In this document: positions 1 through 64,000 of the stretch, piece by piece
How positions within the stretch are numbered: position 1 is the stretch's first letter
How the letters are laid out: each line of letters opens with the position of its first letter
NCBI GenBank assembly: GCA_951406725.2
Contig: OX597835.1
Span: 34,906,001 to 34,970,000 of the forward strand
DNA: 64,000 nucleotides
Direction of reading: 5' to 3'
Source: Octopus vulgaris
Lineage: Eukaryota
The notes under the pieces: generated by a model
The model's database searches: none
The model's input: the letters and a program-made list of their open reading frames with translations, nothing else
What the model was told of the DNA's origin: nothing
Position numbers and translations under genes: made by a program

Positions 1-14
1 TGGTGATATATAAA

Positions 15-367
15 AAAGGAAATGAAGAAAATGCTGACAAATAATTAAAGTAATTTAAGTAATTTAATTAGGTGAAAGTTCTTTTTACCGGTTGCGCATT
101 TGTTATGCTTATCAAAATATAAAAGAGAGATTAGAGTTCCTTTCTTATAGAATTTTTCCTCATCAAAATATAAAGAGAGATTAGAGTTCCTTTCTTATAG
201 AATTTTTCCTCTTATCTCAGATAAGAGGAAAAATTCTATAAGAAAGGAACTCTAATCTCTCTTTTATATTTTGATAAGCATAACAAATGCGCAACCGGTA
301 AAAAGAACTTTCACCTAATTAAATTACTTAAATTACTTCAATTATTTGTCAGCATTTTCTTCATTTC

Positions 368-371
<4 letters not shown>
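15..371. repeat. Foldback inverted repeat of a PLE-type tail with a variant hammerhead at 269-302 (+) and its mirror
   Basis: Arms are reverse-complementary around cttatctcagataag (~217). The left arm has a ~50 bp tandem duplication; the right arm runs into (TA)n. Motif: TTGATAA-GCAT-aacaa-ATGC-GCAA-CCGG-TA. Confidence 0.85.
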
Positions 372-430
<59 letters not shown>

Positions 431-435
<5 letters not shown>

Positions 436-533
436 AGAGTTTACGAAAAAAACAAAAGATGAAGACAAGTGGTGTACAAAACAAACAGATGTATTAGTAT
501 AACGCTCAGGAATAGAAAAAGTCTTTTACGTTT

Positions 534-535
<2 letters not shown>
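431..535 (-). mobile_element. PLE-type 3' tail fragment with only the 3' half of a hammerhead
   Basis: Reverse complement reads cgaaacgtaaaagac...ctgagcgttatactaatac, similar to the tails at 8720-8885 and 9165-9352; bounded by (TA)n. Confidence 0.5.
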
Positions 536-570
<35 letters not shown>

Positions 571-631
571 TGTGTATATGTGTGTGTGTGTGTGTGTGTA
601 TATGTATATATATATATATATACACACACAC

Positions 632-674
<43 letters not shown>

Positions 675-1482
675 TGTGTGTGTGTGTGTGGTCCTCTTAG
701 AATTCTTGACAACGAAAGTAGGCACGTGTATATTTGTCAAGAGAATGGGTTTGTTTTTCTGCTCTCCCCGCCCCCTATGTATGTCATTCCTGAAGAGCAC
801 GTGTATTCGATAACGACCTTGTTGTCAAAAATCCAGTGAGACGCCGATCGGTAAGATCGGCTGCAATGAATCTATAATACTCTATAAATTGATTAACACA
901 GACATGCACACACAATCACGTGTGTACATGTATGCGTGTGCTTGTGTGTGTATGTACGTGCGTGTGTGTGTGCGCGTGTGCGTGTACGTATGTGTGTGTG
1001 TGTATGCATCTGCGTGTGTGTGTCTGTGTGTGTGCATGCGTGTGTGTGTCTGTGTGCGTGTGCGTGTGTGTGTGTGTGTGCGCGCGTATGCGTGTGAGTG
1101 TGCGTGCGGGGGGTGTATGCCTGTGTGTACGTGTATGTGTGTGCGCGTGAGCGTGTGTGTGTCTGTGTGAATGTGTGTGTGTTAAATAATTATTTACATC
1201 TCTCTGTGGACATGATTGTCATGTCCCCCCCCCCTTGGCCCGTTTTCCAATACCGGAACCCCATGGATTTTCTGGAAATTTTAGTTCCAAAGCCTTTCTG
1301 GACTACTGAATTTTCCCAATCAGGGGTGACCGCCATGATCAACATTCTCTAAATTTAACAAATATTAAACTTACTTATATAATTAAATGAAATACAGGTA
1401 TCTGTGCTTTAAAGTAAATTAGTGCAGATTATAAGTTCCGGATTATCCTACTATCAATATCTGGAAAATCGGTGTTGTTGTA

Positions 1483-2048
1483 TTGGGTTGTCCGGAAAGT
1501 TCGTGCCGATTTTTGAAGGAAAGAAAAAGGTCAATAAATACTTGCCATTACATTTTTAATCAACCAAATATGAACCATTTTGTTGCACAATGCGTCTCCA
1601 TCTTTCCTTAAACTTGAAAATACCCTCTTCCCAGAATTGAGGTGGTTTCATGGCAAAGAATTCATCGAGGTATCCTTTTAGTCATCCAAGGAATTAATTT
1701 TTTTTACAATTAAGTTTATACTGCAGAGACCTGAATAAGTGGAAATCCGAAGGAGCAATATCTGGTGAATATGGAGGGTGAGGTAACACATCCCAGCCGA
1801 GTTGCAGCAATTTTTGTTTGGTTCTCATAGCAACAAGTGCCGAAAATGAACTTTCTGATCTTCCATTTTAAAAGGTTACAGAATGAACACAGGTTATAGG
1901 AACATAAACCTTCTTCCACGAAAAGATAGCTTAAACTGTGCTCTAAATGGAGGTGTAGTCAAATCCCATTTTATGGACTCAACTATGTTCTAAAATAAGT
2001 TGAAAGGTAAGCTACTATAAATCGGCACGAACTTTCCGGACAACCCAA
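1483..2048 (-). mobile_element. Internally deleted mariner element
   Basis: 30-bp TIRs ttgggttgtccggaaagttcgtgccgattt (1483-1512 and 2019-2048), TA on both sides. The minus strand encodes [18 protein letters not shown], the mariner YSPDLAP motif. Confidence 0.9.
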
Positions 2049-2474
2049 TATATTGCTTTCCTTGACTTTTGATAAAGCACTACCTCAGGCGTTAAGATAT
2101 TGGTCAGACTGCTATAGTTGCTGTTGATGATAATATTGAACGAATTGTTAGTTGAAGTCTGCAGGGAAATATATTTGGAAAGTAATTCCCGCGGATACAT
2201 GACGACTCTGATAGAAACGGTGATCCGTGTAGGCTTGAGCGAACACGTTACGGGACAAGCATGTCCGTAAGAAGGTAAATAATTGCGATAACGCTACACG
2301 AATTTGACTGACAAGAAGGCGTGTATATACATTAAAAGTGGTCGTGGTTTGGTGACAGATTACAAAACAAACCACCTGTTTCCTTCTATATACTATTCTA
2401 ACAATGTGTGTGCGTGTGTGCGTGTGTTTTACTGGCAACAGTCTAAATATACTAGCAGCATTTTTTGTTGCGCA

Positions 2475-2700
2475 TGGAGGTAGGTAGTTTAGTGATTTTG
2501 GTATTCATATCACGACTGCGAGTTCGAAACCCTGTGGTGCGATGTGTCCTTGGGCGAGGCTCTTTATTTCATATACATTGCTCCAGTCCACTCAGCTGCT
2601 AAAAATTAGTTGTTATCTATATTTCAAAGGGCCAACCTTGTAACGCCGAATCACCCTGAGAACTACGTTAAGGGCACGCAGAAGTTTTGACAATGTGTTG
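2475..2700 (+). mobile_element. tRNA-derived SINE family D, diverged copy
   Basis: B-box-like gagttcgaaac; tgctccagtccactcagctg segment shared with 28977-29287. Confidence 0.6.
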
Positions 2701-2740
2701 AAAGTAATGAGATTATATCTGTATCTATGTATACATATAC

Positions 2741-2789
<49 letters not shown>

Positions 2790-2869
2790 CATACATACAT
2801 ATTCATATATATATATACGTATATACATATTTATATACACGTACATATACATATTTATATATATATATA

Positions 2870-2921
<52 letters not shown>

Positions 2922-2985
2922 TTTATATATATATATATACATACATATATATATATGTGTGTGTATATATATGCATACATACATT

Positions 2986-3034
<49 letters not shown>

Positions 3035-4169
3035 ATATCTCTTATGATAAAAGGCAGATTTTCTCTGCCTGTTCCCATGTTTCTTTTTAATACAATTCTA
3101 CAATATAGAATTTCTTCAATTGGAATTTACCTATGATTTTTCCAAGTAGATTCGATTGGGTCATGGCATGTAAAGTTTTTTTCAATTTGACCCCCAATTA
3201 AGCAAAAATTTGAGAAAACTCAATATTTTACGATTTGCCTCTCTCATTTCAAGTGGTTTACTCCTGCTATTACCACGACACTTTCTCCTACTTTCTCTTT
3301 GCAAGTGTGAAACTATTAAAGTGAAAGTATTTATATAACAGGGATGAGCCATTAATACTGGTCATCCTTTTTGCTAGAGGAAGATCCGCTATGGTCTTAT
3401 ATGCTACACCACTGGTTTTCAATTCATATTAATCAAATTAGTATTCAATTTTTCACCCTTATTATGTGTGTGTGTGTGTGTGTGTGTATTAGCAATTCGT
3501 ATAAAATTGCATCAATGACTTGAACTTAAATAAGTGGTTTCACATAAATGGGGATAAATTAAAAAGGTTTGTTGTTATTATTATTACTGTTTGACTATTG
3601 TAATCACGTTTGTTGGTTCCTCGTCAGGGAAACGTTGTTGTGTTGCATTTGTTAAATAATTGTAAACCGTAACCCTCCCCCTTTCGGAGAAGGGGCTTTC
3701 GTTATTGTTTAAAAATTGAATTGTGTCCCTGTTTGGGGAAATTGACAATATTTTCACCGTCTTTACGGAAGCATTTTTGTTAAAATGCCTTCGATAGAAG
3801 AAAGTCCAAAAATGAATTTCGCTGCAGCCGTACACTTCTATACAAGAGGGAGGACAAGATCCAATTGATCGAAATTGCAAGAGACAGGCCTACAATTCCA
3901 GTCTGTTATATATTTTGAGTATTGTTATCACTAGCGATATCAAGATATAACTTTGTATTTTGTATTTTATGTGTAGATGTATATATATATAGATGTACAT
4001 GTAATATGTACACATATATATATACACATACATGCATGCATAATATATCTACCCATACACACATACGCACACACACACATACATAGGGGCAGGTGTGGCT
4101 GTGTGGTAACAAACTACGTTCCAAACACATGGTCCTGGGTTCAGTCCCTCTGTATGGTGACTTGGCATG

Positions 4170-7523
<3,354 letters not shown>

Positions 7524-7526
<3 letters not shown>

Positions 7527-7724
7527 TCTTTTACTTATTTCAGTCGTTTGATTGTGGCCATGCTGGAGCACCGCCTTTAGTCGAAGAAATCGACCCAGGA
7601 CTTATTCTTTGTAAGCCTAGTACTTATTCTATCGGTCTCTTTCGCCGAACCGCTAAGTTACGGGGACGTAAACACACCAGCATCGGTTGTCAAGCGATGT
7701 TGGGGGACAAACACAGACACACAC

Positions 7725-7783
<59 letters not shown>

Positions 7784-7920
7784 TACGGCGAGCTTCTTTC
7801 AGTTTCCGTCTACCAAATCCACTCACAAGGCTTTGGTCGGCCCGAGGCTATAGTAGAAGACACTTGCCCAAGGTGCCACGCAGTGGGACTGAACCTGGAA
7901 CTATGTGGTTGGTAAGCAAG
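7524..7920 (-). mobile_element. tRNA-derived SINE family A (dominant SINE, internal microsatellite)
   Basis: B box ggttcagtccc; tail ggcggtgctccagcatggcc...gtaaaagag; many near-identical copies in the window. Confidence 0.9.
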
Positions 7921-8327
7921 TTATACATATATATTTTGCAAGAGAGAAAATGAGATATTAAAGCTTAAAATATATGCATATACACTCATTCACAAATTAC
8001 TGCTTAATCTTTAAAACCTAGTACGGTAATATAATTGACTGTGTATGAAATGAAAAAAACACATGTAACTGTATGCTTGCCAAAAACACGGAAGAGCTTC
8101 AAGTAAAAATAAGAGTTTTTCCCCTTGACATATTGCTTCAGCACTGTTTACTTTTTTTGCAAAGATGGCGTCCTATTGAGAGCAAAAAAGTTTTCTCTAT
8201 TTAAGTTAACAATCGTTTATCGTGAAACCGGTACTTATTTAATTTGTAATGAAGCAATGATGGAATATGTTCCTAGTATAACTATAAATTTTATTATACA
8301 AACTTTCTGTGACTTTCACATTTCTTT

Positions 8328-8373
<46 letters not shown>

Positions 8374-8376
8374 ATG

Positions 8377-8448
<72 letters not shown>

Positions 8449-8452
8449 TGTC

Positions 8453-8495
8453 GTGCGCTGACGACGGGTGAATATTCAGAAACCCGGGTCCGTGC
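8453..8495 (+). ncRNA. Minimal type I hammerhead ribozyme motif
   Basis: gtgcg CTGACGA cgggt-gaat-attca GAAA CCCGGG TC cgtgc: intact core, palindromic stem III, GUC site, 5-bp stem I with wobbles, weak stem II. Confidence 0.7.
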
Positions 8496-8719
8496 ATATC
8501 ACGTCAGGTCGACGATGGGAAGGATGGCTTCCCTTTGCAAATACCAATAGGGCACAGAAAGTGTCAATAGCCAACTGGAGAAGATGTTCTCCTGGGACTA
8601 CAAGCTACAGTAGCATCCACCCTTAGTGGTTATCCACATTTAAGTGGCAAATATACTTCACATTGTCGTGCAGCTATTGTCTATACCTCGTTCAGAGATT
8701 TATTATTGCTATATATATA

Positions 8720-8885
8720 TATAATCCAAAAGAGAACAAACACAAAATAAATACAACAACGCAAAGACGTGGTACATGTAATGTATTAGCAGATGCTCAA
8801 AGATGGTTTAACGTTTCGAGCAGACGCTCTTCTTCGGAAGCAGAGGAAAGTCCAATAAAAGGGAAGACAGAGGAAGAAAATGTAT
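8720..8885 (-). mobile_element. PLE-type tail with degenerate hammerhead (8806-8841)
   Basis: Reverse complement: gctt CCGAAGA a gagc-gtct-gctc GAAA CG TT aaac; U4 is mutated. Confidence 0.65.
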
Positions 8886-9108
8886 GTAGGGGAATGGTTG
8901 GTAGAAAGGTGTTTAACTGGCAGTTTGAAGTATGTGCGTGCGTGTATGTATATGTTGTGTGTGTGTGCTTTGTGTTTTCGTCTATGTGCATGTGTGTATA
9001 TGTCCATGTATGTGTAACTGTGTGCGCGTATGTATGAGTGTAAGTTGTGTGTGTAGGAGGCATATGTGAGTTCATATGCGTTGTTTCTTCTAATATATAT
9101 GTGTGTGC

Positions 9109-9157
<49 letters not shown>

Positions 9158-9164
9158 ACCGCGT

Positions 9165-9352
9165 GTGTACCGTTGGCGATTTTTTCCCTACGTCTTCCCT
9201 TCTCTGGATCTTTCCTTTTCCTATGTTTCTGACGAAGAGTTCCGCACGAAACATTAAACCCTCCTTCTTTCCTGAGCGTCCAATAATACTATACTTGTTC
9301 CACTTCCTCGCGTTGTTGTGTTTTCTCTTTGTGTTTTCATGTTTAGATTAAC
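9165..9352 (+). mobile_element. PLE-type tail with degenerate hammerhead (9225-9259)
   Basis: gttt CTGACGA a gagt-tcc-gcac GAAA CA TT aaac, followed by a U-rich tail. Confidence 0.65.
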
Positions 9353-9360
9353 TATGTGTG

Positions 9361-9622
9361 TGTGTGTGTATTTCGTTTTTGGATCTGGTTTGCAACCTTT
9401 TCAATGGTCGAAAAGGTTGCAAGACACAACGAAAATTTTTTGAAAAATAAAGAAGAAATACGCGGAAATTTTACCGGTGGGTGTTAAATTATAATTTAAC
9501 ACTCACCGGTAAAATTTCCGCGTATTTCTTCTTTATTTTTCAAAAAATTTTCGTTGTGTCTTGCAACCTTTTCGACCATTGAAAAGGTTGCAAACCAAAT
9601 CCAAAAACGAAATACACACACA
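9361..9622. repeat. Near-perfect foldback with a nested hairpin in each arm
   Basis: Palindromic centre aaattataattt (~9491); each arm contains ttgcaaccttttc-N7-gaaaaggttgcaa; flanked by (TG)n/(CA)n. Confidence 0.9.
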
Positions 9623-10020
9623 AAAGAGAATGACTCTCCCCAGACACAACAGTATAGGTATACGTTCGTATATGAAAGTATTCGTATGTTGTATTTATAT
9701 ATATGTGTATTTATGTTTCTTTTCTGTGTGTATTCTAATGACGAGGCAAAGCATTCATAAATGCAAAGCCAGAAATCCGGATCTAGAATTATCCAGTAAT
9801 TTTTTTACTAGTTTCATCTTGTCTCTTTGTTTTCTCTCCGTGTTGATATATGGACAATTAAGGTGGTTTTAGAGTCAGATCATGGCTGCTATTTTCAGCG
9901 TGGTGGTATCTCGTAGATACCCTAATTTATAATTTTAATAATTATTACCTTTGAAGGTAATTTTTTCCCATGCTGACCACTTGATAAAATCGTTATTTTA
10001 TTTTAAATTAACGATCTTAT

Positions 10021-10076
<56 letters not shown>

Positions 10077-10214
10077 TATATGTATGTATGTATGTGTAGC
10101 GGTAGCTGATATTCCTCACTGTTTGAGAGACACAACAGGAATGATCTCGCTTGAGATTACAGCCATCTTTGGCTGGGTTGTCCCTGTTGTGTCCACTGAT
10201 CTGATTGGTTAACA

Positions 10215-11055
10215 TGTAGCGCGGTTTGTCTCTACTTTATTTCGCGCCACTGTCCAAAGCCAACTAATCACGTCCTTAGGATAAGGTCACATGACACAGT
10301 CTTTTGGATGTTCTTCGGGAGCCTCTAGAATGCTTTAAAAGGCCTCAGAATCTACCATTGCAGGTCTTTGGTCTTCGGCCATTGACCACACCACCACAGA
10401 GCAGCCAGTTCCAGCGACGACCACACCAGCCATGTTCCTGCTACAGCCAGCGACGACGCCAACATACACCAGCAATGCAGGACGCCATCACCACCGTCGA
10501 CCTCAAAGATGTGTACACAGCAACTCGCTCAAGTTTAGCTTACACGCTGTTCGTGTAGACACACCAAGGTTAACAGCACAACTCTACCGGCGAGATCTTC
10601 TGTACCGATGTAACCTGGCAAATGGATCGAAGCCCCAACTTCTACACGCGTAGTAACTGCTCTCCTCTTTGCCCCAACTTCATTGACACAGAACGAACTG
10701 CTATAGTGTACCTTAAGAACTGGTATTTATCTCTATCTTGTGTCTGGACATTTCTATTTGTTCTCTATGTTCACCCTTATAACACACACGAACACACAGA
10801 CACAAACACTTCTTGCATGCACACATACACAACACTGGCTAGCACTCACAACCCTCTATAACCTTAACACCTTGTAAATAAAATCTTATCTTCTCTCAAA
10901 CAGTGGAACGGCTTGTCCTCATTCATTTATATTCTGTTGGCACTGTATTGTATGAATTGTATTATGGCTCATCTTATATTGTTAGGGATGCGACCATGTG
11001 GCTTACAAAGGAGACCTATGTCACCAACCTCCTCACATACGGTCGTATATCTACA
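10215..11055 (+). mobile_element. 5' LTR of a Gypsy-type LTR retrotransposon
   Basis: TGTAG...CTACA inverted termini, AATAAA near 10877, followed after 1 nt by a PBS. Part of it recurs inverted at 20066-20347. Confidence 0.8.
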
Positions 11056-11056
11056 T

Positions 11057-11072
11057 TGGTGACCCCGACGTG
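11057..11072 (+). other. Primer-binding site complementary to the tRNA-Trp 3' end
   Basis: TGGTGACCCCGACGTG is the reverse complement of CACGTCGGGGTCACCA. Confidence 0.8.
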
Positions 11073-11129
11073 CTTTCATTCTCAAACATAGTCTTGTTCA
11101 TCAGCTTTAAGTTTCTGGTAATATATATA

Positions 11130-11161
<32 letters not shown>

Positions 11162-11165
<4 letters not shown>

Positions 11166-13154
11166 ATATACAAAATTACTACACTTCCATTAACCCTATT
11201 ATATTAAATAAGGCTTTAATTTTTGCTAGAAAATACATTAAGTATGGGTGAGATTAGGGTTATCTTAACAGCTAGGAAAACTTTAATAGAGTTTGATAAT
11301 AAACTTTGGGCTAGAAAGGACACACCCAACTTGTTCGACATCACCATGGGATCGCCGGACTCAGCGGAAGTGACTGATCTAGTTGGGATGTATCTATTAG
11401 ATAACATTAGTAGGGAATTCCCTGAATTAAAAGGAGGACTATATAGGGATGACGCTTTATTTTGTGTAAATAATACATCTAATAGGAGATTAGATCTTCT
11501 GAAAAAAAGACTAAATAAACTTTTAAAAAGTTTTGGCCTATCCATTATCATTGAAAGTGAAAACTATTCTGCTAATTATTTGGATGTCAATTGTAACATT
11601 ACTAATGGGATACATGAACCTTATATCAAACCCAATTCTAACTTAATATATATAAACTGTTCTAGCAATCACCCCACTCAAATTAAAAGTGCACTAGTGC
11701 GTAGCATTAGTCAGAGAATTTCTTATTTATCCTCAAACGAGGACATTTTTAATAAGCATTGTGATAGATACAACGCAGCATTGCTGAAAGCAGGCTACAA
11801 AAGTAAAATATGGTATATACCCAAGGGGAATCCTTCAAATGGAGGTGGAACTATTAGGAACAACGCCAATAGTTTTAGGTCAAACAATAATAACTGTAAG
11901 AAAAGGAAAAATAGAATATATGAAAACGCCTATGATAATTATAGAGGTGTTGTTAACCTCGGAACTGTGGATGGTAGTTTAAATAAATCAGCGCAAACAG
12001 GTGATGGTAGTAATATTAATAATACTCATTTCAAAACTTATGGTAGATATGATAATAGTAAAGTTTACTTACGTAATAATTATGGGAATATTGATAATGA
12101 TAGACATAACAATGACATTGTTAAGGATAGTAAACATATGGGATGGTCAAGGAATAAGGTTTTTACTAAAAACAATAATTTGATAGGCAACCCTAATACT
12201 GATAAGGATACACTTTGGCTTATTATCCCATATGCACTGCAGATAAAAACAGACATAGTTAGAGCTTTGCACAATGTAATATTTAGGCACTTTGGTAAGG
12301 ATATGAATAAATTTGGTCATTTAATTAACAATGGTACTGTTAGAATAGGATATAGCATTACACATAATCTAGCCACCATCATCTCCTCTTTTAATAACAG
12401 GAAACTGGATTACTTCTATAAAGATAGAAAGTTGAATTTAGATAATAGGAATTTGCCTCTCTTTAATAGTAGGAACAATAAATCTTTTGGAGCTAACGGG
12501 AACAACCCTCTTACAAATTATGAGGGTACCGTACCTGTAAGGAAAAATATTAATGTAATAGATGATACTACTACCACCAATACTAGTACTATTGATAGGA
12601 ATATCGCCAATAATGATAAATTAATTCATTCGTTGAATTTGGGTTTGGATGGTAATAATAATTGTAACACTACTAATGTGAATTGTGTTACAGGAATGGG
12701 GACCAATGTTAGATTACCCCAACCTGTTGATAACTGTAATTTCAGAAACAGAAATAAATGTGTGTTTGGTAATCAATGCCTCAGGAAGGAGGTAGTTTAC
12801 CAATGCACTGTGGATACACAATTTAGTAGTAGGGTATATATCGGAGCAACTATGAATAGCATGAAACAGAGACTTAATTATCATAGATATACTTTTAGAA
12901 ATAAAAATAGGATGTACTCTACAGGGTTAAGTGCATACATTTGGGAACTCAAAAGTAAGAACTTAGATTTTAGATTAAATTGGAAAATACTAACTTCGGC
13001 ACCTGTGTATAATGGAAAAAATAAAAAATGCTCTCTATGTATTAATGAAATTTTTTTCATTATCAAAGCAGGTAGGCCTATTATTAATAACATAAATGAA
13101 AAAAAATTTTTTTGCATTCACAAACTACCGTACACTTTCTCTAGATTTAAATAG
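11162..13154 (+). pseudogene. Penelope-like RT + GIY-YIG endonuclease with Asn-rich inserts
   Basis: FDIQNYYTSINP (RT motif A) from 11162 lies in another frame, with a frameshift near 11240. The 643-aa ORF has FDITMGSPDSAEV, GLYRDDAL, NYLDV, SSNHP, VVYQC..YIGAT..KQRL..H and CSLC. Confidence 0.9.
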
Positions 13155-15592
13155 AACTTAGCTTTTCTACTAGTAATATTTTAACTCCCTTCTGTATCTA
13201 ATTATACTAGTAGTCTTCTACAATTTTAAAACATGCAACTTATAAATTTATAATTTTATATAATTTTGTAGCTACACATGTATATAAATATATATGTCCA
13301 GTATTAATTGTTTTTTGTATGTGGTTTTTTTGTCTTGTTTTATAAGGGTAATACACTGCGGCAAGAAATAATATATTCATTTTGGTACATGCTTAGTAAT
13401 ATGAGATTCTTGAAGTTTTCTAAAATTACAGAGTGTGTAAGAATATCATAGTTAGATACCTGGTTTTAGATACTGTAATACTAATATGTAATATATGAGA
13501 GTCTATATTGGATCTTGTTTGTTTTGGTTGAGAATATGGGTTTTTACAGGTTTTTATTTGGCAGGCTTATATATTTTATATTTAGTGTATCTTTGTACTC
13601 ACCTAAATTTGTATCTTATGCTATTTATTAATAAACATATTCATTTACTCACATTTGGCTTTATACATATTAGCAGTCTTATATATTTAGTCTATATTTG
13701 TAGTCATCTTGATTTGTACATTATGTTATTCATCTATTTATTTTTTTTACTCATTATCTACAGGTAAAAGTTTACATAATATTAGCCTGTATACTAAGTT
13801 TATATATGTACTTTCTTCAATATATATCTGCACTTTATTTTATGTTATTTATTTACCTATATACTCTTTTATGCATATGTGGATATATGCATATTAGCAT
13901 TACTATATATTAGGTGTACCTATGTATTTATCTGAATTTGTTTTCTATGGTATCTATCTATTTATTTAGTCATTTACTTATTTATTTATTTACTTATTTA
14001 AGTGTAGATATATACATACATATCAATTTTTTATTTTAATAATATATGGATACATGTATACTAGTTTGTACTTATACTCTGTATGTAATTTTAATTATTT
14101 CTTCTTATTTATTTTATCACATTTTAATCTTAAGTAATTACAATTTATTAACTTATAATTAATTTAATTTTTGTTATTTACTTATATACCATTGTATTGG
14201 TAAGTCCCCCACTGATATTATTTAATGCCAAATCTTGTTAATTATTACATTTGTATCTATGTGTCCACGGATGCTTAAAAGTATATTTATATATAAGTAC
14301 TATGAATGTTTACTCGCAAGTCACATATGAAAATAAACGGTGCGTTTGTGTATATCTGCTGTTATACATGAGTATTATTATGGGCATGTATATTTGAGTG
14401 TAATTCTATTAGTTCGTAGGTTAGGTTCTTTGATGGATAAATATTAATATTATAATGGCATTGGATTTATTACGTAGAAATGATATATATTGATACTATA
14501 AAGAATTTTTGTCTTGTCTTGTCTGTTTACACATCCCGGAATATTTCCGTATTTTGACTTCTTACAATTAATCTCTTATAATTTAATTGCTATAAACCGA
14601 TGTCAATTTAGTATATGTATGTTTCTATGTCTATTGATAGTCAAACAAAAATGTTTAATCTATACTTTATAACTTAGCGTACATGTGATTATAGCAAATT
14701 ACGGTGAAATCAGTAAACGTTATGTTATGTAATACTATGACTACAGAAAAAACGGTGGCATATGCTTTGTGTACCCTACGAAAAATTACATTCTATGTCT
14801 TGATATATAAATATATGTATCTTTATAACAAATATTTTATGGAAATATGTGAGTGGATCTTCTTAGTTAATATAGTGGCATTGTTGTTGTTTTGGAGAAG
14901 CTTGATGGCTGCATAGTTACGATTATACCTCTTTTATCATTTATTTATTTATGTGTTTGACGGTGTTTGTGGATATGTATGTGTATGAGTGTGTGTGTAT
15001 ACATATAATTATGTATGTATGTGCGATTGATCTGTGTGTGCGTGTGCGTATGTGCGTTTCTTGACTAACTAACCATAAAATTTCTTTTGTGATTCAAATT
15101 TAAAACTATAAGCCAATCGAATCAATCTAGAATAATCAATATCAAGCGGACAGAAGAATCAGACTTATAGATATGTAGATGTCCGATTGATGTACTTGGT
15201 ACAGACATGGTTGTATTTATTATTATTACTATTATTATTATTATTATTATTAATATTAATAGTAATTTTTATTGACTTTTATAGGTTTATAATTTTATGA
15301 ACTGAACTGTGTTTTTTTAATTATTTTTTATGTATATGTCTGATTTAAATTTAAATGTGAGTGTGCATATATTTTCCTGTAGGTTAGTTTTGGAATTAGA
15401 AGCCCAATATGTAGAATAACTGTGTTTGTTAATATATATTGATATATTTTGTTTTGTTTATTTTGTATTATTGTATTAATGAGTATATATATATGTGTAG
15501 TATTATGAGTGTCTATGCACACGTTTTTATATTTTATATTTTTATATTTATATGTATAAAAAAATTTTTTTCACACTTATAATAAATTAAAT

Positions 15593-15667
15593 TCTCTGAA
15601 GAGGCCGTGGGACATCCTTGTTAATGTCTTATTTATACTTGTCCTTACGGCCGAAACAGCTGTCAGA
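15593..15667 (+). ncRNA. Type I hammerhead ribozyme in the Penelope 3' region
   Basis: tct CTGAAGA ggccgtgggaca-loop-tgtccttacggcc GAAA CAGCTG TC aga: intact core, long stem II, palindromic stem III, GUC. Confidence 0.85.
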
Positions 15668-15874
15668 TATGATATAATTATATATTATATTTTATATTTC
15701 TATTTCCTTGTCTAATTATATTTGCAATATATTTTGTATAATGCCTTTGCTGTTATGTAATGGTGTAATAAAGTATTGATTGGGTATCATCTGATGGTTG
15801 ATGTTTGATTGATTTAAGTATGTTTCTCCATTTTCTAATTTTGTAGTTATATATATATATATATATATATATAT

Positions 15875-16172
15875 GAGGTGCAATGGCCCAATGGTTAGGG
15901 CAGCGGACTTGCGGTTGTAGGATCGCGGTTTCGATTCCCAGACCGGGCGTTGTGAGTGTTTATTGAACGAAAACACCTAAAGCTCCACGAGGCTCCGGCA
16001 GGCGGTGGTGGCGTACTCTGCTGTACTCTTTCGCCACAACTTTCTCTCTCTTTCTTCTGTTGGCCTGCTCGCTTAGCCAGCGGGGTGGTGTCATTTAAAG
16101 GCTAAAACAATGCGAAGTGCATTGTGACCAGCGATGTGTAGCAACATCTGATAGCCTGGTCGGTCACGGTGA
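15875..16172 (+). mobile_element. tRNA-derived SINE family C
   Basis: A box tggcccaatgg and B-box-like gtttcgattcc in a tRNA-like head; bounded by (TA)n. Confidence 0.65.
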
Positions 16173-16355
16173 TATATATATATATTTACTCGTTTCTCAA
16201 TAATATTATATATACGTATAACCCTCTATGGCTTTCTTATGCTAGTGAAATTGTTACATCGTACTCTGATAGACACACATGGCTTTGTTTACATTGTATT
16301 TCGCCTAGAACGGTGTATATTATTATTATTATTTTTTTAAAAAACATATCCGTTA

Positions 16356-16750
16356 GGCGCAGGAGTGGCTGTGTGGTAAGTAGCTTGTTTACCAACCACA
16401 TGGTTCCGGGTTCAGTCCTACTGCGTGGCACCTTGGGCAAGTATCTTCTACTATAGTCTCGGGCCGACCAAAGCCTTGTGAGTGGATTTGGTAGACAGAA
16501 ACTGAAAGAAGCCCGTCGTATATATGTATATATATGTGTTTGTGTGTCTGTGTTTGTCCCCCTAGCATTGCTTGACAACCGATGCTGGTGTGTTTATGTC
16601 CCCGTTTCTTAGCTGTTCGGCAAAAGGGACCGATAGAATAAGTACTGGGCTTACAAAAGAATAAGGCCCGGGGTCGAGTTGCTCGACCAAAGGCGGTGCT
16701 CCAGCATGGCCGCAGTCAAATGACTGAAACAAGTAAAAGAGTAAAGAGAG
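16356..16750 (+). mobile_element. SINE family A, full length
   Basis: Head ggcgcaggagtggctgtgtgg (A box), ggttcagtcc (B box), tail gtaaaagagtaaagag. Confidence 0.92.
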
Positions 16751-16909
16751 TTAGATTCTTATGTTATACTTTCACTGTACATATACACTGATATATTTTT
16801 ATTTTTCGTCTCTCTCACCATTATTATTGTTGATATTATTTTTCCCGTTCACAACTTGGTTTGTAAATTACCAGATTTCCCTTTTTGCCCCATCTGTGTT
16901 CTCTTATTG

Positions 16910-17275
16910 TACTCTTTTACTTGTTTCAGTCATTTGACTGCGGCCATGCTGGAGCACCGCCTTTAGTTGAGGAAATCAACCCCAGAACTTATTCTTTGTA
17001 AGCCTAGTACTTATTCTATCGGTCTCTTTTGCCGAACCGCTAAGTTACAGGGACGTAAACACACCACCATCGGTTGTTAAGCGATGTTGGGGGGACAAAC
17101 ACACATATATACGACGGGCTTCTTTCAGTTTCCGCCTACCAAATCCACTCACAAGGCTTTGGTCGGCCCGAGGCTATAGCAGAAGACACTTGCCCAAGAT
17201 GCCACGCAGTGGGACTGAACCCGGAACCATGTGGCTGGTTAGCAAGCTACTTACCACACAGCCACTCCTGCGCCT
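16910..17275 (-). mobile_element. SINE family A, full length
   Basis: Reverse complement of the family A sequence from head to tail. Confidence 0.9.
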
Positions 17276-17459
17276 ATATTCTTAATTTTTATTTTCAATT
17301 ATAATCACCACGATTCAAATTTTTTCTTACATTTTTGCACTGTTTTTCGAAACGTACGTTTGCATTGAATCCAGCTTTATGATAAATCTATTTCTCTTTC
17401 AACTCTTCTCTCTGTTTTTTTTTATACTTGTACCGATAACAAATCTCCTCAAATATATA

Positions 17460-18292
17460 TACTCTTCTTCTTGTTTCAGTCATTTGACTGCGACCATGCT
17501 GGAGCACCGCCTTTGCACTGCGAGCAAATCGACCCCAAGACTTATTCTTAGTAAGCCGAGTACTTATTCTATCGGTCTCTTTTGACGAACCGCTAAGTTA
17601 CGGAGACTTGCCCAAGGTTCCACACAGTAGGACTGAACCCGGAACCACGTGGTTGGTAAGCAAGCTACCCACCACACAGCCACTCATATATATATATATA
17701 CTCTTTTACTTGTTTCAGTCATTTGACTGCGGCCATGCTGGAGCACCGCCTTTAGTCGAGCAAATCGACCCCGGGACTTATTCTTTGTAAGCCCAGTACT
17801 TATTCTATCGGTCTCTTTTGACGAACCGCTAAGTTACGGAGACTTGCCCAAGGTTCCACACAGTAGGACTGAACCCGGAACCACGTGGTTGGTAAGCAAG
17901 CTACCCACCACACAGCCACTCATATATATATACTCTTTTACTTGTTTCAGTCATTTGACTGCGGCCATGCTGGAGCACCGCCTTTAGTCGAGCAAATCGA
18001 CCCCGGGACTTATTCTTTGTAAGCCCAGTACTTATTCTATCGGTCTCTTTTGCCGAACAGCTAAGTGACGGGGGACGTAAACACACCAGCATCGGTTGTC
18101 AAGCAATGCTAGGGGGACAAACACAGACACACATATAAACGACGGGCTTCTTTCAGTTTCCGTCTACCAAATCCACTCACAAGGCTTTGGTCGGCCCGAG
18201 GCTATAGCAGAAGACACTTGCCCAAGGTGCCACGCAGTGGGACTGAACCCGGAACCACGTGGTTGGTAAGCAAGCTACTTACCACACAGTCA
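17460..18292 (-). repeat. Tandem array of SINE family A units (two deleted, one nearly full)
   Basis: Units near 17460-17685 and 17700-17921 share the junction ttacggagac|ttgcccaagg; third unit at 17931-18292. Confidence 0.85.
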
Positions 18293-18485
18293 CCCCTACA
18301 CCTATATATATATATCACAATTTTAATTCAGTTTTCATCACAGCTGTCCAACGAACTGGAGCGTGAAGTTTTTGCAGCATTAATAAAGCATATTACTCTA
18401 CCTTTGATTTTCGGGAACCATTTTCCCCACCTTGTTTTGAACTTGTGTTCACCTGTGTGAGTATAATATATATATATATATATAT

Positions 18486-18678
18486 CAGTGCTTTTCAAAC
18501 TTTTTGCTGGAGCGGAACCCCAAGGATACATTCCACTGGCTCGAGGAACTCCTGTGCAATAATTTAATTGCCTTATGCACACATATCTGCAAAGGAGAAT
18601 TAAAAATTACTGTCGATTTTTGTAACTTCTTGCGGAACCCCTGGACTGTACTGGCGGAACCCTGGTTGAAAACCACTG
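18486..18678. mobile_element. hAT/Charlie-like MITE
   Basis: Termini cagtgcttttcaa / ttgaaaaccactg, embedded in (TA)n. Confidence 0.75.
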
Positions 18679-19367
18679 ATATATATATATATATATATAT
18701 ACAAATTAGTAAATAAATGGCACAACTAAGTACCGATATTTACTGGAAATAGCGAACGTAAAAATACGACGCTAATGTGTAGCTTCACCGCGTATGTATT
18801 AGCAAAAATGCGTGTGTGCAACAAAATAGAGAAAAAAACCGTCTTACCTCCAGGGAGAACATCTGAAAGATGAAACACCCGGAAAATGGATAATGTGGTA
18901 CCTGCAGGTTTCAGGTTTTGCAAGATATGTCTCTCACCCATATTTGCTTTACCTTCTTCAGCCAAACATATACCAAGACGAAATCTACGATGTTACCACA
19001 TAAATACTAACACACTCGACTGAAATACGGAACGCTAACAGTACGAGAAACGGTGAAGAAGTTTCAAAATATCAGTAATGCAATACAAAGTATTGCCTTC
19101 CAGTAAAAAGTAAAAAGTAGCCCGTATACTAGCGACTTTCAGTTTCCGTCTACCAAATCAACCTGCAAGGTTTGGGTTGGCTCAGAGCTGGCTAACGTAA
19201 TCCTTGGGCCCTTGTCCGAGGCGCCGATTACTGGGACTGAGCAGAAGAGCACACAAATTGGAAAATAAGCTTCATAACCACACAGCACAGAATTCATAGA
19301 AAACAATAAGCTCTTTGAAGTTGAACTTAGAACTATATGCAAAAAAAAAAAAAAAGTACTCAGCTAT

Positions 19368-19903
19368 TTAACATTGCCTTTCGTTCCCAACCCGGCTCTG
19401 GCTCTGCGTACAAATGCTTTGTTGTCATAAGCTTTGAAATAAAATATTCCACCAAACCTTAGTCACAATTTATGTTCCTAACACTAGCTAAAATGATAAC
19501 TAAGTTTATATATTTGTTGTGCAAGATTTTTTATGTGAAGTCGTGTGTTGAAACAGATATTGTTATATTTCGGAATGGTCATTTTGCCAGTTTAGCCAAT
19601 AAAAACACACGCACTATATATTTGGTGTTACTTTGCTTCAGTGTTATTTATTTTTTACATTAATCTTAATCTTCTTCTTCTTCTTCTTATTATTAAGATT
19701 AAGATTAATGTAAAAAAATAAATAACACTGAAGCAAAGTAATACCAAATATATAGTGCATGTGTTTTTATTGGCTAAACTGGCAAAATGACCATTCCGAA
19801 ATATAACGATAACTAAGTTATTTTATTAAATTCTTTGTTATATTTAAAGTAATTAAAAGAAACACAGAGCATCTCAAAATAAATACAGTACCAAAAGGGT
19901 TAA
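19368..19903. mobile_element. piggyBac-like MITE interrupted by a foldback insertion (19507-19807)
   Basis: TTAA at both ends and aaagggttaa at the right terminus (left terminus degenerate). The insert is flanked by the 12-bp duplication gataactaagtt. Confidence 0.6.
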
Positions 19904-20065
19904 CTGTTGTGAGTTAACCGTTGAAAGAGATAGCTATAGCTTTATACAGCTCACCTCTCTTAACTATATACAGCTAAGATCCTGAGTTGTTTAATGGTTA
20001 CGTGTGTAAGCTACAGATAAAATACACCCAAGAGCTTACGCAGTTGTTCAACCTGCAATAAACGA

Positions 20066-20347
20066 TGTACACATCGTTGAGGTCGACGGTGGTGATGGCG
20101 TCCTGCGTTGCTGGTGTATGTTGGCGCCGTCGCTGGCTGTAGCAGGAACATGGCTGGTGTGGTCGTCGCTGGAACTGGCTGCTCTGTGGTGGTGTGGTCA
20201 ATGGCCGAAGACCAAAGACCTGCAATGGTAGATTCTGAGGCCCTTTAACGCATTCTAGAGGCTCCCGAAGAACATCCAAAAGACTGTGTCATGTGACCTT
20301 ATCCTAAGGCCGTGATTAGTTGGCTTTGGACAGTGGCGCGAAATAAA
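20066..20347 (-). mobile_element. Fragment of the same LTR family as 10215-11055
   Basis: Reverse complement of about 10237-10518 with few substitutions. Confidence 0.85.
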
Positions 20348-21117
20348 TCCCACCTTTATCTTAAAAACAAAGGGTAGAACGTATAGTGTAGTCCTAGATA
20401 TACGATTCTTTGTGTCACCTCTTCTCGGCAGGTGGATTCTCAAGGATTTCTATTTGGGTAATCTAAGATGTATGATTTACTAGGGTAAAATGTAAAGGCC
20501 GCCTTTGGTCATGAATGACCACAGGATTGCACCTAGAAAGTTACCCTCCGAGGCACAAGTCCGAGCAAGGTTGCTTGTAGAAGATCGGCAGTGGCCCATG
20601 TATACCAACCTCCCCTCTCCGCTTCACCGATGCTGTCCCAAAGGAAAGGCAAAGGTCAACACAGCTTGGCACCAGTGGCATCGCAACTCATTTCCAAGGT
20701 TGAGTGAACTACAGCAACGTGAAATAAAGCATCTTGCTCAAGAACACAACACACAGCCCGGTCTGGAAATCGAACTTACAGCCTCACGATTATAAGCCCA
20801 ACGCTCTAACCACCGAGCAATTAAAATAATGGGTTCACTAGGTTAAATTTTGTTTGTGAAATACAGTTGCTTTGAATTTGCTTCAGAAAGGCCTGTGTGA
20901 TGGTAAGTAGGGATGGGGGCGCCAGGAATGTGGCTTGGGTGTTGGAGGGCAATTTGAAAAAGTTCGGGAACCACTGCTTGAGGATATTCCTCATGGCATT
21001 AACCATATTTTCGTCTCCTGTCTGGCCCCCAGGTCGCATTCTGCTTATTTATTTCAGTTCGTTCGTATGTCCACATTTCGTTTTTGCCTCTGATCCGTCC
21101 ATTTATTTCGTGTTTGT

Positions 21118-21473
21118 ATACTCTTTTACTTGTTTCAGTCATTTGACTGCGGCCATGCTGGAGCACCACCTTTAGTTGAGCAAATAGACCCCGGGACTTA
21201 TTCTATCGGTCTCTTTTGCCGAACCGCTAAGTAACAGGGACATAAACACACCAGCATCGGTTGTTAAGCAATGCTAGAGGGACAAACATATACACACACA
21301 TACATATACACGACAGGCTTCTTTCAGTTTCCGTCTACCAAATCCACTCACAAGGCTTTGGTCAGCCTGAGGCTATAGTAGAAGAGACCTGCCCAAGATG
21401 CCACGCAGTGGGACTGAACCCGGAACCATTTGGTTGGTTAGCAAGCTACTTACCACACAGCCACTCCTGCGCC
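21118..21473 (-). mobile_element. SINE family A
   Basis: Matches the other family A copies. Confidence 0.9.
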
Positions 21474-21954
21474 TTTTCACTTTCTGTATTGCATACTTAT
21501 TTCTTTTGTTCACTTTCTAACATGTTCGGTCCCTTGTTCATTGACTCGCCATTTCCCGGCGGCTTCTTGCTGCCAGCGTCAGCAGAGGTAATATTATCGT
21601 TGAAGGCGTGAAATTGTGTTTGATCCTCTGGCCGAAAGCTGATGAGGATTTGGTGTCCTTCTGTTTGTGCATTTATGCTTCTTAACACACACACACGTCG
21701 CCATTGAATCTTTTCCCCACAACACTTCCTCTGAGTATCCCCTCCATCTACCACTCCCCTTTTTCAATCTTGTGAACTCACCAATTCACTTGTCTTCTCC
21801 AATCCCCATTCCACTACCCCCTCTTCCACCTGAGGTAGCCATATTTTCCTTCAAATGCAACACCTTTTTTCGACCAAGACTACTACTCCCTCCCACCCCT
21901 CAGCTAAAGGGCCTCGTCTTGGAAGTTATTTGGTGATCCTACTGCTGCTGGGGC

Positions 21955-22220
21955 CACATAAAAAGCACTCAGTCCATTCTGTAAAGTGATTGGTATTAGA
22001 AAAGGTCATCAGCCATACCAAAATAGACTCCACCAGTGTTTGTGCAATGTAGAAAGCACCCAGTCCACTCTGTAAAGTGGTTGGCATTTGGAGAGGCCTC
22101 CAACCATAGAAACCATACCAAAGCAGACAGCAGGGATCGGCGCAGTCTTCTGACTGGCCAGTTAGTGTTGAACCTTCCAACCCATACCAACATGGAAAAC
22201 AGACATTAAATGGTGATGAA
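21955..22220 (+). repeat. Interspersed repeat ending in a (GAT)n-type tail, probably RTE-mobilised
   Basis: taaaaagcac...tgtaaagtggttggc...ccaacccatrccarcatgga...ttaaa(tga)n recurs at 22790-22962 and 28631-28911. The RTE link is inferred. Confidence 0.6.
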
Positions 22221-22406
22221 CCCCCCCCCCCAAGCACACACAGTTTTCATCTATCAAACTCACTCACAGGTCAGCTTGAAGCTATAATGGTAGGAGACAG
22301 TTGCCCAAAGAGTAGCATATTGGGACTGAAACCAAAATCGCGACATGAGCTTCTTAACCACACAGCTGGACTACACCTAGCTTATAATAATTGTAACGTG
22401 GTAAGA

Positions 22407-22642
22407 AAGGCGGTGAGCTGGCAGAACCGTTAGCACGCTGGACGAAATGCTTAGCGGTATTCTGTCTGCCGCTACATTCTGAGTTCAAATTCCGCCAAGG
22501 TCGACTTTGCCTTTCATCATTTCGGGGTCGATAAATTAAGTACCAGTTATGCACTGGGGTCGATGTAATCGACTTAATCCCTTTGTCTGTCCTTGTTTGT
22601 CCCCTCTATGTTTAGCCCCTTGTGGGCAATAAAGAAATAAGA
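22407..22642 (+). mobile_element. SINE family B
   Basis: ggcggtgagctggcagaa head, gagttcaaattcc B box, central gcctttcatc.tttcggggtcgat; also at 35566-35797 and 47684-48097. Confidence 0.85.
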
Positions 22643-23534
22643 AAGGGCTTCACTGAGGAAAAGACAAGGGTCCGAGAGTTGTGGTAATTTGCTGTACCTG
22701 AGAAGACATGTCAAGCTAAGTAACAGTGCGGTCATCCATACATACAGGCTTGTCCTTTAGAGGTGCCGATGCTGCATAAATTCACCCGTGCCAGTGGCAC
22801 GTAAAAAGCATCTGCTACTCTCTGTAAAGTTGTTGGCGTCAGGAAGAGCATCGAGCCATAGAAACCATGCCACAACAGACAATTGGAGTCTGGACAGCTC
22901 CGTGTCAAATCATCCAACCCATGCCAGCATAGAAAATGGATGTTAAACTGATGATGATGATGAACACAAAGAAAAAATAAGCCAGCAGTGGCTCCCAGAA
23001 GGGCTTCAATGAAGACTAAAGTCCACAACACCTCCCCCTCCAAAAAAAAAACAAATGCTAACATATATTGAAGAAATGCAAACAAGCAGAGAGCTAAAGG
23101 AATGTAGAGGCTAAAAAAACAAAACAAAACAAAAGACACAATTCAGGTGTTTCTGTAAATTCCATATTCTGAGTTCTAATTCCAAGACAGACAGGGCATT
23201 TTAGACAGAGGTAGAGTCAAGATACATTGGATACAGTAGTAGTAGTAGTAGTAGCAGGAGTTCAGTGGTTAGTTTGTTGGTCCTCAACACCTTTCTGTTC
23301 AGCAAGTATTTCATTTTTTTTTTGTTTTTTTTCTTCTGTTGTACAAGTAATAGTATTAGTCTCATATAGTTGTTGTTGTTGTCTGTTTGTGGTAATGACG
23401 GTGATATAAATGGATGTAGCTATGGAGTTTCTTCTGACAATATTTTAGATGATATATACATACATATATACACACATATATATATACATACACATATGTA
23501 TAAATACATATATATATACATGCATACACATATT

Positions 23535-23950
23535 CTTTTGTTTCAGTCATTTGACTGTGGCCATGCTGGAGCACCGCCTTTAGTTGAACAAATCAACCCC
23601 AGGACTGAATCTTTGTAAGCCTAGTACTTATCGGTATCTTCTGTCAACCACTAATTTACGGGGATGTAAACACACCAACATCAGTTGTCAAGTGATAGGG
23701 GGAAGGGGGGAGAGACAAACACAGATACACACCCGTCATGTATATAAATATATATATACACAACATACACATATATACCTACATATGATGGGCTTCTTTC
23801 AGTTTCCATCTACCAAATCCACTCACAAGGCTTTGGTCGGCCCGAGGCTATAGTAGAAGACACTTGCCCAAGGTGCTACACAGAAGGGACTGAACCCAGG
23901 ACCATGTGATTGGTAAGCAAGGTGCTTACCACACAGTCGCTCCTGTGCCT
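23535..23950 (-). mobile_element. SINE family A, diverged
   Basis: Family A head, body and tail are recognisable. Confidence 0.8.
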
Positions 23951-24003
23951 ATATATATATATATGTGTATATATATATATATAGGCACAGCCACTTCTGT
24001 GCG

Positions 24004-24029
<26 letters not shown>

Positions 24030-24036
<7 letters not shown>

Positions 24037-25545
24037 GGAGTTTAACGCAGGTGTAATTCAAATTCTGTTACTTCCGACACATGTTTCAAAGATATCACTG
24101 ATATTATTCCAAAGGAATAAATGGTGTAAGACAATGTAATCTTCTAAGTTATCTGTTTATGTTGACATTTTCAATGATAAGGCCGAATTTTATAACTCTG
24201 CCTTACTTAAAGCAGGTTATACAGAGAAAATTATCTACATTGATTCCATTCAGTCTTATTCTAACTTTACTAATGTAGATATGAAATCTAGTTGTAAAGA
24301 AATTAAAGATATCAATTTTAATTTATATACCAAAACAAAACAGAGTGAGGGAGATAACCCTTATTTAATCCCCTACTATCATTCTAAATGTAAATTGAAG
24401 TTTTTCAAAAATAATTACACTAAAAATATGATAACTAGTAGTAAAACCATTTGGATAATTATTCCATATGGGAGGCACATTAAATCTAACCCCCCATTGC
24501 AGTTTTGTGAAGCTATTATTAGGAATTTTCCAAAGAGTTTTATGTATTACTCTATTAGCAACTCACGGTTAGGATTGGTTTTTCCAACACTAAAAATCTC
24601 TTACAAATTATCTCTTCACATAATACCAATCTGCAAAAATATTAATTCATTTACTAATACTAACATTAATTTCGCTAATACCATCCATCCCTCTAGAAAT
24701 ATTAATAACAAGGTTATTGTATCTGAAGTCAATTCCAACAGAATCAAGTTTATGTCAAGTAACTCTAAAATTAAAAATTCTATATACCAGTGTAAAATTA
24801 CTACTCATAATCACGTATATTTTTATATTGGAAGCACGTCTTCACAGTTATCTAGAAGGATTTCTAATCATTATTCAACATTTAGGGATAGGAATAAACA
24901 TAACAGTACAGGGCTTAGTAAATTAATTCGGGATCTAAAAGACTATTTAATTTAGATTGATTGATTTTCTAAATCTCGATATCTTATGACAAAAGCAAGG
25001 AATTCTGTCTTCTCTGTAATTCTGAACTATTTTTCATTCTTTTTTCTAAAAATCCCCTTGTAAACAGTTATAGAGCATGCATACCGATGTAAACATTGGC
25101 AAAAACACACCTTTAGTTCATATAAGTGATATCTATCATTATATATAATTTAAACAATTTTCCTTTTATATTTCACATTCACTAGATATATATTTTTCCT
25201 AGTCAATAAGGTTTTATTTAATATACATATTAGTTATTTACTTCTCTTTTATTTAGTTTTTCTTTAATTCATCCCTACTCTTTCTATAAGCTACCTCTGA
25301 TGTTATATCCTATAACGTTTTTTTTAAACAATATTAATAGTGTTCACTTAAACACTATACATATCCATCATTTTCTGTTAAAATGTCTTATTGACGAGTT
25401 TCATTTCTTCACTTCCCCGAAGAGAAGATTACATTGTTTTACACTATTTTATTCCTTTGGAATAACATTAGTGATATCTTTGAAACATGTGTTAGAAGTA
25501 AAAGAATTTGAATTACATATGCATTAAACTCCATTTATTTATATA
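24030..25545 (+). mobile_element. Second Penelope-like element (decayed) with an inverted tail copy at its 5' end
   Basis: IWIIIPY and SIYQCKI..FYIGSTSSQLSRRISNH..STGLS are homologous to the 11223 ORF. 24030-24145 is the reverse complement of 25422-25545. Degenerate hammerhead at 25411-25499. Confidence 0.85.
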
Positions 25546-25826
25546 TATTATACAAAAACTTTCACATAAACCCGAAGTTTCTACCTTTAAAAACAAGGAG
25601 TTACAACCTTTTAAACTTGTGTGATTTTTTGCTACCCTGGTAACTATTTATCTATTTTTTCCGTGTTAATTGTTAACAAGGGAAAAATACACACATCTAT
25701 TTATATATATATATATATATACACTTCAACATGTAGAAAAGTAGCTAAGAGAGTACAGGAACTTAAAATTTAAAAAAACCCACAAAGCTGGTTTTTCTTT
25801 TTGTCTTCTTTAGAACCATTTCTTGT

Positions 25827-26055
25827 TTAACCTTCCTTGTGACCATATTTCTGTCAACATATGCTACCTTTGTTTTAATTAATTTTTAAAATAATGAAGT
25901 CTTTCGTAAATTGACTTTCTCATTATTAAGCTCAAGTCGGGAGCAAATTGCCACGGAATTTTGATGGAAGATTATAATTTAGACCACTTTAAGACAGTAA
26001 GCTTATGTCATTGAACCTGGGGTGGTCTCAGGCAGGTTGGTATCAAAAGGGTTAA
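25827..26055. mobile_element. piggyBac-like MITE
   Basis: ttaacctt...aaagggttaa with TTAA at both ends. Confidence 0.55.
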
Positions 26056-26436
26056 ACATTATCTGCTCAAAGAACAGCTGACAAACAGTCTTGTTTTCAG
26101 CTTCATAAATGGCAGAATAAATTATTCCAACCAAGGAACTTTTGGTAGCTGTAATTACAAGATTTGTGATTTCTTTTCATTTCAAGATGTTATATATATA
26201 TATATATGTATATACAGAGAGAGATGTGTGTGTATACATTTCTGCTATAAGCAGAATCAACAAAAAAAAAAAGCTCCAAGTGAGAGATAAATATCATTTA
26301 GTCTGCACAATTTACAATAGAGCTACAGGTAGTTTCATGTTATATAAAACTGCCAAATTATTGTTGTAACTCTAATGCATGAACCAGCAAGTAGCTCTTT
26401 TGTAAACTGTGTATAATAAATGATATATATTCTTTT

Positions 26437-26822
26437 ATTCTTTTACTTGTTTCAGTCATTCGACTGTGGCCATGCCGGAGCACCGCCTTTTAGTCGAGCA
26501 CATCGACCCCGGGACTTTTTCTTTGTAAGCCCAGTTATTATTCTCTCGGTCTCTTTTGCCGAACCGCTAAGTTACAGGGACGTAAAATCACCAGCATCGG
26601 TTGTCAAGCAATGCTAGGGGGATAAACACAGACACACACATACACATATATATATATACGACAGGCTTCTTTCAGTTTCCGTCTACCAAATCCACTTTCA
26701 AGGCATTGGTCGGCCCGGGCTATAGCAGGAGACACTTGCCCAAGATGCCACGCAGTGGGACCGAACCCGGAACCATGTGGTTGGTTAGCAAGCTACTTAC
26801 CACACAGCCACTCCTGCGCCTA
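26437..26822 (-). mobile_element. SINE family A
   Basis: Full-length match to family A. Confidence 0.9.
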
Positions 26823-26869
26823 TATATATATATATACACACATACATATGCACATAAAAAAGAAAAAGT

Positions 26870-27107
26870 TCCTTCTTGAGCTACGCCAGGCTCATAAGGG
26901 CCGGTTTTCCAGTTCCAGTGGCATAGAAATTCCCCACCTGGACAGGACGCCGGTCCATCGCAGCATTACTCATTTTTGCCAGCTGAGTGGACTGGAGCAA
27001 TGTGAAAATGAAGTGTTTTGCTCAAGAACACAACGCATCGCCCGGTCCAGGAATTGAAACCACAACCTTACGACCATGAGTTCAACACCCTAACCACTAA
27101 GCCTCCA
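26870..27107 (-). mobile_element. SINE family D
   Basis: Similar to 45310-45616; head ggcttagtggttagg...gtttcaattcc on the minus strand. Confidence 0.75.
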
Positions 27108-27777
27108 CACATACATAAGGTGTATATGTCTCTCTCTAGCTATATATATTATATGTATCTATATATATATATATATATATATACATACACACACACACAT
27201 ATAGCATACCTGTATGTGTGTGTATGTATATCTATATATATATATATATATAAAACAGCAGACATGCATATGTATATACACCCCCCACACACACACATGT
27301 ATGACATATAGTATACATACAGATGTGTGCATGTGTGCGTATGTATGTATATATGTGCGTATGTATGTGTTATAATAGAATGAGAAGGGGAGGCAAACTT
27401 TTGCCTACAATCCCCTTCATGTCCTCTTACACAGGGGGAGATTAGGATTAGGATGTTGATTAGGATTAGCATGTTGTAGAAGCCCGATAAAGCTGTTGAA
27501 TGAATGCGCATGTGCATGTGAATGCATGTGTGTGTATGTATATGTGTAAACAAGCTTATGATGTGTCACTATTTGTTGCTTTGTAAATAGTCTCATTAAA
27601 TAATTTATACATCTTTTCTTTTCTTTATTATTATTATCATTATTTCTTTATTTTATCAATCCATCGGTTGGTTGTTTGGTTACTCTCTCTCTCTCTCATG
27701 CTTTCTCTCTCTTTCTCTCACTCAATCTCTCCTAACGAGTTTAATTTAGTGTGTTTTACTAACACGTTTCCATTCAC

Positions 27778-27906
27778 CGGTGACATAGTTCATTTGGAAG
27801 AAGGTCTCCACGGTAACCTTCTTCGTACCTTCTGGTTGTGTTCGGATCTCCTCGTTTTCACTGAGGCGTATACTAATGATATCTCCTTGCTCAGGACATG
27901 GGTTAA
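27778..27906 (-). CDS. Candidate internal host exon (129 nt, phase 1-1): NPCPEQGDIISIRLSENEEIRTQPEGTKKVTVETFFQMNYVT
   Basis: Acceptor tgtgtcattgcag, donor G|gtgaat, open frame, length divisible by 3, non-repetitive sequence in AT-rich flanks. Confidence 0.6.
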
Positions 27907-28929
27907 CTGCAATGACACAAACACAAAAGGCATTAAATTAAATTACAATAAATCAAATTAAATCGTTAAGATCATGTTTAGTATTGGTTGAGTTCACTCA
28001 ACTCAGTGGTTCTCACCCCATGTCCATACGGCCCCTGGTGGGTCTATAGAAGATTTTATTGTTGAAATGTTATGTGCATTAAAACGATACAAAAGGTATT
28101 TTAATTATTTTATACAGACAATCCAACTCAATGACCTTTACTTTGGTCAGTTATGGTGAGACAGTGTCACGTGACAACTTTGCTGGGGCTGCCTGCTGGA
28201 GCCTATGCGGCAGGTATTTAAAGGGAGAAATTTGACAAGACAGTCAGTCACTGGCTGACACTCGCTGATGATACATCGAAGAAGCCAGGGAACAGAAGAA
28301 AGAAGACATGCACCCAACACCAGAGCTGAAGACACCTCCGAAAGGGGGGGCCCTGCCACGTTAAAACGGTAGAGGAGCAGGGGCCGAAACCGGACGTGGT
28401 TTCTCCTGATGATGTCTTGAGCTAACTGGATCCTATAAAGGAGCTGTTGTGGTAGCAGACCACGAAACACGGTTGTAATTCCTCCCCACTAGGCTGCTCC
28501 TGTCTTGACAAATCAAGAAAATAAGTTACGAAGATATTGCACAACTTTTGAAGCAACAGAATATAAAATACAAATTCAAGCATATTTATAAAACATATAA
28601 TATACATATAAGCAAACCTATTTCTATCTCAGTGCTGGTGCCACGTAATAAAAGCATCCAGTCCACACTGTAAAGTCGTTGGCATTTGAAATTGCATCTA
28701 GCTGTAAACACCTTGCCAAAACTGGCCTTGCCTGTGCTTGTGCCACATAAAAAGCACTGAGTCTACTCTGCTGGATGGTGTGGTGTTAGGAAGGGCATCC
28801 AAACATAAAAACCCTTCCAAAACAGACACAGAAGTCTTGTACAGGTTCCTGTCAAACTGCCCAACCCATGCCAGCATGGAAGGTGGACATTAAACAATGA
28901 AGATGATGATGTCTATATATGTATGTGTG

Positions 28930-28968
<39 letters not shown>

Positions 28969-28976
28969 TATATAGT

Positions 28977-29287
28977 GAAGGCGTGTAGCTTTGTGGTTAG
29001 GGAATTTGGCTTATGACCATAAGGTCACGAGTTCAATCGCCAGCCGCGTGTTGTTTCCTTGAGCAAGACATTTTATTTTAAGTTGCTCCAGTCCACTCAG
29101 CTGCCATAAATGAGTAGTACCTGTATTTCAAAGGGCCAGCTTTGTCACGCAGAATCTGCCTGAGAAGTACGTTAAGGGTATATGTGTCTGTGGAGTGTTC
29201 AACCACTTGCATGTTAATTTCACGAGCAAGCTGTTCTGTTGATCACATCAACTGGAACCCTCATCGTCACAACCGACGGATTGCCAG
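28977..29287 (+). mobile_element. SINE family D
   Basis: tRNA-like head, then ccttgagcaagaca and gttgctccagtccactcagctg. Confidence 0.7.
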
Positions 29288-29312
29288 TGAACAAAAATGT
29301 TATATATACACA

Positions 29313-29671
29313 CTAGCACTATGACCCGGCAACGCTGGGTCACAGTGCTAGTGCATGCATTTACAGCTGCGTGCATGCGCACATACATGCAAGTACTGTC
29401 CAAATCTCCTACCAATCACATACAGCTAGCTGGCATTCAATTGGCGTATCAAGTTTTGGACATTTTGATTGGGTTTTCAATAGAAAATTCACTTCTATTG
29501 ATTTTTTAATGGCTTTGTGGGGTGACTGTGGAAATGTAAAGATGTGCACGACCACCCTTGGACGGTTTTGAATGACCATAGAAAGTGCGAGCCCTCTAAC
29601 TGAAAAATTGTGGATTTGTATAAAGGACACAGACACACAGACAGACATTTTGCCGTTTATATATATAGAGA
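29313..29671 (-). mobile_element. Non-autonomous Helitron
   Basis: Minus strand starts TC(tctatatatataaa) and ends with a hairpin plus CTAG; inserted between A and T. Confidence 0.8.
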
Positions 29672-30065
29672 TAGGTATCCATGATGATGATGATGATGAA
29701 GGGGGGCATTAATGATGCCAATGTGATTTTGACAATATATGGAAGATGCAATAATATACAGACCTCGTGATCCGGCCATAAACGCTAGGATCAATGCTTT
29801 CTCTGGTCGAGTCACTTTGTTGGATGTGCTGAACATTTCCTTGGCTTCAGAAACATGTTCTTTCTGCAACAGACAACCAATTTGGAATAGTAAAATGGTA
29901 ACATTAAGTAACAACAATAACAAACACAGATACACACACACACACAAGGTGATCTAGAAGAGTGATTGGCACATCAGACAGAATACTTGGCTACATTTCG
30001 TCTAGCTCTTTACATTCTCAGCCAAATCCTGCCATGGTCAACTTTGCCTTTCATCTTTTCAGGTT

Positions 30066-30448
30066 TACTCTTTTACTTGTTTCAGTCATTTGACTGCGGC
30101 CATGCTGGAGCACCACTTTAGTTGAGCAAATCGACCCCGGGACTTATTCTTTGTAAGCCCAGTACTTATTCTATTGGTCTCTTTTTGCCGAACCGCTAAG
30201 TGACGGCGACGTAAACACACCAGCATCGGTTGTCAAGCAATGCTAGGGGGACAAACACACACATATATATATATATATATATACGACAGGCTTCTTTCAG
30301 TTTCCGTCTACCAAATCCACTCACAAGGCATTGGTCGGCCCGGGGCTATAGCAGAAGACACTTGCCCAAGATGCCACGCAGTGGGACTGAACTTGGAACC
30401 ATGTGGTTGGTTAGCAAGCTACTTACCACACAGCCACTCCTGCGCCTA
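30066..30448 (-). mobile_element. SINE family A inserted among family B remnants
   Basis: Full-length match; family B fragments on both sides. Confidence 0.9.
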
Positions 30449-30595
30449 CAGGTTTGATAAAACTTATTTCATCGACCCTGAAAGGAAGAAAGGCAAAGTC
30501 GACCTTGGTGGAATTCGAACTCAGAACGTAAGGATGAACAAAATGCCGCTAAGCATTTTGCCCAGCATGCTAATGAATCTGCCAGCTCACTGCCT

Positions 30596-30981
30596 TGAGT
30601 GGCTGTGTGGTAAGTAGCTTGCTAACCAGCCACATGGTTCTGGGTTCAGTCCCACTGCGTGGCATCTTGGGCAAGTGCCTTCTGCTATAGCCTCGGGCCG
30701 ACCAAAGCCTTGTGAGTGGATTTGGTAGACGGAAACTGAAAGAAGCCTGTCGTATATATGTATATGTATGTATATGTTTGTGTGTCTGTGTTTGTCCCTC
30801 TAGCATTGCTTGACAACCGATGCTGGTGTGTTTATGTCCCTGTTACTTAGCGGTTCGGCAAAAGAGACCAATAGAATAAGTACTGGGCTTACAAAGAATA
30901 AGTCCCGGGGTCGATTTGCTCGACTAAAGGCGGTGCTCCAGCATGGCCGCAGTCAAATGACTGAAACAAGTAAAAGAGTAA
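30596..30981 (+). mobile_element. SINE family A
   Basis: Full-length match, head-to-head with 30066-30448. Confidence 0.9.
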
Positions 30982-30996
30982 AATATGTATGTATGT

Positions 30997-31170
30997 ATTG
31001 CTTGGCTTTGTGAACGAAGATCAGGAAGGCAGTCCACGTCGCGTGCATGCACGCTCATGACTGACAAGTCCAATATGGGAAAGGCAGGTCCGTGTCCACA
31101 GACGAAGGTAACATCCGGTATGGTGTCAGAGGCAGCTCGTGCCATCCTCCTGCGTCTCTTGTCTTTAAGT
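30997..31170 (-). mobile_element. RTE-clade LINE 3' fragment
   Basis: KDKRRRR..TFVC, then after a frameshift RTCLSHIGLVSHERAC (RTE C-terminal zinc-finger pattern), followed by a short 3' UTR. Confidence 0.65.
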
Positions 31171-32384
31171 GTGTCACCACACGATATATATATTCACAGG
31201 TGTGGCTGTGTACATGACAAGTCTGCTTCCCAACTACATGATTTCAAGGGATTTTTTTCTTAGTTGAAGAAATCGACCCCAGGACTTATTCTTTCAGTCA
31301 CTTTTGCCATTGATTGTCAAGTGATAGTGGAGGGGACAAACAAAGATACATATACATATATGACGGTCTTTAAGTTTCGACCGACCAAATCCACTCACAA
31401 GGGTTTAGTTGGCCTGAGGCTATAGTAGGGGACACTTGCCCGAGGTGCCACAGAGTGGGACTGAACCTGGAACCATGTGGTAGGGAAGCAAGCTTCTTAC
31501 CACGCAGCCACGCCTGCACCCATATTCACATTTGTTCAAACTAATCATGTATTGTCTTGGAGCTTTGAGATTTTGAGGATGCAGTTGTTTATTTTTCGAT
31601 TAACATTTGGCAGGCTTTGACATAAAACAAGCACAGTATTTTGACCAGATTTAGCAGGTTTAAATACTAAAAGGTTAAACATTAACACAAAAAAAAAAAA
31701 ATCTATGCACTGTTAAGAATGTCACAATATTTCAAATCGTAATTTGGTGGAAATGGTTTCATTTTGCATTATCTCATAGCTTTGATGTCTTAATGAAGAC
31801 GATTGTTTAGTTTGAGAATGACTTTGTAGGGTAGGTGTGAGAGGCCTGATGTACCCAGTCTGAACATAAAACTTGTACAATATTTGGGCCAGATATGATT
31901 AGTTTCAATGCTAGAGTTAACCTTGGTGGAATTCGAACTCAGAACGTAAGGATGAACAAAATGCCGCTAAGCATTTTGCCCAGCATGCTAATGAATCTGT
32001 CACAGAAGTAAAGAAAACAAACAGCCCTCCTCTCTCTCGTCAGAAGACAAAATCTCTTCTCCCTTCAGTGTGGAGGTTTCACTTACTGGTTATAATCAAT
32101 TCATGGATCACTCAAAGTGTCATGTTCTTGAATAAAATGTGTCATTTCACAATGTCCTTGTCCACTCAGCTAACAAAATTGAGTAAGTCTGCAATGGACT
32201 GATGTCCTGTCCAGTGGGGAATATATACACAATGGGAACTGAGAAAGTGACCCTATGGGATTATATGACTCAGCAAGGTACTTTATCCTTTATCGTCTCC
32301 CCATAAAAAAATAAATAAATAAACATATTTGATGACTGGCATCCATGCTAGCAGGGTGCAAAGAGCACCATATGCGTGTGATCG

Positions 32385-32484
32385 NNNNNNNNNNNNNNNN
32401 NNNNNNNNNNNNNNNNNNNNNNNNNNNNNNNNNNNNNNNNNNNNNNNNNNNNNNNNNNNNNNNNNNNNNNNNNNNNNNNNNNNN
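32385..32484. other. Assembly gap (~100 N)
   Basis: Run of n; adjacency across it is not guaranteed. Confidence 0.98.
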
Positions 32485-32506
32485 GATGATGATGATGATG
32501 ATGATA

Positions 32507-32541
<35 letters not shown>

Positions 32542-32792
32542 AATAATGATAATAATAATAATAATGATAATAATAATAATAATAATAATGATAATAATAG
32601 TAATAATAATAGTAATGATAATAATGATAATAATAATAATAATGATAATAATAATAATAATAATAATGATGATGATGATGATGATGATAATAATGATGAT
32701 GATAATAATAATGATAATAATAATAATGATAATAATAATAATAATAATGATGATAATAATAATGATGATAATAATAATAATAATAATAATAA
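32485..32792. repeat. (GAT/AAT)n compound microsatellite
   Basis: Directly visible. Confidence 0.95.
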
Positions 32793-33211
32793 GCACAACG
32801 AATACCAAAACAAATAACATTGGAAATACGAAGTGGCAATGATTCTAGAGTTGATGGTGACTTGGTTCCATCGGAAGATCGACTGCAACGAACACGACCA
32901 CCACCACCACCACTACCATCACAGCCACCGCCATCACAGCTACTCAACTACCTCCCCCCCATTAACATCTCAGCACCCATCATCAGCATCATCACCAGCA
33001 CCACACAGTATACATACGCATACACATACATATGTATATATATAAACATATACCATATATATATATATATCTGCATATACCTGTATATATATATATAAAT
33101 ATATATACACACGCACACACACACACACATATATATATTTCTATGTATATACGCATAATATATAAGTATATATATATTTGTATGTATGCGTGTGTGTGAT
33201 GCATATATATG

Positions 33212-33263
<52 letters not shown>

Positions 33264-33459
33264 TGTGTAAAACCGCATTTATATGTTTATATGTATGTAT
33301 GTATGTATGTATGTGTGTATGTATAAGTGTAAATATATATGTGCGTGTGTGTGCGTGTGTGTGTATATATAAGTATATATATGTATAAATATATATATAT
33401 ATATATATATGTTTATAAATATATATATATTACATATATATTTATATTTACATATACGT

Positions 33460-33550
<91 letters not shown>

Positions 33551-33941
33551 CGAACACACACACACACACACATACGTACATATATGCACATACGTATACG
33601 AAGGAAAGGGAAAGCGTGTGTGTGTGTGGGGGGAAGTACTGTGGAAACTGTGCGTATGACTTTTTTATTATCAATTTATAATAAACGTTATTTAGCAGAA
33701 GTGGAATCGGTGAGTGGTGGAACAAGATGGCGCAGGTGGTGACGAGAAGCAGAAAGCGAAACAGAGGTTAAGTCGGTATTCCTATGTGACCCCCACCGTC
33801 TAATTCTTTATTTTTATCTGAATAGCCCCTACTTATCAATGGTCGGCTTTTCGCCTGTCGAGATGCCCCTATTACCCCCTTCCGACTTTACTTCCATCGA
33901 TCGTCGTTTTCCTCTTTCGTTATATCTGCTTCTCTTTCTTT

Positions 33942-34001
<60 letters not shown>

Positions 34002-34081
34002 TCCTGCTTTCCCTCTCTCTCACTTTCACTTCTCGCTTAAGTCCTTCACTTAAATACACCGCAGCAGACACCACAAATACT

Positions 34082-34730
<649 letters not shown>

Positions 34731-35565
34731 CAGACACACGATTGAATACACACGCACACACACACACATATATATATACGTATGTACATACACACAGATG
34801 CATGCACCTTCCGCTTTTCTCTTACGCACACACACGCACACACACATGCATAAACTCACGCTGGCATGAAGATACTCGCCCTCCCCATCTCCCCACCTCC
34901 CCTTCCGCCACTTGAAGGCCGGCTAAAGCAACTTAAACCGCCATCTCCCCGCGCATGCGCCTGCACCGCCGCCCCGTGGTTCCCTCTCGAAACTCACCCC
35001 TCGCCCCACTTCCAACCTCTCCCTACCTCCCTTCCCCTCCCCTCCTCCATCCCCTTCCACCACCACCACCCCCGCCATCGACTGCAGCCAACCTTCGTTT
35101 CTTCCTTAATAGCGAATGCCTCGTAGTCCCCTGCTTATTTCACAACTTAAGCTTTATTGCTAGGTAATTAAAAATTGATGAAAAATTTACTCCCCCCCCC
35201 TCGCCCCCCATTCCCCCTCACCCTTACCTCACCCTCACCTCCACCAATTTTCGCTTCTACTCCAAAATCAAGCAACCCTTCGTACCCGCTCCCTCCCCCA
35301 CCATACACCCCTTCTCACACACCGCTGCCCCCGCCGCCATGTTGCCCATCTACCACTGCTCCTTCCTCTCCACCCCCCCCATCGAACTCCTCGAAACCGC
35401 CCGTCGCCGATTCGTTGCCGGATTCTAATATAATGGCACTGGTTTTGGTAATATTAACAGTGGCAGAAGGAGTTGGTTGCGATCTGGCTGCGGTTACCGT
35501 TGTTGATGTTGTTGTCATTGTTGCTATTGCTGCTGCTGTGGTTGTTGGTATTGTTGTTGTTGTTG

Positions 35566-35797
35566 AAGGCGGCGAGCTGGCAGAACCGTTAGCACTCCGG
35601 GCGAAATGCGTGGCCGTATTTCGTCTGCCGTTAAGTTCTGAGTTCAAATTCCGCCGAGGTCGACTTTGCCTTTCATCCTTTCGGGGTCGATTAAATAAGT
35701 ACCAGTTACGCACTGGAGTCGATATAATCGACTTAATCCGTTTGTCTGTCCTTGTTTGTCCCTTCTGTGTTTAGCCCCTTGTGGGTAATAAAGAAAT
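35566..35797 (+). mobile_element. SINE family B
   Basis: Matches 22407-22642. Confidence 0.88.
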
Positions 35798-36219
35798 CGG
35801 TGTTGTTGTTGCTGCTGTTATTGTTGTGGCTGTAGTTGTTGTAGTAGTTGTTGCTTAGTCGCCCTGTTTAGGTGTTGGCGTTGACGTTGGTAACGTAGTT
35901 GTTAATTGGTGGTGGCGGTGGTGGTGACGATGTTAGTGGTCATGGTGTCGTGGAAAGCGGCAGGTTAGCAGCATCACTGGAGATTCGAGGATCGAATGCC
36001 TTGCGGTAGTTATTCTGGGTTTCTGCGCTCCTAGTTCAAAACCCGTCCTGACCAGATTTGCCTCTCATCCCTTTCAGAGCCGACAAATCTAACACAAAAC
36101 TAGTACTACCATTCGTTCTTACTCTCTGTATATATATATATATATATATAGATACACACACACACACACACACAAATATGTATATATATATATGTGTGTG
36201 TATGTGTGTGTGTATATAT

Positions 36220-36800
36220 ATCTTACTCTCAGAATTGGCAAATGTTGGAATCCGTGGAAAACTTCTACACTGGATTAAAGTATTTCCTGGCCAAATAGAA
36301 CACAATATGTTGTGGTCGATGGAGTCCACTCAAGCCCAGCAAAAGTCACCAGTGGTGTCCCTCAGGGGACTGTCTTGGGCCCTCTCCTCTTTATAATCTA
36401 CATAAACGACCTTTCCAGCGTCGTAAAACACTGTAAAGTGAAAATATTTGCTGATGACACTAAGCTCCAGCAAATCATCAATGAAGAAGAAGACCGAACT
36501 CAACTCCAGTCTGATCTATATGCTGTGAGTCAATGGGCCGACAAAAGCAAAATGCAACTAAACGAGAGAAAATTTGAGCTGATGCATTTTGGAAGAAAGT
36601 CTATACTAAAACAGTCATACCTTTTTTCTTCAAGGGGGATCGCTCACAGCATCTAATAATATCAGAGACCTCTTGGATGTTAAGAACCTTCCGGTTCAGA
36701 GAACAAAGTGTCATCATTCCACTTTTCTCCTCCTTTGTACGGCTACACCTCGAATACTGCTGCCCCTCGTGGTCTCCCCATACAAAACAAAAGGCCACTG
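36220..36800 (+). mobile_element. CR1-group LINE RT fragment
   Basis: [38 protein letters not shown]; frameshifts and an internal deletion. Confidence 0.85.
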
Positions 36801-38066
36801 CAGTTCCTCTTCCAGAGCTTCCTTGCAACTGGCAAACTTCCAAGCAAGCTGAAGGAAGGTAAAATATGCCCTATTCATAAAGAAGGTAGCAGAACAGAGG
36901 CTCAAAACTACAGACCTATCTCTCTGACCTCGCACATCAGCAAAGTCATGGAACGAATAGTCAGAAGAAAGCTAATCACCTTCCTTGAGCAGAATAACTT
37001 GCTGACTGACACCCAACATGGTTTCTGACCAGGAATAAGCTGCTGACTCAACTCTAACAGCACTATGACTGGGTGCAGAAACAGCTGCTCAACCACTCAA
37101 ATGTGGATGTGATTTGTCTCAACTTTGAAAAGGCCTTCGATAAAGTCGATCATGGAATGATATAGCATAGACTGCATGATCTCGGCATAGTAGGGGAATT
37201 AGGAGAATGGCTGCATGACTTTCTGAAGGATAGAAATCAGGTGGTAGTAGCCAATGGGTCCACCTCTAATGACACGCAAATAGTGGGCGGTGTTCTGCAA
37301 GGCACTGTTCTGGGACCACTACTGTTCATAATGGCCCTCTCAGATATGCCCTCAGCCACACAGAAAGCCGACCGGATGGAGTCTTAGAACTTTTAGAACG
37401 AGAGATCAGAAAACCATGATGGTCTTCTGGAGGACATTTGTCCTAAGCCGCTTTGACTGTTGCTCCCAGCTATGGTCACCCACCAGTGTAAAATTAATTG
37501 CAGAACTTGAGGCAATCCAGCGAAGCTACACGAAGAAGATAGCCTCTATGCAGCATATAAGCTATTGGGAAAGACTCAAGAGATTGAGACTCTATTCCTT
37601 AGAGTGTAGGCGGGAAAGATATGCCATAATATACATCTGGAAGATCCTAAAAGGAATTGTCCCAAACTTTGGTATCGAGAGTTACACTAATCCTAGAACA
37701 GGGCGCCACTGCATAGTGCCAAGGACTCCAGCTTTGCCATCAAGATATAGGACAAAATATTGCAACAGCCTGGATTTTAAAGGCCCATAGCTCTTCAATA
37801 TCCTCTCGAAGGACCTGAGAGACCTACACGGGGTGGATGTAAGTGTCTTCAAAACGAAACTAGATCTCTTACTGTCAAGTGTCCCAGATGAACCAACTTC
37901 ATAGCAGGAAGTGCAGATGAGGGCAGCGGCATCAAAACATCCTCATGCATCAAACGTCAATTTCTAAAACGAATAAGTGAACTAAAATTATGTAGCAACA
38001 CCAAATGGCGGTGCCCCAGCATGGCCACAGCTCATGAGCTGAAAGTAAACCAAATCAAATCAAATC
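36801..38066 (+). mobile_element. CR1-group LINE, 5'-truncated and decayed, with 3' tail
   Basis: [18 protein letters not shown] and QHGF, with in-frame stops; tail ggcggtgccccagcatggcc...(caaat)n. Confidence 0.88.
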
Positions 38067-38074
38067 ATATATAC

Positions 38075-38113
<39 letters not shown>

Positions 38114-38147
38114 TAAGAAAGTTTGTTTGGTAAAGCACGTGGGTGAA

Positions 38148-39411
38148 TATATAAGAAAATAGTAAAGAGTGAAAAAACGACAGAAGGCTTAAATGTTAAA
38201 AAATATATATATTTGCGTCAAAATGTCTGGAGATATTGGAAAAATTTTTTCCTCCTTAAAATGACATAATTTTATAATTTTTAAAGAAATACCGGTTTCG
38301 CAGTTAGCTCTTCAAATTTCTTGTGACTTAATGTTTATTTTTAATAACGTAATCCTTGTATTTTTGCTACGGAGAGTTCTAAATAAGGGAAAGTAGTGAG
38401 TGATTTCTTCCGGTGTAAGGGAGATAATCGCTTAAAAATTTTTTTTCCTTTAGTGTGAATTTCTGTGTATTATTGAGTTCGGATAGTTGAGTCTGGGTTT
38501 GTACTTTTCAATGAAGAATGTTTCCTTATTTAGTCTAATTTGTGATGATGATCCGAAAGCACATTGGTAAAATGGAAAGATTAAAAATTGTGGTTGTAGT
38601 TGCTTTGCGCATTTCTCAATGTGTTCACTAAAAGGTATCATTCTATATTCTGGGAATGCAATCTGTTGTCGATGCAGTGTGCATCTACGTCTGAGTGATA
38701 GTCCCGTGGACCCCACGTAGTCTTGGTGGCAGCCCGAGCATTTAATGACATAAATTATGTTTTCAGAGGCACAAGTAAAGTTAGATTTGATCTTGAATTT
38801 CTGTCCCTCTTTAAAGAAGAATTCTGATCCTTCCAATAGGTTAGGACATGTTGCACGGGACTATCACTCAGACGTAGATGCACACTGCATCGACAACAGA
38901 TTGCATTCCCAGAATATAGAATGATACCTTTTAGTGAACACATTGAGAAATGCGCAAAGCAACTACAACCACAATTTTTAATCTTTCCATTTTACCAATG
39001 TGCTTTCGGATCATCATCACAAATTAGACTAAATAAGGAAACATTCTTCATTGAAAAGTACAAACCCAGACTCAACTATCCGAACTCAATAATACACAGA
39101 AATTCACACTAAAGGAAAAAAATTTTTAAGCGATTATCTCCCTTACACCGGAAGAAATCACTCACTACTTTCCCTTATTTAGAACTCTCCGTAGCAAAAA
39201 TACAAGGATTACGTTATTAAAAATAAACATTAAGTCACAAGAAATTTGAAGAGCTAACTGCGAAACCGGTATTTCTTTAAAAATTATAAAATTATGTCAT
39301 TTTAAGGAGGGAAAAAATTTTTCCAATATTCTCCAGACATTTTGACGCAAATATATATATTTTTTAATATTTAAGCCTTCTGTCGTTTTTTATTTCACTC
39401 TTTACTATTTT

Positions 39412-39418
<7 letters not shown>
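38148..39418. mobile_element. Head-to-head inverted pair of Penelope-like 3' ends (GIY-YIG domain plus tail)
   Basis: 38148-38708 is the reverse complement of 38854-39418. IIYVIKCSGCHQDYVGST is a GIY-YIG motif. Hammerhead variant at 39241-39275 with mirror at 38286-38320. (TA)n on both sides. Confidence 0.9.
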
Positions 39419-39451
<33 letters not shown>

Positions 39452-39452
<1 letters not shown>

Positions 39453-40122
39453 TAGCAGTATCGCCCGGCGTTGCTCGGGTTTGTAAGGGAAATAACTATA
39501 TAAGCATTTTTAGAGAGTTATAAAAAATAGCAAAAGAGTGCATTAAAAATAGAATAAAAAATGATGGTAATTTTTTTTTTTAATCGTTGACTCATCGTAG
39601 ACATTTTTAGAGAGTTACTTCCCTTATATAATAGCGAAAAAATGCATTAAAATCGAAAAAATGATGGTAAATTTTTTTTTAAATCGTAGACTCATCGTAG
39701 ACGCTTTCTTAGCCATTTCTGTATTGGTGTCTTCAAGCCATGAAGTCGTTGTTCTAAAAGAACGCTGGTCTCCTTGACAACGCTTTACGACGTTGATTTC
39801 CTTAAACTCCCTTCCCCACAGCTTCGCGAGGGAGGGAAAAAGGGGGTGAAGCAAACAGGTGCAGGTGTGACCATGGACGCCAACTCCGCCGCCATCGACA
39901 CACGAAAAATTATGCATTAAAATGGAATAAAAAATGATGTTAAATTATTTTTAAAATCGTAGACTCATCGTAGACGCGCGCTAATTGCCAGACGGGCTCG
40001 ATATTAATCACGACTATAAGATACCCGAATTTGGTTAAACTGCACCGCAAAATGTGGGAGGAGTTAGGAATCTAAATCGTAGGAGACAGACACTCACACA
40101 ACTACAGTTTTATATATATAGA
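39452..40122 (-). mobile_element. Non-autonomous Helitron
   Basis: Minus strand TC(tatatatataaaactg)...cccgagcaacgccgggcgatactgCTAG, between A and T; internal ~120 bp repeats. Confidence 0.85.
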
Positions 40123-40251
40123 TATAATTACCATTCCTAAATACAACAATATCTGTTTCAACACACGACTTCACATAAAAAATCTTGCACAACAAATATT
40201 TAAACGTACTATATATATATGTATATATATATATATATATATCATATATAC

Positions 40252-40331
<80 letters not shown>

Positions 40332-40404
40332 CATATATACGTATATATATGTATATATATATCATATATACGTATATATATATGTATATATATATCATAT
40401 ATAC

Positions 40405-40440
<36 letters not shown>

Positions 40441-40448
40441 TATATACG

Positions 40449-40480
<32 letters not shown>

Positions 40481-40490
40481 TCATATATAC

Positions 40491-40530
<40 letters not shown>

Positions 40531-40542
40531 TATATTTACTCT

Positions 40543-42152
40543 TTTACTTGTTTCAGCCATCCGGCTGAGGCCATGCTGGGGCACCGCCCGTGTTGCTACC
40601 CTCTCTAAGTCCAGTTTGCCGTGGCTGGCCACTGATCTAAGAGAGAGTTTGTAGCTGCTGCCCTTAGGTTACCTTCGTACCTTGCAGTGGGTTCATCTGG
40701 GATCCCGGAAAGCAGCTTGTCTAGATGTTTTTTGAAAATGTCCACATCCGCATCATGTAGATCTCTTAGTTTTCTTGGCAGTTTGTTGAACAGCTGAGGG
40801 CCCCTGAACCCCAGGCTATTACAGTATCTGCTCCTTACCCTGGATGTGGAAGACGGGACCTTTGGCACCACACAGTGACGACCTGTACGGGGATTGGAAC
40901 AGCTCTCAATTCCAAAATTTGGTGCTAGTCCCTCCAGGATTTTCCATATGTATATCACTGCATATCTCTCTCGTCTTCGTTCCAAGGAGTACAAATTGAG
41001 TTCCCTAAGCCTCTCCCAATAGTTCTTTTCTTTCATGGTGGAAATCCTCTTGGTGAAATGTCTTTGGATTGTCTCAAGCTCTGTGGTTAGTTTGACACTA
41101 TGCGGTGACCACAGTTGGGAGCAGTAGTCTAGGCGGCTTAGGACAAATGTCCTCCATAGTGTCAACATGGTCTCGCAGTCTCTTGTCCGGAATGTCCTCA
41201 GGATCCAGCCAGTGAGTCGTCTGCACATTGTCGCCACCTTCGCGATGTGTGAAGAAAAAGATGCATCGTCACTCATGTCTATCCCCAGGTCCCGTATTGA
41301 TTTCGATACTGGGATTTCGATCCCTCCTGGACCAGTATAGTTGTGTTGTAATGTATATGTGTTTACAGCTTGATATTGTAAGGCTTGAAATTTACCAGCA
41401 TTAAATTGCATGTTGTTGTCTTCAGCCCATTTGTATATGGCATCCAGATCTTGTTGTAAAAGGTCAGCATCAGCTGGGTTTTTGATTGCCTGTGCTACCT
41501 TTGTGTCATCAGCATAGCTAGTGAGGGATGTTGTTTGTGCTACCAAGGGCATGTCAGAGAGCGCCACCAAAAACAGCAAGGGTCCCAAGACTGTGCCCTG
41601 TGGCACCCCGCTTGCTATTGGTGTCTTTCCCGAGAGGGCTCCATTGGCTGCAACCATCTGGCTTCTGTCCTTCAGGAAGTCATGTATCCACTCACCTACT
41701 TTTCCTGTTATGCCGAGTCTGAGTAATTTGTGACATATCACTCCGTGGTCGACCTTGTCAAAGGCCTTCGCAAAGTCGAGATATACCACATCCACCTGTG
41801 AGCGATCCAGTAGTTGTTTCAGTACCCAGTCGTAGTGTTGTAACAGCTGCGTAAGGCAGCTTCTTCCTGGGCGAAAGCCATGCTGTGTGTCAGTGAGACG
41901 GTTAGTTTCTTCGAGGAACGTGATCAGTTTTTTTCTGATGATTCGTTCCATGACCTTACTTATGTGTGACGTCAGGGAGACTGGCCTGTAGTTTTTTGCC
42001 TCTGCTCTACTCCCTCCTTTGTGGATAGGGCATATGGTGCCTTCTTTTAGCGCCCTGGGCAGTTTACCGTTAGCCAAGGAACCACTGAAGAGCATCTTCA
42101 GTGGTCCCGCTAGGGCATGCCTGCATGTTTTTAGGAGGACTGCTGGGAATCC
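40543..42152 (-). mobile_element. CR1-group LINE, 5'-truncated, inserted in (TA)n
   Basis: Uninterrupted RT frame, then a short 3' UTR ggcggtgccccagcatggcc...ctgaaacaagtaaaagagtaaa. Confidence 0.92.
40605..42095 (-). CDS. LINE ORF2 reverse transcriptase domain (5'-truncated, open frame)
   Basis: [49 protein letters not shown]; the frame stays open upstream to ~42152. Confidence 0.9.
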
Positions 42153-42215
42153 ATATATATATATATTATATCTATATGCATAACTGCGTGTGTGTGTATG
42201 TGTGTCCGAGTATGC

Positions 42216-42266
<51 letters not shown>

Positions 42267-42385
42267 TGTTCAACACTATCTGTCTATGACAACTTTTCGT
42301 TTTTCTTACTCATTTCTTATCCCCCTTCGTCTTTTTCCCCTTACTAAACTCACTCCGCGCTTCATATAGTTGTTTTTCGTATTAA

Positions 42386-42424
<39 letters not shown>

Positions 42425-43295
42425 GTTGTGTTGTGTTGTTGTTCTTCTTCTTCTTCTTCTTCTTCTTCTTCTTCTTCTTCTTCTTCTTCTTCTTCTTTTT
42501 CTTCTTCTTTTTCTTCTTCTTTTTTTTTTCTTCCTCTTCTTCTTCTTCTTCTCCCCGCTTTCTCTTCTTGTTATTTTTGGTGTTCGTAAACGTCATTGTC
42601 ACCACCACCACCACCACCACCACCACCACCACCACCACCACCACCACCAGCACAACCTCCACCATCATAATCGTTTCTTCACCACCCTCATCATCATTTT
42701 TGTCGTCATAATCGTATTCTTCTTGCTCATTGTTGTTGTCGTGGTCGTCACCACTACGACGACGACCACCATCACCACCACCATTATCATCATACCTTGT
42801 CATCGTCGTCATCGTCGTTTTCCTCGACTTCCTCGTCATTGCATCACCATTGTCTCTAACAACTATACCACCGTCATTGTCATTCCCACAACATCTCCAC
42901 CACTATCACCAAAAACAACAACAACAGCAATAACAACCATCTCCTAACCAACACCACCACAACCACAGCCACTACCTGAGTACTATCGTTACCCCGCGAT
43001 CATACACTTCAACTGCAACCACCTCTACCTCCAGCATCATCACCAGCACCACCACCAGCACCACCATCACTACCACCATTAACAACAACAACAATAACCG
43101 TCACGCTACCACCACCACCACCACCACCACCACCGCCACCACCATCGTCACCACCATCGCCACCCCCGTAACTAATGGCTTAATTAAAAGCAACGTTATG
43201 TTAGATTTGATTTTAATGCAATTTTTTCCTTCAGGCTATTAATGCGTGTGTATGTATGTGTAGGTGTGTGTTTATGCGTATGTGTATGAGAGAGG

Positions 43296-43337
<42 letters not shown>

Positions 43338-43506
43338 GAGAAGAGAGACAGAAATAGACAGAGAGACTGTGTATGTGTGTACTCGTATGCATTTGTGAAT
43401 GAATGTATGTGTGTGTGTGTGTGAGAGAGAGAGAGGATGGCTGTGTATGTGTGTGTGAGAGAGAGATAGTGAGTGAGAGAGAAACAAAGAGAGACTGCTT
43501 GTGTGT

Positions 43507-43544
<38 letters not shown>

Positions 43545-43824
43545 ACATTTTTAAATGGGTGTTTGTGTGTGTACAGACGCGTGAGAGAGGAAGGCTGTGT
43601 ATGAGTGTGAGAGAGAAATTGTTTATATGTATTTGTGTGTGTGTGTGTGTGTAGATTTGTAAATATGTGTATACGTGTGTCTGTGCGTGCGTATGTGTGT
43701 GTGTTTGTATATATTAATGTATATATTAATGTGTTTGTATATATGTGTTAATATTTCTGTGTGTGTTAATGAGGATGTGTTGTACGCGTATGAGATAGAG
43801 AGATAGATTTCGTACGTGTGTGTA

Positions 43825-43864
<40 letters not shown>

Positions 43865-44152
43865 AACATTTATAAATGAGTGTGTGTGTGTATGTGTGTG
43901 TATTAGTTTGAGTGATGATGCGTGAGTGGAAGATAGCATGTGCGTTGCTTGATGTGTGACTGTCTGTGTGTATTTGTATGTGTTTATGCGTGAGTGAAGT
44001 TGTGTGTGTGTTTAAGAGCATGTAATGTATGGTTGTATGCCTTATTGTGTGTATATGTGAGTTTGTCTGTACATTCATGTTTGTATGTATGTCTGAGTAT
44101 GTATGTGTGTTTAGTTATGTGTGTGTGCATATGTGTGATACTCTGTCAATAC

Positions 44153-44225
<73 letters not shown>

Positions 44226-44332
44226 CACATTTTTGAGTTCGTGTGCATGCACACAGACACACACAAGTATGTATGTATGTATGTATGTATGTATGTATGT
44301 ATGTATGTATGTATGTATGTATGTATGTGAAA

Positions 44333-44373
44333 CTCGCTTGAAGATCGCCGAGGCATGAAACTCGAGTCGCGGG
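44333..44373 (+). ncRNA. Minimal type I hammerhead motif (U3 variant)
   Basis: ctcgc TTGAAGA tcgccgaggcat GAAA CTCGAG TC gcggg: 5-bp stem I, palindromic stem III, GUC, weak stem II. Confidence 0.65.
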
Positions 44374-44816
44374 ACAAACTCTCAGTTTCAGTTTCAATAA
44401 AAAAAAATCCTCTACAACATGTTTTTTCTCTTATTCGTTCGACATAGCAACGTAGCAACGTGACTCCGAACACGTCCTACTCATCCTGTGAAACTTTAAA
44501 CAATAATCGCACCTTATACCCATAAAACATATTTTTCTTTTATCACAAAATGGATGTTTACATATTAAGATAATAATAGTTATTTGTCAAAGTGTTGGGT
44601 TCCATATTTTGTTGGAAATCAAGGACAGGAAGAAAGACCAAAAATAAAAGATACAAAGAAGAAAAAAGCTGGAAAGGAAACATGCTAGGGAGGAAGAGAG
44701 AAAAGTAAAGGAAAAAAACAAGGACTAATAGATTTGTATGTGTGTGTGTGGGGGGGGGGGAGCGCTTTACAAAACTGGTGTGGTCTGTAGAGGTGGCAGA
44801 GGTTAGTTAAATGTTA

Positions 44817-44980
44817 GAACAGGAGTGGCTGTGTGGTAAGTAGCTTGCTAACCAACCACAGAGTTCCGGGTTCAGTCCCACTGCGTGGCATCTTGGGCAA
44901 GTGTCTTCTGCTATAGCCCCGGGCCGACCAATGTCTTGTGAGTGGATTTGGTAGACGGAAACTGAAAGAAGCCTGTCGTA

Positions 44981-45039
<59 letters not shown>

Positions 45040-45230
45040 TTGTGTGTCTGTGTTTGTCCCCCTAGCATTGCTTGACAACCGATGCTGGTGTGTTTATATC
45101 CCCGTCACTTAGCGGTTCGGCAAAAGAGACCGATAGAATAAGTACTGGGCTTACAAAAAGAATAAGCCCCGGCGGTGCTCCAGCATGGCCGCAGTCAAAT
45201 GACTGAATCAAGTAAAAGAGTAAAAGAGAG
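44817..45230 (+). mobile_element. SINE family A
   Basis: Full-length match with a small 3' deletion. Confidence 0.9.
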
Positions 45231-45309
45231 AATAATTAATGCATTCTAAGATAAGGTGGGTGGCAGAAGAAAGAGTGTTGTAAAAGATAGTGGCATAAAA
45301 ACAAGTTTA

Positions 45310-45616
45310 TAGTCAGCTTTGCATTCAACTACGTACACACTGAGGTATACAAATAAAAAAATAATAAATGTGCCCTTTTAAAGCCTAGCCAGGCTTATGG
45401 GCCCGGTTTCCCGATTTAAATGGCGTATGTGTTTCCCCAACTGGATGGGAAGCCAGTCCATCGCAGCGTTTCTCATTTTTGCCGGCTGAGTGGACTGGAG
45501 CAACGTGAAATGAAGTGTTTTGCTCAAGAACACAACGCGTCGCCCGGTCCAGGAATCGAAACCACAATCTTACGATCATGATGCTGACAGCCTAACCACT
45601 AAGCCACGCGCCTTCA
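45310..45616 (-). mobile_element. SINE family D
   Basis: Minus-strand head ggcgcgtggcttagtggttagg...gtttcgattcc. Confidence 0.8.
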
Positions 45617-45741
45617 CGATGTATACAAATATATATGCATATATACATCTCTCCCTTTCCCCCTTCTCTCTCGCGTTCTCTGTTTCTCTGTATATATGAA
45701 ATGAACTAAGCGGAGCAGGAGAATACACGTGGGCAGAGAGG

Positions 45742-45784
45742 GTCGCTGAAGAGGTCACAGATGTGTGACGAAAGATTTCCAGAC
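45742..45784 (+). ncRNA. Minimal type I hammerhead motif in a PLE-type tail
   Basis: gtcg CTGAAGA g gtcaca-gatg-tgtgac GAAA gatt TC cagac, then AATAAA. The downstream tail is related to those near 19510, 40130, 53770 and 58240. Confidence 0.7.
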
Positions 45785-45950
45785 AATAAACTTAAGTTAA
45801 AATAAGAACATTAATAAACGAGTGACGAATGAGTATATAGTGTGTGTGTTTATTTTGCGAAAAAAATGACCATCCCTAAAACACACGATTTCACATCGAG
45901 ACTCATGCAACACAAATTCATAAACGTGTGTGTGTATATATACATACATA

Positions 45951-46000
<50 letters not shown>

Positions 46001-46058
46001 TATATATATGCATAAGTATATATATATATATATATATATCATATACACCTAAACACAT

Positions 46059-46130
<72 letters not shown>

Positions 46131-46941
46131 GTATCTATGTCATGCTGCATGCCTACCTACCAACCTACCTACCCATCTATCTATGTCTACCTGCCTGGCT
46201 GTCTGTCTCTCTGTCCGTAGGTTTGTCTGTCTATCTGTCTGTCTATCTGTCTTCGTACCTGATTTAATATTATTTTTCACTTCTTTTAACGTATTTGCAG
46301 AGATGTCGAAGTTGAAATAGCTCCGGCCGGGGACGAAACCGTGATCCCATCATTAGATTACCTTATATATTAAAAAAAAGAAGAAGAAATTCTTGAAGAA
46401 ACAAATTTCTTCAGACTCTCTTTATCTTTAATTTAACTATTTAGTAAATGTTCAGTTTATTCAATTTATTTTACCAAGTCAAATTTAATCAAATAACTTG
46501 TTTCCACATCTTACTCAAAACATTCTATCTTCTTATGTATGTATGTCATTATTCAGTTTATTTCAAGATTTCTTGCCAGTAGAGAAAGAACCGGTTTCTA
46601 ACCTAGATCCAAGGCTCCTTCATTGGAATTTCAACATCAACAACAGGGTATGTATGTATGTATGTATGTATGTATGTATGTATGTATGTATGTATGTATG
46701 TATGTATGTATGTTTGTATGTAAGAGACCAAAGTGTACGTACGCCGCTATATCTTATACATTATACATATATTTTATACATATATTTTATACATATATTT
46801 TATATATTTTATATTTTGTATAATAAATACAAAAATGGGACAAGAACGCAAAACATCCAGACATGTAAAACAAAAAAGAAAAACAAAATATCCAGACAGA
46901 CGATACGAGGAAAACAAGGACGGATCATTCGGAGTTTTCTA

Positions 46942-47014
46942 TCCTCAATCAAGTTCCAGATTATCTTTGCAATTTCGGCTGGTTATACTCGAGATTGCTC
47001 CAATCTGGCCAGCC
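46942..47014 (-). ncRNA. Candidate non-canonically permuted hammerhead, copy A
   Basis: Reverse complement: GGCTGG CCAGATT gga GCAAT C TCGAGT ataa CCAGCC GAA ATTGC aaagat AATCTGG a ACTTGA TTGAGGA. Confidence 0.65.
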
Positions 47015-47683
47015 CCAATGAAAAATAATCTAAGAGCATTACATTCCTTGGAAGAAAGCAGCGAATGTATACGAAACAAGAACGGAAAAACCCCCCAGAA
47101 ATGTTACACAAATATAAATAACAGGACATAACAACAGGTGTCTTTCGACTAAGGACGATTTAAATTAAGCTGGCGTGTGTATGTATGTACAAATTTGTAT
47201 GTTTTATGTATGTATTCTCATGCATATAGTTGCATATCTAGACATGCTCATATATATTTAAATGAAAAACTTCTGGCAAGTTTTACAGATTTTTACAGTT
47301 CCAGTAATGGATTGGATCCGTAGTCTTCGAATTAGCTTTCTCCCTTCTGGCTTTGAGAAGCCTAATTTCTCAAGATTGGTTGTATGAACTAATAAAGCAA
47401 ATCTCAACATGTTAATCACGACAAGCTAGGAATAGAAACTGTCGTTTGGATTTACCTAAAAATTATTTGCTTTCCGTCCGGATTTCCTTCCCGTTGTACC
47501 GCTTACGTGCAGAAGGGAACTGGCCACATTTTTGTAAAGTGCAAAGAATAGCAGATATATTGATACAGATGAGCGTGAAAGGGTTACATTCCTATGGAAT
47601 ATGTGCATGCGCGCGTGAGTGTGTGCGTGTGTTTGTGTGTGCATGCGTTTGTGTGTACTGAAATTATCAATACTAATATGATG

Positions 47684-48097
47684 AAGGCGGCGAGCTGGTA
47701 GAATCGTTAGCACGCTCGGCAAAATGCTTAGTGGTATTTCGTCTGCCGTTACGTTCTGAGTTCAAATTCCGCCGAGGTCGACTTTGCCTTTTATCCTTTC
47801 GGGATCGATTAAATAAGTACCAGTTACGCACTGAGGTCGATATAATCGACTTAATCCGCTTGTCTGTCCTTGTTTGTCCTCTCTGTGTTTCGCCCCTTGT
47901 GGGTAGTAAATAAATAAGTATTTCGTCTGCCGCTACGTTCTGAGTTCAAATTCCTCCGAGGCCGACTTTACCTTTCATTCTTTCGGGGTCGATTAAATGA
48001 GTATCAGTTACACACTGGGGTTGATGTAATCGACTTAATCCGTTTGTCTGTCCTTGTTTGTCCCCTCTGTGATTGCCCCTTGTGGGTAGTAAAGAAA
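47684..48097 (+). mobile_element. SINE family B with a tandem partial duplication
   Basis: A second unit restarts at gtatttcgtctgccg (~47918). Confidence 0.85.
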
Positions 48098-48309
48098 TAT
48101 GAAATTATTTATGTTATTGTTATTTTTGTGTTTGGTTTTCATCCATAAATTTTGACATAATGCAAAATATGAACACACACACTCACACATACACTCGCAA
48201 ACGCACACATGCACACACGCAAACACATTAGGACATACGCTAATTACTCACCATATGCAAAACTCAATCCCAGTGCCTGATGCACTATCTTCCCGCATGC
48301 ATGTGTGTG

Positions 48310-48374
<65 letters not shown>

Positions 48375-48557
48375 ACATATGAACGAGTGAACAAACTGTA
48401 ACTAATACATATATGTATGTACATATTCACATATCCGTACGTTTAAAATGATACATCACGCCTATACATACATAAATGCATACAAACACACACATACTTT
48501 TCTACATCTATCTGTCTTTCTCTCTAACTGTCTGTGTGTCTGTTTATCTATCTATCA

Positions 48558-48615
<58 letters not shown>

Positions 48616-48642
48616 TTGTTTGTCTGTCTGTCTGTCTGTCTG

Positions 48643-48683
<41 letters not shown>

Positions 48684-48717
48684 GTGTGTGCTTCTATCTG
48701 ACTGCCCCTCTCTCTCC

Positions 48718-48767
<50 letters not shown>

Positions 48768-48871
48768 CTCTTTCGGTCATTGTCTATGTCTGTCTATCAG
48801 TCTCTGTCTCTCTTTTCTCTTTCTCTCGCGCTTTCTCCCTCCCATTCTCTTCTACACGCGCGCACGCACAC

Positions 48872-48936
<65 letters not shown>

Positions 48937-50517
48937 ATATATACAGAGAGAGAGAATGACTGAGCTACAAAGACGATAATTGCCAAGGTCTAAAGGTGTA
49001 TGAATCTAACGGATTTCACCCAAGGCTCCTATGGTGTTGTTATTAAAGAGACAAACTGCTCTACCCAATAATTAGCAAACAAATCTCCCGAGTTCGCTCC
49101 CTACCGGCGACACCAGGTTTTAGCAGGCCTGCAATTAACATTTGTAAGTTTGTATTACCGTCAATACTTCCACCACGGCGACGACGGCAGCCATCGTCAC
49201 CGCTGCAAGCCGCCGCCGCCGCAATCGCTGTCGCCGCTGACGCAGCCACCAGCTTTCACTAAAACCACTGATACCACGACAGCCTTTGCCAACATCACTA
49301 CCATTACCGTCATCATCATCATCATCATTATCATCATCATCATCATCGTCGTCACCACCACCACCTACATCGTCGCTACTGTCTCCGCCGTTCTGCCGCC
49401 ACCGCCTCCGCTGCAACAGTCGCCACCATATACCAACCACCACCACCACCACCACTACCACCACCACCACCACTACCACCACTACCACCACCACTACCAC
49501 CACCACCACCAACAACAACAAAAACACAACGCCCTTTCTGTCTCCGCCCCTCATCACGACTAATCATCATCATCATCATCATCATCACCACCATCATCAC
49601 CATCATCACCATCATCACCATCAACATCATCACTACCACCACCACCATCAACATCATCATCATCACCACCACCACCACCACCATCATTCATCATCGTCAC
49701 CGTCACCATCACCCTATATGAACCGTCGTCGCCATATATCCATAAATTTATAAACGGTGTTGTTGGCGGTTTATTGAATTCCGGGTGGCGTGGCGGGTAT
49801 ATTGTTGTGTTAATAGCAGAGGTGGATTATTGTTGTGTTGTTGGTGTGGTTGTTGGTGTTGTTGTTGTTGTTGTTGTTATAGTGCTGGCGGTAGTGGTGG
49901 AGCTTCGTGTGTACGTGTGCGTAAGTGTATATGTCTGTGTGTGTGCGTGGGATGGGGGGGGGGTTGTCATGGTTTTTGATATTAGTAATAGGGGGGGGGG
50001 GGGCGGTAGCGGTGATGGTGTTGATGATGCTGGAGGTGGCGGAGGCGGTATAGACAGAAGGGACGATAGAGGATGTGGTGGTGGTGGTGGTGGTGGTTGT
50101 GTTGTTGGTGGTGGTAGCGGCGGCGATGGTGGTGGCGTCGGTAGAGGTGGTGGTTGTGGTGATGATGATGATGATGACGATGGTAACGATGATGATCATT
50201 GGTCGTGATGAGGGACGGTGACAGAAGGGGCATTGGTGGTGGTGGTGGTTGGTATATGGTGGCCACTGTTGCAGCGGAGGCGGTGGCGGCAGAACGGCGG
50301 AGACAGTAGAGGCGGTGGTGGTGACGATAGAGGAGATGATGATGATGATGGTGGTGGTGGTGGTGGTGGTGACGATAGAGGAGATGATGATTATGATGGT
50401 GGTGGTGGTGGTGGTGACGATAGAGGAGATGATGATGATGATGGTGGTGGTGGTGGTGGTGACGATAGAGGAGATGATGATGATGATGGTGGTGGTGGTG
50501 GTGGTGACGATAGAGGA

Positions 50518-50628
<111 letters not shown>

Positions 50629-51129
50629 GGGAGTGCTGTTGATGATGACGGCAATGGCGTAAACGGAACGGTCGATAGTGGCGGTGGCTGTGGCTGTAGC
50701 GGTGATGGTGGTGGTGATAGTATTAGTGATAGAAGTGATACCGTTGAGGTAGTGGTGTTAGGTTGGTGGTGGTGGTGGTGGTGGTGGTGGTGACCACAGT
50801 GATTGCAATAATGGCATTGGTGTTGTTGCTGTTGTTGTTGTTGTCAGTGGTTTTGGTGGTACAACTGGCCAAGCACTCCACTGGCACGTGTACCCTTAAC
50901 ATAGTTCTCAGGGAGATTCCGCATGAGGTAGAAGATGACAAGGATGGCCCCCTTTCGAAATACAGGTACAACTCAATTTTTGCCAGTTGGGTGGATTGAA
51001 ACGGTAAAATAAAGCATCTTGCACAGGCACGACGCGCTGGCAGGAATCGAACCCGCGACCTTAAAATCGAGAGCCGAATATGCTAATCACCAAGCAAATC
51101 ACCCACCCCACATGGATATTCTTTTCTTT

Positions 51130-51445
51130 TATTCTTTTATTCTATTACTTGTTTCAGTCATTTGACAGCAGCCATGCTGGAGCACCGCCTTTAGTCGAGC
51201 AAATCGACCCCGGGACTTATTCTTTGTAAGCCTAGTATTTATTCTATCGGTATCTCTTGTCGAACCGCTAAGTAACGGGGACATAAACACCCAGCATCGG
51301 TTGTCAAGCAATGCCTTTAGTCGAGCAAATCGACCCCAGGACTTATTCTTTGTAAGCCTAGTACTTATTCTATCGGTCTCTCTTGTCGAACCGCACCAGC
51401 ATCGGTTGTCGAGCGATGTTGGAGGGGACAAACACAGACGCACAA

Positions 51446-51539
<94 letters not shown>

Positions 51540-51730
51540 ACACACACACGCATACACACACACACACACATATATATATATACGATGGGCTTTTTCAGTC
51601 CACTCACAAGGCTTTGGTCGGCCCGAGGCTGTAGAAGAAGGCACTTGCCCAAGGTGCCACGCATTGGGACTGAACTCGGAACTATGTGATTGGTAAGCAA
51701 GCTACTTACCACACAACCACCCCTGCGCCT
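51130..51730 (-). mobile_element. SINE family A with internal duplication and (GA)n/(CA)n expansion
   Basis: The gcctttagtcgagcaaatcgacccc block occurs twice. Confidence 0.85.
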
Positions 51731-51830
51731 GTCACACAGCCACTCCTGTATACACTCCTATATACACACAACAAAGGAACAGACACTTATTCGTCGTATG
51801 TAAAACCCAATCGCAGTGTAGTGTGGTACT

Positions 51831-51882
<52 letters not shown>

Positions 51883-52474
51883 TGCGTGAGTATTTAAGAC
51901 TATGATTTCGAGGGACATTTAGTTACTGTTTCTAATGTGACTGATGTGGGTGTCTGGTTTCATTTTAAGATGATATACAGTGGGCTGGCGAGACGAGGGG
52001 GATGAGGGTGAGGAGATAAATGATGGTCGGTCGTGGTGGGTTTGTGGTGATGGTGGTGGTGGTGGTGGTGGTTGTGTCGTCTATTATAGAGTGCGTTGAT
52101 CGCTGAAGGGTGAAGTGGGGGCAACTTGATAACATTTGCACCGAAATTAAACATAGGTTTGTACATTTGTCTGCAAGTCTGTCTGTGATGCGTGTATATT
52201 TACTCTGATCAATTAATCAATTGTGACCATGTGTGTGGGTGTGTGTGTGTATGTATGTATGTATGTATGTATGTATGTATGTATGTATGTATGTATGTAT
52301 GTATGTATGTATGTATGTATGTACGTATGTATGTATGTATGTATGTATACACACACACAGATATATATATATATATATATTGAAATGGATAAATGAATTA
52401 TCTTGTTACGGATTATTCAAAATAATAAAAGGAATTCTGTAGAATCTTCGTTCAGCTCCATTTCTTCCCTTCAC

Positions 52475-52537
<63 letters not shown>

Positions 52538-52827
52538 TACTGGGAGAAGAAGAAACGAAACGAAACGAATCGAATCGACGCGAGGGCAGTCAATCATACA
52601 ATAGTGTAATAAATAAAATATATGCATACATACATACATATATGTACGTACCTACATCTACATGTATATATACATGCATATATAAATATATATACGTGAG
52701 TACAGGAAACCACAAATAGACGTAGAACTCAACGAAAAACGAAAACGTAAAAACAAGCATGGAACGGACCTTTTTTTAACAACGAAAAAACAGAGTACAA
52801 GACAAACTACACAAGGAAAAATACCCT

Positions 52828-52903
52828 TCATCAGCTGTCCCTAGTTCAACTCCAGCGTGTTTCGAAGGTGAGGACAGAACACGACTCGTCGAACTAGCCC
52901 TTC
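52828..52903 (-). ncRNA. Candidate non-canonically permuted hammerhead, copy B
   Basis: Reverse complement: GAAGG g CTAGTTCGAC gagt CGTGT T CTGTCC tca CCTTC GAA ACACG ctgga GTTGAACTAG GGACAG CTGATGA. Confidence 0.7.
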
Positions 52904-53104
52904 CTGCGAAGAAATTAAAGAAAATTACTACGCAGAGGGGTAAAAACAAGGAAAGAACAAAATGTGACACAAACAGGACGTAAAACAATGCAAATAAAAT
53001 TACAATATAAAATAAAAATACAATTAAAAAAAATACAATACAAGAAATAAAAACAAACAAGAAAACAAACAAAGAGGGCCTTTTTTTGCCTAGACGAGGA
53101 GAGA

Positions 53105-53344
53105 TTCAAGGAGCGCAAGAAAACCGTGTATTTGTGGGTTTCTTTAAAACTAAACTGGATATCTTCTTGTCGGGGGTCTCAGATGTACCTACCTCACGAC
53201 AGGAGACACAGATGCGGGCAGCGGCATCGAACTCCCTTATTGACCAAGTGCCACGTATCAGAGGTGGATTCACATATTAGTGTAGCTCATTCAGCGGTGG
53301 TGCCCCAGCATGGCCGCAGCCTTCGGGTTAAAACATTTTAAAAG

Positions 53345-53345
<1 letters not shown>
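53105..53345 (+). mobile_element. CR1-group LINE extreme 3' fragment
   Basis: FKTKLDIFLSGVSDVPT..RAAASNSLIDQ, then the ggtgccccagcatggccgcag tail. Confidence 0.8.
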
Positions 53346-53390
<45 letters not shown>

Positions 53391-53423
53391 GGTTGAAAAT
53401 GAACACACGAGTTGATATATATG

Positions 53424-53636
53424 AAAAAAGGTCAAGATAGAAAATGCTAAAATAATTTTATTAAAAACATTTCAGTACCGGTTTCAGTCATTGAGACTTT
53501 TTCAACTGTAAGTATGGGAAACAATTAAATTGAATTGTTTCCCATACTTACAGTTGAAAAAGTCTCAATGACTGAAACCGGTACTGAAATGTTTTTAATA
53601 AAATTATTTTAGCATTCTCTACCTTGACCTTTTTTC
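53424..53636. repeat. Foldback with a U3-A8 hammerhead variant in each arm (53551-53586 +, 53473-53508 -)
   Basis: ~100-bp arms; cag TTGAAAA AGTC-tcaat-GACT GAAA CCGG TA ctg. Confidence 0.88.
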
Positions 53637-53661
53637 CATACATCCATCCATCATACATACA

Positions 53662-53732
<71 letters not shown>

Positions 53733-53823
53733 CATACACATACACGCACACACACACACATTTCGTTTATCAATTCGTTTTGCAAGATACCTGATGTGAA
53801 ATCGTGTGTTGAAACAGATATAG

Positions 53824-53864
<41 letters not shown>

Positions 53865-54054
53865 AGAGCAAAGTGTACGTATAATTTATATATACATGTC
53901 TATCCGGATGAATTTAAACTCAACCGTAGAGACGGACGAAATTCCATAAAGCATTTTGTTCGGTGTGCTAACGATTCTGCCAGCTCGATGACTTTTATGT
54001 CAGATAAGAAATAATGAGAGATAAAAAATCTATTGTTTTTTGTTTTTAGAGGTT

Positions 54055-54270
54055 CTACTCACTAAATATAAAAAATTGTACCCACTTGAGACAAATGGCT
54101 TGGAATCTATACCCATTAACATCTGGAACAGCGATGCCTCGGTGTTCTTGATATCCAGAAACTCTTTCCATATTCCAATACTTATGGCTTCTATAAAGCT
54201 TTACTGAGAAATCTCTCTCCCAGAAGAGCATAACGTTTAATTCAACTTCCTCAGTCTGAAGATAAACCAA
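54055..54270 (-). mobile_element. Possible ancient L1/Tx1-type ORF2 remnant
   Basis: LFWE...RGIAVPDVNGYRFQAICLKWV resembles the post-RT F.W...GG.G.PD...A..LKW pattern; weak. Confidence 0.3.
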
Positions 54271-56168
54271 GCATTATGATCTCAATTAGATATTCGCATG
54301 AGATGGTGCTATGTGAAAAAGAGTATGCACCTTCAAATTTAACTACAATTGTAGCACGTGTGTGTGTGTGCGTGTATGTGTGTATGTTTGTGTTTCTGTG
54401 TTTGTCCCCTCCCCCAACATCGCTTAACAACCGATGCTGGTGTGTTTACGTCTTCGTAACTTAGCGGTTCGGCAAAAGAGACCGATAGAATAAGTACTAG
54501 GCTTACAAAGAATAAGTCCTGATGGTTGATTTGCTCGACTAAAGGCGGCGCTCCAGCATGGCAACAGTCAAATGAATGAAACAAGTAAAAGAGTAAAGAG
54601 TTATTTTGAAGACGATGATTTTTGATGAGCTCCAATTGGCATATTTACGCTTTAAATCTAAAATAATTTTTATATTGATATTTCTATTAAATCTGAATGA
54701 AAAATGATATCTTTTGCACCTAAAGTTGCGCCTAAAAACATAAAAAGCTGACTTTTTGCACTTAAAATCGACATATGATTTATTGAATACACATACAAAA
54801 TATTGGAAAATCTGGAACACTCTTGTTTGTGCAACGACGCTATACTTCAAAATCTCACATCATACACGTATCGAAGTGTGGATTGAACTGAAACTAATCA
54901 AAATTTGAGAGACAGTGCAATGCTATCTCTCTTCTTAGTCATTTTCCTTTTTTTTTTTTATTATTTATGGTTATTTACAAAGCTTTCAATGTTTCACAAA
55001 TTTTTAGCGATTATTCTGGAAGTTGACCACGTTTTGCTTCATAAGTTATTTCTTTTCCTACTGTACCAATTTCGACTCAGTTTTCAGCGTTAGATTTCTT
55101 TCATTTAGATATTTTAAGGAAGCTTAAAATATCATATCTCTCCAATTTACACGCGCACACACACAAACACACACACGCAATAAATATAATTTCAAAAAAA
55201 AATATAAACTAACAGAGATATGATGACTTAACGAATTTAAAGCATTTGCTTTCATTCAAATTTGACTGCGTTTTAAAAAATTTCCTGCAAATATTTTGAA
55301 ATTTTTTAGAAATTCTTTTCACAAATCCAATTTTGATAAGATTTACAGAATTAGATTCCTATCATTGAGATCTTTTATTCGAGTTTAACTAAAACAAAAT
55401 TATTAAAAACAAAAACCAGAAAAAAAACCGAAGCAACTACAGCGCTCAGCATTTACGTTTACGAATTAATCGCCCATTCTTGAACACATATTTTATCGTA
55501 ACTTTTTTTTTTATCCAACAAATATTGACACAAAATACCTCAAAATGTTACAGAGTGTTGATCCTTTTCAATGAAACTTAACCACATTAAATTTGGTCTT
55601 GAATTGAATCAGTTTGAGGGAGTAAACTTGTTTTATCGTTTATCTTTCATTTCTTTCGGTTATAGAATTGCGGCCATGCTGGGGCACCGCCTTGAGGAGT
55701 CGAGCCCAGTAATTATTTTTTTAAAGTCTGGTACTTATTCTATCGGTCTCTTTTGCCGAACCACTAAGTTACGGAAACGTGAACGAACCGCAGCTTGACT
55801 TTCGGTGTCGGTTTGTTTGTGTCCCCCTAAGTTAGCCGGTCGGCTAAAGAGGCCGATAGAATGAGTACCAACCTTAAAAAAAATTCCTGGGTCGATTCGT
55901 TCGATAATGATACGATCGACAATTACTGAAACAAAATCAAAGATAGAGAGATAACATACACACACACACACACACTCGTACACAAACGCACACACATGCA
56001 CAAACTCACATACGCACACACACACACGCCCGCCTGCACACGCACAGAAACACCCACACATATACACACGCATACACAAACACACACACATACACACACG
56101 CACACACAAACACACACATGCACACACAAACACACACGTAAATATACAAACACACACACACTCAGGCA

Positions 56169-56203
<35 letters not shown>

Positions 56204-56796
56204 TCAGGCAAATACACACACACACACATGCACACACATATACAAACACACACACATACACAGTATATATATCTCATATCGATCATTTTAGAACCTGACC
56301 GAATTTTGTTTTACAAATTCCAATTTTAACGTAGTTTAAATTAAATTAAATTTCCCTCATTTAAATCTTTGAATAAGTTTAACTATACAAAATGCTTAGA
56401 GGTTTAGTCTTTACACTCAAATTTCACCCATTTTCGCCTCATAAGTTTTCTGTTCAGTAGCACCAATTTCAAGGATGCTTACCGAAAAAGATTCCTTTCG
56501 TTGAGATGTCTTACATGTAATTAAAATTAACAAGAAAATTATACAGACAATAAGAGACTATACTGCTTAGAGCTTGCATCTATTCGTTACTCACCCATGT
56601 TTAAGCATACACATTTAAATATAATTGTTTTTACTCGTCTAATTTTTGCATATGATATCTCACACTTTAGCGGAGCATTAGTCATTTAATTCGCTCAATA
56701 ATTTGATTTAAATTGATAACCTAGATATGGTCGCGGAGAAGTAAATAAAGCTGACTTAGAGAACAGTGTTTACTCAGGCAATGCGTGTATATAATA

Positions 56797-57326
<530 letters not shown>

Positions 57327-57748
57327 TTATTTGCCAACATAATATGGCAGTCCCAGTTGGGATGAATGTTACTGTAGTTTTAGCCTCAGGAAACATCGTC
57401 TCCAGCTGGCTATACGACACACATCTGTGTCCTTATATTTTCGAACAAGGGTGATTAATACCACCGCTGCGGACAGCGGTTTCTGGGTTACTTCTCTTCC
57501 TCGGCACTGCGAAAATACATATATATATATATGTGTGTGTGTATGTGTGTGTGTGTAAATATATATATACGTACACACACGTATATATATGCATATATAT
57601 AATAAATAATATATAATATATATATATATATATATATACATGCATATATGGGTACAGGACATCACCAACGGTGCAAAAAACATGAAATACGTAAACAAAC
57701 GAGAAAAAAAATGGAAAACGAGACAAGTAAACACAGAGAAAGGACCCT

Positions 57749-57814
57749 TCATCAGTTGTCGGCTCCTCATTTCGAGCATTCAATGACAATATGAGTCTTC
57801 AAAGACAGTTGCTC
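57749..57814 (-). ncRNA. Candidate non-canonically permuted hammerhead, copy C (brace helix partner missing)
   Basis: Reverse complement: GAGCA a ctgtctttg aaga CTCAT A TTGTC attgaa TGCTC GAA ATGAG gagcc GACAA CTGATGA. Confidence 0.6.
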
Positions 57815-57990
57815 CTATAAATTCTAAAATAGAATTTAGGATTTATGGAGGGTCAAAGTTGGGAACAAAAACATGACAATGCAGTCATACAAGGAAACCG
57901 AGCGAAAGCAAACATGGAGGGTCGTTGGACCAGAACGAGAGGAAAATAGTGAATGCTAGGAGAAACATTTTCTTAAAGAGAAAAGATAGA

Positions 57991-58099
<109 letters not shown>

Positions 58100-58333
58100 A
58101 ACATATCCGTTCTTTTGAACGATCCTGCAGGAAAAGAAAGATGGACGATGGTCGCATATACGGAACGTGAGAGAAAGATATATATTTTTCCAATTAAACA
58201 GACTCCCTATTGCACAGTGCGTGTGTTTAATTGGAAAAATATGACCACCACCAAGTATAACAATATCTGTTTCAACATACGATTTCACATCAAGAATCTT
58301 CCAAAGCCATAAACACACACACACACACACACG

Positions 58334-58413
<80 letters not shown>

Positions 58414-58949
58414 TGTTCTTACACACATACATATATTTCCCATTGATAACAGCTAAACAGCTTAAAATATCGATGTATAGTGTTTTTACGCTTTGTTTTT
58501 GTTTTTTACCGTAAGAGCGAATTGGACTCCCCTCAACTGCGGTGAATTTGTCTTTTCGCAGTCGAAGTACATCGAAACCTCAAATATGAAATGCGATTTA
58601 TTTGGGAGAAGAATTACATTTATTCCATTGCCATTTTCCTATACATACACACACACACACACATACATACATACAAACATACATACATACGTACATACAT
58701 ACATACACACTCACACACACACATACATACATACGTACATGCATACATAATACATGCATACATACGTACGTACATACATACATGCATGCATACATACATA
58801 CATATATACATACATACATACATAATACATACATACATGCATGCGTACAAACATATATACATACATACATACATACGTACATGCATACATACATACATAA
58901 TATATACATACATACACACATTCATACATAATACATACATACATGGAAG

Positions 58950-58981
<32 letters not shown>

Positions 58982-59433
58982 CACACATACATACATACAT
59001 ACATACACACATACATACATACATACATACATACATACATGCATAAATACATGCATACATACATACATACATGCATGTATGCACTCATACATATATACAT
59101 ACATACATGCATACGTACATGCATACATAGATACATACGTACGTACATGCATACATACATATGTGTGTGTGTGTGTGTATATATGTACAATACCGAATTT
59201 CTGGACCCTGATAGTCCGGAAACACTTATGATCCGCACTGATTTACATTAATGTACAGGTACCCGTATTTCATTTAATTGCTTAAGTAAATTTAATGTTT
59301 TTTTAATTTAGAGATTGTTAACCAAGGTGACCACCCCTGGATCGGGAAAATGAATAATCCGAAAACGTTTTCGTAACCAAAGATTTCCGAAAATCGACGT
59401 TATGCTTATATGAATAAATGAATGACAAAACAC

Positions 59434-59500
<67 letters not shown>

Positions 59501-59524
59501 CTTCAGAAATGTAAGTACACGTGT

Positions 59525-59730
59525 GCCGTTGGTGATTTCTTTTCCTTCTCTGAACTTTTTCCCTCTCTCCTTTCCGGCGAAGAGCAATGCGCGAAACGTC
59601 GAACTCTCTCCTGTCAACGAGCGTCAAACTAATACATTTCTTGTGCAAGTCCTCATATTGTCCGTTTTTATTCGTTTTTTTATTCATTTTTATATTCGTT
59701 TATTTGAATTGTTTGTTTATCTGAATTGAC
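59525..59730 (+). mobile_element. PLE-type tail with degenerate hammerhead (59571-59603)
   Basis: ttt CCGGCGA a gagc-aat-gcgc GAAA CG TC gaa; related to 9165-9352. Confidence 0.55.
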
Positions 59731-59743
59731 AATATATATATAT

Positions 59744-60613
<870 letters not shown>

Positions 60614-60988
60614 GTATGAATGTATGTAGACAAAATTAAGAGACTGTTTTGTGTGTGAGTTCTTATGATTTACGTTTGCTGTCGTTGTGTCAAATATACT
60701 CCCGACTCAATTAACATCATTTAATATTCCTTTACAAAACACCACTCTTTCCCTAACCTCATTAACGATTTAAGGTCCTAGACAAGAACGAAACAACAGC
60801 AACAACAACAACTTCAACTGCTGCTGCTGCTGCATTGCTGTCTCCTGCCTCCTTGTAAAGATGATGTCTTGAGATCGCCGACACCGGCGCTTTCTTAACA
60901 AATTAAGAACAAGGTTTTATTTCTTTAGACAATCGCTGTATATGCGTGTCAGTGTGTGTGTGTGTATGTGTGTGCGAGTCGCTCTCTC

Positions 60989-61021
<33 letters not shown>

Positions 61022-61022
61022 T

Positions 61023-61186
<164 letters not shown>

Positions 61187-62132
61187 GTCTATGTGTGTGT
61201 ATGCATATGCTTATGAGAGTGTATGCGTGTTCTTAAATATATGTGTATGTGTACGTATAGGTATGTGTGTATATGTGTGCGTTTATATGTGTGTGCGTGT
61301 GTACGTGTATGTGTATGTATGTGTGTATATATGTATGTGTGTATGTGTGTATGTGCATGTGTATATGCAGATGTGTGTGTATAGGTGTATGTGCGTATAT
61401 GCGTGTGTATATGTGTGTGTGAGTATGTGGAAGTATGTGTGCGTATATGTAAGTCTCTGTGTGTGAAAATGGGAATACACTCGTTTTTTTTTGTCCTACT
61501 CCTCTCTCTGTCTCTCTTTCTTGCGCTCTCTGTCTGTCTCTCTCTCTCTCATACACACACTCTCTTTTACTTTCCTCTTTACTTCTCCTCACTCTCCTTC
61601 CCACCGTTCTCCTTTCTCTCTATCTTTTTTTTCCGTCCATCTTTAAATACCATGTCCCATTACGTACGTTTCCTCACTTTCCATTTTTTTCTTTCCATGT
61701 GCCTTCTTTCATCAACGGTACTAACTCACCCCCCACCACCACTACTACAACCACCACCACTATCGTCACCATCAACAACAACCACAACAATAACAACAAC
61801 AACAACAATCACCAGACCATCACCACCACCACCACCACCACCACCACCACCACCACCACCACCACCGCTACCACTACCTACCCCCGTTGCCCTACTTCAA
61901 TCCCTTGACACCCGGGGTTTCCATTAACCTTTATTAGCGAACGCGCTCGACCTACTCCCGTCTCATCATACTCAATCTAACCCATCACGCCTTCTTATCT
62001 TCCTCCTCCTCCTCCTCCTCCTCCTCCTCCCCCTTTTTCTTCTTCCCCACCTGCTCTTCCTGCTCTTCCTCTTTTTCTTTCTCTCTTCTTTATCATCACT
62101 TGCAGCTCGATCATGCCCAGCCATCGTACTAA

Positions 62133-62362
62133 CCACCACCACCACCACCACCACCACCACCACTACCACCACCTCACCACCACCACCACCACCACCACCA
62201 CCACCACCACCACCACCACCACCACCACCACCACCACCACCACCACCACCACCACCACCACCACCACCACCACCACCACCACCACCACCACCACCACCAC
62301 CACCACCACCACCACCACCACCACCACCACCACCACCACCACCACCACCACCACCACCACCG
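62133..62362. repeat. (ACC)n microsatellite
   Basis: Directly visible. Confidence 0.95.
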
Positions 62363-62460
62363 CCGCCGCCGCCATCACCACCAACGACATCGTTACATCC
62401 TCATCATGACGACGTCGACGACACCATCGACATCACCACGACCGCCACCACCACCCGTCG

Positions 62461-62495
<35 letters not shown>

Positions 62496-62522
62496 ATTCA
62501 TACATACATATATATACATATA

Positions 62523-62578
<56 letters not shown>

Positions 62579-62603
62579 TATATGTATATATATGTATGTA
62601 TGA

Positions 62604-62676
<73 letters not shown>

Positions 62677-62922
62677 CAGTTTTGTCTCAAAAGGCTTCGG
62701 TCGGCCAGAGGCTATAGTAGAAGACACTCGTCCAAGGTGCCTCGCAGGGGGAGTGAACTCGGAACCATGTGGTTGGAAAGCAAGCTTCTTAGCACACACC
62801 CGGTCATACGATAGTGTACTGAAAGGTTCCTGATTTTAAGGGTATCGGGAAAGGCCTGACTGGAGGCTCAACCTTCCGAGTTCTTTTACAGTGCTTAGAG
62901 AAACAGAAGGACTGCTGCAATA

Positions 62923-64000
62923 CGAGGGACGTTCAATAAGTAATGCCTCTGACTCACTTGCAGTTGTTTGATGTAGCTGAAATTTTGCATGTGCAATCAT
63001 TTATATCTCTATTTATATCTCTATCTGAATTAATTGGGGTTTCTGATTTACAGGTGTTTGAACCAAGTCAAGTGTGAAATGTAGCCTGTTGAGTGTCGAG
63101 CAGTGATCCGGTTTTTGTATTTGAAAGGACGCACACCACGGGAGACTTTTGATGAAATGAAAGTAACTTATGGTGATGATGCCCCATCATATGACCTTGT
63201 AAAACGCTGGCATCGTGAATTCAAACATGGTCGAAACTCTGTGGAAACAGCTCCCAGATCTGGTCGCCCCCTTCTGCCATTGATGAGGCATCTGTCCGTC
63301 AAGTTGAGGCTGTCATTTTGGAAGATCGACGCATAATTATTCGCCAAATAGCCCATGAGGTCAAGATTAGTACCGGGTCTGTGGAAACTATCATTCATGA
63401 CCATTTGCATATGCAAAAGGTGTCTGCCAGATGGATTCCCAGGCTGCTCACGCCTTTCCAGAAGCAAGAACGCGTCGAGTGCTCGAGGGTGAATTTGGAG
63501 ATGTGCCAAGAAGATGAGTCAAAATTTTTCAAAAGACTGATTACACAGGATGAAACCTGGGTCCATCACGATGATCCAGAGACCAAAGCCCAGTCAATGC
63601 AGTGTAAGCACCGTGACTCACCCCCTCCAAAGAAGGCAAGGGTGCAGCCCTCCGCTGGCAAGGTCATGCTCACAGTCTTCTGGTACCAGGACGGAGTAGT
63701 GATGACAGATTTCCTGGCAAAGGGTACCACAATTACAGGAGCCTATTATGCTTCACCTTTGAGGAAATTAAGAGAAGCTATCAAAATCAAGAGGCGGGGC
63801 AAAATCAGCAAAGGCATCCTCCTCCTGCAGGACAACGCTCCGGTCCACAACTCGCTTGTCACCAGATCAGAAGCACAGGCGTATGGCTATGAACTCCTCC
63901 CCATCCCCCCTACTTTCCTGACCTTGCACCCTCTGATTTTCACCTCTTCCCAGCCATGAAGTTGTTTTTGAAAGGAAAGCGTTTCCCAGATGATGCAGCC
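62923..64000 (+). mobile_element. Mariner transposon with disrupted transposase, running off the window end
   Basis: TA, then putative TIR cgagggacgttcaataagtaatg. ATG at 63079 is followed by TAG. Motifs RAVIRFL, KVSARWIPRLL, ITQDETW, LLQDNA, YFPDLAPSD; frameshifts near 63270 and 63905. Confidence 0.9.

Follow-up and report, generated by a model that had tools for sequence, protein, structure and literature searches.

A split hammerhead layout in non-coding retroelement units of Octopus vulgaris

Strand order of the window copy and its relatives

The window, a stretch of 64,000 nucleotides of the Octopus vulgaris genome, carries on its minus strand the parts of a hammerhead ribozyme in an unusual order, and the question raised by this locus is how a core can be built when the 5' strand of stem II is detached from CUGANGA and lies upstream. 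A sequence-only reading had proposed four helices here, all of which were found at the claimed positions: stem II (GGCUGG, 47014-47009, with CCAGCC, 46982-46977), helix P (CCAGAUU, 47008-47002, with AAUCUGG, 46962-46956), stem III (GCAAU, 46998-46994, with AUUGC, 46973-46969, the latter after GAA) and stem I (UCGAGU, 46992-46987, with ACUUGA, 46954-46949, including one G-U pair). The AUC site, with C17 at 46993, and the core UUGAGGA (46948-46942; family form CUGAGGA) also lie exactly where they had been put.

In the block terms given in the available text of PMC10085705 (S for the site, G for GAAA and C for CUGANGA, the stem strands on either side being counted with each block), the 5' strands of stem II (47009..47014, G10.1 being 47014) and of helix P (47002..47008) precede block S (46987..46998), which comprises the stem III 3' strand, AUC and the stem I 3' strand with the predicted cut at 46993/46992. 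Block G (46969..46982; stem II 3' strand, GAAA and stem III 5' strand) and the 3' strand of helix P (46956..46962) follow, and the stem I 5' strand with UUGAGGA (46942..46954) closes the series. Stems I, II and III adjoin the core with G10.1-C11.1 and A15.1-U16.1, and a distal contact is made by helix P, which joins distal stem II with distal stem I. This strand order is that of a non-circularly permuted type SGC, opened between A9 and G10.1.

The bases 3' of the core form at most one pair with CCAGCC (duplex energy +1.1 kcal/mol vs -10.1 kcal/mol for the 5' strand), and stem II therefore has to use the 5'-most strand, as had been argued. Rightly, too, an ordinary type II hammerhead (order G-S-C) had been excluded, since S lies 5' of G and at most one pair is available downstream. 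The model was incomplete, however. It left the post-core bases without a partner, which actually form a further helix (IV), it missed a second one (V), and type SGC also had to be excluded. When flanks were cofolded, hairpin V ended at G10.1 and helix IV started within 3 nt of A9, the 5' strand of IV running into V. In the window copy the IV 5' strand (CAUUCG ... UUUCU) occupies 47053..47067 in this cofold and hairpin V 47015..47051, with its 3' end abutting G10.1 and one C-to-A mismatch; the IV 3' strand (AGAAA ... CGAAUG) at 46926..46940 begins one base past A9. All these strands are on the minus strand.

The motif is part of a non-coding, 5'-truncated retroelement copy with an AT-rich tail (46802..47180, minus; family A), which represents the 3' approximately 380 nt of a unit of about 780 nt, as derived from the distance between units in the tandem copies L024 and L026. 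Over this span it is 88-91% identical to other copies in the genome. In the 2.8-Gb genome, a search with a 381-nt query yielded 3,508 first-look candidates. Among the 40 that were scored, full-length copies were 88-93% identical to the query. The core formed by the family majority (CUGAGGA, GAAA, AUC) was fully intact in 24 of 36 copies. Position 3, for which the earlier reading had proposed a check for C or U, was C in 33, G in 2 and T in 1 of these 36 copies, so the U3 of the window copy is private decay, through which this copy departs from the C3...A9 core that the family majority retains. U3 opposite G8 weakens hammerhead cleavage, and the window copy, which has C3U and the mismatch in V, probably retains little or no ribozyme activity. 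C3 pairs with G8, and a natural covariation to U3-A8 is described in PMC3088659. The ribozyme reading is one for family A; the window copy itself carries C3U and further decay. Substitutions in family A affected 15/396 core cells (3.8%) and 273/5,131 flank cells (5.3%). Core and flanks have thus decayed at similar rates, as expected for dead insertions, and this counts against the ribozyme reading. Another repeat (46534-46720 and 47178-47286) encloses the family A copy at a (TATG)n tract and occurs in L027 as well.

Four mutually unalignable families with the split layout are present in the window. Besides A these are family B at 52823..52941 (minus, at 52878; intact CUGAUGA, non-coding unit of about 790 nt, 2,382 candidates), family C at 57743..57854 (minus, at 57790; a copy from which 11 nt are missing, among them the P 3' strand; 4,563 candidates) and family D at 28329..28418 (plus, at 28371; in the 3' UTR of a non-LTR retrotransposon (LINE), 2,336 candidates). 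The sequence-only reading had compared the motif with a "copy B", probably the motif at 52878. This is no alignable copy and belongs to another family: a BLAST search of 46751-47250 against the window returned a microsatellite and short matches only. What remains of the compensatory changes claimed from this comparison is that the pairings are kept with different sequences; they are kept between separate families, not between copies. In all, five families retain the core and the pairings in helices of differing sequence. A young family E was found at L126:4540-6455, where three units of about 857 nt each lie in tandem within (TA)n. It has 1,617 candidates, the 40 scored matches were all 100% identical over 181 nt, and the motif was intact in its tandems with 855-870-nt spacing.

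In family B a pyrimidine tract ending in CAG (52904-52920, minus) precedes G10.1 and resembles a splice acceptor; it is at the same time the 3' arm of V. Back-splicing as a way of rejoining A9 and G10.1 was rejected: AG stands before G10.1 in B and E, not in A or the Naiad-like copies, and no GU follows the core. Elsewhere in the window (38240-39321) there are nested near-perfect inverted repeats of 274 nt (100%) and 211 nt (98%).

Helices IV and V and the proposed fold

Among copies matching a family regex, helices IV and V both formed in 16/17 copies of A, 24/26 of B, 5/8 of C and 13/13 of D, as well as in 20/28 copies of the A superfamily and 1/4 Naiad-like copies. Shuffled sequences gave 28/480. 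In alignment A2, comprising 27 superfamily copies, 91.5% of the cells pair, compared with 26-53% in slid registers, and for helix IV the value is 85.8%. Thirteen of the 46 pairs were changed on both sides, a number as high being reached in 1 of 500 shuffles. Since the copies share kinship, neither shuffle count is a probability. These double changes fall into stem I (4/6 pairs), P (4/7), IV (3/14) and V (2/8). Stem III showed no double change in this alignment and stem II was fixed beforehand by the search pattern; covariation of these two therefore rests on the comparison between families. In a strand-swap comparison no foreign strand outdid the native partner in any of 15 cases, with B and Naiad-like copies sharing stem I and the C copy being mis-assigned at stem II.

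IV and V together are predicted to clamp the break between A9 and G10.1. We infer that they stack end to end, with A9 and G10.1 leaving one nick side by side. On this structural model we consider it quite probable that the element RNA folds into a self-cleaving split hammerhead of the order IV5'-V-II5'-P5'-S-G-P3'-I5'-CUGANGA-IV3', active at the level of the family. IV and V would stand in for the missing backbone link, their stacking would set A9 beside G10.1, and the usual core would then cut after NUH. In hammerhead chemistry G12 acts as the base and G8 as the acid. As the core strand is transcribed last, the ribozyme would assemble only after the whole motif has been made: a transcript through the element would be complete as a ribozyme once the core and the IV 3' strand are present, and would then be cut.

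It appears unlikely, in comparison, that the fold is real and either does not cleave or needs a protein helper, serving as a structural handle, e.g. for the reverse transcriptase of the element. This reading draws on the position of the break inside the catalytic core, on the poor in vitro cleavage of metazoan Penelope-like hammerheads reported in the available text of PMC4209133, on contigs across the site and on the 5' ends of truncated copies. None of the datasets containing the sequence is recorded as RNA, and in each of three runs guessed to be RNA one contig bridges the predicted cut. Depth 3' of the site rises in the contigs of these runs (34 to 318, 29 to 1,493 and 14 to 56); in a large run of unknown kind it increases about 2-fold. 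As other subfamilies share the core and contigs bridge the site, this rise is not taken as evidence. A unit-length return joint in two of the three guessed-RNA runs fits circles, tandem DNA or transcripts equally. Among 180 alignments of selected loci, 8 begin 0-19 nt after the cut vs 1-4 per neighbouring 20-nt bin; none starts exactly at the cut and there is no sharp truncation peak. Against a non-cleaving fold stands the retention of CUGANGA, GAAA and NUH over unalignable families and four phyla (see below), with every helix changing. Moreover, the related types SGC and CSG do cleave, according to the accessible text of PMC10085705.

An ordinary type SGC, in which stem II would form with the bases after CUGANGA (one base being inserted), leaving the upstream strand as a decoy or off-switch, is very improbable. 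The superfamily pattern that places the stem II strand upstream had 6,099 exact matches in the genome. The same blocks with this strand after the core, i.e. an unbroken block C with the stem II 5' strand at most 2 nt from A9, had none, and neither had the reversed control patterns. A descriptor of the core and stems I and III only, blind to stem II, was applied to the window and 40 arbitrary 10-kb stretches (464,000 bases), where it found 8 matches, 7 of them in S-G-C order, and none in each of three shuffles. Five of these 7 (three being tandem copies) have an upstream stem II and P, one has its stem II upstream but only a short P, and one is the C copy of the window, whose P 3' strand is missing and which was scored with a 4-bp downstream stem II. 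The eighth match has another order and no stem II. In B and C a downstream stem II of 4 bp, two of them G-U, is indeed possible (-3.1 and -2.2 kcal/mol), but in both the upstream version of stem II is the stronger one and leaves the downstream strand available for helix IV, which is stronger too (-7.4 and -8.7 kcal/mol). In the A superfamily and D, which allow 0-1 downstream pairs and have no pattern matches, it is impossible. The Rfam hammerhead families gave no match at gathering threshold in 6 loci and do not appear among the 150 weak matches listed of 258 in the window.

There is equally little to be said for a mainly inactive rod in which the upstream V strand pairs with the core and the hammerhead features are a vestige: the minimum-energy folds of the window copy alone are rods (z -1.1 and -1.9) instead of the split fold, as expected for a decayed and pseudoknotted copy, and UCCUUGG of family A is able to pair with CUGAGGA, but the pseudoknotted stem I has the clearest covariation and family E folds IV, V and II, with V flush on II and closed by IV (z -3.0).

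Retroelement context and possible mobilisation of the units

Copies of family A are 5'-truncated, end in AT-rich sequence or (TA)n and are also found as partial copies in tandem or inverted arrangement, which are insertion traits of the Naiad type. We found no ORF in the units and no reading frame with an N-terminal GIY-YIG and a C-terminal RT. Nor was there similarity to Naiad 3' ends beyond the common layout. Family A is likely a Penelope-like retroelement derived from Naiads; as the 3' ends cannot be aligned, the Naiad origin is deduced from layout and insertion pattern.

Canonical hammerheads are absent from Naiads according to the available parts of Craig et al. 2021 (PMC8557442), in which only "HHR_core" or "HHR_half_core" marks are given. 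For 24 of the 54 published consensi, named here from the file order, we inspected the terminal 250-600 nt by eye. The split order was seen in 7 of the 24, from four phyla: Obim, Ovul, Esco (with mismatches), Clytia Naiad-3, Morbakka Naiad-2, Pomphorhynchus (IV and V partly in view) and Beroe (stem I of only 2 bp). Four nematode and spider Naiads (Naiad_Hpol, Naiad-2_Nbra, Naiad-3_Nbra and Naiad_Smim) showed type CSG with block C intact, a type earlier reported from only two metagenomic sequences; no call was made for the remaining 13. The split layout would explain why Naiads were thought to be without such ribozymes. In the octopus genome the octopus Naiad motif had 103 exact matches, compared with 0 in controls, and no RT remnants were seen upstream of 6 Naiad-like motifs. 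The cyclic order of the strands is identical in the split form, SGC and CSG, and tandem duplication and loss could therefore interconvert them.

The family D motif lies about 300 nt past the stop codon of a non-LTR retrotransposon ORF, and an RT domain (E 9.5e-24) was detected upstream of another family D copy. The end of this ORF presumably encodes a CCHC finger and a restriction-like endonuclease, judging from its motifs; Pfam returned no match for its C-terminal part. Further family D loci besides the window copy are L114, L093, L099 and L206. By eye, stems I and II of family D agree with their counterparts in the acanthocephalan Naiad, which suggests that the ribozyme module may have moved between retrotransposon classes, Naiad and LINE.

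Non-coding tandem units each carrying one hammerhead motif, as described for non-LTR retrozymes, are found here as well. In such arrays, cuts would free monomer RNAs of 700-870 nt, with helices II, P, III and IV still keeping their two ends together, so that religation to circles would be favoured. A Penelope-like RT/endonuclease may then copy the unit RNAs in trans. A mobilising partner was not found among 10 GIY-YIG loci and 3 flanks. This search yielded a young element with a C-terminal endonuclease, without split ribozyme and without similarity to the units. It is a Penelope-like element (L213, L218:1180-1230 and L219) with many open 781-aa frames and GIY-YIG at the C-terminal end; in its terminal repeat a minimal hammerhead of type I can be seen by eye, with U3-A8 replacing C3-G8. 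We lean slightly towards the wider proposal that many Naiads, from ctenophores to cephalopods, use the split ribozyme as their standard one for 3' processing, that an unrelated LINE took it over, and that by way of circular RNAs it drives well over ten thousand retrozyme-like insertions in the genome studied here.

Comparison with known hammerheads and retroelements

In the available text of Eckert et al. 2023 (PMC10085705) block C is taken as uninterruptible, which leaves six possible orders, and type SGC is known only from metatranscriptomes. The split form breaks this three-block rule, which limits the known permutations to six, and places non-circular hammerhead permutations in animal genomes. 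The puzzle of Naiads "without hammerheads" becomes testable, as at least 11 of 24 3' ends appear to have permuted ones that descriptors missed. The opening between A9 and G10.1 may also offer a new attachment point for an engineered sensing domain. We found no description of the split form in the literature as far as its text was available, and passages of PMC10162972 and PMC6155905 contained nothing pertinent; hammerheads with additional helices exist (Weinberg 2015, cited in PMC13725137), and a precedent for inserted helices is possible. The split hammerhead is a real and abundant variant, apparently not described before.

The link between positions 9 and 10.1 has a known tolerance, and some hammerheads loosen it by one base: the CChMVd viroid hammerhead has one extra A between A9 and G10.1 (PMC3705267), and the minimal hammerheads of Penelope-like elements usually have one base in this link (PMC4209133). 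In the accounts available there, neither has a chain break or a two-helix clamp.

As to the elements, the Naiads described in PMC8557442 share with family A the (TA)n targets, the 5' truncation, the tandem or inverted partial copies and a ribozyme layout near the 3' end; family A differs in the absence of an ORF and in its unalignable 3' ends. Non-LTR retrozymes, for which a Penelope-like origin has been proposed, resemble the split units as non-coding tandems with one hammerhead each, but carry type I hammerheads, whereas the units found here, of 700-870 nt, carry the split form (bioRxiv 10.64898/2026.07.22.740005).

Closest in structure are two types from PMC10085705, as far as described in its available text. 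Type CSG has the same cyclic strand order as the split form; unlike the latter, it keeps block C intact and has no IV/V clamp. Type SGC (HRIMA-1) shares the S-G-C order, the full core, the distal helix between stems I and II and a linker of 1-4 nt between these stems (up to 7 in family C), whereas the split form is open between A9 and G10.1, has the extra helices IV and V, and is present in thousands of copies in animal genomes.
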